Assembly: GCA_017461985.1 (NCBI GenBank)
Contig: JAFTSA010000007.1
Coordinates: 2,250-66,249, forward strand
Reading direction: 5' to 3'
Length of the DNA: 64,000 nt
DNA from: Clostridia bacterium
GTDB taxonomy: Bacteria > Bacillota > Clostridia > Christensenellales > CAG-917
Shown here: in pieces, positions 1 to 64,000 of the stretch
How positions within the stretch are numbered: position 1 is the stretch's first letter
How the letters are laid out: every line of letters starts with the position of its first letter
Notes under the pieces: model-generated
The model's input: the letters and a program-made list of their open reading frames with translations, nothing else
What the model was told of the DNA's origin: nothing
Databases searched by the model: none
Translations under genes and position numbers: made by a program

Positions 1-1331
1 TCTTCTTGTGAATAAGGCGGATTAATCAACCCTAAAGATAAGTGTTTGTTTTTTAGGCTGTTATAAATCTCTTGAGAAAAACAGTCACCACAAACAATGT
101 TTGATTTCCCATCTTTACGAATAATCATGTTTGTTATTGCTAGAGTATATAAATCAGTATCAAGTTCTACTCCATATAGTCCATTTTTCTTTATTTCTAA
201 AATTTCTGCACTATTTGCTTCTTTACACATTAACCCCATAGCTGTAACAAGGAATGATGCTGAACCACAGCATATATCTACAACTTTACTTTGTTTATTA
301 ATTTCTCCCAACTTACACATAAAATCTGTTAAATGTTTTGGGGTTAAAACAATACCCAAACCTTTTCCATCAGTAGAACTATATTTAATAAATTCATGAT
401 AGAAAATACTTAAAGCATCTTCAGTATATTCATAATGGTTCATCATTGGTAAAATTCTCATTTCTAGTTGTTCAATAAACCAAGCCAAAGAGCCATTTTC
501 TCCTAAAGGAATGGATTTAATTTTTTCATTACTTTTTATTCTTCTAAAAGAACTTTTTATAGCTTCTATTTTTTCTCTTTTTATATCACTATTATCAAGA
601 GTTTCTTCAATGGAATCAATCATTAATTTTACCAAGCTATTAAAAGAATTTATATTATTCCATGTGTTTCTAAAATCGGAATTTTGTAAAGCAATAAGCA
701 TCCCAGCAATAAAGATTGGCTTATCTTTTTCCGAAATTTTAATTTGTCTTAATTTCTCATGCATTATTTGTGAAAGCTCTCTAATTTCTTGTAACGAGAA
801 TTTTCTTTCTAGTTTTTTGCCTTCTACAAGATTCAAATAGTTTAGGGGCTCCAATATTGTGTCTTTTGCTTTTTTAAGTTCTTGATAGTCCTCAAAACCT
901 TTTTTCCAGTAGAATGTATTAACTTTTACATTTTCTTTTGAGGTACCACTAACAGCAACAGCAACCACATTATAGTCATTTTTTAAATGTTTGGCATAAA
1001 ACAAAGCACCATCAACAGCATATTTTTGTGGCATATTTTTCTCATTACTTTCATGTTCTTTAATAGATTTTTTACATTCTACTAAAATAATTGTATTTTT
1101 ATCTTTATTAAAAGTAACTATATATTCTGGTTTTGCTCTACCAGAACCAACAGTTTCATAATCATCAAGAGAACAAATTGCAGGTTTTCCGCCCATTTCT
1201 TTTAAGCATTTTTCAATTTTATCAAAATTATTAGCTTCACCTTGTGGAAAAACAAAACCAAAATCGTTTTCACCTAAATCTACGCCCATTTCTTTTAATA
1301 CTAAATTTTCTGAATATCTTTCGTTTGCCAT
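1..1331 (-). CDS. Type IIB (BcgI alpha-like) / N6-adenine methyltransferase-endonuclease fusion, 3' end outside window
   Basis: Translated by hand from ATG at 1331 (MANERYSENL...). Contains a PE..ECK nuclease-like motif, GKGLGIVLTP, motif I VVDICCGSASFL and motif IV INPPYSQE. AT-rich. Confidence 0.8.
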   Translation of the reverse strand, partial: MANERYSENLVLKEMGVDLGENDFGFVFPQGEANNFDKIEKCLKEMGGKPAICSLDDYETVGSGRAKPEYIVTFNKDKNTIILVECKKSIKEHESNEKNMPQKYAVDGALFYAKHLKNDYNVVAVAVSGTSKENVKVNTFYWKKGFEDYQELKKAKDTILEPLNYLNLVEGKKLERKFSLQEIRELSQIMHEKLRQIKISEKDKPIFIAGMLIALQNSDFRNTWNNINSFNSLVKLMIDSIEETLDNSDIKREKIEAIKSSFRRIKSNEKIKSIPLGENGSLAWFIEQLEMRILPMMNHYEYTEDALSIFYHEFIKYSSTDGKGLGIVLTPKHLTDFMCKLGEINKQSKVVDICCGSASFLVTAMGLMCKEANSAEILEIKKNGLYGVELDTDLYTLAITNMIIRKDGKSNIVCGDCFSQEIYNSLKNKHLSLGLINPPYSQE

Positions 1332-1332
1332 T

Positions 1333-1548
1333 TTATTTCTCCTTTCTTACAAATGCTTTTCTTTTTTCATTTTTTAATTTTATATCTAAGTTGTTCGTGC
1401 TTGTAATTTTAACTTCATCATCTTCAATATAAAATACTAAACTATCGCCATTTTCAACATGCAGTATTTCTCTTATTGCTTTTGGCACAGTTATTTGCCC
1501 TTTGGAAGAAAGAACAGCTTCTTTTATTTTTTGCATTTTAAACTCCAT
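1333..1548 (-). CDS. AbrB/MazE/SpoVT family DNA-binding protein
   Basis: LSSKGQITVPKAIREILHVENGDSLVF signature; stop codon abuts the RM gene start. Confidence 0.85.
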   Translation of the reverse strand: MEFKMQKIKEAVLSSKGQITVPKAIREILHVENGDSLVFYIEDDEVKITSTNNLDIKLKNEKRKAFVRKEK

Positions 1549-1697
1549 TTTCTTTACTTTCTTTACTTTTTTATTGTAACAACAATAAACATTAAATGCA
1601 ATTGTTTTCAGAAAAAAACAAGAAGTGCCTTTGAAATAAGCACTTCAAAAATTTTAATAATTTGACATTTCAAAACAATTCGATTTACTCTACAAAT

Positions 1698-1863
1698 CGG
1701 AACTGCGTTCGCACATAAATTTAAGCCTTATATTTGCTTAATTTGGCGAGGGTGCAAATCCCTGAAGGCAAACAACAGATAAATACGATTTGAACGAAAG
1801 CGGGCAAAATCCCTGCTTCTCTCTTGTATTTATATAAAAAGACATCAAATGATGTCTTTTTTT
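1698..1863 (+). ncRNA. Candidate structured RNA of unknown family
   Basis: TTGACA (1662) and TACTCT (1686) promoter-like boxes, several hairpins including AGGG-TGCAAAT-CCCT, terminator at 1836-1863. Confidence 0.3.
1836..1863. terminator. Bidirectional intrinsic terminator
   Basis: AAAAAGACATC-AAAT-GATGTCTTTTT. Confidence 0.65.
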
Positions 1864-1932
1864 GGTTTGGGTATTGAAATTGGAAAAGTAAAATGGTAAA
1901 CTATTTATACTAGAAATTAAAGGAGATTTGCT

Positions 1933-3453
1933 ATGGACAAACATTATGACGTTGTCGTGGTCGGCGCTGGCAATGGCGGACTGGCGGCAGCGGCTGTCAC
2001 TTCTCAGGCAGGATTCAAAGTTCTGCTTCTTGAAAAGCACAATATTCCCGGCGGAAGCGCGTCGTCATTTAAGCGCGGTCGCTTCGAATTTGAGCCTTCT
2101 CTTCACGAACTTTGCGCAGTTGGAAAGCCCGATCAACTTTTTGACACGGGCAAACTTTTCAAAAGATTTGGCGCAGAGGTGGATTTCCGCTACGAGGACA
2201 ACACTTTCCGTGCAATTTGCACCGCAGAAGACGGATATGACGTGCGTATGCGCGCCGGCGAAGACAACTTCTGTGACGACCTTGAAGCAATAGTCCCCGG
2301 TTGCAGAGAGTCTCTCAAGGCTTGGTTTGAACTTGAAAGAGGTGACCAACGCACCCTTGACTATATCGACAGCAAAAATGGCAAGCCCAACCCTCTTATG
2401 ATGATTTTGAAGCACGGCAACTTCATGCGCGACACTTCATACACCGTTGAAGAGGTGCAAAAGGCCCTCGGTATGCCCGAAAAGGCACGCAACATCCTCA
2501 ACACCTATTGGGGATATCTGGGTGTGCCCACTGACGAACTCAACTCCTTCCACTATATGACGATGGTGGCATCCTACGTCCGTGACGGCGCGGTTATGCC
2601 CTACAAGCGCTCCCACGAAATGAGCCTTGCCCTTGAAAAGGCAATCACCGACAACGGCGGTGACGTGTGGTACAACAGCGAAGTGGTCAAATTCCTCTAC
2701 AACGAGGACGGCTCTTGCGCAGGTGTTCAACTGAAATCCGGCGAGAAGATTTACGCAAAGGAAATCATCTCCAACGTCATCCCCAACAACGTGTACGCTA
2801 TGTCCGACATCAAGTACGTGCCTGAAAAGGAACTGCGCCTTGCAAATTCAAGAACTCTTGGCCTGTCCTTTGTGACGGTGTATCTTGGCATGGACTGCTC
2901 AAAGGAAGAGTTGGGTGTTGAGGACTACACCACCTTCATTTCAAAATATGCAAACCCCAGAGAGTGCTACAATCATCGCAACGAGGGCGCGTATTACGTG
3001 GTCAACTGCCACAACGTGGCAATCCCCGATGCATCTCCCGAAGGCACTTGTATGCTCTTCTACACAATTCCTATGATGGAAGAGGACTTCCCCAAGGATT
3101 TGAAGCCCGAAGAATACAAGAAGTGGAAAAACTCAGTGGCAAAACGCTTCATAGAGGACTCTGAAAAGGTTTTGGGCATTGACATCACTTCACACATTGA
3201 AGAAATCGAAGTGGCAACACCCGTCACCTTTGCTAGATACTTGGGCACTCCCGCCGGCGAAATCTACGGATATCAAATGGCTGGTTGGGACAGCATTTTG
3301 CCTCGTATTATGGCAGCACCCACCGACTTCACAGTGAAAAACCTCTCCTACTGCGGTGGACACGCAGAACGTGGCGACGGATACAGTTGCGCATATATGA
3401 CAGGTATGCTCACAGGCGACGCCGTGGTAAGAAGACTCAAAGGAGGAAAGTAA
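1933..3453 (+). CDS. Phytoene dehydrogenase-like NAD(P)/FAD-dependent oxidoreductase
   Basis: GAGNGG dinucleotide-binding fold, LLEKHNIPGG, C-terminal ATPVTFARY..GEIYG; AGGAG RBS. Confidence 0.85.
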   Translation: MDKHYDVVVVGAGNGGLAAAAVTSQAGFKVLLLEKHNIPGGSASSFKRGRFEFEPSLHELCAVGKPDQLFDTGKLFKRFGAEVDFRYEDNTFRAICTAEDGYDVRMRAGEDNFCDDLEAIVPGCRESLKAWFELERGDQRTLDYIDSKNGKPNPLMMILKHGNFMRDTSYTVEEVQKALGMPEKARNILNTYWGYLGVPTDELNSFHYMTMVASYVRDGAVMPYKRSHEMSLALEKAITDNGGDVWYNSEVVKFLYNEDGSCAGVQLKSGEKIYAKEIISNVIPNNVYAMSDIKYVPEKELRLANSRTLGLSFVTVYLGMDCSKEELGVEDYTTFISKYANPRECYNHRNEGAYYVVNCHNVAIPDASPEGTCMLFYTIPMMEEDFPKDLKPEEYKKWKNSVAKRFIEDSEKVLGIDITSHIEEIEVATPVTFARYLGTPAGEIYGYQMAGWDSILPRIMAAPTDFTVKNLSYCGGHAERGDGYSCAYMTGMLTGDAVVRRLKGGK

Positions 3454-3454
3454 A

Positions 3455-4657
3455 ATGAAAAAGGTTGACATTTCATCATTGAATCCTGCAAAGTTCATAA
3501 AACTTGTGCCTTCAAGAGATCAAATCATTGCATCAAATCCTGCAAATCCTATACCTCATCAAGACACCTACGCAGCCAACAAAATTGCAAAGGCATTGCA
3601 CCCCGACAAACAATTTGTCAAGATTGCAAAAGTGGAGGCATTTTCACCTGACGTGAAGAGATACACCTTTGTGCCCGACACCGACAAAGGCACAACCGCC
3701 CTTGCATATTTCAGTGCAGGACAATATCTCAGTGTGTCCCTCACCGTTGGCAAAGCAGTGCTCACAAGACCTTACTCAATCAGCAGTGGTCCCGCTGACG
3801 CCCTTGACGGATTCTATCAACTGACCATCAAACGTGTCAACGGCGGACTTGCCACCAACTATATCCTTGACAACTGGAAAGAGGGTGACTCCGTTGAAGT
3901 GTCCGCACCCCTTGGCACCTTCAAATACGAGCCCCTTCGTGACGCCAAAACAGTGGTTGGTCTTGCAGGCGGAAGTGGCATAACACCCTTCCTGTCCTTC
4001 GCCCGTGCAATTGCAAAAGGTGAAGAAGATATGCACCTCACTCTTCTCTACGGCTCACGTACAAGAGATGATATTCTCTTCAAAGATGAATTTGATCAAA
4101 TCGCACAATCCTGCGATAAAATCAAGGTTGTGTATGTGTTAAGTGCCGATTCTGCTGAAAACTGCGAATCTGGCTTCCTCACCGCAGACCTCATCAAAAA
4201 GTATGCACCGGAGGGCGAACCCTACTCAGTGTTTATGTGCGGACCTCAAGCAATGTACGACTTTGCCGATGGCGAAATTGCAAAACTTGGACTGAGAAGC
4301 AAGTTTGTCCGTCACGAATTGTTTGGTGAATATCACAACCCTGAAAGAAACGCAGACTACACCGCACCCGCCAGTGAAACCTGCACCATCACCGTGAGAG
4401 TCCGCGATGAAAAGACCTCGGTGACCGCCTCTGTCAACGACACTATTTTGGTGTCTCTTGAAAAGAACGGCATCGCAGTGCCTGCCCATTGCAGATCTGG
4501 TGAATGTGGTTGGTGCCACTCAAAACTCGTCAGTGGTGACGTGTACGTGCCTGCATCAGTGGACGGCAGACGCCTTGCAGACTTTGACTATGGCTATATC
4601 CACCCCTGCTGCACCTTCCCTCTCGGCGACGTGGAAATCGTTGTCCCCGCAAAGTAA
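3455..4657 (+). CDS. FNR-type FAD/NAD-binding reductase with C-terminal 2Fe-2S ferredoxin
   Basis: RPYSISS, AGGSGITPF, MCGP, CRSGECGWC...CC. Confidence 0.9.
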   Translation: MKKVDISSLNPAKFIKLVPSRDQIIASNPANPIPHQDTYAANKIAKALHPDKQFVKIAKVEAFSPDVKRYTFVPDTDKGTTALAYFSAGQYLSVSLTVGKAVLTRPYSISSGPADALDGFYQLTIKRVNGGLATNYILDNWKEGDSVEVSAPLGTFKYEPLRDAKTVVGLAGGSGITPFLSFARAIAKGEEDMHLTLLYGSRTRDDILFKDEFDQIAQSCDKIKVVYVLSADSAENCESGFLTADLIKKYAPEGEPYSVFMCGPQAMYDFADGEIAKLGLRSKFVRHELFGEYHNPERNADYTAPASETCTITVRVRDEKTSVTASVNDTILVSLEKNGIAVPAHCRSGECGWCHSKLVSGDVYVPASVDGRRLADFDYGYIHPCCTFPLGDVEIVVPAK

Positions 4658-4710
4658 ACCTTGCACGAGCATTTAGCCGAGACAAGCGTTGAACTAAAAC
4701 AATAATGAAG

Positions 4711-4742
4711 AAAAAGACCGACAATCAAGTCGGTCTTTTTTT
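4711..4742. terminator. Intrinsic terminator between convergent genes
   Basis: AAAAAGACCGAC-loop-GTCGGTCTTTTT. Confidence 0.75.
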
Positions 4743-4827
4743 GATTCCCCCTAGGAATCCAAGGATAATATTTTTCTATTTCGTTGGTTTTGAGTTGTTT
4801 TGCCCTTTTGAGGGCTTGTGAGGGCTT

Positions 4828-6717
4828 TTAAGCAATGATGATGTCGATGGACTTGTCTTTTATCACGATGCTTTCTGCGGGCACGTGGAGGTCAACCTGG
4901 TCGCCCACTGCTCCATCGTATGCTGCCACAACCTTTTGACCTTCGGTGTCAATGGTTGCATAGCGGACAAAACCATAGTCGCGGATTTCGCTGACTGTGC
5001 CTGTGAGGACATCAGTTGCGCCTTCTTCGTGAGGTGTGACTGTGACAACGCTGGCGTCAAAGATGTATTCAAGAGGTGTGCGGAAGATTTTGCTGCCCTT
5101 GCAAGCAAATATCTTTTCGCATGCAGGCACTGTGGGGATAAGTTTTGCTGTGCCAACGTTCATATAGAAGTTGTAGAATTTGCGTGACTTATCCTTTTCC
5201 TTTGTAAAGGTGCCGTCCAGGGTGTTGGTGAGATTGATGGGTGCAACACCCAGCGCTTCGATACCCACCTTTGTGAAGTCGATGTCAAAGTCAACGATGT
5301 CTCCTGCTTTGAATCTTGCCTCGCCTTCTTCAAGTGAGAACATTGTAAGGTCGCCAACCTTCAAGAAATAGAGGTTTTTGCCTTCAACGTTTTCAACCCA
5401 TTGGACGTTTGCCTTGCCTGCGCCTGCACCGAGGGTGAGTGCACTGATGGGAATGACTGTTTCAACGTCTGTTGCATTGTCGCACTTGACAGCAGAAGGC
5501 ATTTCAAATGCTTGACCTTCAAATGTCAACTTGCCGTCTTCCACGTTTGCACGAATGTATGATGCTTCGGGGATACGCTTTCTAATGCTCATCTCAGTTT
5601 CCTTGTCAAAGACATGGAACTTGCGTCTTGAGATTTCGATGTCAAGGACATCTCCACGGCGTACGATTGTGTCGGGGCTTGCCTTGATGATGATTGCGCC
5701 TTCTTCTGCATCGGGAGTGTTGAGGTTGAGGTTTGCGTAAATGAGTGTTTCACCACCGAGCACTTCAACAACGCTGACAACTGCCTTTGCAGGTGCCCAT
5801 GAGCCGTCGTCGTAGTTGGTGTCGTTCTTTACGCGGACATCATCGGGACGAATGCCAAAGACCACTTTGTGGTTGCCATCCATATATTTGACGGGCACTT
5901 TGTCTGCTTGGACGTATTTCATGCCCACTGATGCACCACAATCAAGGTTGAAAGTGACGTCGTCGCCTTCCTTGATGACTGTGCCGTCAAAGAAGTTCAT
6001 TTGAGGTGTGCCGATGAAACCTGCAACAAAAACGTTGTCAGGGTATTTATAAAGGTTGACAGGGGTGTCAATTTGTTGGACAAAGCCGTCTTTCATAACA
6101 ACGATGCGAGTGCCCATTGTCATTGCTTCAACTTGGTCGTGGGTGACGTAGATAAATGTTGTGCCAAGACGTTCATGAAGTCTTGAAATCTCAGATCTCA
6201 TTGCTGCACGGAGTTTTGCGTCAAGGTTTGAAAGAGGTTCGTCAAGAAGGAATACCTTGGGGTTTCTCACGATTGCTCTGCCCAATGCCACTCTTTGTCT
6301 TTGACCACCGGAGAGTGCCTTAGGTTTGCGTTCAAGATACTCGGTGATGCCCAAGATTGCGGCTGCTTCCATAACCTTTTCGTGTATGACTTCTTTCTTT
6401 TCGTGGGCGGTGCGGAGAGCAAATGCCATATTTTCGTAAACGCTCATATGGGGATAGAGTGCATAGTTTTGGAAAACCATTGCGATGTTTCTATCCTTAG
6501 GCTCAAAATCGTTCACGATTTCGTCGTCGATACGGAGTTCGCCTGCAGTGATTTCTTCAAGGCCTGCGATCATACGGAGTGTGGTTGACTTTCCGCAACC
6601 AGAGGGTCCGACGAACACGATAAATTCCTTATCTTCTATGTCCATGCAGAAGTCGTTGACTGCTTTGACTTTGCCATCATAGACTTTGAAAATGTGTTTC
6701 AATGATAAACTTGCCAT
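4828..6717 (-). CDS. msmX: Sugar ABC transporter ATPase (MsmX/MalK family) with long C-terminal extension
   Basis: GPSGCGKST, LSGGQRQRVALGR, LLDEPLSNLD; 629 aa. Confidence 0.85.
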   Translation of the reverse strand: MASLSLKHIFKVYDGKVKAVNDFCMDIEDKEFIVFVGPSGCGKSTTLRMIAGLEEITAGELRIDDEIVNDFEPKDRNIAMVFQNYALYPHMSVYENMAFALRTAHEKKEVIHEKVMEAAAILGITEYLERKPKALSGGQRQRVALGRAIVRNPKVFLLDEPLSNLDAKLRAAMRSEISRLHERLGTTFIYVTHDQVEAMTMGTRIVVMKDGFVQQIDTPVNLYKYPDNVFVAGFIGTPQMNFFDGTVIKEGDDVTFNLDCGASVGMKYVQADKVPVKYMDGNHKVVFGIRPDDVRVKNDTNYDDGSWAPAKAVVSVVEVLGGETLIYANLNLNTPDAEEGAIIIKASPDTIVRRGDVLDIEISRRKFHVFDKETEMSIRKRIPEASYIRANVEDGKLTFEGQAFEMPSAVKCDNATDVETVIPISALTLGAGAGKANVQWVENVEGKNLYFLKVGDLTMFSLEEGEARFKAGDIVDFDIDFTKVGIEALGVAPINLTNTLDGTFTKEKDKSRKFYNFYMNVGTAKLIPTVPACEKIFACKGSKIFRTPLEYIFDASVVTVTPHEEGATDVLTGTVSEIRDYGFVRYATIDTEGQKVVAAYDGAVGDQVDLHVPAESIVIKDKSIDIIIA

Positions 6718-6727
6718 ACTTTTCTCC

Positions 6728-8314
6728 TTATATAAAGATTGCTATGGATTGGCCGGGCATTGCGAGAACGCCGCCCGCATCATATGAACATTGACCGCCC
6801 ATTGCGTAGAGTGTGCCAACCATTTGACTGCAACCAAGGTTGAAGTCTCCAAGATTGACTGTTTGGTCAAAGGTGTCCATATTGAAAACAATCGTTATCT
6901 TTTCATTTTGATATTCTTTTGTGATGATACAAATGTAATTGTTGTTGGGTGTGGGGTGATATTCCACCTTGCCTCTTGCAATTGAGGGGAAACGGTTTCT
7001 CAACTCCATTGCTTCTTTATAGTAATTGAGAATGCTGTTGGGGTCTGCTTGTTGCTCTTCAACAGAGGGATAATAATAAGACGTTTCATCCCAAGGTGTG
7101 CCTTCAGGGGGCAGATAGCAACATCCCTCATAGATGTTTTTGGCTTGCCACTTCATTGCAATACGTTTTGCGGGGTCGCTGTTTTGTCCACCCTTGGAAA
7201 TCATGCCGATTTCTTCGCCGTAATAGACAAAAGTTCCGCCGCTCATCATTGACATGACACCTGCTGCCATTTTAAGGTTTTCAACACCGGGCATAAAACT
7301 GCCGGGGCGCATTGTGTCGTGATTGCCAAGGAAAGGTGCAAGGATTGCGTTTTCACCATAGGTGTTTTGCAGTTTTTCAAACCAGTTGCCAAGGCCATTT
7401 CCACTGCCTTGCTTGACAAGTGATGCAATTTGACCACCTGCTTGTGCTCCTGTGAACAAGAAGAAACTGTCCACACCGCTTTCATAATATCTGTCGATTG
7501 TGTAGTCATCGCCAACCCATGCTTCGCCAACAATGTAAGCATTGGGCTTGATTTTCTTTGCTTCGGTGTTGAGCCAACCAAGGAAATCAATGTTCTTTTG
7601 GAGATAACCTGTGTAATAACTTGTGACTGCGTCAAGACGGAAGCCGTCCACGTCGTAGTCTTCAAGCCAATATTGCATTATGTTGATGATTTCAGCGCGC
7701 ATTGCGGGGCTGTCAAGATTAAGGTCGGGCATGCCACTCCAAAATTGGCTTTCGTAGGAATATTGTGTGCCACTGACACTTGAATACTTGTTGTTGTCTG
7801 TAATGCGGAAGTTGTAGTAGTCACCATATTGTCCGCCGGGCTGACCATTTTGACGGATATAGTTGCAGGCTTCCTTAAACCAAGGGTGTTGGTCACTTGA
7901 GTGGTTGACCACAAGGTCAATGATGACTCTTATGCCACGATTGTGGGCTTCGGTGATGAGAGTTTTGAAGTCATCAAGGGTGCCGTAATCGGGGTCTATT
8001 GCGTAATAGTCCTTGACATCATACTTGTGATAGGTGGGTGACGGGTGAATGGGCATAAGCCAAATTCCGTTGAAACCCATTTCCTTGATGTAGTCAAGTT
8101 TTGCTGTCACGCCGTTGAGGTCGCCTATGCCGTCATTGTCTGTGTCGTAAAAACTGTGGACAAAGATTTCATACCAGTTGCGATAACTGTCATCAATGAT
8201 GTTCAGTTCAACGCTGTCGCTGGGCTCATCTTCTGTGGGGTTGCAAGCAACCAAACCCACCAAGGACACTAAAAGCAAGGACAGGACAAGAATTGTTGCA
8301 AAAAACTTTTTCAT
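6728..8314 (-). CDS. GH13 alpha-amylase, lipoprotein
   Basis: Lipobox LVAC; DGIGDLNG, DLVVNH, GFRLDAV, GEAW, NHD. Confidence 0.88.
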   Translation of the reverse strand: MKKFFATILVLSLLLVSLVGLVACNPTEDEPSDSVELNIIDDSYRNWYEIFVHSFYDTDNDGIGDLNGVTAKLDYIKEMGFNGIWLMPIHPSPTYHKYDVKDYYAIDPDYGTLDDFKTLITEAHNRGIRVIIDLVVNHSSDQHPWFKEACNYIRQNGQPGGQYGDYYNFRITDNNKYSSVSGTQYSYESQFWSGMPDLNLDSPAMRAEIINIMQYWLEDYDVDGFRLDAVTSYYTGYLQKNIDFLGWLNTEAKKIKPNAYIVGEAWVGDDYTIDRYYESGVDSFFLFTGAQAGGQIASLVKQGSGNGLGNWFEKLQNTYGENAILAPFLGNHDTMRPGSFMPGVENLKMAAGVMSMMSGGTFVYYGEEIGMISKGGQNSDPAKRIAMKWQAKNIYEGCCYLPPEGTPWDETSYYYPSVEEQQADPNSILNYYKEAMELRNRFPSIARGKVEYHPTPNNNYICIITKEYQNEKITIVFNMDTFDQTVNLGDFNLGCSQMVGTLYAMGGQCSYDAGGVLAMPGQSIAIFI

Positions 8315-8322
8315 CTTGCCTC

Positions 8323-9369
8323 CTATCCCTTGACTGCTCCGCCTGTGACGCCTTGCACATAGTATTTTTGCAAGAACATAAACAGGATTGTGATGGGTGT
8401 TGCAACAATAACCGCCGCCGCACAGAAGGTTGTGAAGTATTGTTGAATCATTTCTCTTTCAAGCCACTTGTACATACCCAATGACACGGTGTACATGCCA
8501 ATGTCGGGCACACCTGCCATGATGTATGACACAAAGATGTAGTCGCACCAAGGTGCTACGAAGGAAATGAGGATTGTGTAGATGATGATGGACTTGCTGA
8601 GAGGCAAAATCACCTTGAAGAAGGTCCTAAATCTTGATGCGCCGTCAATTCGGGCTGCTTCGTCAAGAGATTTGGGCACTGTGTCAAAGAATCCTTTTGC
8701 CACGTAATAACTCATTGCCGCGCCTGCTGAATAGACAATAATCAAACTGAGGTGTGATTGATAGTTGTCAGGGAGCAAGATTTTCAGCAAGAAGTACACT
8801 GCTGTCATACTCATAAATCCGGGGAACATGCCAAGGATGAGCATAACGTTCATGATGGGCTTTCTTGCCTTGAACTTGACACGGCTGAATGCGTATGCCA
8901 CTGCAAGCACAAAAAGTGTGGTGATAAGACAACTGCACACTGCGATGAGCAAGGTGTTGCCATACCATCTAGGGAATTCTGTTTCAGTGAAAAGACGCTT
9001 GTAGTTGTCAAGGGTCCATTCTTGAGGGAAGAAAGTGGGTGACCATGCGCCCGGCTCCTTTCTAAATGATTGGACAATGAGGTAGAACAAAGGAACAACC
9101 CACAAAATTGACAATACTGTCAAGATGACTTGACCGACTGTGTTGCCAAATATGCGTCTAAATCTCATGCCAATACGGCTCTTTTTGCGGATGGTGACCT
9201 TTGAAAGTTCAAGTTGACGCTCCATTTCGTCAATCTTTGACCAATCGGTGAGAGGCTCAACCACCTTTTCTTCTTGGACGGGCTCAGTGATTTCTTCAAC
9301 CACTTCTTCTGCTGTTGATTCAACGGGAGTTTCAAGTTCCGTTTGCATAATGATATCCTTTTCGCTCAT
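8323..9369 (-). CDS. Maltodextrin ABC permease (MalG/MalD type)
   Basis: EAARIDGA loop, transmembrane segments, C-terminal GVTGGAVKG. Confidence 0.88.
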   Translation of the reverse strand: MSEKDIIMQTELETPVESTAEEVVEEITEPVQEEKVVEPLTDWSKIDEMERQLELSKVTIRKKSRIGMRFRRIFGNTVGQVILTVLSILWVVPLFYLIVQSFRKEPGAWSPTFFPQEWTLDNYKRLFTETEFPRWYGNTLLIAVCSCLITTLFVLAVAYAFSRVKFKARKPIMNVMLILGMFPGFMSMTAVYFLLKILLPDNYQSHLSLIIVYSAGAAMSYYVAKGFFDTVPKSLDEAARIDGASRFRTFFKVILPLSKSIIIYTILISFVAPWCDYIFVSYIMAGVPDIGMYTVSLGMYKWLEREMIQQYFTTFCAAAVIVATPITILFMFLQKYYVQGVTGGAVKG

Positions 9370-10910
9370 TGGAAATTATCCTCCCCTTTAACTGATGATG
9401 ACCTATTGTAAACAATAAGACTGAATACTGCTGAAATGACAAACACCAAAATACCAATGACTGACGCCAACTTGTAGTTTCTATCCGTGCCGAGAGACAA
9501 CTTGTAGAGCCAAGTGACAAGAAGGTCTGTGCCCTTTGCGCCGTCCGTGTAAAGCATAAGGTCGCCGGGGCCACCTCCTGACAGCAAGAAGATGACGTTG
9601 AAGTTGTTGATGTTGCCGATGAATTGTGTGATGAGATAAGGCCCTGTGACAAAGAGCATATAAGGCAGGGTTATCTTGAAGAATCTGCGGGCAGGTGATG
9701 CGCCGTCTATACGGGCTGACTCATAAAGGTCTTGAGGGATGTTCATCAAGATGCCTGAGCACATCAGCATACTGTAAGGTATGCCAACCCACATGTTGAC
9801 AAGGACAATACAAATACGTGTTGTGGTGATGTCAATGCCAAACTTCAAGTGATAGCCAAAGAGTTGCTCAATGATTTGGGTGATGATGCCACCGCCACTG
9901 CCCAATATGCCGCCGCCTGTGTCCAGCATCTTTGACATAATCAGCAAAGACACAAATTGAGGAACTGCGATGGTTGTGACAAACATCGTTCTATAAAACT
10001 TTTTAAACTTGATGCCCTTCTTGTTGATGAGCATTGCAAGGAGCATGCCGAAGAAATAGCTTGTGAAGGTTGCAAGCACTGCCCAAAGGAGTGTCCAACC
10101 AAGAACACGCCAGAAGGTTGCGCCCAACTTTGACCCGCCAGAGAAAAGTTGCTTGAAGTTGTCAAAGCCAACCCATTGGAACAAGTGTTCAGGCACTTCG
10201 TGACCCGCGTCGTAGTTGGTGAATGCAATGAGAATCATCGTGATGAGAGGAATCACGGTGAACATAAACAAGCCAAGCATAGGCATTGACAAGAGAGTGA
10301 TGTGGAACTTTCCATCAAGGAATTGCCCTGCATCAGTCTTGATGCCGATAGGTTTCTTGCCGATGATTCTGTATTGTTCAAGTTCATAACTTTCACGGAC
10401 TGCCTTGAAATAGAAATAGGCAAAGAACAACAAAATCAAAAATGACAGTATACCGTAGAGAACGATAAGGAAGGAGTTGTCCCCTTCTGTCTTGACATAT
10501 TCGCCAAGTTCATCATTCCACACGTCAGAAACGCTTGTTTCAACACGACCAACGTTGCCGCCGCCGAACATATTTTCAAAGCACATGACCATATATTGTC
10601 CGCCGAAGAAGACCATATAAAGAATAAGGGCCGCTTCTAGGAGCATATACATTATGCCTCGGACAATTTGACCACGGAATACGTGTCCCAAGCCAATAAG
10701 GAAATAAGACGCCTTTGTGAGGACGTCACCTTGCCAGAAATTCAAACCGAAGTTTTTGATTCTTTCCCAAATTCTAAGGAAGAATGCACCAATCTTCTTG
10801 AGCTTGCTCAAGAAGAAGTTTTTTACATTCCCGCCAAAGTTGCCAAAGAACTTTTTCAGTTTGTATATTATTTTTTGGGGTAAGGTCAGTTTGAAATATT
10901 CAAAATCCAT
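9366..10910 (-). CDS. Maltodextrin ABC permease (MalF/MalC type)
   Basis: ESARIDGA, AFTNYD, NINNFNVIFLL. Confidence 0.88.
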   Translation of the reverse strand: MDFEYFKLTLPQKIIYKLKKFFGNFGGNVKNFFLSKLKKIGAFFLRIWERIKNFGLNFWQGDVLTKASYFLIGLGHVFRGQIVRGIMYMLLEAALILYMVFFGGQYMVMCFENMFGGGNVGRVETSVSDVWNDELGEYVKTEGDNSFLIVLYGILSFLILLFFAYFYFKAVRESYELEQYRIIGKKPIGIKTDAGQFLDGKFHITLLSMPMLGLFMFTVIPLITMILIAFTNYDAGHEVPEHLFQWVGFDNFKQLFSGGSKLGATFWRVLGWTLLWAVLATFTSYFFGMLLAMLINKKGIKFKKFYRTMFVTTIAVPQFVSLLIMSKMLDTGGGILGSGGGIITQIIEQLFGYHLKFGIDITTTRICIVLVNMWVGIPYSMLMCSGILMNIPQDLYESARIDGASPARRFFKITLPYMLFVTGPYLITQFIGNINNFNVIFLLSGGGPGDLMLYTDGAKGTDLLVTWLYKLSLGTDRNYKLASVIGILVFVISAVFSLIVYNRSSSVKGEDNFQ

Positions 10911-10937
10911 CTTACGCCTCCATGTTTTCGTTGTTGA

Positions 10938-10966
10938 GGGACTGCCCTACAACGTAAGGCAGTCCC
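10938..10966 (-). promoter_or_regulatory. Intergenic stem-loop after the binding-protein gene (probable mRNA-stabilising hairpin or partial terminator)
   Basis: GGGACTGCC...GGCAGTCCC inverted repeat. Confidence 0.5.
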
Positions 10967-10979
10967 ATGGGTTTGACGA

Positions 10980-12284
10980 TTATGCGCCAGTGATTTGTGC
11001 AACAAGTGCATCAAGATATTCTTGAAGTGTTGCGTCGGACACATCGAGAAGTGTGCCGTTTTCCTTTTCAGTGATGAAAGGAGTGATGAGTGCGCCCATA
11101 GGAGTCCAGTAGTTGCCGGGAACGCCCTTTTGTGCGCGGTTGTATTGTGCTTGTTGCATGACCACTGAAATCACGGGGTCATTGAGCACTGCTTCTGATG
11201 CTGCCACAACTTTGTTGGTAGGACCAAAGCCACGGACTTCAAATCTCTTTTGTTGGTTTTGTTCATTGGTGAGCCATTGTGCCAGTTTGTGTGCTTCGCC
11301 CTTGTTTTGGCTGTAGCCGTTGACACCGATGAGTTTGAATCCCATATAGCCTGAAAGTTGGACTTGTTGTCCGCCGATGTTTGCGGTGGGAAGTTTGATG
11401 ACGCCCATGTTTTCGCCAAGGAGTTCTTTGATGGTTGCTGCGTTCCATGTGCCTGAAACTGCTGCTGCCACTTCAACCTTGCCGTTTTCGTCGGGTGTGA
11501 AACCTGCGATAATCTTGCTGTCATCTGTTTGGATGACGAGAGCATTGTGATTGACGTAGTTGCGGAGTGATTGCATAACCTTGAGGCCATCTGCATTGTT
11601 GTAGTTGCAGGTGCATGCGGTTTGGACCATCTTGTCGTTGTAGGTCACTTCGTAGCCCAAGCTGGGGTTTGCAAAGAAGAAGCTTGAAAGATACCAACCG
11701 TCATCGTTCAGTTTGAAGTGGACTTTCTTGCCTGCTGCTTCTGCAACATCAAGCATGCTGTCAAGGGTTGCAAGTTGACTGGGGTCTGAATAGACTCTCT
11801 TGTCATAGTAGACAAAGTAGCAGTTGTCACCAGTCATAGGATATGCGTAGAGTTGATCTTCACCGTTGATGGTGAGGGTTGCTGCATCGATTGAACCTGC
11901 GCTGTTGACTTCTTTCAGGTTGGTTTCGATTGCGCCACCGATACGTGCAAGTGCGCCACCTGCATAAAGTTTGTTGATTTGGTCACTTGCAAATGCGTAC
12001 ACGTCGGGACCTGATGTGACGTCGTTGAGAACTTTGTCTGCTGCGTCTGCTTCAGATTGAACACCGAACAAGAACTTGTATTCGTTTTGAGGGTTTGCTG
12101 CTGCGTATGCTGCGCACATTTCTTTGAGCATTTCTTGGTCTTCTTGTGAGCCCCAGACTGTCAAAGTATATTTGGTTTTTCCGCCGGGAGTGGTGGGATC
12201 TTCTTTTTCACCACAGCCGACAAATGCGATTGCTGCCAGCATCATAATCGCCAAAACGAGTGCAATGAGTTTAATTTTTTTCAT
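10980..12284 (-). CDS. Maltose/maltodextrin ABC substrate-binding lipoprotein
   Basis: Lipobox FVGC; GPDVYAFASDQ, SGTWN; operon context. Confidence 0.85.
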   Translation of the reverse strand: MKKIKLIALVLAIMMLAAIAFVGCGEKEDPTTPGGKTKYTLTVWGSQEDQEMLKEMCAAYAAANPQNEYKFLFGVQSEADAADKVLNDVTSGPDVYAFASDQINKLYAGGALARIGGAIETNLKEVNSAGSIDAATLTINGEDQLYAYPMTGDNCYFVYYDKRVYSDPSQLATLDSMLDVAEAAGKKVHFKLNDDGWYLSSFFFANPSLGYEVTYNDKMVQTACTCNYNNADGLKVMQSLRNYVNHNALVIQTDDSKIIAGFTPDENGKVEVAAAVSGTWNAATIKELLGENMGVIKLPTANIGGQQVQLSGYMGFKLIGVNGYSQNKGEAHKLAQWLTNEQNQQKRFEVRGFGPTNKVVAASEAVLNDPVISVVMQQAQYNRAQKGVPGNYWTPMGALITPFITEKENGTLLDVSDATLQEYLDALVAQITGA

Positions 12285-12344
12285 AATTGTCTCCTTTTGA
12301 GGGATTAATTGATTATTTTGCTAAATTAAAAGTCTTTTTTCGCC

Positions 12345-12377
12345 AAAAGGCGAGGTGAGCAAAGCCCACCTCGCTTT
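12345..12377 (-). terminator. Intrinsic terminator-like hairpin
   Basis: GCGAGGTGAGC-AAA-GCCCACCTCGC with flanking A-tract on +. Confidence 0.5.
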
Positions 12378-12393
12378 CTAGTGTTTTTGTTGA

Positions 12394-13866
12394 TTATGCT
12401 GCTGTGACGGTGTATTCACCTGTTGCAATGTTGAATGAAACTGTGTAGGTGCCTGCGGTGACGTAGAAGTTGTCGCCGTTGTAGCCGTGCCATGTTGCAA
12501 TGCCGAGTTCACTGCCGTAAACAACTTGGAATGCAAAGACTGCGGGTTCACCATCGGGGTTGGTCTTGCCTTGTGCTGTGATCCAGTTGTAGTCGTTGCG
12601 TGCTGCTGCATCGAATGCAACGAGAGTGCCTGTTGCAATGCCGTCTTCAACTGTGAGAGCAGGTGTGACGCCTGCCTTCACTGCGAAGTTGACTGCTGCG
12701 CCTTCTCCATCAACGAATGTGCCGACGAGATAATATTCGCACTTTGAATATTCAACAACATTGCCTTCAACAGTATACTTGAATGAGTATGTGCCTGCTG
12801 TGAGGAAGATGTTGACACCGTTGTTGCCATAGTATTTTCCGTCGATTGTGTTGTAGAGCTTGACTGCTGCGCACTTGACACCGAGGGTGTTGTCTGCGTC
12901 TTCTGCTGTCCAATCTGCATACATTTCTTCTGTGATAACGAGGGTGCCGGTCCAGGTTGCCTTGTCATCTGATTCTTTGAGAAGGAGTTCGCCGTCTTCG
13001 TATGAAGTGCCCCAGTTGTTCATTGTGCCGATGAAGTGCATTTCGTGTGTGACGGTCATTGCATCGAGTTTTTCAACAAGTTGGAATGTGATCTTGTTGT
13101 CTGCGGGGTGATCAGGATATGTGGTGTAAGTGATCTTGTAAACACCATCTTGACCTTCTGCGAGTTTGACGTTCCAGGTTTCGAAGCCATTGTTGTATTC
13201 GTCTGCGCCGATGAAGATGACTGTGTCGCCGACTTTGACTTGTGCAACTTCCTTGTCTGCTGCGGTGTAGGTGGTGTTGTCGTTGAAGTTGAGGCCGTCG
13301 CAGTATTCTGCTCCTACAACATAACCGATACCAACTTGACCATCCCAGCTGCCGTCGTGGCAGATTTGGAACATGTCGCCTGCATACATTGTGATGGTGA
13401 TTTCATAGATGTTTGCAGTTGCATTGTCTGTCTTTGTCATCGTGAGGTTTGCTGCTGCTGCTGTGTGGTCCCAGTTTGCCTTGCCCATGTCGCCTGCGCC
13501 TGCGCCGATGAGGTAATAGGATGTTTCATCTGCAACGTGTGCTGTGCTGGTGAACTTTGCAAAGATGTCTGTGTCTTCGTTGAGTTCTGCATCAAAATCA
13601 AATGCTTGAGTGAGTGATGCTTCTGCAAACCAGCCGGTGAATTCCTTGTTTTCAGGTGCTTCGGGAGTCCATGCGGTTGCTTTTGAGCCCTTTTCAAGAG
13701 TTTCTTCTTTCAGGACTTTGCTGCCTTGGTACCATGTGACTGTGATAGTATCGTCACCGCCTGCGGGAGGTGTGGTGGGATCTTCTGTAGGGTTACATGC
13801 TACAAAAGCGGTCAATGTGAGTGCGAGTACGAGGACGCACACTACTGCTGTGAAAAACTTTTTCAT
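12394..13866 (-). CDS. Lipoprotein with an InlB B-repeat-like domain and three SusE/SusF-like putative starch-binding modules
   Basis: Lipobox FVAC; FTGWF...FDFD...IFAKF; repeated YYLIG / HFIGTMNNW / YYLVG ... AGTY motifs. Confidence 0.65.
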   Translation of the reverse strand: MKKFFTAVVCVLVLALTLTAFVACNPTEDPTTPPAGGDDTITVTWYQGSKVLKEETLEKGSKATAWTPEAPENKEFTGWFAEASLTQAFDFDAELNEDTDIFAKFTSTAHVADETSYYLIGAGAGDMGKANWDHTAAAANLTMTKTDNATANIYEITITMYAGDMFQICHDGSWDGQVGIGYVVGAEYCDGLNFNDNTTYTAADKEVAQVKVGDTVIFIGADEYNNGFETWNVKLAEGQDGVYKITYTTYPDHPADNKITFQLVEKLDAMTVTHEMHFIGTMNNWGTSYEDGELLLKESDDKATWTGTLVITEEMYADWTAEDADNTLGVKCAAVKLYNTIDGKYYGNNGVNIFLTAGTYSFKYTVEGNVVEYSKCEYYLVGTFVDGEGAAVNFAVKAGVTPALTVEDGIATGTLVAFDAAARNDYNWITAQGKTNPDGEPAVFAFQVVYGSELGIATWHGYNGDNFYVTAGTYTVSFNIATGEYTVTAA

Positions 13867-14002
13867 AGTTTTCTCTCCTTTTTAAGGTTTTTTTTGTTGT
13901 TTTTCTATCTATTCTCAAAAACCATTTTTGGTTTTCTTGAATCAATTATATCACTTTGTGATATTGAGCGTCAATATCACGGTTTTTCTGTGAAAAAGGG
14001 AG

Positions 14003-14025
14003 TCCCTGCAAGGTCATTGCAGGGA
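14003..14025 (-). terminator. Hairpin downstream of pulA
   Basis: TCCCTGCAA-GGTCA-TTGCAGGGA. Confidence 0.5.
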
Positions 14026-14030
14026 TATTT

Positions 14031-16718
14031 TTATGCCTTTTGATTTACAACAACCACTGCGCTGTATGCAGGGATTGTGATTTGTCCTGTTGTTTCTGCG
14101 GGGTTGTCAAGAGTGACTGCCACGCCATCAACAAGAAGATACCAGTTGCCTGTGAGCGTATAAGTGATTGCCTCTGCAGTGGGGTTTGCAATTATTGTTG
14201 CCTTTCCGCCCATGTGGTTGTCATAGGTGATTGCAACTGCACCGTTTGTGCCAATGTTTGATGAATACATTGCGGTGTTGACGGTTGTGAAGATGGGATA
14301 TGTTTTTCTCATTGAGATGAGTCCCTTGTAGTAGTTCATCATTTCAAGTTCGTTTGCGCCATCTTTCAGCACTGCCCAATCAATATTATTGATTGCGTCG
14401 CTTGACTTATAGCTGTTTTCATCGCCGTCCTTTGTGCGGAGCATTTCTTCACCTGCTTGGAAGAATACCATACCCTTTGATGAAAGGAGAAGGGTTGCAC
14501 CCAGTCTGTTCATTGCAAGACGGGTTTCAACACTGTCTGTGCCGTTTGACAATTCAAGCTTGTCCCAAAGGGTGTTGTTGTCGTGGGCTGACATATAGTT
14601 GACCACCATTGAATCCTTCACCGACCAACTTGCGCCTGCGCCTGAGCCGCCACGCATACCGAAGAGCACTGAAGGAAGTGTTCCTGCGCCTGCGCCACTG
14701 ATATAGCCCTTGCTGGTTGAACTGAACACACTGCCCTTCAAGCCGTCACGGATTGCATCATTGAAAACTGCGATTGTGCCGATTGCATTGTTTGTTGCTG
14801 TGATTTTTGAAATGTTGCCTTGGTTTGCTTGTGCTTCGCCAGTGATTGTTGAGCCCATTGTCCAGCCTTCACCATAGATGAGTGCTTCGGGGTCAATGTT
14901 GTGGACTGCGCTTTCAACTTCTTGCATTGTTTGGAGGTCATGGAGGCCCATAAGGTCAAAGCGGAATCCGTCAAGGTCATATTCTTCAATCCAGTATGAC
15001 ACGGAGTCAACCATGAATTTGCCGAACATATATCTTTCACTTGCCGTATCATTGCCACAGCCTGATGCTGATGAGTTTGCACCAGTTGCGGTGTAGCGAT
15101 AGTAGTAGTAAGGAACAATCTTGTTGAATGAGCTGTTTGCATCATAAGTGTGGTTGTACACCACGTCCATGATGACACCGATGCCTGCTTCGTGGAGTGC
15201 TTGAACCATTTGCTTGTATTCCATGATTCTCACTGCGCCGTCGTAGGGGTTGGTGGAATAACTGCCTTCGGGGACGTTGTAGTTCTTAGGATCATAGCCC
15301 CAGTTGAACTGACTGTCAGGATTTGCTTCGTCAACGGTTTGATAGTCATAGACGGGGAGCAAGTGGACGTGGGTGATGCCAAGTTCTACAAGATAGTCAA
15401 TGCCAACAGGTTGACCAAATTCATTGACAAGACCCTTTTCGGTGAAGGCAAGATACTTGCCTTTGTATTGAGAAGAAGCAATCTTGTTTGAGAAGTCTCT
15501 CACGTGCACTTCCCAGATGATTGCATCGCTATAGCTGTCGATGCCGGTTGAGAAGTTGTCTTGTTTCCATGCGGTGGGATTGGTCTTTGAAAGGTCAACA
15601 ACCATGCCACGATTGCCGTTGAGACCTGCTGCCTTTGCATAGGGGTCAACTGCTTCTTGTGTGCCAACTGATGTTGTCACTGAATAAGTGTAGTATGTGC
15701 CGTGTCCACAATTTTCTGTGTGTGACCAAACACCCTTGTCTCCCTTGGTCATTTCAACGTTCTTGTACGCTTCTCCGCCGTTGCCTGCGCTGAAAAGGTT
15801 GAGAACAACTTTTGATGCGGTGGGAGCCCACACCTTGAATGTTGTGGTGTTGCCGTTGATGACTGCGCCAAGGTCGTCACCGTCATAGGTGTAGTTGTCG
15901 ATGAAGTAATCGCTGTCAAAAATCTTTGTGGGGACAACAGGTTTTTCGCCGTATCCTTCAATAACAACACGATAGTTTTTGGATATATCCAAAGTTTCGT
16001 CTATTTCAATGACTGCGGTTTGCACTGCGTTGCCAAAGTTGGTGATGTCAACAACTGTCAACTCGGTGTCACCTTCGTAGACCTTGACTTGGTCGTAGCT
16101 GGTGATTGCAACCTTGGGTGAAACGTTGTATTGGATCTTGTGGAAGTCAATCATTCCAGCAAGAGTAAACTTTTTGATTTGTGTCAAGGTTTGACCTCCA
16201 TCAGTGCTTGTATATTGGTTTGCGTCACCGCTCTTGAGCCAAATGAAAGTTTCTTCGCCTTCGATTGTGGCAAATCTGTCTTCACTTGTTCCGTCTTTGG
16301 TTGCTTCACCCCATGATGAGCCACCGGGGTCTGAACAACCTGTTCTCACGATAAAGCCAACTTCGGTGATGTTTTCAGGGACGTTGACCACAACTTTTGC
16401 GCCGTAATCGCAGAGGTGCATTTCATATCCGCTGCCTTCCTTGCCATCCCACCACATCCAAATGTCACAATTTTCAATGACACCGGGGTGTGACCAGTAG
16501 AATGTAAGTTGATTGTGGCCGGGTTCTTTTGCAATGGTGTACTCGCCTTCGGGCACTTGCCAGCCGGGGATATCATCTCCGCCGTCGCCACTGCCGTCAC
16601 CGCTTCCATCTCCAGTGGGAGGAGTTGTGGGGTCGGTGGGATCACAAGCCACAAAAGTCATGCACAAAACAAGTGCAAGTATCAACAGTAAAGTTATGGA
16701 AAATAAATTTCTTTTCAT
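14031..16718 (-). CDS. pulA: Type I pullulanase (CBM41-like, CBM48, GH13), lipoprotein
   Basis: FNWGYDP, DVVYNH, GFRFDLMG, YGEGW; lipobox FVAC; start set to MKRNL after AGGAG. Confidence 0.92.
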   Translation of the reverse strand: MKRNLFSITLLLILALVLCMTFVACDPTDPTTPPTGDGSGDGSGDGGDDIPGWQVPEGEYTIAKEPGHNQLTFYWSHPGVIENCDIWMWWDGKEGSGYEMHLCDYGAKVVVNVPENITEVGFIVRTGCSDPGGSSWGEATKDGTSEDRFATIEGEETFIWLKSGDANQYTSTDGGQTLTQIKKFTLAGMIDFHKIQYNVSPKVAITSYDQVKVYEGDTELTVVDITNFGNAVQTAVIEIDETLDISKNYRVVIEGYGEKPVVPTKIFDSDYFIDNYTYDGDDLGAVINGNTTTFKVWAPTASKVVLNLFSAGNGGEAYKNVEMTKGDKGVWSHTENCGHGTYYTYSVTTSVGTQEAVDPYAKAAGLNGNRGMVVDLSKTNPTAWKQDNFSTGIDSYSDAIIWEVHVRDFSNKIASSQYKGKYLAFTEKGLVNEFGQPVGIDYLVELGITHVHLLPVYDYQTVDEANPDSQFNWGYDPKNYNVPEGSYSTNPYDGAVRIMEYKQMVQALHEAGIGVIMDVVYNHTYDANSSFNKIVPYYYYRYTATGANSSASGCGNDTASERYMFGKFMVDSVSYWIEEYDLDGFRFDLMGLHDLQTMQEVESAVHNIDPEALIYGEGWTMGSTITGEAQANQGNISKITATNNAIGTIAVFNDAIRDGLKGSVFSSTSKGYISGAGAGTLPSVLFGMRGGSGAGASWSVKDSMVVNYMSAHDNNTLWDKLELSNGTDSVETRLAMNRLGATLLLSSKGMVFFQAGEEMLRTKDGDENSYKSSDAINNIDWAVLKDGANELEMMNYYKGLISMRKTYPIFTTVNTAMYSSNIGTNGAVAITYDNHMGGKATIIANPTAEAITYTLTGNWYLLVDGVAVTLDNPAETTGQITIPAYSAVVVVNQKA

Positions 16719-16732
16719 AATTTCACTCCTTA

Positions 16733-18247
16733 TCATTTTGATGCGCGCCCCGTGCGCGCGGTGAGGTCTTTTACCTTTTTCACCAGTGCGGGGGTGTTGT
16801 ATCTAGAACTGAGACGATAGTTCCAGTTGCCTTCTGCAACGGCAGGGGTGTTCATTCTGCCCTGTTCGTTGGTCAGGTCAAGATAGTCTTGAATGGGTAT
16901 GACTGCAAGATTTGCTACGCTTGAAAGAGCAAGCTCGATGACGTCATATGTGCGTGATTGACGGGTGTCACGTTTGCACTCTCTCACAAAACGTTCTTTT
17001 GCTGGACCAGTAAGGTTGAGATGCCACGTCCTTGTGCAGTCTGCATCGTGTGAGCCTGAATACACCACACAATTTTTGGTTGTGTAACAACGAGGCAAAT
17101 ATTCACTATCCTCATCAAAGAAAGCAAATTGCAGTATTTTCATACCGGGGAAACCGGTTGAGTCAAGGAGTTCTCTCACGTCGGGGGTGATGAAACCCAA
17201 ATCCTCTGCGATAATCTTTGCTTTGGGGAAAGTCTCGTTGATTGCTTTGAAAAGTTCAATGCCGGGTGCGGACTCCCACCAACCATTTCTTGCAGTGGTG
17301 TCGCCGTAAGGCACTGTGTAATATCCTGCAAAACCTCTAAAGTGGTCTATGCGGAGAATATCGTACAGATTGAAACTGGCTCTCACGCGGTTTTTCCACC
17401 ACTTGAAGCCGTCTTCCTTCATAAGTTTCCAGTTGTAGATAGGATTGCCCCAAAGTTGTCCGTCGGGGGAGAAACCATCTGGGGGAACGCCTGCCACAAC
17501 GGTGGGATTGAATTTTTCGTCAAGAAGGAACTGACGAGGTGCTTGCCACACGTCCATACTGTCGTGAGCAACGTAAATGGGCATATCACCGATGATGACG
17601 ATGCCTTTTTTGTGGCAGTATTTTCTCAGTGCTTGCCACTCACTGTCAAACTCAAATTGAATCCATTTCCAAAAACCGCACTCGTCAGCAAATGCTGCCT
17701 TTTGTTTTCTTGCCTTGTTGACGTCTTTGTGCTCATCTGCCCAGTTGTTCCAAGAACAAAAGTTGTAGTGGACTTTAAGAGCCATAAAGAGGGAGTAGTC
17801 CTCAATCCAACTCTTATTTTTGCGGACAAACTTTGTGTAGGCAACGTCTTCTTCTCCGCCCCTCTTCAAAAATCTGGCGTACGCCTTGCGGAGGACGTTG
17901 TATCTATTGCAAAACAGCCAGCCGTAGTCGACTCGCTTTGTGTTGTGGATATTCTCTTTCAGTTCCTTGAGGGTGAGAAGACCTTTTTGATGAAGAACGT
18001 CAAGGTCAATAAAATAAGGATTGCCTGCAATTGAGGCAGGAGATTGATAAGGGCTGTCGCCGTAAGAAGTAGGGTTCAAAGGAAGCACTTGCCAGCACTT
18101 GGTTTTGGTTGTGGCAAGAAAATCTGCGAAATCGTAAGCACACTTGCCAAAAGATCCAATGCCGAACTTGTTGGGAAGTGAGCTTATAGGCATCAATATT
18201 CCGCTTTTGTGATCAAAGCCAAAATTTTTTGTGTGTGCTTCCATCAA
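16733..18247 (-). CDS. malQ: 4-alpha-glucanotransferase (GH77)
   Basis: WQVLPLNP, DSPY, GQLWGNPIY, RIDHFRGF, AEDLG. Confidence 0.95.
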   Translation of the reverse strand: MMEAHTKNFGFDHKSGILMPISSLPNKFGIGSFGKCAYDFADFLATTKTKCWQVLPLNPTSYGDSPYQSPASIAGNPYFIDLDVLHQKGLLTLKELKENIHNTKRVDYGWLFCNRYNVLRKAYARFLKRGGEEDVAYTKFVRKNKSWIEDYSLFMALKVHYNFCSWNNWADEHKDVNKARKQKAAFADECGFWKWIQFEFDSEWQALRKYCHKKGIVIIGDMPIYVAHDSMDVWQAPRQFLLDEKFNPTVVAGVPPDGFSPDGQLWGNPIYNWKLMKEDGFKWWKNRVRASFNLYDILRIDHFRGFAGYYTVPYGDTTARNGWWESAPGIELFKAINETFPKAKIIAEDLGFITPDVRELLDSTGFPGMKILQFAFFDEDSEYLPRCYTTKNCVVYSGSHDADCTRTWHLNLTGPAKERFVRECKRDTRQSRTYDVIELALSSVANLAVIPIQDYLDLTNEQGRMNTPAVAEGNWNYRLSSRYNTPALVKKVKDLTARTGRASK

Positions 18248-18707
18248 TGCTCCTAAACTTTTTCGTCATATTTCCATTTTTGTATGATTATCCTACCAAA
18301 ATCGGCTTGTCATTGTCAACCCCAAAACCCCCAAAAATTGATTAAAAATTTTTTTGCGTTTCAAAACCGAGCATCTAACCGTGTATTTCAAAAAAATAAT
18401 TGAAAACTAACAAAATTTTCAAAATTATGAAACTTATTCATTTTTTGCTCTTTTATGCAAAATCCACCGCAATAGAACACCTGTTTTCAAAAACTTGCAA
18501 AAAACGACTTTTTTCTTGATTTTATTTGCGGATTTTGTTGAAAATGTTGTTCTAACCTATTTAGTTTAATTGTTAAGCGTTTTGCTGGATTTTGTCGATA
18601 AATTCGTCTATTTTTGAGGACAAAACACACTGGATTTTCTCTGGTCTTTTGACTGGTTTTGGCGTCACTTTTTTGATTGATTTTTTTCGTTTTTCGTCTG
18701 CAGTTTT

Positions 18708-18912
18708 ATGCCTGTTTTTTGTTTTCTTCTGCTTTGCACCGTCATCATAGACGGAGTGGAATCAATCCTTTATGCAGCCCTGTGGCGGACGCAAGCCAAT
18801 GATAATTGCAGCCGTCCTCACGCTCTTGTTTATGCGCAGTATAAGGGCAAATAAAGAGGACAAGTTCCCTTCCCTTGACGAAGTTAAGAAAAACGCCCAA
18901 AACGCAAAATAA
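18708..18912 (+). pseudogene. Frameshifted 3' remnant of a MATE-like membrane protein gene
   Basis: Across two frameshifts it reads GVESILYAA[P]VADAS-MIIAAVLTLLFMRSI...*, followed by a terminator at 18932-18956. Confidence 0.4.
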
Positions 18913-18959
18913 GCCCTCTCAGGGCGAAAACAAAAGCAGCCAATAAGGTTGCTTTTTAT

Positions 18960-19220
18960 TTGTCTTGCAACGCAAGACAAGTGATATTGTGGCAGAGCCA
19001 CAGTTATATTCACTTCGTGAGTTATATGTCCTACGGACGTGATATTCACCTTCGGTGAGTTGTGGTTATGTGGCGTGACGTACACGACACGCCTATTTCA
19101 TCCTTAACTGCAAACATAGTGAGCAATATAACTGGCGAAGCCAATATAACTTCTTGCTTGCAAGAAATATAACTGCTCAAAGAGCAATATCACTTTGCAA
19201 AAATCTTGTATTTTTGCAAA
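18960..19220. repeat. Inverted hairpin/linker array element, empty copy
   Basis: Left arm: linkers GTKATAT x4 plus GTTGTGG separated by mini-hairpins. Right arm: CCTTAAC plus ATATMAC x4 separated by hairpins. No ORF between the arms. Confidence 0.85.
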
Positions 19221-19221
19221 A

Positions 19222-19252
19222 TAAAAAGGCAGTCCGAAGACTGCCTTTTTTA
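19222..19252 (-). terminator. Intrinsic terminator of the 766-aa lipoprotein gene
   Basis: AAAAAGGCAGTC-CGAA-GACTGCCTTTTT. Confidence 0.75.
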
Positions 19253-19266
19253 TTGTGTGTTGTTGC

Positions 19267-21567
19267 TTACAGTGCGATCACGAGAAGGTTGGTTGTGTCG
19301 ACTGCTGTGAATTCATATGCTTCACCTGCGGTTGCTTTTGCTGAAAGGCCGATTGTGATGCTGTCGCTGCCGTTTTTAACTTCGACGGTGAGTGATGCTT
19401 CGCCTTCATAGATTCTTGCGGTGATTGTTGCATTGCTTTCAAAGACTGATGCGATGACGCCTGCTTCATTTGCATTTGCCCAATCTGATTCGCCAACGAT
19501 ACCTGCAAACCATTCTTCTGCGGCTGCACCATTGTCTCTGTTTGCAATGTGAGTCGTGCCGTCTTCTCCTGTTGCCAATTCAACTTTTTCAAAGACACCA
19601 ACGATGCCCTTGCCGTCGCCGTAGCAGAATTCTTCGTTTGATTGAGGACCATTGTCCTTTGCGAAGAGGCTTGCGATTGCGTCACCTATGCCTTTAACTG
19701 TGATTGAAAGACCATCTTCACTTGTGAGGCTACCGTCGATGACTTCTTCGAGGAGATTGATGATTGCCATGATGCTGGGTGACCAGCTGATGGGTGTAAC
19801 TTCGTCATCTGCTGCTGCACCAAATGAAGGTGTGCCCTTGAAGAGACCTGTGAAGAGGTTGACGAGATCAACGCCGGTGAGTGCAACACCCTTGAAGTTT
19901 GTGTCAACTGTGAAGACGCTGGTGCCACCGTTGTGCTTGGTTGCGTATGCTGTCTTGACTGCATCTGCATCTGCAAAGTCGGTGGTGTACACTGCGTTTG
20001 CCACTGCAACTGCTGCTGCTTGGAGATTTGTATCTTCTGATGATGCAAGTGCGTTCACTGCCATGGGAAGGAGTTCTGCAAGTGCGAGCTTGACGTTATC
20101 GTCTGTTGCATCAAGTTCAAGTGCGAGAGTGCCTTTTGCATAGGTGATTCTGCCAAGTTGCTTGGTGCCGTCTGTGAGGACGAGTTCTGCTGCTGTGTTA
20201 TTGTTTTCAACGTTGACGAGGTCAACCATGCCGTTGAGTTCAAGTCTGAAGTCGCCTGCGAGGTCGTGACCATAGAGGACAAGTGCGCCTTCGGTGAGTT
20301 CAAGGTCAAGTGCAAGGTTGAAGTTGAATTCTTCTTCGTATTCGTCTTTGTCAATGCCGAATGTGTTGTTTGCTGCATTAACGCCAGTGATTGAAACTTC
20401 GTTGAGGCCGATTTCAATTGAGAGAGGATCTTCATTTGTGTCAATACCAACGAGGATTGCAAAGTTTTCGATTGCGCCTTCTGCATCGGTTTGATATTCA
20501 AATGCTACTTCGTTGAGGTTGGTGATCACGTCACCGAGACCCATAGGAAGACCTGTGAGCAAGACGCCAACTGAACCGATGATGCCGGTGGGGCAGAGGT
20601 CGATGCCTGCTTTGAAGGTGTGTGCTTCTTCATCTGCTTCTGCCTTGAAGAGGAGAGGACCAACTGCCTTCAAGAGGTCAAGGACGATTGCATCGCTTTC
20701 TGCGATTGCGTCGATGTCAAGTTCATAGTCATCCATGCCCATTGATTCTGCCAAACTTTCAAGGATGCCAGGAATTGCTGCGCCGATTGCTGATTCGGGG
20801 TCAAGGAGTGTCTTGAGGGTTTCGCCAAGGTCAATGCCGAGGAGACCGGTCAGTGAATTGATGAGGCCGTCAAGGTTCCAATCCTCGCCGAAGCCGTCGA
20901 TGATTGATTCAAGGAGACCAGAGATGCTCATGCCACCAAGGATTTCTTGACCAACAAAGTCGTTGATGGTTGCTGCCCAATCTTGGTTGAAACCGAAGTC
21001 AACACCAATCTTCAAACTTTGATCTGCCCAATCTGCATAGATGTAGTAAGGATCATTGAGGAAGAAGTAAAGTGTGAGCCAGTTGTCTGCATCGTCGTGA
21101 TTGTAGAGTTTGACTTTTGCTGCACTGTTTGCACCTGCGTTGGTTCTGTCAAGGACGATGCCAAGTTCGATGCCGAGGTCAACGAGGTTGTCGCCATCTT
21201 TGCCGATTGCAAGGTTCAAGCCAAGGTCAAGTGCGATGTCTTCGCCTGACTCAACCTCTTCTTGTCCGATGGTTGCTGCTGAATCCCAGAGGCCTTGGAA
21301 GAATTCTGCTGCGCCGTAACCTGTTTCGTCGCCGCCGTCATTTCCGCCATCGTTGCTGCCACCGCCACTGGTGCCCATGTCTGCGCCACAGTTGTCGCAT
21401 TTGCCGTCTTTGGGACGTCTGTCAACGTGACGTGTGCATGATGTGTCGCCACCACCATTGCCGCCACCGTCATTGTCGTTGTCTTTTTCGCCACATGCCA
21501 CAAGTGAGAAGCAAAGGACGAGGACCAACATCAAAACGATGAGTGTCTTGATACTAAATTTTTTCAT
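19267..21567 (-). CDS. Large acidic lipoprotein of unknown function
   Basis: Lipobox LVAC, G/D-rich linkers, C-x2-H...C-x2-C motif; GGAGG RBS. Confidence 0.8.
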   Translation of the reverse strand: MKKFSIKTLIVLMLVLVLCFSLVACGEKDNDNDGGGNGGGDTSCTRHVDRRPKDGKCDNCGADMGTSGGGSNDGGNDGGDETGYGAAEFFQGLWDSAATIGQEEVESGEDIALDLGLNLAIGKDGDNLVDLGIELGIVLDRTNAGANSAAKVKLYNHDDADNWLTLYFFLNDPYYIYADWADQSLKIGVDFGFNQDWAATINDFVGQEILGGMSISGLLESIIDGFGEDWNLDGLINSLTGLLGIDLGETLKTLLDPESAIGAAIPGILESLAESMGMDDYELDIDAIAESDAIVLDLLKAVGPLLFKAEADEEAHTFKAGIDLCPTGIIGSVGVLLTGLPMGLGDVITNLNEVAFEYQTDAEGAIENFAILVGIDTNEDPLSIEIGLNEVSITGVNAANNTFGIDKDEYEEEFNFNLALDLELTEGALVLYGHDLAGDFRLELNGMVDLVNVENNNTAAELVLTDGTKQLGRITYAKGTLALELDATDDNVKLALAELLPMAVNALASSEDTNLQAAAVAVANAVYTTDFADADAVKTAYATKHNGGTSVFTVDTNFKGVALTGVDLVNLFTGLFKGTPSFGAAADDEVTPISWSPSIMAIINLLEEVIDGSLTSEDGLSITVKGIGDAIASLFAKDNGPQSNEEFCYGDGKGIVGVFEKVELATGEDGTTHIANRDNGAAAEEWFAGIVGESDWANANEAGVIASVFESNATITARIYEGEASLTVEVKNGSDSITIGLSAKATAGEAYEFTAVDTTNLLVIAL

Positions 21568-21845
21568 AATTATCCTCCTATGAAAAACTTTGAGAGTATT
21601 TTTGTTTTGTTGATTTCTTTTGATGCTATTTCAAAACCACACTACCTATAAAACAAACGAGAGGGCGGTTTCGCCAACCAAACCCGAAAGTTTCCGATAA
21701 TAATGATTATGATTACATATATTATAGTATAGAAGATATTAAGTGTCAATAATCAAAATTTGCCAAATAACCAAGTTTTTTAGTAAACATAGTTCACAAA
21801 AAAGGCTCTTCATCAGTTATGACTGGACTTGTCAAATTTTGATCA

Positions 21846-21935
21846 GTTATATTTGTCTTCGACAAGTTATATTGTGGCACGCCACAGTTATATTGCCTTC
21901 GGCAGTTATATTTCTCTCTTTGAGAGAAGTTGCGG
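21846..21935 (+). repeat. Hairpin/linker array, left arm (GTTATAT x4 plus GTTGCGG)
   Basis: GTTATAT ttgtc-ttc-gacaa GTTATAT tgtggc-ac-gccaca GTTATAT tgcc-ttc-ggca GTTATAT ttctctc-ttt-gagagaa GTTGCGG. Confidence 0.9.
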
Positions 21936-22012
21936 ATTATTTTTCACATTTTATGTTTCTATAAATAAAAAACTCACTCCCCTGTTTGAGGATTGTGAGC
22001 TTTTCAATTTTT

Positions 22013-22369
22013 CTATTCAATTTCCGCTTTTGATGTTTTGCAGGCACTTATAAGCATTCTTCTTATAGTTCCACAATCAGCAACAAGTTTCTTATATTTT
22101 GCCTCTGCGATATAACCCGTTTCAAACATGAGTTCAAGCCAATATTCGCTTTCATAGCACTCTTTTAGTGCTATTTCTAACTTAGAAACAAAATCTGCCC
22201 CGCTTTGGGCGTATTGCGCCTCGCTCAAGTTTGCTCCTATGCTTGTTCCGGCGCGCAAAAGTTGACCTGTCAAGATATATTCTCTTTCTTGAGATTGTAC
22301 GTCTTTCACCAAAAAGATAATTGCTTTTGCAAATTCCTTTGCGCGTTCTCGTGTTGAAATTTCAGTCAT
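22013..22369 (-). CDS. Four helix bundle protein (23S rRNA intervening-sequence protein / Avd-like family)
   Basis: QLLRAGTSIGANLSEA...SGADFVSKLEIALKECYESEYWLEL signature, 118 aa. Confidence 0.92.
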   Translation of the reverse strand: MTEISTRERAKEFAKAIIFLVKDVQSQEREYILTGQLLRAGTSIGANLSEAQYAQSGADFVSKLEIALKECYESEYWLELMFETGYIAEAKYKKLVADCGTIRRMLISACKTSKAEIE

Positions 22370-22394
22370 TATTTTCCCTTCTTATCACTAATAA

Positions 22395-22475
22395 CCTTAA
22401 CTTGCCAAAGGCAAATATCACTTGCGGAGCAAATATAACTGCGAAGCAATATAACTCGCTGAAAGCGAATATAAC
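22395..22475 (-). repeat. Hairpin/linker array, right arm (inverted)
   Basis: On +: CCTTAAC ttgcc-aaa-ggcaa ATATCAC ttgc-gga-gcaa ATATAAC tgc-gaa-gca ATATAAC tcgct-gaa-agcga ATATAAC. Confidence 0.9.
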
Positions 22476-22481
22476 TGACTA

Positions 22482-23183
22482 TTAATAGCCACCACGGATT
22501 GAGAGGACTTCTCCTGTGATGTAGTCGGCGGAAAGCAAAAACATAACCGCTTCTGCAACCTCACTGGGTTTTCCAAGTCTGCCCATAGGGATTTCTTCCA
22601 CAAAGGCACGGAGTTCATCATCGGTGTAGGTCTTCATCATATCCGTGTCAATAGCTCCGGGAGCCACTGCATTGACGGTTATGCCCATAGGCGCAAGTTC
22701 CTTGGCAAGGGCTTTGGTGAGGCCTATGACGCCTGCCTTTGATGCGGAATAATGAGTTTCCATGCTAGCCCCGTCCGTGCCCCACATTGAGGACAGGTTG
22801 ACAATCCTGCCATATCCCTTTGAAATCATGCCGGGGACAACCTCCCTTGTCACAAAGAAAGTGCCGTCCAGATTGACACCTATCATACGATGCCAGTCCT
22901 CATCGGTTATGTCTTGGAAGAGTTTGTCTTGGGCTATGCCTGCATTGTTGACAAGGAGGTCAACTCCGCCCATATCCGCCTTGATTTTGGCAATCAATTC
23001 CTTCACCTGAGCGGAAGAGGACACGTCACATTGGTAGGCCTTTGCGCCCACCTCTTTTGCCAAATTTTCGGCCTTTTCCTTGTTGGTGACGTAGGTGAAA
23101 GCCACCCTATACTTGCCTACGGCAAGACGTACGATGGCCTCCCCTATCCCACGGCTTCCGCCAGTGATAAGAATTGTTTTCAT
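22482..23183 (-). CDS. SDR oxidoreductase, FabG/YmfI-like
   Basis: TGGSRGIG, NNAG, YSASK. Confidence 0.88.
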   Translation of the reverse strand: MKTILITGGSRGIGEAIVRLAVGKYRVAFTYVTNKEKAENLAKEVGAKAYQCDVSSSAQVKELIAKIKADMGGVDLLVNNAGIAQDKLFQDITDEDWHRMIGVNLDGTFFVTREVVPGMISKGYGRIVNLSSMWGTDGASMETHYSASKAGVIGLTKALAKELAPMGITVNAVAPGAIDTDMMKTYTDDELRAFVEEIPMGRLGKPSEVAEAVMFLLSADYITGEVLSIRGGY

Positions 23184-23184
23184 A

Positions 23185-24603
23185 TTATTCTGCTTTTTCT
23201 GCCTCTTCTTTTGCCGCCTTGTCTGCATCGTTCATGAAACCGAGCATTGTGGGTTCATCTGCGTCTGCAAGGTCTGCTGCGTAGAGATAGTTGTAGTTTT
23301 CGCTGTCAAAGAAGAACATTGTGCCGTCAACAAATTCAACGTTGAGCCAGTTGGTGACGATGCCTGCTTCGAGGACGACCTTTTCATTGGCGCTTGCATC
23401 AAGTTTTGCTGCGTAGAGTTTGCCACCAGTTGAATCAGTGTAGTACACTGTGCCGTCAAGGACGTATTGGATGGTGATTGCTCTACCGATGACAAGGTTT
23501 TCAGTTGTGTCTGCTTCTGCGGTTGTCACAAGATAGGTCTTGTTTGCGCTGGTTGACACAAGTGCGCCAGCATTGTAGCCGAGAGGATACACTGTTGACA
23601 GTGCTGTGCTCTTTGAAAGGTGCTTTTCAGTTGTGACGTCAAAGTCTCCGCCAAATGCAACTTTGTTGACAAAGAGGCCTCTGCCTTCTTCTTGGCTGTT
23701 GATGTAGTTTGCCTTGTTGTAGTAGAGGGTGACACCGCCATCTTCAACGACCATATCGATGAGGTTGAAACTGAAGACCTTGGTGGGGAAATAGTCAACG
23801 TAGTTTTCCTTTTCATTTTCTGCAAGATAGGTGAGTTTGTCAGCAAGGACTTTCTTGTCTGTGCCGTCGTACTTCACTGCGTTCAAGGTGTTGCAGAATT
23901 CATAGCTTTGGTCACCGGTGACTGTTTCGGTGTAGTAGACATAGTCACTTGCATAGTCCCAAAGCACTGTTTCAACGTTTTCAAGGAAGACACCGCCTGT
24001 GACGCCCTTTGCGTTGTCACTGCTCTTTGTTGTGTCCATACCGCTGAAATCGATATAGTTGACGGTGGTTGCGCCTGATGCCATGTAGAGGATTCTTGAA
24101 GGTGTAAAGAAATATCTGCTGCTACGGCTGTTGATGGTTGCGATGAGTTGAGTCACACTGCCGTCAATCTTTGTGCGCATAAAGTCGGTGTGGGTGGTTG
24201 ATGCAACACCGCTCTTGTCCATGTCGTTGTTGGGGGTTGCATAGTAAATCCATTCGCCGAAGATTGCAAAGCCGCCGTCTGCGTTTTGGTTGTACACTTG
24301 CTTGGGAACAACCACGACTGCATCTGAGTAAGTGCCGTCTGCGTTGAGTTTTGCTCTCACGATTGCGTTTTTGACGGGGGTGCCCCAGGTGTTGTCCACT
24401 GTGGTGTTGGTGTCATAACCATTGATGAAATAGACGTATTCGCCTTGCTTGACGTAGTATCCGCCATTTGATTCAACTGCTGCGTCGGGGTTTCCGCCGC
24501 CGATTGAATTCCATTCAAACTTGTTGCAACCGACGAGAACTGCGGTGAGGACTGCAACGAGAGCCACGATGGCGATGATGCTGACTAAATGTTTCTTGTT
24601 CAT
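23185..24603 (-). CDS. Lipoprotein, probable beta-propeller (DUF5050-like)
   Basis: Lipobox LVGC; repeated YVYF / WIYY / YVYY / VYYT strands. Confidence 0.7.
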   Translation of the reverse strand: MNKKHLVSIIAIVALVAVLTAVLVGCNKFEWNSIGGGNPDAAVESNGGYYVKQGEYVYFINGYDTNTTVDNTWGTPVKNAIVRAKLNADGTYSDAVVVVPKQVYNQNADGGFAIFGEWIYYATPNNDMDKSGVASTTHTDFMRTKIDGSVTQLIATINSRSSRYFFTPSRILYMASGATTVNYIDFSGMDTTKSSDNAKGVTGGVFLENVETVLWDYASDYVYYTETVTGDQSYEFCNTLNAVKYDGTDKKVLADKLTYLAENEKENYVDYFPTKVFSFNLIDMVVEDGGVTLYYNKANYINSQEEGRGLFVNKVAFGGDFDVTTEKHLSKSTALSTVYPLGYNAGALVSTSANKTYLVTTAEADTTENLVIGRAITIQYVLDGTVYYTDSTGGKLYAAKLDASANEKVVLEAGIVTNWLNVEFVDGTMFFFDSENYNYLYAADLADADEPTMLGFMNDADKAAKEEAEKAE

Positions 24604-24694
24604 AATATACTCCTGATTTTGCTACTATATTTGTGGCTTGTGCCAATGAGTTTTATTCCTGCATACTCTGTATGCAAATTGATGTTCTAATGGG

Positions 24695-26452
24695 TTATTT
24701 TTCAATTTCGTCTTCTTTGACGTCAAGTTTGATGTGGACGTCACGAAGTTGTTGCTCGGTGACGGTTGAAGGTGCGTTCATCAAGATATCACGGGCGTTT
24801 CTGTCCATGGGGAAGACGATGATTTCTCTTATACTTTGTTCTGCTGCAAGGAGCATAACCATACGGTCAACACCGGGTGCGATGCCTGCGTGAGGAGGTG
24901 CACCAAACTTGAATGCGTTGTACAATGCAGAGAATTTCTTTTCGATGACGTCAATGCCGTATCCTGCAATTTCAAATGCCTTTTCCATGATGGCGGGCTC
25001 GTGGTTTCTCACTGCACCGCTGCTGAGTTCAACGCCGTTGACAACACTGTCATATTGATATGCAAGGATGTCAAGAGGATTCATTGTGTTCAGTGCGTTC
25101 AAACCGCCTTGAGGCATACTGAAAGGATTGTGGCTGAAGCCGATGTTGCCTTCGTCGTCCAGTTCGTACATGGGGAAGTCAACAATCCAGCAGAAACGGA
25201 ATGCGTTCTTTTCAAGAAGGTCAAGACCGACACCCAGTTCGGTGCGGAGATAGCCTGCTTGTTTCCATGCATCTTTTTCTTCTGCGATAAGTGCGACAAA
25301 TGCACCTGCTTTGAGGTCAAGTCTTTCAACGAGAGCATCTTTGCAATCCACTGCAAACTTGGTGATTCCGCCTTGGAGTTCGCCCTTTTCATCAAGTTTG
25401 AACCAGTACATACTGCTTGCGCCGTTAAGCTTGACCTTTTCGGTCAATGCATCAATGAACTTTCTGCCAACGTTTGCGCCGTTGACTGCCACTGCCTTGA
25501 TGGTCTTGCCCTTTTCAAAGAAAGGTGCTTTTTCTTCAAGAATATCGGTGACGTCCTTGATGATGAGGGGGTTTCTCAGGTCGGGTTTGTCTGAGCCGTA
25601 GTCACGGATTGCATCTCTATATTTGATGCGACGGAAAGGTCCTTTATCTACGGAGTAGCCCTTAGGGCTAAACTCTGTGAAAACACCTGACAGGACTTCT
25701 TCCATAACTGTGAAGACGTCCTCTTGTGTTGCAAAGCACATTTCTGTGTCAAGTTGATAAAATTCGCCGGGGCTACGGTCTGCTCTTGCGTCTTCATCTC
25801 TAAAGCAAGGTGCAATTTGGAAATACTTGTCAAAGCCTGATGCCATCAGCAGTTGCTTGTATTGTTGAGGTGCTTGAGGCAGTGCGTAAAACTTGCCGGG
25901 GTGCAATCTTGAAGGCACGATGAAGTCTCTTGCGCCTTCAGGGGATGAGCTGGTGAGGATAGGTGTGGTGATTTCAAGGAATCCCATATCCGTCATCTTT
26001 CTTCTAAGCCAGCTGACAACCTTTGCACGGAATACGATTTTGTCCTTGACTTCGGGGTTTCTCAGGTCAAGGAAACGATATTTAAGACGTGTGTCCTCTC
26101 TTGATGAAGTGCTTGTTGCCACTTCAAAGGGGAGTTGCTCATAGCACTTGCCAAGGACTTCGATCTTTTCGGGTTCGATTTCGATCATGCCTGTGGGCAT
26201 ATCGGGGTTGGGGGATGAGCGGAGGATAACCTTACCTTCAACAGAGATTGTTGATTCACGAGGGATATCTCTCACAAGTGCCTTTGTTTCTTCGTCTGCT
26301 GCCACCACTTGGGTGTAGCCGTAAAAGTCACGAAGTACGAAGAAAATCACTGCGCCAAGGTCACGGGTGGATGACAACCATCCGCAAAGCTTGACCTTTT
26401 GTCCAACGTTTTGTTCGGTGAGTTCACCGCAGTTGTGTGTTCTAAGTTCCAT
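24695..26452 (-). CDS. aspS: Aspartate--tRNA ligase
   Basis: RTHNCGEL, LPQAPQQYKQLLM, FRDED, PPHAGIAPGVDR. Confidence 0.96.
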   Translation of the reverse strand: MELRTHNCGELTEQNVGQKVKLCGWLSSTRDLGAVIFFVLRDFYGYTQVVAADEETKALVRDIPRESTISVEGKVILRSSPNPDMPTGMIEIEPEKIEVLGKCYEQLPFEVATSTSSREDTRLKYRFLDLRNPEVKDKIVFRAKVVSWLRRKMTDMGFLEITTPILTSSSPEGARDFIVPSRLHPGKFYALPQAPQQYKQLLMASGFDKYFQIAPCFRDEDARADRSPGEFYQLDTEMCFATQEDVFTVMEEVLSGVFTEFSPKGYSVDKGPFRRIKYRDAIRDYGSDKPDLRNPLIIKDVTDILEEKAPFFEKGKTIKAVAVNGANVGRKFIDALTEKVKLNGASSMYWFKLDEKGELQGGITKFAVDCKDALVERLDLKAGAFVALIAEEKDAWKQAGYLRTELGVGLDLLEKNAFRFCWIVDFPMYELDDEGNIGFSHNPFSMPQGGLNALNTMNPLDILAYQYDSVVNGVELSSGAVRNHEPAIMEKAFEIAGYGIDVIEKKFSALYNAFKFGAPPHAGIAPGVDRMVMLLAAEQSIREIIVFPMDRNARDILMNAPSTVTEQQLRDVHIKLDVKEDEIEK

Positions 26453-26517
26453 ATTGCCTTCCGTTATAGTTTGCACAACTTGAGTTGTGTTTTTTTGTCT
26501 TCTTTGTTGTTTTCATC

Positions 26518-27522
26518 TTACAAAAGATGAATATTGTGCTTTTCGCACTCTTCTGCCATATCCTCAGGCCACAGGCTTGCTTGCACTTCGCCTATATGCG
26601 CCTTTTCAAGGATGAGCATACAAAGTCTTGATTGTCCTATTCCGCCGCCGATTGTGAGAGGGAGTTCTCCTGACAGAACTTGCTTGTGATAGGTGTGCAC
26701 AAGTCGGTCTGTTGCCCCTGCCATTTCCAGTTGCTTCACAAGGGTTTCACCGTCAACTCTTATGCCCATTGAGGATATTTCAAGGCTTTCACCGATGACG
26801 TCGTCGTAAAACAGAATATCTCCGTTCAAACTCCAGTCGTCATAGTCGGGGGCTCTACCATCGTGAGGTTTGCCGTTTGAGAGAGGTGCGCCTATCTTCA
26901 TAAGAAACACCGTGCCGTATTCCTTTGCCGCCGCCGTTTCCCTTTGATGAGAGGTGAGGTTGGGATAGCGGTTCAAAAGTTCCTCGGTGGTGATGAAGGT
27001 CACTTCTCTTTTCAAACTACGTTTGATGACGGGATATGCGCGCTTTGTTTCCTCAAGAGTGTCGCATATTGTGCCAACCAGCCTTGTGACCACTCTCTTC
27101 AAAAAGTCCTCTGTGCGTTGCTCACGGCAGATGACCATTTCCCAGTCCCATTGATCCACGTATATTGAGTGTACGTTGTCGCAACTGTCGTCACGGCGGA
27201 TTGCGTTCATATCAGTGTACAACCCTTCACCACATTGAAAGCGATACTTCTTCAGTGCCATACGCTTCCATTTTGCAAGGGAGTGGACTATTTCTGCCTC
27301 TGCACCCTGCTCCTTCACGTCAAAGCGGACTGCTCTTTCGTGGCCGTTGAGGTCATCGTTTACACCCGTATGACTGCGCACCATTATGGGTGCGGACACA
27401 CGCTCAAAGCCAAAGTTTTTGATAAAATTGCGCTGGAAAGCGTCCTTCACAAATTTAATGGCTTTTTCGGTTTCCCTAACAGTCATGTTAGGCTTGTAGT
27501 CGTCGGGTATAAACAGATACAT
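26518..27522 (-). CDS. asnA: Aspartate--ammonia ligase
   Basis: VHSLAKWKR, YVDQWDWE, TIGGGIGQSR. Confidence 0.96.
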   Translation of the reverse strand: MYLFIPDDYKPNMTVRETEKAIKFVKDAFQRNFIKNFGFERVSAPIMVRSHTGVNDDLNGHERAVRFDVKEQGAEAEIVHSLAKWKRMALKKYRFQCGEGLYTDMNAIRRDDSCDNVHSIYVDQWDWEMVICREQRTEDFLKRVVTRLVGTICDTLEETKRAYPVIKRSLKREVTFITTEELLNRYPNLTSHQRETAAAKEYGTVFLMKIGAPLSNGKPHDGRAPDYDDWSLNGDILFYDDVIGESLEISSMGIRVDGETLVKQLEMAGATDRLVHTYHKQVLSGELPLTIGGGIGQSRLCMLILEKAHIGEVQASLWPEDMAEECEKHNIHLL

Positions 27523-27549
27523 ATCAACACAATCTATAAATAGATTGAA

Positions 27550-28938
27550 TTACATCAAATCGCCGGTTGTTCTTGCATAGAGTTGGACGTCACGGATGTT
27601 TGAAATGCCGGTGACGTACATCATGATACGTTCAAGGCCAAGGCCGAATCCGCTATGTGGCACACTGCCGTACTTGCGGAGGTCCATATAGCCAACGTAG
27701 TCGTCAAGGTTCATATTGCGGTCAACCATTGCTTGCTTCAGTTTGTCATAGTCTGCTTCTCTTTCACTGCAACCGATGATTTCACCAACACCGGGCACAA
27801 GAAGGTCGGTTGCTGCAACGGTCTTGCCGTCGTCGTTTTGCTTCATATAAAAACTCTTGATGTGCTTGGGATAGTTGATGACAAACACGGGCTTGTTGAA
27901 CACCTTTTCAGTGATGTATCTTTCGTGTTCAGATTGAAGGTCAAGACCCCACTCCACAGGATAGACGAATTTTTCACCAGATTTTTTCAAAATCTCAATG
28001 GCTTCGGTGTAGTCAAGCACCTTGAATTCACTTTCAACAACGGCGGTGAGTTTTGCTCTCAAACCGCTTTCAAATGCCTTTTCAAAGAAAGCAATTTCTT
28101 CAGGGCATTCGTCAAGGACTGCCTTGATGATGTATTTGATCATGCTTTCAGCAATGTTGATGATGTCGGGCAGTTTTGCAAATGCCACTTCAGGCTCAAC
28201 TTGCCAAAACTCTGCTGCGTGACGAGGAGTGTTGGAGTTTTCTGCACGGAAAGTAGGGCCAAAGGTGTAAATCTTGCCCATTGCCATTGCTGCCACTTCG
28301 CCTTCAAGTTGTCCGCTGACGGTGAGGCCAGCCTTTCTCTTGAAGAAGTCTGTTGCCATATACTCTGCTTCGTCTTTTGAAAGTTTTGCGCTTGCGCATC
28401 CGTGTGTTGTCACGTGGAAAATTTCACCTGCGCCTTCACAGTCACTGCCTGTAATGATGGGGGTGTGGATATATGTATATCCATTTTCTTGGAAGAAACG
28501 GTGGATTGCAAAACTAAGCTTGCTTCTCACACGGAGCATTGCGTTAAATGTATTTGTTCTCACACGGAGGTGAGGAATTGTACGCAAAAATTCAAGAGAG
28601 TGATATTTCTTTTGCAGAGGATAGTCTTGAGGACAGTCACCAAGAAGTTCGATACTTTCTGCGTTGATTTCGTAATCCCCTTGATTCATTGCAGGGACAA
28701 CTGTGCCGTTCACAAGAAGTGATGCGCCGTTTTTCAAGCATTTGGAAAGTTCTGCACCGTCAAACTTTGCTTTGTCAATGACGATTTGCAGATGCTTCAG
28801 TGAAGTGCCGTCGTTGAGAGCAACAAATGCCATAGTCTTGCTGTCCCGTGCAGTTCTTGCCCAGCCAGCAACCACAACTGATTTGCCTTCGTAGTCTTTG
28901 CCGTTTGTAAGAATGTCAATGATGTCAATGTTTTTCAT
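27550..28938 (-). CDS. asnS: Asparagine--tRNA ligase
   Basis: LTVSGQLE, FRAENSNT.RH, GFGLGLER. Confidence 0.96.
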   Translation of the reverse strand: MKNIDIIDILTNGKDYEGKSVVVAGWARTARDSKTMAFVALNDGTSLKHLQIVIDKAKFDGAELSKCLKNGASLLVNGTVVPAMNQGDYEINAESIELLGDCPQDYPLQKKYHSLEFLRTIPHLRVRTNTFNAMLRVRSKLSFAIHRFFQENGYTYIHTPIITGSDCEGAGEIFHVTTHGCASAKLSKDEAEYMATDFFKRKAGLTVSGQLEGEVAAMAMGKIYTFGPTFRAENSNTPRHAAEFWQVEPEVAFAKLPDIINIAESMIKYIIKAVLDECPEEIAFFEKAFESGLRAKLTAVVESEFKVLDYTEAIEILKKSGEKFVYPVEWGLDLQSEHERYITEKVFNKPVFVINYPKHIKSFYMKQNDDGKTVAATDLLVPGVGEIIGCSEREADYDKLKQAMVDRNMNLDDYVGYMDLRKYGSVPHSGFGLGLERIMMYVTGISNIRDVQLYARTTGDLM

Positions 28939-29073
28939 AAAAAACTCCTATATTTGACTATTATAATTTTAATTATAAATTTTGTAAAGAGATTTTTGCA
29001 CGTGAGAAAAAAGTTGACTAAATATTGCGCTTTCAACTATACTAAACTCAACAAATTGTGTTTTGAGGTGTTT

Positions 29074-29970
29074 ATGCACGATCTTTTAATTCTTGGCGCA
29101 GGCCCTGCAGGGCTCACCGCAGGCATTTACGGCGCACGTGGTGGACTTGACACAGTCATCGTTGAAAGAAAATCCTTTGGCGGTCAAGCCGCAATCACTC
29201 CCGAGGTGGAAAACTATCCCGGTGTACAACACACAGACGGTTTCTCCCTCACCTTCACTATGGAGCAACAAGCCCGCTCCTTTGGTGTGGATTTCGTCTA
29301 TGACGAAGTGGAAAGCGTGTCCCTTGACGGAGAAGTAAAGTCGGTGACCACAAAAAATAACGGTGTCATTGAGGCAAAATCAGTCATCATTGCCTGTGGC
29401 GCAGAGGCAAAAAAACTGGGTGTTGAAGGTGAAACATCCCTCATCGGCAAAGGAATCAGTTATTGCGCAACCTGTGACGGCAGATTTTTCAAAGGTAGAC
29501 CTGTTGCCGTTGTTGGCGGCGGAAATACCGCAGTCGAAGACGCGCTCTACCTCTCCGCTTTTGCAAGTGAAGTCTATCTCATCCACAGACGGGACCAACT
29601 TCGTGCAAGCGCAGTGCTTGCTGACAAGGTGAAAAACTCATCAGTCAATATCCTGTGGGATAGTGTTGTTGAAAGTTTGGAGGGTGACCCTCTTGAAAAA
29701 ATCAACGTGAAAAACGTGAAAACTGGTGAAACGAAAGCCCTTGACGTGGCTTGTGTGTTTGTGGCAGTAGGTCAAACCCCTGCTTCAGCTATGTTCATTG
29801 ACAAAGTTGCCCACGAAAACGGCTATATCTTAGCAGATGAAAATATGGCAACCTCAGTTGCAGGCGTTTTTGTGGCAGGTGACATACGCAAGACACCTCT
29901 CAGACAAATCGTCACCGCCTGTGCAGACGGCGCAATCGCCGCAGAAAGCGCAATCAAGTATTTGACGTAA
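29074..29970 (+). CDS. trxB: Thioredoxin-disulfide reductase
   Basis: GAGPAG, CATCD, GGGNTA; start MHDLL after GAGGTG. Confidence 0.93.
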   Translation: MHDLLILGAGPAGLTAGIYGARGGLDTVIVERKSFGGQAAITPEVENYPGVQHTDGFSLTFTMEQQARSFGVDFVYDEVESVSLDGEVKSVTTKNNGVIEAKSVIIACGAEAKKLGVEGETSLIGKGISYCATCDGRFFKGRPVAVVGGGNTAVEDALYLSAFASEVYLIHRRDQLRASAVLADKVKNSSVNILWDSVVESLEGDPLEKINVKNVKTGETKALDVACVFVAVGQTPASAMFIDKVAHENGYILADENMATSVAGVFVAGDIRKTPLRQIVTACADGAIAAESAIKYLT

Positions 29971-30026
29971 AGGAAAAGTTAAATTTCACACAAAACAAAA
30001 AAAACGGCGATGAGCCGTTTTTTTGA

Positions 30027-30126
30027 TAAAAAGGAAAAGAGCGCTGGGAATACTACTTCCAGTGCTCTCTTCTTATGATAAGGGGGAAAATTATGAGCTG
30101 TTTTGAAGCAATCATTTCCTGATTGC
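30027..30126 (-). ncRNA. Candidate small regulatory RNA
   Basis: TTGACA-17 nt-TAATAT promoter with extended -10 TG (30161-30133), 5' hairpin, single-stranded CU-rich UUUUCCCCCUU, 3' terminator. Confidence 0.6.
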
Positions 30127-30262
30127 AAACACATATTAGCACCGACTTAAAATGCTGTCAAGAGTTTTTGTGAACTTTTTTCATATTTTTTTAAAAATTT
30201 TTCAAAAAAGTCAACAAATCTTGGTTTTTTGACAAAGAAAAAAGTCGGTTTTTGTAGGTTTT

Positions 30263-31522
30263 TCAAAGCAAATTTTCTTTTATGATTTTCGCGTAATCTA
30301 CCCCCTCTAAATATTCTTCAACCGATATTCTAACAAGGTTTTCTGTGCCACTTGGACGGACAATTAGCCGTCCTTTTTCACCAATTTTTAGGATGGTTTT
30401 TGCTAGTTTTTCTTGGAAGTTTTGGCTCATATAGTAAAGTCGTGGATTTTCCACTTCTAACCCAAAATTTTCTGTTTTGTATTCTTTCGCTTTTTTCACG
30501 GTTTTTGCCATAAAAACCTCCAAAAACGCCAAAAGTGACACCAACCCATCCCCAGTAGATGCTCGGTCTAGAAGAATTAGATGACCGCTTTTTTCACCAC
30601 CCAACAGGCAATTTTGCCTCTTCATAAGGTCAAAAACGTGTTTATCCCCCACGTCTGCTCGGTGAAAAGGTATGTTTTTCAGTTGAAATTCCCTTTCAAT
30701 TCCACTGCCTGTCATGATTGTGCCAACCACTCCACCAATATCTTTTCCGCTTGCCTTATAGTGCAATGCAATATTGTATAGCATTTGGTCGCCGTCATAG
30801 ACTTCTCCGTCCAAAACCGACAACACCCTATCACCATCTCCGTCAAAGGCAAAACCTATGCTGTCACGAGGGATTTTCTTTGCAAAGTCCTCAATGTGCA
30901 CTGCTCCGCACCCTACGTTGACCTTTGTGCCGTCAATGTCGTTGTTCAGTGCCACCACGTCTGCACCGAGGGTTTCAAGGACGTCCTTTGCTAGATATGA
31001 AAAACAGCCGTGAGCAGTGTCTATGTACACCTTTTTATTTAGGGCGGTCAGATCTAGGTGTTGAAAAATTGCAATGATATGCCTTTTGTACTCCCTTCCT
31101 GCACCAGACAATATCTCAACTTGCCCACTTCCGCTTGGATATGAAGGGTTGTTGATTTCATCGTCTAACGCCTTGTCGAGGGCAACTTCTTCGGCCTCGT
31201 CCAACTTTTCCGCGCCCATAACTTTCAGTCCGTTATATTCGGGCGGATTGTGAGAGGCGGTTATCATAATCCCTTTCGCCCCTTTTACTTTTGCTGTATG
31301 AGCAAGGGCAGGTGTTGGAATCACCCCTGCAAGCCCCACCTTTGCACCTGCCGACAAAAGCCCTTTTGTCAGTTCCTTTTCTATATCTATTGACGATGGC
31401 CGTGTGTCACGACCTACAACAACAAAGCGGTTGTTTCTTCCCACAACCACACCCAGCGCGTATGAAAGCGCCAACACCTTTTCACTCTTCCCACGTATTC
31501 CGTCTGTGCCAAAATATTTCAT
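30263..31522 (-). CDS. glmM: Phosphoglucosamine mutase
   Basis: YFGTDGIRG, TASHNP, FDGDGDR, RPSGTE. Confidence 0.85.
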   Translation of the reverse strand: MKYFGTDGIRGKSEKVLALSYALGVVVGRNNRFVVVGRDTRPSSIDIEKELTKGLLSAGAKVGLAGVIPTPALAHTAKVKGAKGIMITASHNPPEYNGLKVMGAEKLDEAEEVALDKALDDEINNPSYPSGSGQVEILSGAGREYKRHIIAIFQHLDLTALNKKVYIDTAHGCFSYLAKDVLETLGADVVALNNDIDGTKVNVGCGAVHIEDFAKKIPRDSIGFAFDGDGDRVLSVLDGEVYDGDQMLYNIALHYKASGKDIGGVVGTIMTGSGIEREFQLKNIPFHRADVGDKHVFDLMKRQNCLLGGEKSGHLILLDRASTGDGLVSLLAFLEVFMAKTVKKAKEYKTENFGLEVENPRLYYMSQNFQEKLAKTILKIGEKGRLIVRPSGTENLVRISVEEYLEGVDYAKIIKENLL

Positions 31523-31623
31523 ACGTCAATATATGTGATGAGGTGTGCCAAAGTGCAAACAAAATAAAAAGACAAGCAACACCGGTTGCTTGTCAAATTG
31601 CTTGTTTTCACAAAATCGAGGGT

Positions 31624-33471
31624 TTATCTGTTCATTTTTTGCAGATAAACTATGAGCACTGCAATATCAGCAGGTGAAACACCTGATATGCGTGAGGCTT
31701 GTCCCAAGTTCAACGGACGGATCTTATCAAGCTTTTGACGGGCCTCTATGCGTAGTGCTTTGATTGAAAAGTAGTCAATGTCTTCAGGGAGAAGTTTATC
31801 CTCAAGACGCTTTTGCTCACGGACAATGCCCTCTTCCTTTTCAAGGTATCCTGAGTATCTGCACTCAATGATGACGCTGTTCAACGCCTCGTCGTCAACC
31901 TCAAAGGGGATAAGGCTCTTGACGTCTTCAAGGACGGCGTTGGGGCGTTTCATCATATCTTCAAGGGTGGGTGTCTTTCTTGACAAAGGCTCACCCCATT
32001 TTGTCAAAATCTCTTCCGCCAATTCCTTTTGCACCGTCTTTTTGGACTCCTTGACTATCTCTGCCATTTGGGCTTTTTTGTCAAGAAGGGCCTTGTATCT
32101 TTCCTCGCTGACAAGGCCAAGTTCATAACCTATTTCGGTGAGGCGCATATCTGCGTTGTCTTGACGGAGTTTGATGCGGTGCTCTGCTCTTGCAGTCATC
32201 ATACGATAGGGCTCGTTGGTGCCCTTTGTCACAAGGTCGTCAATGAGCACACCAATATATGCTTCATCACGGCGCAAGATGAAGGGTGTCTTGCCTTCAA
32301 TCTTTCTCACCGCATTGACGCCTGCCATAAGGCCTTGCGCCCCTGCCTCTTCATAGCCACTGCTTCCGTTAACTTGACCTGCGGCAAAAAGGTTTTCAAC
32401 CGCTTTTGTTTCAAGGGAGGGTTTCAGCGCAAGAGGATCAATACAATCGTACTCGATTGCGTAAGCATACTTTGCAAAACGGCAGTTTTCAAGGCCGGGG
32501 AGAGTGCGATACATCTTTTCCTGCACGTCGTGAGGGAGAGATGAAGACATACCTTGCACGTACATTTCGTCACTGTGGAGTCCTTCAGGCTCAACGAAGA
32601 TTTGATGACGTGATTTATCCATGAAACGGACCACTTTGTCCTCAATGCTAGGGCAATATCTAGGGCCGACACCGCTTATACTGCCATTATAGAGAGGACT
32701 GCGGTGTATGTTGTCCAAAATTATTTTGTGGGTTTCCTCGTTGGTATAGGTAAGATAACAAGGCTCCTCCTCAAAAGTGGACGCTTTGGACATAAATGAG
32801 AATCTGTCCGCATGCTCACCCAGTTGGATTTCCATCTTTGAAAAGTCTATGCTGTCACGATAGATTCTTGCAGGAGTGCCTGTCTTGAATCTGCGGATAG
32901 GAAGACCAAGTGCAATAAGGTTGTCGGTGAGACCATTTGCAGGTGCATAGCCACTAGGTCCGCTTGACAAGACGTAGTCACCTGTGATGATGCGTCCGTT
33001 GAGATAGACTCCTGCCGCAAGGACCACTGCCCCCGCATAGGCCACGTAGCCGTCACTAAAACGCACGCCCTTTGCCTTGCCCTCTTCAACTATGACCTCA
33101 ACTGCCTCCTTTTCAACAAGAGTGATATTCTCCTTTGAGCGGAGTTTTTCAAGCATAATTTCGTGATAGTGGTTTTTGTCCTGTTGTCCACGAAGTGAAA
33201 ACACTGCAGGGCCTTTTGCTCTGTTGAGCATTTTGATTTGGACAAGAGATTGGTCTGCAGTCAAACCCATCTCACCACCGAGAGCGTCAATCTCTCTCAC
33301 AAGATGACCTTTTGCCGTGCCACCGATTGCAGGGTTGCAAGCCATATACGCAACCGTGCCAAAATCCGTACAAGAAAGAAGGACTTGTTTGCCAAGTCTT
33401 TGGACGGCAAAAGCCGATTCCACACCGGCGTGGCCGGCTCCTATCACGATGACGTCAAAAGTGTTTTTCAT
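31624..33471 (-). CDS. mnmG: tRNA uridine 5-carboxymethylaminomethyl modification enzyme
   Basis: GAGHAG, CNPAIGG, GPRYCPSIEDK. Confidence 0.97.
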   Translation of the reverse strand: MKNTFDVIVIGAGHAGVESAFAVQRLGKQVLLSCTDFGTVAYMACNPAIGGTAKGHLVREIDALGGEMGLTADQSLVQIKMLNRAKGPAVFSLRGQQDKNHYHEIMLEKLRSKENITLVEKEAVEVIVEEGKAKGVRFSDGYVAYAGAVVLAAGVYLNGRIITGDYVLSSGPSGYAPANGLTDNLIALGLPIRRFKTGTPARIYRDSIDFSKMEIQLGEHADRFSFMSKASTFEEEPCYLTYTNEETHKIILDNIHRSPLYNGSISGVGPRYCPSIEDKVVRFMDKSRHQIFVEPEGLHSDEMYVQGMSSSLPHDVQEKMYRTLPGLENCRFAKYAYAIEYDCIDPLALKPSLETKAVENLFAAGQVNGSSGYEEAGAQGLMAGVNAVRKIEGKTPFILRRDEAYIGVLIDDLVTKGTNEPYRMMTARAEHRIKLRQDNADMRLTEIGYELGLVSEERYKALLDKKAQMAEIVKESKKTVQKELAEEILTKWGEPLSRKTPTLEDMMKRPNAVLEDVKSLIPFEVDDEALNSVIIECRYSGYLEKEEGIVREQKRLEDKLLPEDIDYFSIKALRIEARQKLDKIRPLNLGQASRISGVSPADIAVLIVYLQKMNR

Positions 33472-33486
33472 CTTGTTTCTTGTGTC

Positions 33487-33542
33487 TGTACGTTTTGGTG
33501 TATACGTTTTAGTTTATACGTTTTTGTTTATACGTTTTGGTT
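33487..33542. repeat. 14-bp tandem repeat x4
   Basis: T(A/G)TACGTTTTNGT(T/G) units. Confidence 0.75.
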
Positions 33543-33562
33543 TGTTGTGTCTTTAAAGCGGA

Positions 33563-34885
33563 CTATTTGCCGACACAGAATTTTGAGAATATGCTGTCCA
33601 CGATGTCCTCAGTTGCAGTTGCGCCCGTGATTTCACCGAGATAGTTGTATGCCTCTCTCAAGTCGATAAGCACACAGTCGATTGTGTCATTTTTGTGCAG
33701 AATTGCGTGTTCAATGGACGAAATCGCACTTTTAAGTGCCGATACGTGTCTTTGTGAGGTGATGAGGTCGCTGTCATAAGCACCCTCTTCATAGACTGAT
33801 GCAATGGCTGAAGCAAGGCGGTCAACGCCTATGCCTTTCATTGCGGACACCTCAAACACGTTGTCTCCTTCGGTCTTCGCACTGAAGCCGTCCTTGTCAC
33901 ATTTGTTGTAGACGTAGATGACTTTGCCACTGGTGACAATGTCCTCAGGGGTTGTATCCTTTGTGCCGTCAAGGACGTAAACAACCACATCTGCGCCCTC
34001 TATGGCTTTCAGTGCTCTTTCAACGCCAATGCTTTCAACAAGGTCATCACTGTCGCGAAGGCCTGCCGTGTCAGTCAGGTTGAGCATAACTCCACCCACC
34101 TCTGCGCGGGCGGTGACAGTGTCACGAGTTGTGCCTGCCACGTCTGTGACTATGGCTCTATTTTCACCAACGAGAGCGTTGAGCAATGATGACTTGCCCA
34201 CGTTGGGTTCTCCTGCGATTACAACGTCAACGCCGTGCTTTGCAATACGTCCCATATAAAATGATTGCGCAAGCGTGTGCACGCGCGCAAGCACCCTAGG
34301 AAGGGCGTTGTCAAGGGCGGGCATAATCTCGTCTTCCATTTCCTCGGGATAGTCCAGTGAGGCTTCAAGGGTGGCTAGGACGGTGAGAAGGTCATCCATA
34401 ATCTCGTTGATTTTTGATGCCACTCCTCCTTGCATCATACGATATGCGGCGCGGATTCCTGCACTGCTTTCTGCGTGAATCATATCCGCCACACCCTCTG
34501 CATCTGAAAGTGACATTCTGCCGTTGAGATAGGCGCGTTTTGTAAACTCACCAGCTTCTGCAGGCACTGCACCCTTTGTGGTTATGGTGCTGACCGCCCC
34601 TTGCATAATGCGGACACCGCCGTGCAGATAAAACTCCACTGTGTCCTCTCCTGTAAAGGAGTTGTTTGCAGGGAAAAACACGGCGTATCCTTTGTCGGTG
34701 AAACCGTCACCTTGGAACGTGCCGAAAGTCATTTTCAGGGGGTTTTCTTTGAGAATTTCGCCAACTCCTTGACCTTTCTTAAAGAAAACAGCATCGGCTA
34801 TTTTCCTTGCGTCCTGTCCAGAGACACGCACGATGCCGATGCCGCCAGCCCCTATGGGCGTTGAAATTGCAACTATTGTTTTCAT
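33563..34885 (-). CDS. mnmE: tRNA modification GTPase
   Basis: GEPNVGKSS, GTTRD, DTAG, FCVGK. Confidence 0.97.
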   Translation of the reverse strand: MKTIVAISTPIGAGGIGIVRVSGQDARKIADAVFFKKGQGVGEILKENPLKMTFGTFQGDGFTDKGYAVFFPANNSFTGEDTVEFYLHGGVRIMQGAVSTITTKGAVPAEAGEFTKRAYLNGRMSLSDAEGVADMIHAESSAGIRAAYRMMQGGVASKINEIMDDLLTVLATLEASLDYPEEMEDEIMPALDNALPRVLARVHTLAQSFYMGRIAKHGVDVVIAGEPNVGKSSLLNALVGENRAIVTDVAGTTRDTVTARAEVGGVMLNLTDTAGLRDSDDLVESIGVERALKAIEGADVVVYVLDGTKDTTPEDIVTSGKVIYVYNKCDKDGFSAKTEGDNVFEVSAMKGIGVDRLASAIASVYEEGAYDSDLITSQRHVSALKSAISSIEHAILHKNDTIDCVLIDLREAYNYLGEITGATATEDIVDSIFSKFCVGK

Positions 34886-35736
34886 TATCTCTTCTTTCCG
34901 CCGAAGCTCTTAAACTTGGGAGGACCAGTCTTTACGACTGCGGGTTTGACGAAGTCGTCGTCATCTGAAAGAAGTGAATAGACCTTTCCGTCAGGAATAT
35001 CGTCATAGTTTCTTTCAGCCTTTTGAGGACGAGGCTTGTCTGCCTTTTTTGCTCCGTCTTTTCTTCCGTGGTCGCGATCACGATTGTCCTTACGGTCACG
35101 ACGATTGTTGTTTCTTCTTCCGCCCTTCAATTCAACACCCTTGGGGACGATGACAACGTGGCGGTTGCTTTCTTCACCTTCACTGACGGTGGATGCGATC
35201 TCGCTGTCTGCAAGTGCACTGTGGATCACACGTCTTTCAAAGGGATTCATGGGTTCAAGTTCTATTTTTCTTGCTGTACGGTGTGCTTTTTCTGCAAGAC
35301 GGAGAGCGAGAGCGGTGAGGGTTTCACGGCGTTTTTCGCGGTAGTTTTCACTGTCAACCACCACTTTTTTGAATTCGCTCTTTTCTTGATTGAGATAGGT
35401 GAGCACAAGATATTGAATTGCATCAAGGGCTTCTCCACGGTAGCCGATTGCCGTTCCGCTGTCTTCGCCGGTGATTTCAATATTCAACGTGCCGTTGTCG
35501 TCAGTGACTGTTGCACGTGACGAGAGCCCCATCTTGTCAAGGATTCCGTTTACGAAGTCTTGGACTTTGGTGAGGGCTGTTTCAATGACAGTCACCTTCA
35601 CGTGAGCCTTTGAAAAAAGTCCGCCTTTTGCAAGGACTTCAACCTCAACTCTGTCACGGGCAACGCCAAGTTGTTCAAGGGCGTTTGCCACGGCAAGGTC
35701 GATTGTTGAAGCTTTGACTTCTACAAATTTGTTCAT
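34885..35736 (-). CDS. jag: Jag/EloR RNA-binding protein
   Basis: KH (IGYRGEALDAIQ) and R3H (ERRVIH) motifs. Confidence 0.92.
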   Translation of the reverse strand: MNKFVEVKASTIDLAVANALEQLGVARDRVEVEVLAKGGLFSKAHVKVTVIETALTKVQDFVNGILDKMGLSSRATVTDDNGTLNIEITGEDSGTAIGYRGEALDAIQYLVLTYLNQEKSEFKKVVVDSENYREKRRETLTALALRLAEKAHRTARKIELEPMNPFERRVIHSALADSEIASTVSEGEESNRHVVIVPKGVELKGGRRNNNRRDRKDNRDRDHGRKDGAKKADKPRPQKAERNYDDIPDGKVYSLLSDDDDFVKPAVVKTGPPKFKSFGGKKR

Positions 35737-35754
35737 AAATACTCCTATTTTACG

Positions 35755-36999
35755 TTAACGAGCCTTTTTTGCAACGGGATTTTGGGCTTTTTTCTTGTCC
35801 ACGATCTTGAAGACCAAGTTGAATGCAAGTTGGAACACTGTTGACGTAAGTGAACTGACCAGCATATAAAGTGCAAATGCAGATGAATACATAAGTGCGA
35901 ACACTGCAGTGATGACAGGCATCATATATTGCATCATCTTCATGCTTGCTTGTGTTTGGTCGGGCTTCTTTTCCTTGCCGTTTGCTTGTTGTTGTGCAGG
36001 TGCGGGTGCGCCCAAATTCTTCAACTTTTCAATTCTTTGTTTGAAGGTCTTCTTTTCCTTCTTTTCACCAATGCCTTGTGCTGCACTCATCAGTTTTTGT
36101 GAAATTACACTGAGAGCCAGTGACAAAATGGGCAGGATAAGGAAGCCGTTCCACTTGCCTTCTTTTGCCCAACCGCCTGTGCCAAGGACCTTGCCCATGA
36201 CGTCTTCATATTCGTCTGCTTGAACGCCGGTGATTCTTGAAGTGACCATACCTTGTTGACCGGTGACTGTGAGATAGTCGGGGACTGCCTTTTGCCAGCC
36301 ATCGGGGACAAAGATGTTCTTGATCCAAAGGAAACTTCTGCTTTCCACTTGTGCATCGTCATAATAGAATTCATACACAGCGGTTTGTGCTTTGTCCTTT
36401 GCTGCGGCAAAGAGTTCCGCATTTGCTTCATTTTCCCAGTCCTCACCAAGTTCTGCTGTCATTGTTTGGTCATAGACGTTGTAGCAATCTTGATAGTCGT
36501 TGGCGTATTTCCAACCGACCATTTCTCTAAATCCTGCAAAGATGACAAAGAACACAACCAAGGTGACGATTGTGGGAAGACATGCGCCGAAGGTTGAATA
36601 TTTCTCTCTCTTGTAGAGAGCCATTTGTTCTTGTTGGAACTTTTGCTTGTCATCACCGTATTTTGCCTGCAAGATTTCAAGTTGAGGCTTCATACGTTCC
36701 ATTGCTTTGGCATTTTTGCGAGTGATCATCTTTTGCCAAATGTCAAGGGGTGAAAGGATAAGTTTGAGTATGACTGTAAATGCCACGACAGTCCAACCGA
36801 TGTTGCCAATGCCTTCATACAAAATGTTGATGAATTTTGCGATGAAGTGGTTGACTTCAAGGGTTGCGCCCTTGTCGGACACGTCATACACGCCTGCGTC
36901 TTTGTTGCATGCGCTAAGGACAATACAACATACGCCGATGAGCAATGCAACGGCGTAAATGAGCATTCTTCTCTTGCGTGCGTAATCTAAACGAGCCAT
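35755..36999 (-). CDS. yidC: Membrane protein insertase YidC/Oxa1
   Basis: KPQLE.LQAKY, ACLP, conserved operon position. Confidence 0.9.
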   Translation of the reverse strand: MARLDYARKRRMLIYAVALLIGVCCIVLSACNKDAGVYDVSDKGATLEVNHFIAKFINILYEGIGNIGWTVVAFTVILKLILSPLDIWQKMITRKNAKAMERMKPQLEILQAKYGDDKQKFQQEQMALYKREKYSTFGACLPTIVTLVVFFVIFAGFREMVGWKYANDYQDCYNVYDQTMTAELGEDWENEANAELFAAAKDKAQTAVYEFYYDDAQVESRSFLWIKNIFVPDGWQKAVPDYLTVTGQQGMVTSRITGVQADEYEDVMGKVLGTGGWAKEGKWNGFLILPILSLALSVISQKLMSAAQGIGEKKEKKTFKQRIEKLKNLGAPAPAQQQANGKEKKPDQTQASMKMMQYMMPVITAVFALMYSSAFALYMLVSSLTSTVFQLAFNLVFKIVDKKKAQNPVAKKAR

Positions 37000-37232
37000 T
37001 TTGCGTTTCCTCGATAATTTTCTTTGACAGGGTCAAAACCGCCCTTTGAAAAAGGATTGCAACGGAGTATGCGCCAAGAGCCCATCAATATTCCAACAAT
37101 GACGCCGTGTTTGCGTATGGCGTCAAATGCGTACATTGAGCAGGTGGGTGTATACTTGCAGTTGCGCCCAATATAGGGGCTGAGCATAGCCTTGTACCAA
37201 TGCAAGGCGGCATAACACATCTTTTTCAGCAT
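36987..37232 (-). CDS. yidD: Membrane protein insertion efficiency factor
   Basis: CKYTPTCS, RILRCNP. Confidence 0.93.
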   Translation of the reverse strand: MLKKMCYAALHWYKAMLSPYIGRNCKYTPTCSMYAFDAIRKHGVIVGILMGSWRILRCNPFSKGGFDPVKENYRGNAKWLV

Positions 37233-37561
37233 AGTCTGCCTGCCTTTTCGAAGATATGTTTCACGTCTTCACAGATGGCGTAGTAGTCAGCGTTTGCAGC
37301 CGATTCTCTTGCCACAATAACATAGGTATAGCCGGTGGCGATTTGAGGAAGGATACTGCCCACCCCTTCTCTTATCAGCCTTTTGACTCTGTTGCGGACG
37401 ACTGCTCCGCCCACCTTTTTGGAGACGGATATGCCGACCTTCATCCCGTTGCCACGAGATTTTACGTAGAGAAGCAGTAAGTGACGAGCAGAAGATTTCT
37501 CGCCTTTTTTGTAGACATAACTAAACGCCGATCTTCTTTTCAGTCGGTACTGCTTTTGCAT
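37226..37561 (-). CDS. rnpA: Ribonuclease P protein component
   Basis: SVSKKVGGAVVRNRVKR. Confidence 0.95.
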   Translation of the reverse strand: MQKQYRLKRRSAFSYVYKKGEKSSARHLLLLYVKSRGNGMKVGISVSKKVGGAVVRNRVKRLIREGVGSILPQIATGYTYVIVARESAANADYYAICEDVKHIFEKAGRLC

Positions 37562-37567
37562 TTTCTA

Positions 37568-37702
37568 TTATGCGCTGAGAACCTTTCTGCCTCTTGCGCG
37601 TCTGCGCTTCAAGACCTTTCTTCCGCTTGTGGACTTCATTCTTTCACGGAATCCGTGGACTTTGCTTCTTTGTCTTTTCTTGGGTTGGTAAGTTTGTTTC
37701 AT
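37568..37702 (-). CDS. rpmH: 50S ribosomal protein L34
   Basis: Hand translation [44 protein letters not shown]; GGAGG RBS. Confidence 0.96.
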
Positions 37703-37877
37703 TATTGTTGCCTCCGTTTAGGATAGTTATTTTCTATAAGTATATATAAAATATACGCTTGCCTATTATAAGCAAAAGTTGATTTTGTGTCAACTGATTT
37801 TTCATTTCGGCAAGGTGTTAAGGGGCATATTTTGGGTTTTTGCCCCTTTTTTCAGGTTGATTTCGGGGTTTTTGAGC

Positions 37878-39563
37878 CTACATAACCTCAGGTGCGTCAA
37901 TGCCCAGGAGGGCAAGACCTTCCTTTATGGTGCGACCGACCACGTCGGTGAGCATAAGACGTGCGTTTTTCACTGCCTCGTCGTCAACAACGATACGGTG
38001 TCCAATGTAGAAACGGTTGAACTTTTCTGCAAGGTCAACGATGTGTCTTGTGACAACGCAGGGTTCACGGAGTTTTGCCGCTTGTTTCACACTGTCGCCG
38101 AAAGTCAAAACACTCTTGACCACTTCATATCCTTCATCGTCAAGGATTGCTGAGAAGTCGACGTTGTTCAAGTCATAGTCACCGCCCTTTCTCAGTGCGC
38201 TCTTGCTACGGGCATAGGTGTATTGAACGTAAGGTGCTGTTTCGCCGTCAAAGTTGAGGACCTTGTCATAGGAGAAGACGATATCTTTTATGCGGTTGTT
38301 CCACAGTGCGCTGAACACAACTGCGCCAACACCAACGCTTTCTGCGGTCTTCTCTTTGTCTTCAAGATTAGGGTTCTTTTCCTCGATGATTGCTCTTGCT
38401 TTTTCAACAGCTTTGTCAAGGACTTCTTTGAGCCAAACCACTCTTCCTTGACGTGTTGACATTGAGCCATCTTCCATACTGACCATACCAAATGCGATGT
38501 GCTCCATATCGTCCTTTCCTGCAAAATCCATAAGTTCAAGCACCTTAAATACCTGTTTAAAGTGCAGATTCTGCTGATAAGCCACCACGTAGAGGCACTT
38601 TGAGAAGTCGTAAGTTTTCTTGCGATAATAGGCTGCTGCGATGTCACGTGTTGCATACAGTGATGCGCCGTCTGCCTTCACAAGAAGACAAGGGGGCATG
38701 CCATATTCATCAAGGTTGACCACCTTTGCGCCCTCACTGATTTCAAGGAGTCCCTTTGACTCCATTTCGTCAAGACAGGGTTGCATTTTGTCGTTGTAGA
38801 AGGACTCGCCGTTGTATGAATCAAAGGTGATTTTGAGGCGGTCGTATATCTTTGAAACTGCTCGCATCGTCACGTCTTTGAAGGTGTCAAAATAGGCATT
38901 TGCCTCACTGTCACCGTCCTCAATACGCTTAAACCAAGCACGTGCTTCATCGTCAAGTGCGGGGTTATTTTCGCTTTCTTGATGGTATCTTACATAGAGC
39001 GAGTTGAGGAAATATTCATCGTTTTTTGCGATTTCTTCAAGAGACGACCACTTGCGTGTTGCCACGATAAGTTTGCCAAATTGTGTGCCCCAGTCACCAA
39101 GGTGATTGATGCCTACAACGTTGTAGCCAAGGTGTTTGAAGATACGATAAAGTGCGCCACCAATGACTGTTGTTGAAAGGTGACCAATGTGGAATGGTTT
39201 TGCAATGTTGACTGAGCTGTAGTCAAGACAAATTGTCTTGCCGTTGCCCTCGTCACTTCCGCCGATATTTTCATTGCCGAGGGCGGAGATGAGAGTTTTT
39301 GCAATTGCTTCACGGTTGAGATACACGTTGAGGTATCCGCCAACCACTTGATATTTTTCAACAAAGTCAACGCCGTCAAGGGCGGTTGCCAATTCGTTTG
39401 CGATTTGAGAAGGTGCTTTTCTCAACACCTTTGAAAATTTAAAGCAGGGCAAACATACGTCACCCAATTTGTTGTCTTTGGGCACTTCAAATGCGTTCAA
39501 AATGTCGTCTGCTGAGATTTGGTCTGTTGCCAGTGCTGATGCCAGTTGTTTGTCAAATAACAT
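37878..39563 (-). CDS. argS: Arginine--tRNA ligase
   Basis: HIGH motif, GDWGTQFG, MSTR. Confidence 0.96.
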   Translation of the reverse strand: MLFDKQLASALATDQISADDILNAFEVPKDNKLGDVCLPCFKFSKVLRKAPSQIANELATALDGVDFVEKYQVVGGYLNVYLNREAIAKTLISALGNENIGGSDEGNGKTICLDYSSVNIAKPFHIGHLSTTVIGGALYRIFKHLGYNVVGINHLGDWGTQFGKLIVATRKWSSLEEIAKNDEYFLNSLYVRYHQESENNPALDDEARAWFKRIEDGDSEANAYFDTFKDVTMRAVSKIYDRLKITFDSYNGESFYNDKMQPCLDEMESKGLLEISEGAKVVNLDEYGMPPCLLVKADGASLYATRDIAAAYYRKKTYDFSKCLYVVAYQQNLHFKQVFKVLELMDFAGKDDMEHIAFGMVSMEDGSMSTRQGRVVWLKEVLDKAVEKARAIIEEKNPNLEDKEKTAESVGVGAVVFSALWNNRIKDIVFSYDKVLNFDGETAPYVQYTYARSKSALRKGGDYDLNNVDFSAILDDEGYEVVKSVLTFGDSVKQAAKLREPCVVTRHIVDLAEKFNRFYIGHRIVVDDEAVKNARLMLTDVVGRTIKEGLALLGIDAPEVM

Positions 39564-39709
39564 AGTTTCCTTTTACGGCGAAACCGTCGATTTTCTATTT
39601 TCAGTTTGGGTTTGTCTGTTTGTCAGTTTTGTGCCAATTCAACTTCTAGTTGAGGTTTTTTGGGTGTTTTCTCTTGTCCTACGGGCAAAATAGGTGGTTA
39701 GAACACCAA

Positions 39710-40792
39710 TTACACGTTGAAACGGAAGAGGACAACGTCGTTGTCTTGCATGACGTATTCCTTGCCTTCACTTCTCACTTTGCCTCTTTCCTTTGCCACG
39801 TTGAACGAGCCACATTCAAGCAAAGTTTGATAGTCCACGATTTCTGCTCTTATAAAGCCCTTTTCAAAGTCGCTGTGGATTTTGCCTGCTGCTTGAGGGG
39901 CTTTTGTGCCCTTTTCAATGGTCCAAGCGCGGGTTTCCTTTTCACCGGCGGTGAGATATGAGATAAGACCGAGAAGGTCGTATGAGGCTGACACAAGTTT
40001 GTCAAGACCGCTTTCAGTGAGGCCATATTCTTCCATAAAGATTGCTCTATCGTCATCGTCAAGAGCAACGAGGTCTTCTTTAAGTTTAGCGCAAAGGACG
40101 ATGCAACCTGCACCCTCTTTCGCTGCGCCTTTGGTGACTGCCTCAGTGTAGTCGTTTCCGCCGATGGTGTTTTCATCAACGTTGGCTACGTAGATGACAG
40201 GTTTTGAGGTGAGGAGGAATTGTTCGTCGATAAATGCCTTGAAGTCATCATCAACTGCCATTGTGCGGAGGGGTTTGCCCTCTTCAAGCCATGCCTTCAT
40301 CTTTTCAAGACGCTCAACATCAACGGTGTACTTTTTGTCCGCCTTTTGCATTGAGATTGCTTTGGGGAGACGTCTGTCAATTGCCTCCATATCTGCAAAG
40401 ATAAGTTCAAGATTGATGGTTTCCATATCACGGAGAGGGTTGACACTGCCGTCAACGTGGGTGATATTTTCATCGTCAAAGCATCTCACCACGTGGACGA
40501 TTGCATCCACTTCACGAATGTGTGAGAGGAATTTGTTGCCAAGACCTTCACCTCTGCTTGCGCCCTTGACAAGACCTGCTATGTCCACAAATTCAAGGGT
40601 GGTGGGGGTGATTTTCTTGCTGTCATAAAGGGCGGCAAGTTTTGTCAGTCTTTCATCGGGCACTGCCACGATGCCCACGTTGGGCTCGATTGTGCAGAAA
40701 GGATAGTTGGCGGCTTGTGCGCCTGCCTTGGTGATTGCATTGAAAAGTGTGCTCTTTCCGACATTTGGAAGTCCTACTACGCCGAGTTTCAT
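39710..40792 (-). CDS. ychF: Redox-regulated ATPase YchF
   Basis: [20 protein letters not shown]-terminal FRFNV. Confidence 0.96.
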
Positions 40793-40875
40793 TTTTCTCC
40801 TTGTGCGTTCTAATGCGCGATAAGTTAAATACAATATTTTAGTATAGACTAAAAAAAGGAGTTAGTAAAGAGAAA

Positions 40876-41634
40876 ATGAAGATTTGGGAAGGGATAATCC
40901 TTGGACTCGTCCAAGGACTGACTGAATTTTTGCCCGTGTCCTCGTCGGGGCATTTGTTCCTTTTGGAAAAGTTGGGGGTGGGCAACGAGAGCCTGTTTTT
41001 CAACGTATGCATGCACCTAGGCACACTGCTGTCAGTCCTCATTGTTATGCGGAAAAAGTGGTTGCCTCTTGTGAGAAAACCTCTTCAAAAAACAAACCTG
41101 TGTGTCCTCCTTTCTTGCCTCCCAACAGTGGGGTTTGCACTCCTAACAAAAGCCCTTGCGCCAACCCTTCTTGAAGGGCAATTTCTTGCCCTTGGTTTTA
41201 TGATTACGGCGGTGTTTTTGTTCTGCGCCGAAAAACTGCATTTTGACCGAAAACGCACTTTATCTGTCAAAACAAGCATATTAAGTGGAGTTTTCCAAGG
41301 TATTGCGGTTTTGCCCGGGGTGTCACGAAGTGGTGCAACAATCACCGCTTTATCCCTTGTTGGAGTGGACAAAAAGGAGTCTGCCGACTTCTCTTTTTTG
41401 ATGTCAATCCCAGTGATTTTAGGCTCTGCAATCCTTGAAATCATGCCCTTGATTTCAGGGGATTTTACCCTTGCAACAGCGGACGTTTTGCCCCTAATCC
41501 TCGGCACTGTCACCGCCTTTGTGTCAGGGTGTTTTGCCATCAAATTCTTCTTGAAAATAGTCTCCACAAAAAGCCTTCTTCCCTTCTCCATCTACACCTT
41601 TTTATTGTCGATTGTGTCTATGTGTGCATTATAA
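40876..41634 (+). CDS. uppP: Undecaprenyl-diphosphate phosphatase
   Basis: QGLTEFLPVSSSGH, PGVSRSG. Confidence 0.93.
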   Translation: MKIWEGIILGLVQGLTEFLPVSSSGHLFLLEKLGVGNESLFFNVCMHLGTLLSVLIVMRKKWLPLVRKPLQKTNLCVLLSCLPTVGFALLTKALAPTLLEGQFLALGFMITAVFLFCAEKLHFDRKRTLSVKTSILSGVFQGIAVLPGVSRSGATITALSLVGVDKKESADFSFLMSIPVILGSAILEIMPLISGDFTLATADVLPLILGTVTAFVSGCFAIKFFLKIVSTKSLLPFSIYTFLLSIVSMCAL

Positions 41635-41680
41635 AATTGGTGTCCGCAATCTCTCTTTTGAGTGCGAACATTTCAAGTAC

Positions 41681-42003
41681 ATGTCCCCCTTCCTCACGTG
41701 TTTCCCCCGTTTGCTATCCGCAAAACCCTTCGGGTGGGGAACTCGACGCGATTGACTTCGTAGCAATCGCTATTCCGTCGCTTTGCTCCTTACGGCTCTC
41801 GCACATTAAGCGGCGTCGCCTCATTATGCCACTTGTTGCGTTGGTGCAAAAAAAATCAGAGCGCACCCGCAACTTCGTACTCTCGTCTGGTGCGACGCGA
41901 TTGACGGCTTTGCCGTAGCAATACGCTCTTCCGTTCCTTACGGCGCTCCCTTCCTCGTCGCCGCTGCTCCTCGCGTTCCGTCACGCAACAAGTAAGTGCT
42001 TGT
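41681..42003. repeat. Structured dispersed repeat, copy 1 (MITE/REP-like or ncRNA)
   Basis: Long near-identical blocks shared with 61836-62114, with covarying stems. Confidence 0.85.
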
Positions 42004-42034
42004 ATAAGTACGCTTTTAATAGACCATACGTTTC

Positions 42035-42160
42035 TAAAAAGGCAATAAATCGATGAAGAGCGCGAAAAGCCCCTTATAGACCGACCGCCGTGTACTTGCC
42101 GTACATAAGGGTGAGCTATAAGGGGCTTGACAATGCTATTCGCGATTTAGTGCCTTTTTA
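42035..42160. repeat. 126-bp imperfect palindromic element
   Basis: TAAAAAGGCA...TGCCTTTTTA termini; inner AAGCCCCTTATAG / CTATAAGGGGCTT. Confidence 0.7.
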
Positions 42161-43840
42161 TTCGTGGCAGGCGCTAGCCTTACAAGCAAACACTCTTGCC
42201 TCATAAGGACGGAGGGTGTCACCCAATTCGTCTTTGTAGTTGGAGAGGATTTCGGTTGCTTTGGGGCAGATGTATTTTGCCACTTTCTTGGTGGGGATTG
42301 TCTTTTCGGACAGGTTGATGACAACGGTCAGTTTTGAGCCGTCTTCGCCAAGCTTGTCATAGACGAAAAGTTGTTTATGTCCCTTGAGGTGGAGTTTGAA
42401 TTGACCGTAGATGGCTGCATCGGTGTATTCCTTGCGGAGTGCGATTGCCTTGCGGTAGAAGTTGAGTTGTGAGTCAGGATCATCTTCTTGTGATGCCACG
42501 TTGACGTCCACGTAATTGGGGTTGACTGTGTACCAAGGTGTGCCGGTGGTGAAGCCTGCATTTGCAGTTGCATCCCATTGGACGGGTGTACGTGCGTTGT
42601 CACGGGCTGCATATTTTGCCATCTTGAAGATTTTTTCGGGTGAGAATATCTTGAGTTTTTCAAGGAGGCTCTTTGTTGAGAAGGTGCTGACGTCAACAAA
42701 GTCTTCCCACTTTTCATAGTCAAGGTTGCTCATGCCGATTTCTTGACCTTGATAGACAAAGTGTGAACCGCTGAGGAAGGTGTACATTGTGCAGAGTGCC
42801 TTGCCACTTTCAAAGCGATATTTTTCACTGCCGTATCTTGAAATATTACGAGGTTGGTCGTGGTTTTCAATATAGTTGGTGTTCCAGCCCTTGCCGTAGA
42901 GTTTTGTTTGCCAGTTGTTGTACACTCTCTTAAGTTTGCGGAGTGAGAAAGGCAATCTCATCCAGCTGATGAAGATGCAGTCTGCTTCCATGTGTTGGAA
43001 ACCGAACATCATATCAAGGACTCTGTTTTCACCGCTGACGTACTTCAGTGCGTTTTTGGGAGTCATCATAGGTGCTTCACCAAGTTGCATACGGTCGGGA
43101 TATTCCTTGACCACTTCTCTGTATTCGGTGAGATACTTGATGAGGTTAGGACCGGGGGAATAGTGTTCCATACCTCTCACTGCGGGGAGGGGGAAACCAT
43201 TGGGGAGACCTTCTCTCTTGGAGATGAAGGTGATGACGTCTTCTCTAAATCCGTCAACGCCCATATCAAGCCAGTAGCGGATGATGTTTTTGACTTCTTC
43301 ACGGACTGCAGGGTTATCGTGGTTGAGGTCGGGTTGTTCAACTGCAAAGAGGTGGAGATAATATTCGCCACGTTCTTCGTTCCACTTCCAGCCGTCACCG
43401 GGGAAAGTTGCCATCCAGTTGTTGGGGAACTTCTTTCCGTCTTTGCCCTTGCCGGGACGCCAGATATAATAATCCTTATATTTGGGGTCGCCTGCTGCGG
43501 ACTTCTTGAACCATTCGTGTTGGTCGCTGGTGTGGTTGATGACAAGGTCCATGATGACTTTCATACCACGTGCGTGTGCTCCGTCGAGAACTTCTTTGAA
43601 CTCTTCGTTGGTGCCGTATTCGGGGTTGATATTGTAGTAGTCTGCGATGTCATAACCGTAGTCTGCTTGAGGTGATGCATACAGAGGTGAGAACCAAATT
43701 GCGTCTGCGCCGAGGCTCTTTATGTAGTCAAGTTTTGAAAGGATACCTTTGAGGTCACCGATGCCGTCGCCGTCACCATCTTTGAATGAACGAGGCCAAA
43801 CTTGATACACACACATTTCCTTGTACCATTGTCTATCCAT
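42158..43840 (-). CDS. GH13 oligo-1,6-glucosidase / alpha-glucosidase
   Basis: YQVWPRSF, DLVINH, QPDLN, GFREDVI, ENHDQPR. Confidence 0.9.
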   Translation of the reverse strand: MDRQWYKEMCVYQVWPRSFKDGDGDGIGDLKGILSKLDYIKSLGADAIWFSPLYASPQADYGYDIADYYNINPEYGTNEEFKEVLDGAHARGMKVIMDLVINHTSDQHEWFKKSAAGDPKYKDYYIWRPGKGKDGKKFPNNWMATFPGDGWKWNEERGEYYLHLFAVEQPDLNHDNPAVREEVKNIIRYWLDMGVDGFREDVITFISKREGLPNGFPLPAVRGMEHYSPGPNLIKYLTEYREVVKEYPDRMQLGEAPMMTPKNALKYVSGENRVLDMMFGFQHMEADCIFISWMRLPFSLRKLKRVYNNWQTKLYGKGWNTNYIENHDQPRNISRYGSEKYRFESGKALCTMYTFLSGSHFVYQGQEIGMSNLDYEKWEDFVDVSTFSTKSLLEKLKIFSPEKIFKMAKYAARDNARTPVQWDATANAGFTTGTPWYTVNPNYVDVNVASQEDDPDSQLNFYRKAIALRKEYTDAAIYGQFKLHLKGHKQLFVYDKLGEDGSKLTVVINLSEKTIPTKKVAKYICPKATEILSNYKDELGDTLRPYEARVFACKASACHE

Positions 43841-43961
43841 AATTTTTCTCCTTGAAAATTGTATTTTTCTTGTTGGTTTTCAGTGGATTACACCACGAAT
43901 TATTTGTCACTAAAATCACAAAAAGCGAGGTTTTACGCTCGCTTTTGTGATGATAAAGTGC

Positions 43962-46529
43962 TTATTCTGTCACTTGTTCAGTTGTTTCAACCACTTCGGT
44001 TGCAGGGGTTTCAGTGGCAACGGGATTGCCGTCTGCATCCAGTTCAACCTCAGGCTCGTCCTCTTCATAAGGTGCAAGTGCGATGGACACAACGCTGGTC
44101 TTGCTGTCCTTAAGACGCATGATGCGGACGCCTTGTGTTGCTCTGCCGATACGGCTGATTTCGTCTGCATGGACTCTGATGACAATGCCACCTGCGGTGA
44201 TCATCATCACGTCTGCGTTGTCGTCAAGGACCTTCATATTGATGAGGTCGCCGGTCTTGTCGTTGAAGACGCCTGCCTTGACGCCCTTGCCTGCTCTGCC
44301 TTGGAGAGGATATTCACTTATTGAACTTCTCTTGCCAAAGCCGTTTGAAGTGACGGTGAGGATTTCGCTGTTTTCATGGACCACTGCAAGGTCAACCATA
44401 TATGCGCCCTCTGCAAGTCTCATTGACTTGACGCCCATTGCCGTTCTGCCAACCAAGCGGACGGTGTTTTCATTGAAACGGATGCAGTAGCCTTCGCTTG
44501 ATGCCATGATGAGTTCATCATTGCCGGTGGTGAGCACTGCTTCGATGAGTTCGTCATCTTCGTTGAACTTGATTGCAATCTTGCCGTTTCTCTTCACTGA
44601 TTCAAACTCGGTGAGAGGAGTACGCTTGATGAGGCCTTGCTTTGTTGCAAGGATAAGGTTGAAGCCTTCCTTGTCTTCGGGGAGACGGAGGATTGCTTGC
44701 ACCTTTTCACCGGGAACAAGTTGAAGAAGGTTGACCATTGCTCTACCGCGAGCGGTCTTTGATGCTTCGGGGATTTCGTAGCCCTTCAAGACAAATGCCT
44801 TTCCAAGGTTGGTGAAGAACATAAGGTCTTGGTGGGTGTGTGCGATGAAGAGTTTTTCAACAAAGTCGTCGTCCTTTGCCTTGTGACCTGTGATGCCAAC
44901 GCCACCGCGGTGTTGTGAGTGATATTCACTGACTGCTTGACGCTTGATGTATCCGCCGTGAGTCATGCTGACCACGATGTCTTCTTGCTCGATGAGGTCG
45001 CCGATGTCAAGTTCAGAGTAGTCATAGCTGAGTTCACTGAGTCTGGGTGAAGCAAATCTTGACTTGATTTCAAGCATTTCGTCAACGATGATTTTGTCGA
45101 TTGCTTCGGTTGATGAGAGGATACGGTTGTATTCTGCGATTTCTTGATGTTTTTGTTCAAGTTCTTCCTTGATTTTTTCCACTTCAAGGCCTGTGAGGCG
45201 TTGCAGACGCATTTCAAGGATTGACACGGCTTGGGCTTCATCAAGAGCAAAGCGTGCTGTCAAATTGGCGATTGCGCCTTGACGGTCGGGGCTCTTCTTG
45301 AGGAGTTCAACCACTTCGTCAATGTTGGCAAGTGCGATTGCAAGACCTTCAAGGATATGTGCTCTTTCTTGTGCCTTTTCAAGGTCAAACTTGGTGCGAC
45401 GTGTGATGACGTCTTCTTGGTGGATGATGTAGTTTTCAAGGATTTCTTTCAGGTTGAGAATCTTGGGTACACCGTCAACCAATGCAAGCATAATCATTGA
45501 GTTGTTGACTTGCAGTTGAGTTTGTTTGAAGAGGGTGTTGAGGACAACTTGTGCGTTGTAATCCTTCTTTGTTTCAACAACGATACGCATACCGTGGCGG
45601 TCTGTTTCTTCGCTAAGGTCTGCGATGCCTTCAATCTTCTTGTCTTTGACTTGCTCTGCGATGTTTTCGATGAGCTTTGCCTTGTTGACTTGATAGGGGA
45701 TTTCAGTGATGATGATTCTGCTCTTTCCGTTGGGAAGTTCCTCAATTTCAGTCTTTGCACGGAGCACTGCACTGCCCTTGCCGGTGCGGTATGCTTGTTT
45801 GACACCGCCTCTGCCAAGAATAAGTGCGCCAGTGGGATAGTCGGGAGCAGGGATGTATTCCATCAAATCGTCAACTGTAAGGTCGGGATTTTGGATGAGT
45901 GCAACGGTTGCATCAATAACTTCACCAAGGTTGTGGGGAGGAATTGAGGTTGCCATACCAACTGCAATACCGTCTGAGCCGTTGACGAGAAGGTTGGGGA
46001 ATCTTGAAGGAAGGACAACAGGTTGTTCACGAGTGTCGTCAAAGTTGGGATAGAGGTCGACGGTCTTTTTGTCGATATCTCTTATCATTTCAAGAGCCAC
46101 TTTGCTCAGTCTTGCTTCGGTATAACGATATGCTGCAGCGGGGTCGCCGTCAACAGAGCCGAAGTTGCCGTGACCTTCAACAAGAGGACATCTTATTGAG
46201 AAGTCTTGTGCAAGACGGACCATTGCATCATAAACTGAACTATCGCCGTGAGGGTGATATTTACCAAGCACTTCACCAACCACCATAGCACTCTTTCTAA
46301 AGGGCTTGTCGGGGGTGAGGCCAAGTTCGTTCATGGCGTAGAGGATACGACGATGGACAGGTTTCAAACCGTCACGTACGTCAGGGATTGCACGGGATAC
46401 GTTGACTGCCATTGCGTAGCTGATAAATGACTTTTTCAGCTCTTGTTGGACTTCAAGATTGACTATCTTGCTGTCTTTGAGATGTTCCACGTATTCGGTA
46501 TTTTTGAAATCATTATTCTTGATTGTCAT
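43962..46529 (-). CDS. gyrA: DNA gyrase subunit A
   Basis: [20 protein letters not shown], GyrA-box QHRGGVG. Confidence 0.97.
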
Positions 46530-46542
46530 AGTTTATACCCCC

Positions 46543-48489
<1,947 letters not shown>

Positions 48490-48558
48490 TTACATTATAA
48501 TAAATATATTTTATTATAACTATTAACTTTAATAATATCAAGCATTTTTTGAAAATTT

Positions 48559-48660
48559 TGTGGACAAATGGGATGGAAATTCACAGTTTTTCCACCGCGA
48601 AAACGCAAAATCGTTGATTTTGCGGTGCGTATATGGGTTTCTCTTGGGATTTTGTCCACA
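48559..48660. promoter_or_regulatory. DnaA-box-like sites upstream of gyrB
   Basis: TGTGGACAA (48559) and TTGTCCACA (48652), each one mismatch to TTATCCACA. Confidence 0.45.
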
Positions 48661-48827
48661 CAAGACGGGGCTGGCTTCGGGGTTTTCAACCTTCTTCTTG
48701 TCGGTTTTTGTCGAATTTTGAAAAAGAAAAATTGACAGCCATCTCTTTTGTGTGTATGGTTGAATATGAACGGGGCAAAAAACAGCCCTTGACAAATTGT
48801 TTATTAACTCTAAAAACACAAAAGAAA

Positions 48828-49712
48828 ATGAAACCTTCCTTTTCAAGAAAATCTATATCCGTGATTTCAGTTGCCCTCATTGTCACAATTATGATGGCAG
48901 TGTTTTCATTTTCTTCTTCAACCGCTCTTGCAGAAGATAACTCCGTGTCAGTGTCCGTTGAGGACGGCAAATATATCCTCAGTTGGAGGGCGTATTCCGC
49001 CGACACTTCCTCTTTCAACGGATACGTCATCTCGGTTGACGGCTCATACACCTATCTTGACGGATATTATTTCACCTATTTTGACATTACAGACCTGGTT
49101 GCAGGTGGCGGAGAGCATCAAATTTCCGTCTACGCAAGTCTAGACGGCGGTTTACAACGGATTGGCTCTTGTCTTGTGAAAGTCATCGTCAGCCTTGACA
49201 AAGCACGAAATATCCGCCTTTCAAGCGGTTTTCTCTTTTGGGATAAGGTGAAAAACGCAGATGTATATCTCGTTTTCATCAACAACGTTTTCGTTGGTCG
49301 CACCGATGAAGAAACGTTGTACGCCGATGACCTTTTGTCCACCACAAAAGACAGTGTTATCGTGGCGATTGTCCCTTTCAGCGACAGCCCTTATCACATA
49401 TCCCCTGCGCCCACTTATCAAACAATAAATCTCAAAAAGGTCATTGAGGCGGATTTGGATTTCTACGTCTTCAACACCAAAGACGGAGTTGTCATCTCTT
49501 GGCAACCTGTTGGAGAAATCCTCTTTTCTTACACGTTGACCAAAGATGGTGAAACTATATCTTACGGCAACGTCACCTCATCAACCTTGACTTTTGAAAC
49601 TCTTGCGGACGGCACTTATTCCTTATCAGTGTTTGGTGAGGATAAAGTTTTCAAATATGATTTTGGCGCAATCACTTTTTCAGTGGAAAACGGGGAGGTG
49701 ACTTATGAATAG
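48828..49712 (+). CDS. Secreted beta-rich hypothetical protein
   Basis: Signal peptide ending ALA-E; FnIII-like W..Y patterns. Confidence 0.7.
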   Translation: MKPSFSRKSISVISVALIVTIMMAVFSFSSSTALAEDNSVSVSVEDGKYILSWRAYSADTSSFNGYVISVDGSYTYLDGYYFTYFDITDLVAGGGEHQISVYASLDGGLQRIGSCLVKVIVSLDKARNIRLSSGFLFWDKVKNADVYLVFINNVFVGRTDEETLYADDLLSTTKDSVIVAIVPFSDSPYHISPAPTYQTINLKKVIEADLDFYVFNTKDGVVISWQPVGEILFSYTLTKDGETISYGNVTSSTLTFETLADGTYSLSVFGEDKVFKYDFGAITFSVENGEVTYE

Positions 49713-50766
49713 ACGTATAACCATCACCCTAATCATCCTCGTTGTCATTGCATTGTCAACAACTCTTTTTGCTTGCGACAGCACCCCTGACTACACCAAC
49801 AACGGTCTGACCGTCAGTGGCAAATGTATCTATGACGGCGCACCACTTGAAGGTGTGAAAATTATCCTTGACTTTGAGGTTGTTTCCACAACCGACGAGG
49901 GTGGAGTATTCTCTGTTGACGGACTTGAAAAGGGTGACAAACTCACCTTTGAAAAGGATGGTTTTGTCTTCTATCCCAACACTTACAAGGTCAGCGGTGA
50001 CGTGTATGACTTGCGTGTTGAGGCATATCTTGACACCACCGTTGGCGCTCCCGATGACGACCAAAATGGGGACAACACTGGCGATAATTCAGGTGACAAT
50101 AGCGGTGAAAATTCTGGCAATAATGATAGCGAAAACACCGATGACAATGGCAGTGACGATGACCTTTCAGGTGGCACCGACACCGACGACACAACCACTG
50201 AAATAAAAACGTATGATTGCATAAACGCAGGTTTATCCTTTGAAAATGACAACATTAAACTTGTATTTTGCGTTGAAAAGGGATTTTCTTCTCTTTCTGT
50301 TTCAGTGTTCGCAGACCTCACTTCCTCATCAATAAACGTCACTGATGATATGAAAGTTGCCGAGTTTAATCTTGGTGAAAACACCGTTGTTCAATACGAA
50401 ATTGACGTGACGGACTTTGCAAAAGAGGAGTGTGTTTTCACCGTGTCACCTCGCAATGAAAAGGGTGAAAAAGGTGAAGAGGCAAGTGTCACGTTTATCC
50501 CTCAATCAACAGCAAAGGCAGTCACTATCACCCTTGACGGAAGCGTCATAAGGCTATACAATATTGACGTGTATGCAACCAACTATCTTGTCATCAATGA
50601 CGTGAATATGGGTGTTGTAAATGGTGACACTGTTAACCTCTCCGCCTACAAAACTCTAAGCGAGGGCGTTGTTTCAATCCGTATTCTTTCGGTGAAGGAA
50701 GGGTCGTTCCCTTCATATTCCAACACTATCAACGTTGAATTGCAGGTGCAAAATGACAATGACTGA
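49705..50766 (+). CDS. Hypothetical lipoprotein with carboxypeptidase-regulatory-like domain and D/N-rich linker
   Basis: Lipobox LFAC; GAPLEGVKI...TTDEGGVFSV. Confidence 0.7.
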   Translation: MNRRITITLIILVVIALSTTLFACDSTPDYTNNGLTVSGKCIYDGAPLEGVKIILDFEVVSTTDEGGVFSVDGLEKGDKLTFEKDGFVFYPNTYKVSGDVYDLRVEAYLDTTVGAPDDDQNGDNTGDNSGDNSGENSGNNDSENTDDNGSDDDLSGGTDTDDTTTEIKTYDCINAGLSFENDNIKLVFCVEKGFSSLSVSVFADLTSSSINVTDDMKVAEFNLGENTVVQYEIDVTDFAKEECVFTVSPRNEKGEKGEEASVTFIPQSTAKAVTITLDGSVIRLYNIDVYATNYLVINDVNMGVVNGDTVNLSAYKTLSEGVVSIRILSVKEGSFPSYSNTINVELQVQNDND

Positions 50767-51448
50767 ATTCAAAAAATGGCTAGACGGCCCAGAAGACGTG
50801 GAGTCCGCAAAAGAGATTGCGGTGCAATATGACTTGCACTATTACACTCACCGCGAAGAAGTACTCAACGTTTTCACTCACTTTTTAGGGGTTGTTTTCA
50901 GTATCATCGGCATGGTGCTTATGCTCATAAAAGCCACCTCAACTTTGTCCTACGTGTCTGCCGTGCTGTGCTCGACAGGTTTTCTCACTCTCTACGTCAA
51001 CTCCACCACCTATCACGCCATACAAAACCCCAAAATCAAGGCGATTATGCGCAAGGTGGACTACTGCTCCGTCAACCTCATCGTCATATCTTGTGGCACT
51101 GGGGTTGCTTTTTTGACAGGAAGATACGAGGGCTTCATCATCTACGGTGTATGCCTATTCCTCACCGCCCTTGCATTGACTCTGTCCCTTGTCAATTTCC
51201 GCAAATTCCGTATGTTTTCCTTTGCCACAAACTTCCTCATCGGCGGACTTTTGGTGGGAGCATACTTCATCACAGGCACACACTTCACAACTGCTGAATT
51301 GGTGCTCAATGCCTTAGGCATTGTGTCAGTCCTCATCGGCTCAGTGCTGTTTGTCATACACAAACCTTATATACACGCGGTATTTCATGTATTCGTGCTT
51401 GTTGGACCAATTCTTTTCTGGACCGCCAACTATCTTATGCTCACTTAA
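50753..51448 (+). CDS. Hemolysin III (PAQR) family membrane protein
   Basis: EE.LN.FTH, STTYH, HAVFHVFV. Confidence 0.85.
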   Translation: MTMTEFKKWLDGPEDVESAKEIAVQYDLHYYTHREEVLNVFTHFLGVVFSIIGMVLMLIKATSTLSYVSAVLCSTGFLTLYVNSTTYHAIQNPKIKAIMRKVDYCSVNLIVISCGTGVAFLTGRYEGFIIYGVCLFLTALALTLSLVNFRKFRMFSFATNFLIGGLLVGAYFITGTHFTTAELVLNALGIVSVLIGSVLFVIHKPYIHAVFHVFVLVGPILFWTANYLMLT

Positions 51449-51460
51449 TCAAATAAATTA

Positions 51461-51484
51461 AAAGGACGGCAACGCCGTCCTTTT
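51461..51484. terminator. Bidirectional terminator
   Basis: AAAGGACGGC-AAC-GCCGTCCTTTT. Confidence 0.75.
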
Positions 51485-51518
51485 ATAAATCTTTGATTTA
51501 TAATTTTGTCACTTTTTC

Positions 51519-52052
51519 CTATTTTTCAATGGTTTTGTAGATTTTGTACGTGCCAAGATCACCGCTTTCAGACGTGCCAATGACAAATCGTCTTGCTACG
51601 AGTTTGTCAGGGACGGATATATCCTTCACTTTTTCGTAGGCTTTTGCCACTTTTTCGGTGTCATCGTCCATAAAAAGCGTGGTGTGAAACTTGAAATCAA
51701 GGTCGTATTCGTGAAGAGGCACACCAAATTTGTCACGAAGTGTATAGTTCAATTCCTCACTCAAAGCATTCAAACGAGGGTTTTCCTGCATCCGTATCCA
51801 ACAGATATTCTCGTGGAGTTCAATGCCCTTTACGGCGATTTCAAAGGGTTCAGTGCGGTCATAAATGGCAGTTATGGTGTCTTCAACCGCCTGAAAATCC
51901 TTTTCTTCCACCCTAAAAGAAATTTTGAGGGACACGTGCATAGGCAGAGTAAAGTTGCTGTGATCAACTCCAACCTCCTTTTCAACCGCCTTCGTCACCT
52001 CTTTGACCAAGCCATATTGACTGTCCATATCAATCCCAACCCAAACTATCAT
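51519..52052 (-). CDS. 2H phosphoesterase (2'-5' RNA ligase family)
   Basis: Two HxS/T motifs, HVSL and HTTL. Confidence 0.8.
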   Translation of the reverse strand: MIVWVGIDMDSQYGLVKEVTKAVEKEVGVDHSNFTLPMHVSLKISFRVEEKDFQAVEDTITAIYDRTEPFEIAVKGIELHENICWIRMQENPRLNALSEELNYTLRDKFGVPLHEYDLDFKFHTTLFMDDDTEKVAKAYEKVKDISVPDKLVARRFVIGTSESGDLGTYKIYKTIEK

Positions 52053-52126
52053 ATTCTCTCCTATTATCTTGCCATATTAATATTATAACTTAACAAAGTT
52101 AAGTTAAAGTTGATGATTTCAATGTT

Positions 52127-52561
52127 CTAACCTTTTGATTTCAACTTTTCTATCACTTCGTTTAAGTTGTATTCACCGGATTTCAATTTCATATCGCAGG
52201 GCAAATCGTCATACTTTCCGTGATTTTGTTCAAGCATTTTCTCAACGGGAAAAGGCAACATGCCTCTCATACGCGCCTTAAAACGTTCTTTAATGACGTC
52301 AAGGTCTGCGGTGAGCACAATCTTGACCGCGCCTTCAGGAAGCAAATCAAGGTGCTCTCGCTCGGTTATGACATAAATGAGGTTGTCGCCGTCAACGGCA
52401 GAGGACAAAATAGCCTTGAAAGTTGATTTTGCGTTGTCAGGATTTCTTTCAAGACGTAAAAAATCCTTGCCATTGAAGATTTTTCCGCCGATTTCACGAC
52501 AAATACTCTCTGCAAGAGTGCTTTTGCCGACACAATTTTCACCGATTATTGCTATAAGCAC
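52127..52561 (-). CDS. P-loop nucleotide-kinase-like protein
   Basis: GENCVGKST; GTG start after GAGGA. Confidence 0.7.
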   Translation of the reverse strand: MLIAIIGENCVGKSTLAESICREIGGKIFNGKDFLRLERNPDNAKSTFKAILSSAVDGDNLIYVITEREHLDLLPEGAVKIVLTADLDVIKERFKARMRGMLPFPVEKMLEQNHGKYDDLPCDMKLKSGEYNLNEVIEKLKSKG

Positions 52562-52743
52562 AGTGTCTTCCTCAAACAAAAGTGTTCTTGTGATGATTAT
52601 ATCATCAAAGTGTAAGTTTGACAATATTTATCTATTATATTAGTTCACTTGTTAACCTTTTTACGGCAAAAGTGGGTTTTTTCGGCGGTTTTTAGGGCAT
52701 TTTTTAGGGTTTTTGAAGGTGAAATTTACATGGAGAAAGCCGA

Positions 52744-53922
52744 TGATTCACGTAGAACAAAAAAATATCCTCAAAAAAAACAGAGTAAAAAACTTGTCGA
52801 AAGCAACAAATGAAAACAGCATAAGCTCTAAACAAGCAACGACGCAAACAAAAAAACCAGCAACGTTAAAGAAAAAAGACTCCCTATCAAAAAACAAAGC
52901 AAACAACGTTTATAGTGAGTTTTATTATGATTTCGGGTGGTTTTCTAGGTTTTTTGGAGAAAAACAAGCAAAACGTGGGCAATTTTATTGTGTAAAAACA
53001 GATTGATTGACAACTTATTTATGGGCAAAACACTAAAAAACAGGGTGAATTATCCTAAAAAAGCATAGAAAACGGCTTGTAAAATACTAAAAAAACGTCT
53101 AGTTTGCGATTTTATAAAAAAATGTGAAACCATAATGTATTTTATTATATTTTTTGCGAAACAACAAGGGGTCAAATTTCAATGGAGAAAGAGGTGATTT
53201 TAACTAATAAAATTTTAGATGGAGGAAAAACGAAAAATTATTTTTCATAGGATTTTCAAGTGGGAAAATCGGGCAAAAAGTGCCCAAAATGGGGTGTTTT
53301 GGGGTGTTTTTGGCCATTTTTGAGCGTTTTTGTTTCACATGAAACACAACCACCAAGACGAATTGTTCCACGTGAAACATATATTTTTGCACCATTTTTC
53401 ACCATTTCGGGAGTGTTTCACATGAAACGCCGATTTTATTATATTTTTGCTATTTTCAACGAAATTTTAGTATCCTGTGAAACGTCGGTTTTGTGTGGAT
53501 TTGTCGCTTTTCGCCGTCAAATTTGACGGCTAAGTGGCTTATTTTCGTCCAAAATGGCTTGCGAAACAATTTGTCCACCTCGATTTGCCATAGGCAGGTG
53601 TTCATTTTGTCTTAACTTGCTGGCGATTGCAGTCATCGATGGCGGATTTGTGCATTTGTTTTGACTGATATGTGTTGTGATTGGGTTGTTGTGGTAAAAT
53701 ATGGCGGTTTAAGAAAGGGTTATTTTTTTTTCTATTGTTTGAAGATGAAATTTTGTGATGGTCATCTCATCTTTTTCAAAGGTAGATTTTTGACGTTTTG
53801 AGCGGAAAAGTGTCGTAGGCAACCGGTCATACGACTCCGCAAAAAGGCATTTCGGTTGAAGAAAATATGTTTTCTATGTTTTGTTATAGAACGTTTTGTA
53901 GAAAAATGTTTCACGCGAAACA
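52744..53922. promoter_or_regulatory. parS cluster
   Basis: TGTTTCACATGAAACA 53331, TGTTCCACGTGAAACA 53364, TGTTTCACATGAAACG 53414, TGTTTCACGCGAAACA 53907, degenerate TGATTCACGTAGAACA 52744. Confidence 0.85.
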
Positions 53923-54198
53923 TTTATTTTATCTAATAAAACTTTGCTATACGTAAGAAATAAACCATAATATATCAAACCGCTTATCAAGCCACGAAAT
54001 ATATTTGATTTGTTTGTATTTGAGAAAAATCAACAGCGGTTGGCAGGTTGCATTGCTTTTTTGTTGTGTTGTGTGTGGTAGAGTAAATAAAACACCTTAA
54101 AACGTATATTGTTGGCTGCAAAATGATGTCGGTTGATTTGTGTAGGGTTTTATATTTGCCAAAACAATAGAAAAAACTCTTTTTCTATATTTTCAATT

Positions 54199-54642
54199 TT
54201 ACAAATTGTAGAAATTGTGATGCTTTACGTTTTTCCTTCTTGCATATTGCAGGGCGGAGTAAGCACCACCAAACCTTATGTTTACGTAAAAGAAGACGAA
54301 ATCGCTGTTTTCCACTATCCACCGATTTCGGGCAGTGATGGCGTAGCGCTTTGGAGTGGCTTCTATATCTGGATATATCACCTCGTCAAAGCGTTCAGTG
54401 ACGTATTTTCGGCGCAAATATTCTTCATCAAGATATGGGCTAACAAAACATAGTTTTGTTAGATGTCGCATTTTCTTATACTCTATGGCGCATTGATATG
54501 CAAAAGCATCAAATCCCCCATAATCTCCTAGAAAAAACTGAACGTCCGTTTCTCCTGCGACTTCTTTTATCTGCTCAACAACAAACTCCGCACTCAAATC
54601 TGCGTCATAAAACTTGCTGTGTCCAAAAAACGAAATAATCAT
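54199..54642 (-). CDS. SLOG/DUF1273 (YspA-like) protein
   Basis: SFFGH, GGFD, RNRWIVENSD, GGAY. Confidence 0.7.
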   Translation of the reverse strand: MIISFFGHSKFYDADLSAEFVVEQIKEVAGETDVQFFLGDYGGFDAFAYQCAIEYKKMRHLTKLCFVSPYLDEEYLRRKYVTERFDEVIYPDIEATPKRYAITARNRWIVENSDFVFFYVNIRFGGAYSALQYARRKNVKHHNFYNL

Positions 54643-54782
54643 ATAACACCACCACGGAAGTATACATCCATATATTAGCACAATACTACGTTTTAGGGAA
54701 GTATACACTCTTATTTTTACAATACTTCTTTCATATAATGTTAAGGAAGTATTCTTTCCTATCAAAACAAGGAGGTGGTTTT

Positions 54783-55025
54783 ATGACAGTCAATGAAGCG
54801 ATAATAAAACGCGTCAACACTTTGCTTAAAGAGCGCAATATGACAAAGTATCGTTTGGAACAGAATTCTGGCATGGATCACGGTCATTTGAGATGGGTTA
54901 TGAGCGGAAAAAGCAAAACTGTCACCTTGTCCACAGTTGCAAAACTTGCACTTGGTTTTGATATGTCGGTGGCAGAATTTTTAGACGATGAATTGTTTGC
55001 ACACGAAAATCTCGAAATAGAATAA
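54783..55025 (+). CDS. XRE-family helix-turn-helix regulator
   Basis: 80-aa HTH pattern; GGAGG RBS. Confidence 0.85.
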   Translation: MTVNEAIIKRVNTLLKERNMTKYRLEQNSGMDHGHLRWVMSGKSKTVTLSTVAKLALGFDMSVAEFLDDELFAHENLEIE

Positions 55026-55099
55026 ACACTATAAATAAACCCTCGTTGAAGCGAGGGTTTTTGTTTGCGAAGTTTGGCGTTGTTTGGTGAAAATTGAAT

Positions 55100-55528
55100 T
55101 TATCCTTTCAGGATTGCAAGGTATTTTGTCAGTTCTTCTTTGGCGTTTTTGAGGTTGTGGGAGCGGTAGTTGCCACACTCGATTTTCTTTGAGCCGGGGA
55201 TTGTGTCAAGAAGAAGACATTTTTCAACACATTCGGTGACAATTTTCTTTGCATCGTTGACGTCAGGAGTGTCAAAGAGGAGAAGGTAAAATCCTGTCCT
55301 GCAACCCATAGGTCCAAAATAGACGACTTTGTCTTTGTAGGGGCTGTTGCGTACGACTGTTGCAAAAAGGTGCTCCACAGTGTGCATACTTGCAGTGTGA
55401 AGATAGTCTCCTTTGTTGGGTGCTTTGAAGCGAAGGTCGTAGGTGAAAACGTTGCCGTCAACGCGGTTGAAATATATGCCGGGGGTCAGCACGTTGTGAT
55501 CGATGCAAAATGATGTGATACGTTCCAT
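55100..55528 (-). CDS. luxS: S-ribosylhomocysteine lyase
   Basis: HTVEH, GPMGCRTGFY, CGN. Confidence 0.95.
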   Translation of the reverse strand: MERITSFCIDHNVLTPGIYFNRVDGNVFTYDLRFKAPNKGDYLHTASMHTVEHLFATVVRNSPYKDKVVYFGPMGCRTGFYLLLFDTPDVNDAKKIVTECVEKCLLLDTIPGSKKIECGNYRSHNLKNAKEELTKYLAILKG

Positions 55529-55660
55529 AATATTGATTTTGACTATATACAAAGTATATAGTCAATTCTTATTTTCTTGTTTTTTGTTGATTTAATGTTG
55601 CTATATTTGTTTGTTGTTTAATTTGTAGATTGTTTGATAATTTTGTTTGATTTTACAATC

Positions 55661-56383
55661 CTACAATCTCACGGGAGGGAGGGGAGTTTCACTCTTGCCC
55701 GACACCGCTTTGAGGACGGCAGGGAAGATGCTTTCATATTTTGTAAGTCCTCTTCTAACCACTTCGCCAAAAGACACGTTTGCGCTTTCGTCTGCTTTGT
55801 CCGATATGACTTTGATTGAAAGAAGAGGTATGCCGTTTCTTTCGGTGGCGATGGCAAGGCCTGCGCATTCCATATCACATATGTGGGCGCCGAAGGTGCG
55901 GAGATATTCCTTTTCCTCACGAGATGCCACAAACTTGTCACCAGATGCATCAATGACGATAGGCAAAATTCCACCTAGTTCGTTTTGGACTTTGGCGATG
56001 AGGTTGCGGTCAAGGTGGAAATAGACACTGTCTTTGCCGTCGTATTGGCCGGCAGGCACGTCGTCGATTTCTGAGGTGTCAAATTGATAGTGGACGGTTG
56101 CACCTACAAGGGTCAAATCACCTATGTCAAAGCGGTTGTCCAGTGAGCCTACAAAACCAAAGTTGAGTATGGCTTCAACCTCAAAAATATCCACAAGCAT
56201 TTGAGCGGTCAGTGCGGCACGGATTTCGCCAACACCTGACTTTGCAAGATAAATCTCATTGCCGTCGATTTCAAATTGATGGACGGTTGCGCCTGCAACC
56301 TTTCCTTCACCTTTTGCTTTGCCCAGTTTTTCATACAGGGGCATAGTTTCGTCCGCCATAGCGGTTATGATGCCAATTCTCAT
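55661..56383 (-). CDS. mtnN: 5'-methylthioadenosine/S-adenosylhomocysteine nucleosidase
   Basis: IGIITAM, SGVG, SGDKF, DME, VISD. Confidence 0.9.
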   Translation of the reverse strand: MRIGIITAMADETMPLYEKLGKAKGEGKVAGATVHQFEIDGNEIYLAKSGVGEIRAALTAQMLVDIFEVEAILNFGFVGSLDNRFDIGDLTLVGATVHYQFDTSEIDDVPAGQYDGKDSVYFHLDRNLIAKVQNELGGILPIVIDASGDKFVASREEKEYLRTFGAHICDMECAGLAIATERNGIPLLSIKVISDKADESANVSFGEVVRRGLTKYESIFPAVLKAVSGKSETPLPPVRL

Positions 56384-56566
56384 AGTTGCCTCCACTTCAA
56401 TTTTACACGATATGACACCATAAAGCAAGTGGGGGAGTGTGGTTTTTGAGGGTATATATGCTGTTTTTCAACTGAAATCGACACTTTTCACCAAAGACGT
56501 CGGCTTTAAGAAAAGGGCTTATGCAACAAACTGTTGCATATCCGCTCACGGGTGTGTTAATATAAT

Positions 56567-58042
56567 ATGGCTATGAAATTCAATTATAAACGCACAATAC
56601 TTTGCTCTCTCGCTTTTGGCTGGATAGCGTTATTTTGGGGTTCATACGACTCCTTTATGCAAGTGGTGGACTACGACGTCTATCATCTATCCTCATTTTG
56701 GCACGGCGTGATCATCGCCAGTGACAATATTTTTGGTCTTATTCTGCTTCCTATCTTTGGAAAACTCAGCGATATGTCAAAGGGCAAACGCTTTGGCAGA
56801 AGAAAACCTTTTGTTGTAATCGGCACTATTGTTGAAATGATAGCCTTTTCAGGCGTGTGTATATTTGCTTCACTTGGTGAAGGCTATTTTGTGCCTTTCA
56901 TTATATGTCTTATGCTCACCCTTGCAAGCCTTGCAGCCTACCGCTCACCGGCTCTTGCATTGGTGCCCGACATCAACCCTGACAAATTCCGCAGTAAGGC
57001 AAACGCAATTTCAAATATCGTATCCGTCATCACAACAGTTATGGCTCTTGGCTACTTTATGGTTATGCCCAAGGACGTAAAAGACGGCTTCTGGGCATAC
57101 GGAGGGCTTATGGTGGGCACAACCCTTGTGCTTCTCGTTTGGTTCTGTTTGGCAGTCAAGGAAAACAAGTTCAATAGAGAAGTGGCTCTTGAATTTGAAG
57201 AGGAAAGACAATCCCTTATCCCTGACGGGGATATCGCTGAAAAGATTGATTTTTCTGCAAATTGCGACAGCGTAAACCTTGATGAAAAGGCAAGTTTCAC
57301 CCCCTCATATAACGTGGACACAGGGGACACTCTCCTTCATTTGCCAAATATCGACGCAACAAAACAATACGGCCTCCCTAAGCGCATAAAAAGTCTGCGC
57401 CAAAACGCAACTTTCAACAAACTTTGCATACTGGGCATTGTGTTCTGCTTCTATATGGCATACAACGCAATCACCTCAAACTTTATTACGTACGCAAAGG
57501 TGATTTTGAATTTCAAGCAAAATCAAGCCATGATACCTCTCATTATAGCCCAAGCGGCGGCTATGCTCAGTTTCCCCTTGTCAAGTTGGCTTGCAGGAAA
57601 GATTGGCAGAAAATATACAATCCTGTCAGGCTTTGTGCTTATGCTCGTTTGCTTTGCGCTGACCATACTCTTCTCAACACCTCACCCAGCCCTCTATGTG
57701 GTGTTTATGGGCCTCGGTGTCAGCTTTGGCTTTGCTATGGTCAACATCTATCCTTTCTATCTTGAAAGCGCGCACGACAGCAAACTGGGCAAGGAAACAG
57801 GTGTCTTCTCGGTGTCTATGACACTTGCAATGGTGGTGACACCTATTCTCTCTGGTGTGCTCATTGACCATACCGGTCATTGGTTTGGAGGCTTTGACGG
57901 GGCAGGATTCAAAGTCCTCTTCCCCTACTGCATAGTTTTCCTTGTTTTGGCGGTGATTTTCTCACTTATGATTGAGGACAAAAACCCTATAAACAAAAGA
58001 CGTAGAAAAAGAAAATTGATGGAGAATAATCAATGTCAATAA
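56567..58042 (+). CDS. MFS sugar transporter (SUC/maltose-permease-like)
   Basis: G.LSD...GRRKPF; multiple transmembrane segments. Confidence 0.82.
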   Translation: MAMKFNYKRTILCSLAFGWIALFWGSYDSFMQVVDYDVYHLSSFWHGVIIASDNIFGLILLPIFGKLSDMSKGKRFGRRKPFVVIGTIVEMIAFSGVCIFASLGEGYFVPFIICLMLTLASLAAYRSPALALVPDINPDKFRSKANAISNIVSVITTVMALGYFMVMPKDVKDGFWAYGGLMVGTTLVLLVWFCLAVKENKFNREVALEFEEERQSLIPDGDIAEKIDFSANCDSVNLDEKASFTPSYNVDTGDTLLHLPNIDATKQYGLPKRIKSLRQNATFNKLCILGIVFCFYMAYNAITSNFITYAKVILNFKQNQAMIPLIIAQAAAMLSFPLSSWLAGKIGRKYTILSGFVLMLVCFALTILFSTPHPALYVVFMGLGVSFGFAMVNIYPFYLESAHDSKLGKETGVFSVSMTLAMVVTPILSGVLIDHTGHWFGGFDGAGFKVLFPYCIVFLVLAVIFSLMIEDKNPINKRRRKRKLMENNQCQ

Positions 58043-58740
58043 ACAGAATTTTGCTCACAGAAAGCGTAAACGACCTTTTCGGTCATCTTGGCGTCACTCT
58101 CAACGAAGACAGCATTGACGCTCTTGAAGCATACTACGATGCTGTCATAGAGGCCAACAAGGAGTTCAACCTTACTTCAATAACAGCAAAGGACGAATTT
58201 GTTGTAAAGCACCTCATTGACTCTATTGCAGGGGTTGGATTTATCCCTGAAAATGCAAAGGTCATTGACGTGGGCAGTGGCGGTGGATTCCCCTCCTTTC
58301 CTATTGCAGCTGTACGCACTGACTGCTCGGTGACTGCCCTTGATTCAACCGCAAAGAAAATGAACTTTGTGGGCAACACTGCACGCTTCCTTGGAGTGAA
58401 AAACCTGACAACCGTTGTGGGTAGAGCAGAGGAGTGCAAGAGTTTGTTTGGCAAGTACGATGTGGTGACAGCAAGAGCGGTGTCCGCCCTTCCTATTCTT
58501 CTTGAAATATGTTCACCTCTCATCAAAGTTGGTGGTGTTATGCTTGCATACAAAACAGATGAAAGCGAGCTTGAAGTGTCAAAAACGGCACTTGAAAAGT
58601 TGAATATGACACATAAAACATCGTTTTCGTTCAATTTGCCCACAGGAGATAGGCGTTCAATCCTAGTTTTTGAAAAGACAGCACCCACTCCAAATCAATA
58701 TCCTCGTCAATACGGTCAAATCAAAAAAAGACCTCTGTAA
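58033..58740 (+). CDS. rsmG: 16S rRNA m7G527 methyltransferase
   Basis: NLTSI, KHLIDS, DVGSGGGFP, ARAV. Confidence 0.95.
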   Translation: MSINRILLTESVNDLFGHLGVTLNEDSIDALEAYYDAVIEANKEFNLTSITAKDEFVVKHLIDSIAGVGFIPENAKVIDVGSGGGFPSFPIAAVRTDCSVTALDSTAKKMNFVGNTARFLGVKNLTTVVGRAEECKSLFGKYDVVTARAVSALPILLEICSPLIKVGGVMLAYKTDESELEVSKTALEKLNMTHKTSFSFNLPTGDRRSILVFEKTAPTPNQYPRQYGQIKKRPL

Positions 58741-58789
58741 GAAAATACCAACTTCAAAAAATAACTTAATTTGACACAAAATTACAACA

Positions 58790-58818
58790 AAAAAATCCCA
58801 CGCTTTTGTGGGATTTTT
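58790..58818. terminator. Bidirectional terminator between rsmG and parB
   Basis: AAAAATCCCAC...GTGGGATTTTT. Confidence 0.7.
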
Positions 58819-58839
58819 GTTTTGGGTGGATTGATTATT

Positions 58840-59721
58840 TTAGAGCTTTTCGTCGTATTTTAGGCGTTCAATAAGGTCGTGGATTCTGTCCAAATCGTCC
58901 TTGTTGAAATAGTCAATGTAGATACGTCCCTTTGACTCGTTGCCGGCAATGCGAACTTTTGTTGCAAACACACGTTTCATATCGCCAACAAGTGCTTTAA
59001 GTTCCACAGGTAGTGCTGTCTTTCTAGGACCGACGGGGATATTCTTTCTTGAGAAGTAGAGGCGGACCTTTGTTTCAAGTTCACGGACGGTGAGACGATT
59101 GTCGCAGGCTTGCTTTGCAAGAAGGATAAGATAATCCTTGTCGTCAATTGATATCAGTGCTCTTGCGTGGCCGGGGGAGAGACGTCCTTCCTTCACAAGG
59201 TCGGTCACTTCCTTGGGGAGTTGCAAAAGGCGGAGTGTGTTGGTGACATAGGGACGGGATTTGCCAATGCGACTTGCCACTGCTTCTTGGGTGAGTCCGT
59301 GATTTTCCATCAATTCTCTCATACCTTCTGCGGCTTCGATTGCGTTGAGGTCTTCACGATGCAGGTTTTCAATAAGAGAGATTTCTTGGATTTGTTGGTT
59401 GGTCAACTCTCTCACGATGACGGGCACTTTTTTCAGACCTGCCATATATGCTGCTCTAAAACGACGTTCACCTGCGATGATGAGATATCTGCCGTTGGAC
59501 TCTGTGACGAGCAAAGGTTGAAGAACACCATAGGTTGCAACAGATGATGACATTTCACGGAGTGAATCCTCGTTAAAAGTCTTTCTGGGTTGGGCAGGGT
59601 TTCTGTCGATAAGAGTGATATCAACGTCGATTGCGTTGACTCCTGCGATTTCAACTTTTACGTTGTCTTCGTGGTCGTTGTAAAGTGCGCTGTATTTGTT
59701 GTTTCCACCTTTTTCAGCCAT
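58840..59721 (-). CDS. parB: Chromosome partitioning protein ParB/Spo0J
   Basis: QPRKTF, GERRFRA, IENLHREDL, HTH; start MAEKG after GGAG. Confidence 0.9.
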   Translation of the reverse strand: MAEKGGNNKYSALYNDHEDNVKVEIAGVNAIDVDITLIDRNPAQPRKTFNEDSLREMSSSVATYGVLQPLLVTESNGRYLIIAGERRFRAAYMAGLKKVPVIVRELTNQQIQEISLIENLHREDLNAIEAAEGMRELMENHGLTQEAVASRIGKSRPYVTNTLRLLQLPKEVTDLVKEGRLSPGHARALISIDDKDYLILLAKQACDNRLTVRELETKVRLYFSRKNIPVGPRKTALPVELKALVGDMKRVFATKVRIAGNESKGRIYIDYFNKDDLDRIHDLIERLKYDEKL

Positions 59722-59869
59722 AATAAACTCCTTTTGTTGACTATATAAATAAAATAACACAAAAAAATCTTGATAGCAATAAGTTTCACAAAATTGTTTC
59801 ACGTCTTTTCAAAGGAAAATGTGGCAGTTGCAAAAGAATGTTATCTATGATAAAATGATGAAAGATAAT

Positions 59870-60373
59870 ATGAAAAACAGAAATCTTGGCATATCACTGG
59901 TGAATAGAGTTGGCATGAGCGTGACTTGGCTTATTCTTCTTGCTCTTTTTGGGGCAAGTTATTATTTCATTGTCAAAAATTTCAACACTCTCCCTATTGA
60001 ATTTGTGATATGTTGGAGTGTTTTTGCTGGAGTAGTGCTTATCCTCACTGTCACAAGACCGTTTATTGGACTATATCCTCTTCAAAATGGTATGATTTTT
60101 GTGGCAGGGCTGAAGATCCACTATTTCAAATACGACCAACTGAAAAAGGTTGACCTCACCTTCACCAAAACCGATGAAAAACATTACAGCGCAGGGGTGA
60201 AAATAATTGACAGAGGGGGCAGAATTTATGAAAAGGATTTTCAAAAATACTTCTCCTCACAAAGAAACGAGGCTTTCTCACAACTTATGTACGGCGTGAA
60301 GGGGGACACTGTCTGCCAAGTCAGTGAATACCTTGAAAAAAGTGACGTTATTTCAGTCACAATCAATAACTAA
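59870..60373 (+). CDS. Hypothetical membrane protein (2 TM)
   Basis: ORF with two hydrophobic segments, downstream of a TTGCAA / TGnTAAAAT promoter. Confidence 0.6.
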   Translation: MKNRNLGISLVNRVGMSVTWLILLALFGASYYFIVKNFNTLPIEFVICWSVFAGVVLILTVTRPFIGLYPLQNGMIFVAGLKIHYFKYDQLKKVDLTFTKTDEKHYSAGVKIIDRGGRIYEKDFQKYFSSQRNEAFSQLMYGVKGDTVCQVSEYLEKSDVISVTINN

Positions 60374-60430
60374 AAAAGACCTCGAAAAGTGAGGTTTTTT
60401 GTTTTCTTCAAACCTTGATATACAATCAAG

Positions 60431-60640
60431 CGTGGACAAGTTTTTGTCACTGTGGATAAATTTTGGGAAAAGAGGAAAAAGTTGTCAACATACCACACCA
60501 CCTCTACACCCCGAAAAAGCAAGGTTTTTTGTAAAGTTAGACAACACAAAAATCCTTTTTGTTGGGCGGAAAAAGACTTTTCCACTTGTCAACAGTGCTT
60601 ATATATGATATAATTATTAAAAATAAAATATTTAAATAAA
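60431..60640. promoter_or_regulatory. DnaA-box cluster plus AT-rich tract, candidate oriC unwinding region
   Basis: Perfect TGTGGATAA at 60451; degenerate boxes at 60431, 60482, 60578 and 60586; AT-rich 60599-60640. Confidence 0.6.
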
Positions 60641-60651
60641 CAGGCGAAAAA

Positions 60652-61752
60652 ATGAAAGTTATTCTCAACGGAAACGAACTGGGCGATGCCCTTCAAAAAG
60701 TTGTAAAAGCACTGCCTCTCAAAAGAAGCAATCCCATTCTTGAATGCGTCAAAATCTCCGCATCTGGTGACGTGATCACACTCTTTGCCACCGACCTTGA
60801 ACTTGCCATTGAAAAGAAAATCAATGCAGAAGTCCTCATCGAAGGCGAAGTGGTTGTCCCCGGCAAACTCTTTGCAGAATATGCAAAGCGCATCGGCGAT
60901 GAACAAATTGAACTTGACGGCACTGCACAAAACAAACTTTCAGTCAAATATCTTGACAGTGAAGTTTTCATCAACTGCTACAGCGCAGATGAATATCCCG
61001 TCTTCAAAGAAGTTGAAAAGGACCACTCCTTCATCATCTTGAAGAAAGACTTTAAGGAACTCATCGGCAAAGTCAAATTCAACGTGGCAATGGATGAAGC
61101 AAGACCTTCACTCCGTGGCATCTGCCTCAACATCAAGGAAACTGAACTTGAAGGCGTTGCATCAGACGGCTATCGTCTTGCACTTTCAAAGATGCCCATC
61201 CAAAACAACGGCATCATTGACAAAATCGTTGTGCCTGCAAAGAGCATGAATGAACTGAGCTCACTCCTTGACGATGAAAACGAAACCCTCACCGTCTACG
61301 TTGACAGAAGTTATATCATGATCGACCTCTTCCACACAAAGATGGTGTCAAGACTTATCGCAGAAGACTACATCAACTACGAAAAGATCATCCCCAACGT
61401 TTTCACCACCGAAGTGACCATCGACAAAAAGCAATTTGAAAACAGCATTGAAAGAGTGTCCCTCATCAACCGCTCAGAAAAGAAAGCATACGTCAAGATG
61501 GAAATCAAGGAAGATTCAATCTCTCTCAACGCACACAGTGAAGAAGGTGAAATCAACGAAAAGGTGACCATCGGCCTCAAGGGTAAGGATTTGACCATCG
61601 GTTTCAACAGCAAGTATATCAGTGAATGTATGAAGGCAATCCAAGATCCTTTCGTCACACTGAACTTCACCTCATCAACAGCCCCCGGCATCATCAAAGG
61701 TGAACAAGACAGCTGGTTGTATCTCATCTTGCCGTTAAGGGTTATTGGTTAA
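60652..61752 (+). CDS. dnaN: DNA polymerase III beta clamp
   Basis: ATDLE, ASDGYRL, IGFN, LILPLR. Confidence 0.96.
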   Translation: MKVILNGNELGDALQKVVKALPLKRSNPILECVKISASGDVITLFATDLELAIEKKINAEVLIEGEVVVPGKLFAEYAKRIGDEQIELDGTAQNKLSVKYLDSEVFINCYSADEYPVFKEVEKDHSFIILKKDFKELIGKVKFNVAMDEARPSLRGICLNIKETELEGVASDGYRLALSKMPIQNNGIIDKIVVPAKSMNELSSLLDDENETLTVYVDRSYIMIDLFHTKMVSRLIAEDYINYEKIIPNVFTTEVTIDKKQFENSIERVSLINRSEKKAYVKMEIKEDSISLNAHSEEGEINEKVTIGLKGKDLTIGFNSKYISECMKAIQDPFVTLNFTSSTAPGIIKGEQDSWLYLILPLRVIG

Positions 61753-61835
61753 AAATGCGCTAAATCGCGAATAGTATAAAAAGCACTCTATAATTGAGTG
61801 CTTTTTGTTTGGATAGTGCATATACACTTAAGAAT

Positions 61836-62114
61836 ATGTCCCCCTTCCTCACGTGTTTCCCCCTTCTGCCATTCGGCAGAGCCCTACGGGCAGGGCAACA
61901 CTCGGCTCTCGCACATTAAGCGGCGTCGCCTTATTATGCCACTTGTCGCTTTGGTGCAAAAAAAAAAACAGAGCGCACCAGCGACTGCGTACAAATTCTG
62001 GTGCGACGCGATCGACGGCTTTGCCGTAGCAATACGCTCTTCCGTTCCTTACGGCGCTCCCTTCCTCGTCGCCGCTGCTCCTCGCGTTCCGTCTTCGAAC
62101 AAGTGAGTGCTTGT
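61836..62114. repeat. Structured dispersed repeat, copy 2
   Basis: Homologous to 41681-42003, same orientation. Confidence 0.85.
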
Positions 62115-62174
62115 CATCCATCCAAATATCACATTTAACAAAAAAAACATACTACATTTTTAGAAAGGATAAAA

Positions 62175-62789
62175 GTGAACAAACTGAAACTTGAAAAACT
62201 GAAGGACAAAGTTGACCTCCGTCTTACGGCGGCGGTTTTTGTGGTGTATATTTGGTGTCTTGTTTGGGTGATTGGGTTGAAATACAACTCACCTTGGATA
62301 TATGAACTCCGTGAATATATGCTGAAATTGCCTTTGTCAAGCCGTGTTGGAAACAACTGGATTCCTTTCTACTCCTTGGTGAAATCCGTTGAAAACGGCA
62401 CGTACGCTTTCAACCTTGACCACTTTCTCAACGTGGTGATTTATATACCTATGGGTATATATCTCTTTATTTTACTCGACGAAAAGGTGAGATATAGATG
62501 GAGTGCGGTTATATCTCTCAGTGTCATTGCGGTGTCATCTTTGATTTTTGAAATAGTCCAACTTTTCACAGGTCTTGGCGGTTGTGACGGCACAGACTTT
62601 GTCTGCAACTTTTTTGGCGGAGCGGTTGGATTCATCATCATTTCAGTCCTGCGACTTTTGATGAAAAAGCACTACAATTTGTCACTTAACGTTGTCAATA
62701 TAATATGCCTCATAGGATTTGTGCCTGCGGGCATATATTTTCTTGTCAACACAATTCTTAACGCAGGGCAGTACGCGCCTATCCTTTGA
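62175..62789 (+). CDS. VanZ family membrane protein
   Basis: NWIPF, LNVVIYIPMG, FEIVQ, D..CN..GG. Confidence 0.8.
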   Translation: MNKLKLEKLKDKVDLRLTAAVFVVYIWCLVWVIGLKYNSPWIYELREYMLKLPLSSRVGNNWIPFYSLVKSVENGTYAFNLDHFLNVVIYIPMGIYLFILLDEKVRYRWSAVISLSVIAVSSLIFEIVQLFTGLGGCDGTDFVCNFFGGAVGFIIISVLRLLMKKHYNLSLNVVNIICLIGFVPAGIYFLVNTILNAGQYAPIL

Positions 62790-62888
62790 TATTTTCTCTA
62801 AAAAACAAGTAGAATTTTGTGGAAAATTGGGGGAGAAAAATTTTTCATCCCTACATATTGATTTTTCAACTTTAATTTTTTATTTTAA

Positions 62889-62917
62889 TTGAAAATAAAA
62901 TGTGGATAAGTTATAAT
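62889..62917 (+). promoter_or_regulatory. dnaA promoter with a DnaA box in the spacer
   Basis: TTGAAA 62889, TGTGGATAA 62901, TATAAT 62912 (17-nt spacer). Confidence 0.75.
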
Positions 62918-62924
62918 CCCTACT

Positions 62925-64000
62925 ATGATTGGAAAAGAAGAATTTTGGCTGGACGCCAAGAACGAATTATCAAAAATAATGCAAACAATAAGCTACGACG
63001 TTTGGATTGACAAGTTGGAGCCTCTTTGCTTTATAGACGACACTTTTGTGCTTGTCACTCTTACTGCATCTTCAAAACGCACCATTGACGAAAGATATCT
63101 TGACACAATCACTGGTGTGGTCAACTCACTCAACAAGTCTGTATCTAAGGTTGAAGTCATCACCCCAGACAAAAAGCAAGAGTATCTCCAAAAGCAAACG
63201 GATTTCTTGCCCGGTGGCGGAATCATCGTAGACAACAAAAAGAAAACCGCAGAAGTGAAGACAAAAAATCCTTTTGTGGACAGATACACCTTTGAAAACT
63301 TTGTCATGGGCAAGTCCAACACCTACGCTCTCATGGCAGCAAAAACCGTGGCAGAAAACGCAGGTGGCAAATATAACCCCCTCTTTATATACAGCGGTGT
63401 CGGTCTTGGCAAAACCCACCTTCTTCACGCAATAGGCAACTATCTCAGAAAGGAATCTCCAAAGACAAAAGTTGTCTACGTCAACAGCGAACAAATGGTC
63501 AGTGAATTTGTGCAAATGAGCATGAAGAGAAGCAACACTGAAAGCAACCAATTCCGTGAAAAATATCGTTCATGTGACGTGCTTATGGTGGATGACGTTC
63601 AATTCCTTGCAAAGAGAGAGCAAACACAAGAAGCCCTTTTCCATATCTTCAACGACCTCTATCAAGCCAACAAGCAAATCATCTTGACCTCAGACCGCTC
63701 ACCTAAGGAACTTGTCACCCTTGAAGAGCGTCTGCGCACCCGCTTTGCTTGGGGACTTACAGTGGACATCAACGTGCCTGACACCGAAACAAGGATTGCA
63801 ATCCTCAGGACAAAGGCAGCCCAAGAGAAATTCCGCCTCAGTGACGAAGTGGCAACCTTCATTGCAGAAAACTGCACCTCAAACATCCGTGAGATGGAAG
63901 GATTGTTGAACAAAATCATCTTTTTCAGCTCACTGACAAACCACGTCATAGACACAACAGAGATGGCAAGAGAAGCCCTCCAAGACTTCATTGAAGAAAA
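62925..64000 (+). CDS. dnaA: Chromosomal replication initiator DnaA, 3' end outside window
   Basis: Hand translation MIGKEEFW...YTFENFV.GKSN...YNPLFIYSGVGLGKTHL...DDVQFL...RLRTRFAWG. Confidence 0.97.
   Translation, partial: MIGKEEFWLDAKNELSKIMQTISYDVWIDKLEPLCFIDDTFVLVTLTASSKRTIDERYLDTITGVVNSLNKSVSKVEVITPDKKQEYLQKQTDFLPGGGIIVDNKKKTAEVKTKNPFVDRYTFENFVMGKSNTYALMAAKTVAENAGGKYNPLFIYSGVGLGKTHLLHAIGNYLRKESPKTKVVYVNSEQMVSEFVQMSMKRSNTESNQFREKYRSCDVLMVDDVQFLAKREQTQEALFHIFNDLYQANKQIILTSDRSPKELVTLEERLRTRFAWGLTVDINVPDTETRIAILRTKAAQEKFRLSDEVATFIAENCTSNIREMEGLLNKIIFFSSLTNHVIDTTEMAREALQDFIEE

Follow-up and report, generated by a model that had tools for sequence, protein, structure and literature searches.

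What kind of element is the ladder of short linkers and hairpins that lies, with no gene of its own, between two genes of a Clostridia bacterium, and how is it related to a similar element nearby that does carry a gene? The window, that is, the whole stretch of DNA analysed here, is 64,000 nt long and corresponds to positions 2250-66249 of contig C5 of GCA_017461985.1 (Clostridia bacterium; G000 below), an assembly of 1.41 Mb in 10 contigs that is 98.5% complete. The initial annotation had taken the gene-less ladder for a non-autonomous, REPIN- or MITE-like member of the family to which the element at 21846-22475 belongs. This reading is supported in part; what it missed is that the arms match the RNA motif Gut-1 and that the cargo of the sister element is a PF05635 gene, which ties the element to the intervening sequences (IVSs) of rRNA. 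The answer proposed here, with a probability of roughly 0.6, is that 18981-19193 is a selfish repeat that resembles an IVS, has no gene and is kin to elements carrying PF05635 genes.

Anatomy of the ladder and of its sister element

The ladder described in the initial annotation is present base for base, in both arms and in the 36-nt core. The extra hairpin reported outside each arm is also there, and terminator-like hairpins lie where flanking terminators had been claimed.

18932-18956, plus strand: terminator-like hairpin to the left of the element, after a frameshifted gene remnant
18960-18980: extra outer hairpin with an 8-bp stem and no linker on its outer side
18981-19065, plus strand: arm A, five 7-nt linkers and four hairpins; Gut-1 match on the plus strand, 40.9 bits
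18981-18987, 19003-19009 and 19021-19027: linkers 1 to 3 of arm A, GTGATAT, GTTATAT and GTTATAT
19039-19045 and 19059-19065: linkers 4 and 5 of arm A, GTGATAT and GTTGTGG
19066-19101: core of 36 nt, with the hairpin GGCGTG (19072-19077) / CACGCC (19088-19093)
19102-19193, minus strand: arm B, five linkers and four hairpins; Gut-1 match reading inward on the minus strand, 32.6-32.7 bits
19102-19108: first linker of arm B, CCTTAAC
19126-19132, 19144-19150 and 19167-19173: three linkers of arm B, each ATATAAC
19187-19193: last linker of arm B, ATATCAC
19194-19220: extra outer hairpin on the right side
19223-19250: terminator-like hairpin flanked by an A-run and a T-run, at the 3' end of the minus-strand gene 19267-21567

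The hairpins between the linkers are rich in GC and measure 15, 11, 11 and 13 nt in arm A, and 17, 11, 16 and 13 nt in arm B. Both arms face inward, and the short core between them is asymmetric. No ORF is found in 18981-19193, whose core leaves just those 36 nt. The element is located between protein-coding genes and is not inserted in a 23S rRNA helix (9, 25 or 45); its left neighbour survives as the frameshifted remnant only, and the gene on its right encodes a lipoprotein-like product with no Pfam match. In the window, GTTATAT-N9-20-GTTATAT has 8 matches, all of them within 18981-19193 or 21846-22475, and none of 100 shuffles of the window gave any. Folded as RNA, 18960-19220 has a z of -7.4, both strands being alike.

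The sister element, 630 nt long, is located 2.7 kb from the gene-less one.

21846-21935, plus strand: arm A, GTTATAT four times and GTTGCGG
22013-22369, minus strand: cargo gene of PF05635 (23S_rRNA_IVP), 118 aa, E 2.6e-27
22395-22475, minus strand: arm B, CCTTAAC, ATATCAC and ATATAAC three times

A gap of 6 nt separates the sister's arm B from the stop codon of an SDR gene (22482-23228). The cargo encodes a four-helix-bundle protein, whose nearest solved relative is 2RLD (E 8.5e-29), a single PDB entry in which that sequence is present as five chains. The inner linkers of the sister, GTTGCGG and CCTTAAC, do match those of the gene-less element as had been stated, and since linkers, inner linkers, number of rungs and arm types are all alike, the claim of a common family holds.

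A repeat family whose arms match Gut-1

How many such elements does this genome have? A genome-wide count, which the initial annotation had proposed, gives seven complete two-arm elements and about 11 solo arms, with 24 arms of the Gut-1 type in all of the 1.41 Mb. The complete copies, numbered on their contigs, are as follows.

C2, 135747-135925
C3, 65556-65748
C4, 50010-50192
C5, 21230-21442: the gene-less element under study
C5, 24095-24724: the gene-carrying sister
C5, 145803-145988
C10, 36164-36348

The family thus occurs in G000 both with and without a PF05635 gene, and the idea that the architecture can exist without the gene is borne out. Read inward, the arms fall into two types, A and B, each with characteristic hairpins, and in both types the penultimate linker is usually GTGATAT and the last one GTTGNGG. 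The shortest cores among the G000 copies are of 12 nt.

In a search of Rfam in E-value mode, every arm matches Gut-1 (RF01706), invariably reading inward. At E <= 0.01 there are 24 matches in G000, of which four exceed the cut-off of 50 bits (51.0-56.2 bits), and all except one at C3 18766-18831 sit at arms already identified. Arm A of the gene-less element scores 40.9 bits (E between about 1e-6 and 1e-5 across searches, 7.6e-7 when its own genome is searched) and arm B 32.6-32.7 bits (about 1e-4 to 1e-3, and 9e-5 in its own genome). The gene-less element therefore belongs to a large family whose arms match Gut-1, both arms of this copy falling below the curated gathering score of 50 bits; because of these scores, 40.9 and 32.7 bits, a scan of the window in gathering mode gave no match. 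The arms align over their full length with model positions 1-77, and the structure line of the model fits the hairpins. The model itself consists of three hairpins with loops of the C-UUC-G type and a conserved 7-nt linker, to which the arms align end to end; its linker is GUGAAAU, in contrast to GUUAUAU or GUGAUAU in the arms of G000.

Gut-1 was described as a likely non-coding RNA of the human gut, with no function and 'found only in environmental sequences', in the account of the motif by Weinberg et al. (2010, Genome Biol 11:R31, PMC2864571). One further paper was found to mention it, as a folding benchmark. The habitat agrees: the RNA runs that contain sequence of the window are gut metagenomes. 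However, while Rfam treats Gut-1 as a stand-alone sRNA, in G000 it is one arm of a two-arm, multi-copy DNA repeat tied to PF05635, and Gut-1 matches in gut metagenomes are probably repeat arms rather than sRNA genes.

Is the family confined to this genome? Among 41 relatives, the linker pattern was found in seven genomes including G000, and a reversed-pattern control in two. Six of the seven are ladder-like, namely G000, G001, G002, G004 and G008, which belong to one genus, and G012 of the same family; the linker is constant and the hairpins differ in each of the five relatives. The seventh, G015, has a plain repeat without hairpins, and no PF05635. A wider scan with one genome per species gave at least 120 loci, and among the matches listed, 71 of 120 have at least two units of linker plus hairpin as counted by a parser, a handful of them being marginal. 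Ladder loci among the matches listed are mostly from Clostridia MAGs labelled Acutalibacteraceae, Ruminococcus, Christensenellaceae and Oscillospiraceae, and their commonest form is a two-arm unit of about 170-175 nt with four rungs per side. In Clostridia, such two-arm units have a conserved asymmetric core, roughly GTTnnGG..CGAATATA. Three contigs labelled Akkermansia (L014, L050 and L075, again among the matches listed) carry ladders, and their hairpins are GC-rich as the host would predict. With the Gut-1 model of Rfam, matches were found in 31 of 151 genomes of the class at E <= 1e-4, 21 above the cut-off, often as adjacent convergent pairs. A locus labelled Bacteroidaceae (L037) was considered as a further phylum and set aside; its PF05635 protein does not differ from the one in G004, which belongs to the same genus as the window, and the locus is therefore not counted. 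A blastn search of a plasmid collection with the element had no match, a scan of viral contigs gave at least 120 loci, with four marginal AT-rich or identical-spacer repeats and no convincing ladder among the matches listed, and a literature search on the 7-mer linkers returned nothing relevant.

What is kept constant in such arms? Of 443 inter-linker segments from 166 arrays, 338 reach at least 60% symmetric Watson-Crick pairing, and the segments rejected below this value are mostly unrelated tandem repeats caught by the pattern. The 231 distinct hairpins differ in sequence, yet 1185 of their 1238 stem positions (95.7%) are Watson-Crick pairs; thus the hairpins are kept as structure and the linker as sequence. 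Wobble is rare in the stems and shows no strand bias (GT+TG 12 versus AC+CA 16). Such a near-absence of wobble pairs is unusual for a selected RNA and speaks against a simple RNA story. The loops, read inward in both arms, are TTC 38 times and TAC, TGC and TTT 18 times each, and their complements are almost missing (GAA once, GTA and GCA never), so that the loops are mirror-symmetric between the arms, with T..C inward and G..A outward. Since the asymmetry points inward in both arms, the favoured loop strand is opposite in the two, and this is left unexplained by a single transcript covering both arms. Seen from the outward strand, the loops take the form GNA or GNNA with a closing C-G pair, and GCGAAGC is one of the sequences that result. 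Loops of these types closed by C-G are stable, especially in DNA, and GCGAAGC is an unusually stable DNA mini-hairpin.

Do the two arms also pair with each other? Complementary linkers were found in the two arms for every linker type examined, but this alone is uninformative, because inverted repeats show it for any reason. A more demanding comparison looks at position 3 of the type-1 linker, which is either T or G, in 39 two-arm elements; 6 of 45 rows (L013 twice, L054, L074, L115 and L123) were left out as non-ladder repeats or for large gaps. The third bases agree in register at 70 of 145 rungs (48%), against 52 +/- 5% with shuffled partner arms; in G000 alone they agree at 20 of 28 rungs. 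The in-register covariation between left and right linkers, for which the initial annotation had called, is hence absent, and with it the compensatory argument for a four-way-junction ladder. In many Clostridia, one arm has GTTATAT throughout and the other GTGATAT throughout, so that every rung is mismatched (U-C or G-A) and the zipped rod may therefore not form there. As for the outermost linkers of the gene-less element, GTGATAT and ATATCAC, they do pair perfectly as had been noticed, but to see a compensatory change in them was too much: rung 4 sets GTGATAT against ATATAAC with a mismatch, and the outer pair is best read as coincidence. Each rung is complementary at 5-7 of 7 positions if G-U is counted, and no in-register compensation appears. 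For RNA, the ideal ladder of the gene-less element has an energy of -60.0 kcal/mol, the hairpins alone -45.2 and the minimum-energy fold -74.1; the ladder is thus 14.8 kcal/mol better than the hairpins alone, yet it differs from the minimum-energy fold. With DNA parameters the corresponding values are -31.7, -28.3 and -37.5, and the ladder gains 3.4 kcal/mol. By the nearest-neighbour model a zipped ladder would be feasible, and covariation lends it no support.

Heptamer arms around PF05635 genes

Is the PF05635 gene of the sister element a casual passenger? G000 has a second gene of this family (C2, 132549-132839), and a full two-arm ladder stands before it; the linker there is of another type, GTATGTAAT / ATTnCATA (type 2), and this ladder is present in a single copy. 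PF05635 is found in 11 genomes among the 41 relatives, in all 6 of those with the type-1 ladder versus 5 of the 35 others, genomes that are kin and not independent samples. A two-arm ladder either brackets the gene or is found immediately 5' of it at 12 of 18 PF05635 loci in the relatives, and these 12 represent 11 linker types, two loci being orthologues; the linkers at PF05635 loci are GTGAAAT, GTGAATT, TGAAT, GAAAT, GATAT, AATTATG, CTTCACT/GTGAAG, GTGATGT, GTATGTAAT and GTTATAT. At the remaining six the inverted arms are plain and lack hairpins; two of these loci lie within 23S rRNA as classical IVSs, a form that occurs in the same-order genome G025 at loci L180 and L186. In a tree of the proteins, PF05635 genes cluster by linker type (support 95/97 for the GTTATAT clade, 96/95 for GTGAATT with TGAAT). 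Among ladder loci of public genomes, just five have a PF05635 gene nearby and most copies are gene-less; the ladder is directly 5' of the gene at L080 and L129, and the Akkermansia-labelled array L014 also carries one, whose placement in the tree is unsupported.

The survey of arms was then widened to 28 PF05635 loci from a sample of 300 further Bacillota genomes. Flanking inverted arms scoring at least 26 were found at 25 of the 28, against 2 of 27 displaced control windows. On visual inspection they consist of plain 7-nt units in tandem, a few having a period of 8 or 11. With plain tandem heptamers around PF05635 genes at hand, the linker of the ladder can be read as the heptamer unit of IVS-type arms, and Gut-1 would then be, as far as the sequences tell, such an arm with hairpins inserted between its heptamers.

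The proposed course of events is as follows. Inverted arms of heptamer repeats bracket PF05635 genes, and the family would be their laddered form, which is the ground for regarding the element as an IVS-like selfish repeat outside rRNA, and the copy at 18981-19193 may either have lost its PF05635 gene or never had one. In a transcript that runs from a flanking gene through the element, every hairpin would be expected to form. If the whole element came to lie on one RNA, the complementary heptamers could zip the arms into a rod like the stem of an rRNA IVS, and enzymes that process double-strand RNA would probably act on such a rod. The PF05635 gene is a candidate trans factor for the spread of the family, because it is the only gene linked to it.

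How does the element compare with known systems? The IVSs of 23S rRNA in Leptospira and Coxiella are considered selfish, have a sporadic distribution and include forms without an ORF, according to the account of Warrier et al. (2016, PMC4990558). Common to both is a PF05635 gene bracketed by complementary arms, which in the ladder might form a long stem as well. The elements of G000 differ in that they are intergenic, dispersed and mostly gene-less, and in that their stem is split into 7-bp rungs by pairs of hairpins. It is to be noted that the G000 assembly holds no 23S rRNA, so that copies borne by rRNA may exist besides. Typical of rRNA IVSs is that RNase III removes them from the transcript. 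In the sources consulted, PF05635 proteins are described as kin of Avd, the accessory protein of DGRs, and as lacking a known function. With REP/REPIN, BOX and Correia elements, the ladder shares that it is short, non-coding, palindromic, intergenic, multi-copy and mostly located at gene 3' ends, and with BOX also a modular build, rungs being swapped between copies. In contrast to them, the ladder comes without RAYT or target duplication, conserves its linker and not its hairpins, and has as its only associated gene one for a four-helix-bundle protein. Closer in unit length are GGGAATC heptamer repeats of Xanthomonas, which often occur as convergent inverted pairs and are reported by Rehm et al. 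(2015, PMC4692102) to have no known function, the unexplained heptamer repeats of Nostoc mentioned in the same paper, and the TAACTGA repeats of Beggiatoaceae, Cyanobacteria and Bacteroidetes (MacGregor, 2015, PMC4679880). These, too, are tandem 7-nt intergenic units, and the plain PF05635 arms of Bacillota look like them; unlike the ladder they have no intercalated hairpins, and no link to PF05635 is mentioned in the portions of these two papers used here.

Since 2010 Gut-1 has stayed an orphan RNA motif; no function has been assigned since the early 1990s to the proteins of 23S rRNA IVSs; and several phyla have intergenic heptamer repeats that await an explanation. The present comparison suggests that the three are faces of one kind of selfish element, with or without hairpins and with or without a PF05635 gene. 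A literature search found no paper that links Gut-1, heptamer repeats and PF05635.

Turnover at orthologous sites and alternative readings

The presence of the ladder varies at orthologous sites of sister species, which lends the initial annotation some support. At the site of the gene-less element, G002 has an element with a longer core, in which an arm with ATTTCAT linkers is nested; the 36-nt core of the window ends in ATTTCAT, a remnant of such a longer core. At the same site, G006 has undergone a deletion bounded by GGCGAA microhomologies and retains only the two outer rungs of arm B. Both G002 and G006 lack the 630-nt sister element and have a terminator there; the C5-145.8k copy is absent from G006, and the C10 copy from G006, G010 and G011. 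The C2 site is empty in G011 (a spacer of 53 nt), is occupied in G002 by a 260-nt repeat and one rung, and in G003 by a PF05635 gene with GTGAATT arms. Gain, loss and decay are shown at these sites; they could, however, reflect recombination and the decay of old copies, not transposition. At the junctions compared, inserted copies replace other small hairpin modules.

One alternative starts from the single arm and not from the pair: each arm would be an independent functional RNA, a 3' trailer whose array of hairpins blocks 3' exonucleases or backs up termination, and the palindrome would merely come from two convergent genes with one arm each. We regard this as unlikely. It is true that the nearest long outer ORF reads into the arm in 20 of the 24 arms of G000 and in 11 of 11 solo arms; this bias is uninformative, because a symmetric element that settles at 3' ends shows it automatically. 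The copy on C10 lies between a stop codon and the terminator of that gene and the C2 copy between co-directional genes, as would suit a trailer, and the one at C4 75374 is located in a 5' leader; the arms of the gene-less element, however, are beyond the terminators. The loop asymmetry, which tracks the inward strand in both arms, also suits a trailer, and the almost complete lack of G-U pairs does not. For Gut-1, the first of the three yes/no columns of Table 1 in PMC2864571, which we take to be the 'RNA?' rating, has 'Y' (certainly). Contigs from gut metatranscriptomes cover both elements of the window, but they are assembled contigs without strand, ends or level, and DNA carry-over may account for them. 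One metatranscriptome contig joins 18953 to 19211 and another 21762 to 22501, and so they skip the gene-less and the sister element, respectively, though other letters may stand between in either case. Above all, a trailer leaves unexplained the stereotyped two-arm unit of 4+1 and 1+4 linkers, the conserved asymmetric core and the link to PF05635.

Or do the heptamers serve the protein itself? They might be a putative binding array, on RNA or DNA, for an oligomeric PF05635 protein, with the hairpins as spacers. A ladder located 5' of the gene would on this view serve in autoregulation or processing, and copies without the gene would provide additional sites or act as decoys. That one heptamer serves for all rungs of an element, that different PF05635 genes have different heptamers and that the heptamer type tracks the protein clade would all fit, as would the position of the ladder, often about 25-90 nt from the start codon with no space for a promoter between. 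Plain heptamer arrays flank the gene across Bacillota, and the 2RLD entry holds five chains. On the other hand, co-inheritance of gene and arm yields the same tree pattern with no recognition at all, and the type-2 ladder is single-copy. This account moreover overlaps the IVS-like reading and is no clean alternative to it; we consider it doubtful. A broader version, in which ladder arms and plain heptamer arrays alike are putative cognate recognition arrays by which an oligomeric, Avd-like PF05635 protein processes or mobilises the elements, is likewise rather improbable. If it were true, the IVS protein family, Gut-1 and the intergenic heptamer repeats would receive a function together.

Mobilisation as single-stranded DNA by an HUH (RAYT) enzyme, in the manner of a REPIN or an IS200/IS605-type element, is very improbable. 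A short, palindromic, intergenic and multi-copy element would suit it, as would the outward-strand GNA/GNNA loops closed by C-G and a scarcity of wobble pairs that is suited to DNA. But Y1_Tnp (HUH/RAYT, PF01797) has 0 matches in the 98.5%-complete G000, in a search whose control matched 6 of 14 reference genomes, and reverse transcriptase (RVT_1) is likewise absent from this genome, so that neither of these two partners which the initial annotation had thought might co-occur is there. The arms are mirror-symmetric, whereas the ends of IS200/IS605 lie on one strand; a REP family conserves the hairpin sequence, whereas the ladder conserves the linker and varies the hairpins; and pairing of the arms adds so little to the hairpins under DNA parameters. 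The label given at first therefore stands in part for its MITE-like half, a multi-copy and gene-less element, and is unsupported for its REPIN half. Just as improbable as a RAYT substrate is a classical MITE in the strict sense, which would stem by deletion from a DDE-type transposon, have terminal inverted repeats and move by cut-and-paste. The ladder recalls one in that it is small, has inverted arms and exists in many copies that are polymorphic for presence/absence, and in G002 the flanks of two ladder sites are on different contigs, synteny breaking exactly at those sites. But where junctions were compared with orthologous sites, whether empty or holding something else, no target-site duplication was found, and the only coding relative carries the 118-aa four-helix-bundle gene and no transposase. 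Coding relatives of the IVS-like repeat carry PF05635 only, the genome-wide search having covered RVT_1 and Y1_Tnp only.

A few minor points on the linkers may be added. A terminator array, in which U-rich GUUAUAU follows each hairpin, was considered and set aside, since the other linker types are not U-rich. Promoter-like GTGATA-N16/18-TATATT is found inside both arms, at 2 sites versus 1.2 +/- 1.2 in shuffles, which is not significant. Linkers of the form GTTnnnn/nnnnAAC presumably resemble the core sites of integron attC. Finally, with regard to recognition arrays, an arm has about five heptamers and 2RLD five chains, and on that reading the heptamers would diversify with the protein.

Inverted arms around PF05635 genes

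Among 300 Bacillota genomes, inverted arms bracket 25 of the 28 genes for PF05635 proteins, the 23S rRNA intervening-sequence (Avd-like) family (loci L199-L228), and only two of 27 displaced controls scored as high as the arms flanking these genes. The arms consist of tandem 7-nt repeats, some of them 8 or 11 nt, with the period judged by eye. The genome of the window, G000, has a second PF05635 gene, and between this gene and a tRNA gene lies a complete two-arm ladder. Its linkers, GTATGTAAT / ATTnCATA, differ from those of the gene-less ladder at 18981-19193, and this type has one copy in G000. In two species a stretch of about 130 nt is duplicated in tandem downstream of a PF05635 gene; every duplicate has a terminator at its end, and Rfam gave no convincing match.

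Features around PF05635 genes
G000 C2 132357-132480 (locus L138): two-arm ladder, linkers GTATGTAAT / ATTnCATA
G000 C2 about 132950-133200 (L138): ~130-nt tandem duplicates
G001, downstream region of L181: ~130-nt tandem duplicates

L037 lies on a contig whose label assigns it to a Bacteroidaceae MAG, and the PF05635 protein of L037 is identical to that of L174 in G004, which belongs to the genus of the window; the taxonomic label or the binning of L037 is doubtful.

A second repeat family within and outside ladders

G000 has a second repeat family with a unit of about 260 nt, which is also present in its relative G002. Besides the copies listed here it occurs at no fewer than 25 further places, and an Rfam search gave no match at E <= 1. 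Often this repeat has the '..GAATAT' of the ladder core directly on one side and arm B directly on the other; it is found without any ladder as well.

Copies of the ~260-nt repeat
Window about 41793-42013
Window about 61830-62111
G000 C5 101936-102213

Solo arm, flanks and other small modules

A solo arm, a single ladder arm lacking its partner, lies in a 5' leader just downstream of a good TATAAT-type promoter; the membrane protein encoded behind it looks like a transporter. To the left of the gene-less ladder, only a frameshifted C-terminal remnant of a gene remains, and the coding sequence at the orthologous site is longer in G002 and G006. At each of two ladder sites the two flanks fall on separate contigs in G002, so that rearrangement or assembly breaks coincide with the repeats.

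A third small repeat family opens with a GCGCTA..TAGCGC hairpin immediately behind stop codons, and runs on into a longer module, which G011 has in tandem copies. Many terminator stems of the genus, across G000, G002 and G006, share a CACTC..GAGTG core, as if they were another dispersed module.

Other features
G000 C4 75374-75525: solo arm, 5' leader of the gene for a 509-aa membrane protein
Window 18250-18912, + strand: frameshifted gene remnant
G002 C7/C20 and C20/C14, versus G000 C5 145.8k and C10 36.2k: split flanks
G000 C4 about 49990-50010: third repeat family
G000 C5 about 145760-145790: third repeat family
Orthologues in G002, G006 and G011 (L162, L163, L165): third repeat family
Window 19223-50; L153-L155, L163, L166, L167: examples of CACTC..GAGTG-core terminators

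Follow-up and report, generated by a model that had tools for sequence, protein, structure and literature searches.

Inverted heptamer arrays accompany a family of four-helix-bundle genes in Clostridia and other bacteria

In a 64,000-nt stretch of Clostridia DNA (hereafter the window), a 118-amino-acid gene of the PF05635/TIGR02436 family is bracketed by two inverted arrays in which 7-nt linkers alternate with mini-hairpins. As a motif, these arms are not new: they match the Gut-1 RNA of Rfam (RF01706), an orphan. What is new is the link between Gut-1-type arrays and the PF05635 gene family, and the occurrence of this family together with mirrored 7-letter arrays in several phyla suggests a protein-and-repeat module. 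Two orphans are thereby connected, a widespread protein family with solved structures and an RNA that has been in Rfam since 2010; we know of no function for PF05635 proteins outside retroelements, and of neither a function nor a partner for Gut-1. We judge the chances to be evenly balanced that the locus is an indel-polymorphic cassette of the intervening-sequence (IVS) type residing outside rRNA, whose heptamers, we infer, are bound and read, probably as single strands, by the cassette's own pentameric protein.

Results

Layout of the cassette and its neighbourhood

The gene, annotated as a 23S rRNA intervening-sequence or four-helix-bundle protein (22013-22369, minus strand), lies between a left arm on the plus strand (21846-21935) and a right arm on the minus strand (22395-22475). 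Within the left arm, four GTTATAT linkers (starting at 21846, 21866, 21887 and 21905) and an inner linker, GTTGCGG (21929-21935), are separated by four perfect hairpins with stems of 4-7 bp and loops of 3-4 nt; the sense strand of this arm, as defined by the Gut-1 model, is the plus strand. Read on the plus strand, the right arm consists of CCTTAAC (22395-22401), ATATCAC (22415-22421) and three copies of ATATAAC (at 22433, 22449 and 22469) around four further perfect hairpins, among them the GCGAAGC-type unit tgcgaagca. On the minus strand, which is that of the gene, it forms the sense arm, with three GTTATAT linkers, GTGATAT and GTTAAGG. Inverted arms of five linkers and four perfect hairpins each had been described in the initial annotation, whose coordinates proved accurate to within 1-2 nt. 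The cassette's inverted repeats (I1-I3) measure 25-32 nt and are 79-84% complementary, and GTTATAT occurs 19 times on the two strands of the window, whereas in 100 dinucleotide shuffles it averaged 2.98 occurrences and never exceeded 9 (0 of 100 reaching 19).

The neighbours of the cassette are genes for a short-chain dehydrogenase and a lipoprotein, not a 23S rRNA helix, and an Rfam search returned no rRNA match in the cassette region. The stop codon of the dehydrogenase (fabG-like) gene (22482-23228, minus strand; Pfam adh_short_C2, E 4.5e-65) is 7 nt from the right arm, which occupies the space between that stop codon and the ribosome-binding site of the 118-aa gene, a Shine-Dalgarno-like AAGAAGGG. 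No promoter match was found between the right arm and the ATG of the 118-aa gene. Here the fabG-like gene lacks a terminator of its own, whereas comparison with G002 and G006 shows that relatives have one. Directly after the stop codon of the 118-aa gene, consensus scanning and sequence inspection revealed a terminator-like hairpin with a T run (21967-22003, minus strand), comprising a stem at 21992-21978 followed by GTGAGTTTTT and an outer CTCAC/GTGAG stem at ~21967-22003; its placement between gene and left arm had been noted before. The left arm lies past this terminator and would read as the antisense form in the gene's transcript. Just outside the cassette, the downstream lipoprotein gene is preceded by a sigma-70-type promoter with a perfect 12/12 match in the consensus scan (21721-21749, minus strand), which forms the left-hand boundary of the variable segment; homology with G002 stops at ~21762.

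A four-helix bundle of a pentamer-forming family

The 118-aa protein scored above the cut-offs of both PF05635 (E 2.6e-27; 95.6 bits, cut-off 33.8) and TIGR02436 (107.7 bits, cut-off 24), in line with the family originally assigned to it, and yielded no match in PADLOC or PHROGs. An AlphaFold2 model (mean pLDDT 95.7) comprises helices at residues 6-28, 32-51, 57-83 and 89-117. In Foldseek, the model superimposed on 2rld (BT_0352) with TM scores of 0.89/0.97, an rmsd of 0.6 and 46% identity; its fold equals those of 2rld and 2gsc, each of which was deposited with five chains. A PF05635-family protein of Xanthomonas is likewise cited as a homopentamer (PMC4990558). The conserved polar residues of PF05635 (Q36, R39, S43, N47, E50, D59, K63, K69, E70, E73 and W77) are a signature particular to that family. 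Genes of the family are present in 55 of 301 sampled genomes of the phylum, and the genome under study harbors a second paralog (C2:132549-132854).

The arms match Gut-1, and most copies lack a gene

Both arms aligned to the Gut-1 model, the left one at 21844-21916 (plus strand; 33.8 bits, E 5e-4) and the right one at 22410-22477 (minus strand; 43.0 bits, E 2.4e-6). The alignments span model positions 1-77 with all three hairpins, the linker being GUUAUAU/GUGAUAU instead of GUGAAAU. All arms in the window (43.0, 40.9, 33.8 and 32.7 bits) fall below the gathering score of 50 because their linker is GUUAUAU; four sister arms of the same repeat elsewhere in this genome exceed it (56.2, 53.2, 52.5 and 51.0 bits), and scores in relatives reach 88.9 bits. 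Weinberg et al. 2010 placed Gut-1 among noncoding RNAs 'unaffiliated with mRNAs' (PMC2864571). The accessible main text of that study makes no mention of inverted arm pairing, multi-copy spread or a link to PF05635, and a literature search limited to articles without their supplementary files returned no paper tying Gut-1 or heptamer arrays to PF05635, except for a remark on heptamers in Coxiella.

The 1.4-Mb genome contains 24 arm matches, most of them gene-less. A second two-arm element, without a gene, is situated 2.6 kb from the cassette (18960-19220, unstranded). Its left arm reads GTGATAT, GTTATAT twice, GTGATAT and GTTGTGG, its right arm CCTTAAC, ATATAAC three times and ATATCAC; the centre measures 37 nt, and one outer hairpin is found at each end. 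Part of this element (19001-19065, plus strand) matched Gut-1 with 40.9 bits. Consensus scanning placed terminator-like hairpins against its left end (18932-18956, plus strand) and its right end (19223-19250, plus strand), the latter with an A run, stem and T run that would work in both directions. Given this copy and ~15 further sites in the genome, the initial view of the arms as an enclosure for the gene is correct for the cassette, yet the arms are not unique to the gene; neither their match to Gut-1 nor the gene-less majority of copies had figured in the initial annotation.

The linker count of arms in this genome is uniform. Exactly four GTKATAT linkers are present in 17 of the 24, none has more, and most follow a 4+1 scheme. 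This fits the earlier suggestion that a pentamer reads five linkers, but repeat numbers elsewhere range from 3 to ~40; five is therefore no rule, and a fixed 5:5 stoichiometry is not general. Nearly all arms directly follow terminator-like hairpins at gene ends and have outer hairpins of common sequence, and among 10 single arms, 9-10 point the same way as the gene ending beside them. One two-arm copy must be transcribed, since it is separated by 16 and 30 nt from the genes of what appears to be an operon.

Arrays are enriched beside the gene family, with a heptamer private to each paralog

Of 79 related loci from Clostridia of gut and rumen, 68 showed linker-hairpin arrays in the 300 nt upstream of the gene when a relaxed detector was applied; the counts were 9 of 77 for downstream regions, 5 of 137 for far flanks and 43 of 2000 for random windows, the last two controls corresponding to 2-4%. 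A strict detector (the array detectors are heuristics devised for this analysis) was positive within 350 nt of the gene at 40 of 80 loci; array density was 0.90 per kb near the gene and 0.08 per kb in the far flanks, and the entire genome under study gave 21 in 1408 kb. The initial idea thus survived one of the three refutation tests that accompanied it, arrays being strongly enriched by four-helix-bundle genes. Among ten inspected relatives' loci, all had arrays except L017; L017 and L021 bear tandem heptamers instead.

Each paralog has its private heptamer; GTTATAT and TATGTAATC are two of the linker types. GTKATAT-type linkers accompany 13 of 14 genes whose product is at least 60% identical to the 118-aa protein, compared to 2 of 66 below 60%; linker type is inherited with the protein clade. 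The metagenome-assembled genomes carrying GTKATAT-type loci are labelled as different families. The gene-adjacent linker types that we searched for recur elsewhere in the respective genome in G000, G002, G003, G004, G006, G008 and G011; in G119, the gene's heptamer array is found nowhere else. A strict pairing of one type per genome was discarded: G002 has 21 GTKATAT pattern matches with no gene beside that type, and G011 has many TGAAT arrays, yet its gene sits beside an ATGAAAT array. Six of 16 Gut-1-positive genomes lack a PF05635 gene (including G005, 99% complete, and G026, 98%); since neither these genomes nor the G002 arrays have a matching gene, arrays persist without the protein.

Outside this lineage, distant PF05635 members are accompanied by plain tandem heptamers, inverted across the two sides of the gene. 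Phylum-wide, period-7 tandem arrays were detected upstream at 12 of 28 loci and downstream at 8 of 28, whereas far windows gave 3 of 55 and random windows 17 of 1500. At eight plasmid loci chosen from 32 (Spirochaetota, Cyanobacteriota, Chloroflexota and Bacteroidota), such arrays were present upstream in 8/8 and downstream in 7/8, and the repeated upstream 7-mers recurred reverse-complemented downstream in all eight. In other phyla, the plain arrays hug start and stop codons. The layout in the window is not the prevailing one: more often, the two-arm element as a whole precedes a promoter (TTTACT, a spacer of 17 nt, TATAAT, then ~6 nt to the ATG) that directly adjoins the final linker. Such a position would fit an operator acting at the DNA level at least as well as an RNA leader.

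The cassette is polymorphic for presence and absence

The cassette is absent from the fabG-lipoprotein site in three congeneric genomes, G002 (flank 97% identical), G006 and G011. A metatranscriptome contig joins 21762 to 22501, skipping 21763-22500. The element is hence an insertion/deletion polymorphism, and the initial idea also survived a second of its refutation tests, which asked whether relatives invariably have the cassette at this junction. Another contig joint skips 18954-19210, and this joint, of 18953 to 19211, has 4 nt common to both sides. G002 shows unit swaps and a nested foreign arm, G006 a truncated copy. Comparison with relatives disclosed no target-site duplication at the fabG site, where a segment has been replaced rather than cleanly inserted. 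We found no nuclease or recombinase for the element; neither reverse transcriptase (PF00078) nor Y1 transposase (PF01797) had a match in this 98.5%-complete genome, consistent with the earlier view of a cassette with no recombinase of its own. Further contigs from metatranscriptome libraries (assembled Logan contigs, which carry no information on strand, ends or level and may reflect DNA carry-over) cover 21792-22181 and 22293-22513.

Hairpin composition, strand bias and predicted folding

The initial annotation had stated that all hairpin sequences differ. This holds within the cassette, but the sequences are not free, as the 93 linker-bounded units of the genome amount to 56 distinct sequences in which about a dozen stems are reused with variable loops; hairpin potential is retained though the sequences differ. 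On the strand with G-rich linkers, 70 of 124 triloops were of the T..C type and 1 of 124 of the G..A type, with 31 and 2 of 58, respectively, among tetraloops. The bias thus depends strongly on the strand: read in antisense, the same loops are GNA/GNNA, the hallmark of very stable DNA mini-hairpins, GCGAAGC-type ones included; they speak for single-stranded DNA no less than for RNA. Of 205 hairpins, 88 have T/G as their first flanking pair.

When the whole cassette was folded as RNA, the arms were predicted to pair with each other (-190.9 kcal/mol, z = -9.7, none of 20 shuffles as good), which supports, at the level of modelling, the earlier claim that they would pair within a single strand. 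The gene-less element at 18960-19220 gave z = -6.65 on the plus and -6.08 on the minus strand, with long-range linker pairing. Inter-arm covariation was rejected as a proof of such pairing: G/T variation occurs at the same inner position in both arms, and because both arms copy one consensus it is not independent evidence.

Discussion

Relation to known systems

The closest likeness is to 23S rRNA IVSs with S23p/IVP reading frames (Leptospira, Coxiella, Brucella and others), which encode the same protein family as the cassette. There, too, inverted repeats enclose the reading frame and are predicted to pair in a long closing stem (PMC4990558), and GACAGAT heptamers precede the reading frame of the Coxiella IVS (PMC4990558). 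IVS presence is patchy, and a mobile origin has long been suspected (PMC4990558). In our phylum-level set, locus L143 (genome G221) is itself an IVS within 23S rRNA. IVSs differ from the cassette in occupying rRNA helix 25 or 45 as opposed to a spacer between protein-coding genes, and in forming a continuous duplex where the cassette arms are heptamers broken by mini-hairpins; arms of the cassette type, moreover, are also dispersed through the genome without a gene. RNase III cuts the closing stem of 23S rRNA IVSs. Gut-1, known from gut metagenomes, has at least three short hairpins with a G-U-G-A-A-A-U-like linker in between, as do the arms; it was described as a free-standing noncoding RNA, whereas the arms are inverted, multi-copy and tied to a PF05635 gene.

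Avd, of diversity-generating retroelements, has the four-helix-bundle fold in common with the 118-aa protein (TMq 0.76 to 4dwl) at an identity of 12-13%, and in its pentameric ring all five protomers use the same residue set to contact an RNA stem-loop (preprint 10.1101/2023.10.23.563531). Those retroelements possess a reverse transcriptase and template/variable repeats, whereas the genome studied here lacks the former and the cassette the latter. REP/REPIN systems with a RAYT resemble the cassette in their single-copy gene flanked by inverted, short structured repeats, which are dispersed near terminators, vary along with the gene and persist without it. RAYT, however, is a Y1 HUH nuclease, of which this genome has none, the gene flanked here being a four-helix bundle without a known catalytic fold; and a REP/REPIN repeat is a single imperfect palindrome as opposed to an array of heptamers and hairpins. 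Inverted arms also recall MITE-type transposons; the fabG site shows a replaced segment and no duplication, and the joint of 18953 to 19211 has 4 nt in common on both sides. TRAP, a ring oligomer that reads one short repeat per subunit on a wrapping single-stranded RNA, serves as a working parallel only: its 11-mer beta ring is unrelated in fold, and repeat length and spacers differ.

A proposed mechanism and its alternatives

Under the IVS-type reading, a gene for a pentamer-forming four-helix bundle stands between two inverted arrays whose heptamer is particular to the cassette; in this lineage, mini-hairpins are interposed between the heptamers, which makes each arm a Gut-1 copy. The arms would act as single strands, most likely of RNA. 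Single-strand action is favoured by the retained hairpin potential, the strand-specific loop bias, folds far better than those of shuffles, the shared direction of single arms and adjacent genes, and the copy in an apparent operon. The 118-aa gene would be read through from the fabG-like gene, and its 5' leader would therefore be the sense arm. If both arms were on one transcript, their complementary heptamers could zip up so that a stem closes off the cassette, which in this case would be a ladder of junctions with protruding hairpins; given the terminator between gene and left arm, the two may rarely share one RNA. By analogy to Avd, the heptamers may be what the protein ring recognizes, each repeat fitting the pocket of one protomer, while the hairpins would serve as rigid spacers. 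Gene-less arrays might be non-autonomous derivatives or landing pads, on which the protein would act in trans. A wider proposition is advanced only tentatively, as possible though short of probable: that PF05635 proteins are sequence-specific heptamer readers, each variant with its own heptamer, and that together with inverted arrays they constitute widespread, recombinase-free selfish cassettes settling in transcribed spacers or hairpin loops (rRNA helices, operon spacers, terminators). The 23S IVS, Gut-1 and at least some cyanobacterial tandem heptamers would then be one system.

The features that speak against RNA as the acting form are accommodated by a DNA-level account, which we consider somewhat unlikely. 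It takes the arms to be single-stranded DNA hairpin arrays or cruciforms extruded during replication or repair, and the protein to be a DNA-binding accessory factor or repressor that sits on heptamers by its own promoter and, with host enzymes, promotes the copying of arrays into new hairpin loops. The one-sided GNA/GNNA bias (70/124 and 31/58) and the stability of GCGAAGC-type DNA mini-hairpins favour it, as do the position of the array in most loci, upstream of and abutting the -35 box of the gene's promoter, and the terminator that parts the two arms on RNA in the window. It would also accommodate the new material at the centre of two-arm elements, be it the gene here, the foreign arm in G002 or a 260-nt repeat in several others. 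No nuclease, recombinase, Y1 transposase or reverse transcriptase has been found to go with it, though; the covariation-built Rfam model takes the other strand, where alone the U.G pairs are possible that the T/G first flanking pair of 88/205 hairpins would form; RNA is the ligand in the single nucleic-acid complex solved for this fold (10.1101/2023.10.23.563531), and the homologous element in 23S rRNA acts as RNA (PMC4990558).

Two further accounts were weighed. One, unlikely in our view, takes the arms to be REP-like housekeeping repeats or small RNA genes (Gut-1) that could insulate convergent genes or stabilize transcripts at their 3' ends, and sees in the four-helix-bundle gene an unrelated small selfish gene that tends to land in arrays or to be hit by them, with no recognition involved. 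Most arms indeed have no gene nearby, nearly all follow terminator-like hairpins at gene ends with similar outer hairpins, arrays exist in genomes devoid of the gene, and Gut-1 was filed as 'unaffiliated with mRNAs' (PMC2864571). Yet 68/79 loci against 2-4% in controls exceeds chance co-location, and the account leaves unexplained the private heptamer of each paralog, the tracking of protein clade by linker type (13/14 versus 2/66) and the plain heptamers hugging start and stop codons in other phyla; in G119, moreover, the array is found only beside the gene. Pure autoregulation, which we rate as very unlikely, would make the arrays nothing but an operator or leader for the protein's own synthesis and the dispersed copies decaying, functionless debris. 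The constant 5' position of an array, abutting the promoter or serving as leader, agrees with this, as does the precedent of TRAP, a ring protein reading short leader repeats. However, the protein would be left with no role beyond itself, downstream inverted arrays would go unexplained, and the dispersed arms look little like debris, with their perfect hairpins, uniform four linkers (17/24, none more) and orientation bias.

If the protein does read heptamers, as the IVS-type reading has it, the thirty-year-old question of the nature and spread of IVSs could be put directly to the test, using a protein of 118 aa and a nucleic acid of 80 nt. A role would be found for a 'hypothetical' gene that is very common, and the natural, programmable pairing of a small ring protein and a 7-nt code would have appeal as a tool. 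Should there be no binding, annotators would still gain a rule, in that heptamer arrays, whether tandem or spaced by hairpins, mark such cassettes, among them insertions within operons, e.g., of efflux pumps, restriction or defence genes.

Minor observations concern ideas that were set aside. Many heptamers hold a stop codon, but AGGAGAC-type arrays hold none, and a 'three-frame stop' function was dropped. A hairpin followed by the U-rich GUUAUAUU was flagged as terminator-like, yet other linker types are not U-rich, and a back-up terminator was likewise rejected. The 260-nt repeat, which had no match to an Rfam family, is found at the centre of several two-arm copies and beside several single arms; with ~28 copies, most of them away from arms, it was treated as a separate repeat and not as part of the arm element.

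The PF05635 gene and its inverted arms

The 118-aa ORF of the cassette (22013-22369, minus strand) belongs to PF05635 (E 2.6e-27; TIGR02436, 107.7 bits) and lies between two arms that, in plus-strand reading, comprise four GTTATAT linkers plus GTTGCGG as the inner one, separated by four perfect mini-hairpins (left arm, 21846-21935), and CCTTAAC, ATATCAC and three ATATAAC with four perfect hairpins (right arm, 22395-22475). This agrees with the initial annotation's account of the arms and the enclosed gene, and the terminator-like hairpin it had described is present, with a T run, directly 3′ of the stop codon. The window contains GTTATAT 19 times, compared with 2.98 expected, a count reached in 0 of 100 shuffles; the cassette is confirmed and exceeds chance. 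The protein is predicted with high confidence (pLDDT 95.7) to fold as a four-helix bundle, which superposes on BT_0352 (2rld; TM 0.89/0.97, 46% identity) and also on XCC0516 (2gsc), with a looser match (TMq 0.76) to Avd, the pentameric accessory protein of diversity-generating retroelements. Neither a reverse transcriptase nor a Y1 transposase was found in the source genome, which rules out a retroelement accessory and a REP/RAYT system, respectively.

The arms are a dispersed, Gut-1-like repeat

All arms matched the Gut-1 RNA (RF01706) in an Rfam scan. Those of the window scored 43.0, 40.9, 33.8 and 32.7 bits, all lower than the gathering score of 50, which was passed by four sister arms elsewhere in the source genome; in total, 24 arms of this genome match at E ≤ 0.01. 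Gut-1 was described in 2010 as a probable non-coding RNA of human gut metagenomes, with neither function nor host known (PMC2864571). Both the RNA motif to which the arms appear to belong and the family of the gene are known yet unexplained.

The 1.4-Mb source genome holds seven two-arm elements—pairs of arms inverted to each other—and about ten single arms. Only the cassette studied here encloses a gene among the seven; a second, gene-less two-arm copy lies at 18960-19220 of the window. In 17 of 24 arms GTKATAT occurs exactly four times, accompanied by an inner GTTGNGG-type linker; no arm has more than four. The earlier remark that the hairpins all differ holds within an arm but not between arms, where hairpins recur: 93 hairpin units in the genome reduce to 56 different sequences, in which roughly a dozen stems carry variable loops. 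The arms usually adjoin terminator-like hairpins, which have sequence in common with one another, and single arms are co-directional with the gene ending beside them in 9-10 of 10 cases. One two-arm element (C2:135747-135925) sits 16 nt past one gene and 30 nt ahead of the next in an apparent operon, with no terminator at the element between these co-directional neighbours, and offers a natural test case for the element's effect inside a transcript.

A second repeat family of ~260 nt (about 28 copies in the source genome, 72-97% identical) is represented in the window at 41661-42013 and 61830-62114 (C5:43910-44262 and C5:64079-64363). It lies centrally in, or adjoins, Gut-1-type arms at C2:52193, C5:101832, C9:129391, C9:84283, C6:15824 and C8:61683, and the copies tested matched no Rfam family.

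Gut-1 matches were present in 16 of 61 genomes (source genome counted); among the positives were 10 of the 11 further members of the genus and a genome from another family, which carried 50 matches. PF05635 was present in 13 of the 61: in 10 of 16 Gut-1-positive versus 3 of 45 remaining genomes, a co-occurrence that we take only as a lead because the genomes are kin. In six array-positive genomes, two of them 98-99% complete, no PF05635 gene was found.

Relatives carry empty sites

The initial annotation had read the element as a mobile cassette or a protein–nucleic-acid module. Using 6.9 kb around it as the query, we found empty sites at the fabG–lipoprotein junction of three relatives, G002, G006 and G011. 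The closest, G002 (97% identity towards fabG), can be aligned as far as about 21762 and then from 22484 onward; between the aligned parts lie 112 nt including a fabG terminator, versus about 720 nt in the source genome. No target duplication is visible at the fabG site in comparison with relatives, and the left half of the terminator-like A-run and stem seems to remain there. Public-run contigs join 21762 to 22501 and 18953 to 19211, the intervening content being 'not known'. In the gene-less element of G002, a foreign GATTTCATC-type arm is nested centrally and one hairpin unit is swapped; that of G006 retains only two or three outer units. A perfect TTGACA-17-TATAAT promoter of the lipoprotein gene (21721-21749, minus strand) lies directly outside the variable segment.

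Arrays accompany PF05635 genes in gut and rumen Clostridia

In relatives, PF05635 genes are either enclosed by linker–hairpin arrays or located directly downstream of them. The linker varies by locus, with GTTATAT, GTGAATT/TGAAT, GATGAAATC, ATATGATAT, AATTATG, GTGAAG, GCGATAT, CACAGT, CATAATG and GTGATGT among the types, and the second PF05635 paralog of the source genome has a private type, TATGTAATC / GATTNCATA, that is found again at three further sites.

When an alignment of 16 relatives' PF05635 proteins was used to query one genome per species, 80 loci were obtained, each of them in a gut or rumen Clostridia MAG. With a strict detector (exact 6-mer at least three times, 13-32-nt spacing, a perfect hairpin, 4 bp or longer, in every gap; gene coordinates set to 1501-1845 for loci not individually listed), 40 of 80 loci had an array no farther than 350 nt from the gene; near the gene the density reached 0.90 per kb, versus 0.08 per kb in far flanks, and the whole source genome gave 21 hits. 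Inspection of 19 loci scored negative revealed that most hold arrays with imperfect units. A relaxed detector, asking for at least two hairpins with the same 5-mer on either side of each, was positive upstream at 68/79 loci (one having too little upstream sequence) and downstream at 9/77, compared with 5/137 far flanks and 43/2000 random source-genome windows; arrays are thus enriched beside four-helix-bundle genes, a comparison that the initial annotation had suggested.

The usual layout runs from a tRNA or gene end through a terminator, sense arm, short centre, antisense arm and promoter (TTTACT, 17 nt, TATAAT, ending ~6 nt upstream) to the ATG; the enclosed layout is rarer (the window, L008, L020, L045, L094). 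GTKATAT-type linkers occur at 13 of 14 loci whose protein is at least 60% identical to that of the window versus 2 of 66 less similar ones, so the array type goes with the gene, across MAGs assigned to different families.

Array and gene directly follow a tRNA gene and its terminator at L054, L059, L076, L077, L107, L014, L016, L018 and L021; the tRNA-adjacent position of many loci suggests that tRNA genes are a favoured neighbourhood or mark an integration site. At L007 (C2:132100-133300 of the source genome), the second four-helix-bundle gene, located after two tRNA genes, is followed by two or three near-identical ~130-nt units ending like the 3′ part of the adjacent minus-strand tRNA, which look like the tRNA-end duplications that integrating elements leave. 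L009 (G054:C52) and L012 (G012:C19) are each interrupted by one in-frame TAA at a position that encodes Glu or Tyr in relatives, with arrays intact; these family genes are likely pseudogenes.

A possible single-stranded function

Maintained hairpin potential, loop strand bias and fold stability point to the arms functioning in a single-stranded state. Hairpins remain possible although their sequences change, and shuffled sequences are predicted to fold far less stably than the elements. Read on the G-rich-linker strand, 70 of 124 triloops are T..C and 1 is G..A, as are 31 and 2 of 58 tetraloops, respectively (arrays whose repeated 6-mer had G = C were left out). The Rfam model and possible U·G pairs favour the G-rich strand acting as RNA. 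GNA/GNNA loops, as on the opposite strand, would give very stable DNA mini-hairpins. In the window, the stretch from the right arm to the ribosome-binding site has no promoter for the gene, and fabG lacks its terminator. Transcription therefore probably runs on from fabG into the gene, the sense arm serving as the leader.

As for the protein, the proposed role leans on Avd, the only example of the fold with a solved nucleic-acid complex: there a single RNA stem-loop is contacted by all five protomers through the same residues (preprint 10.1101/2023.10.23.563531). By analogy, a protein ring would read one heptamer per protomer, the hairpins being spacers, much as the initial annotation had envisaged a pentamer reading five linkers. 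Such a ring would account for linkers being conserved while hairpin sequences are free to vary, and for each paralog having a heptamer of its own. Counting against this reading of arms and protein are the terminator separating gene and left arm, the operator-like abutment of most arrays to a promoter, the arrays in gene-less genomes, the varying repeat numbers and the absence of a clean insertion footprint.

Plain heptamers beyond the lineage

Among 301 genomes drawn across the phylum, 55 carry the PF05635 family. Hairpin arrays were rare (4 of the 28 loci used; two further contig stubs of the 30 returned were left out), and period-7 tandem repeats occurred upstream at 12/28 and downstream at 8/28, compared with 3/55 far and 17/1500 random windows. 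At the loci inspected for it (L117, L119, L126, L138), the upstream heptamer repeat reappears downstream as its reverse complement, and in G119 the gene's heptamer array is absent from the rest of the genome. L143 (G221:C1:159194-162514) is a true intervening sequence (IVS) within 23S rRNA, flanked by 23S rRNA sequence; G221 has four identical family genes, L143 and three more, and with the flanks fetched for L143 being 23S rRNA, we take this as a classical IVS in every rRNA operon. Short repeated CGAGGTGTGA-like words precede the L143 ORF. The Coxiella IVS has GACAGAT heptamers ahead of its ORF, and an old idea holds the IVS to be a mobile element whose ORF serves mobility, both noted in PMC4990558.

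A homolog is present in 32 plasmid records. Eight plasmid loci picked to span phyla (Treponema, Nostoc, Dolichospermum, Planktothrix, Euhalothece, Gloeocapsa, Chlorohelix, Chondrinema) have period-7 arrays upstream in 8/8 and downstream in 7/8, and repeated upstream 7-mers reappear inverted downstream in 8/8, often abutting start and stop codons. These cassettes (L147-L154) interrupt apparent operons, lying between co-directional neighbours such as an RND efflux adaptor and permease, a helicase-related protein and N-6 DNA methylase, and DUF1156 and a Swt1-family HEPN protein. The upstream array of the Treponema plasmid locus is ~40 heptamers long. One heptamer of L150 (Planktothrix plasmid) is of the CCCCAAT type, the classical cyanobacterial STRR1 tandem heptamer; for a possible link between STRR repeats and the PF05635 family, the literature searched yielded no paper. 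A literature search, leaving aside supplements and older cyanobacterial work, returned no paper reporting the array–gene pairing or inverted heptamers in other phyla. The cassette is best classed with elements of the IVS kind, and its array–gene pairing is recurrent and extends to inverted heptamer arrays in other phyla. Repeat arrays beside PF05635 genes might also register in CRISPR-array finders, to go by a figure legend of PMC10910872.
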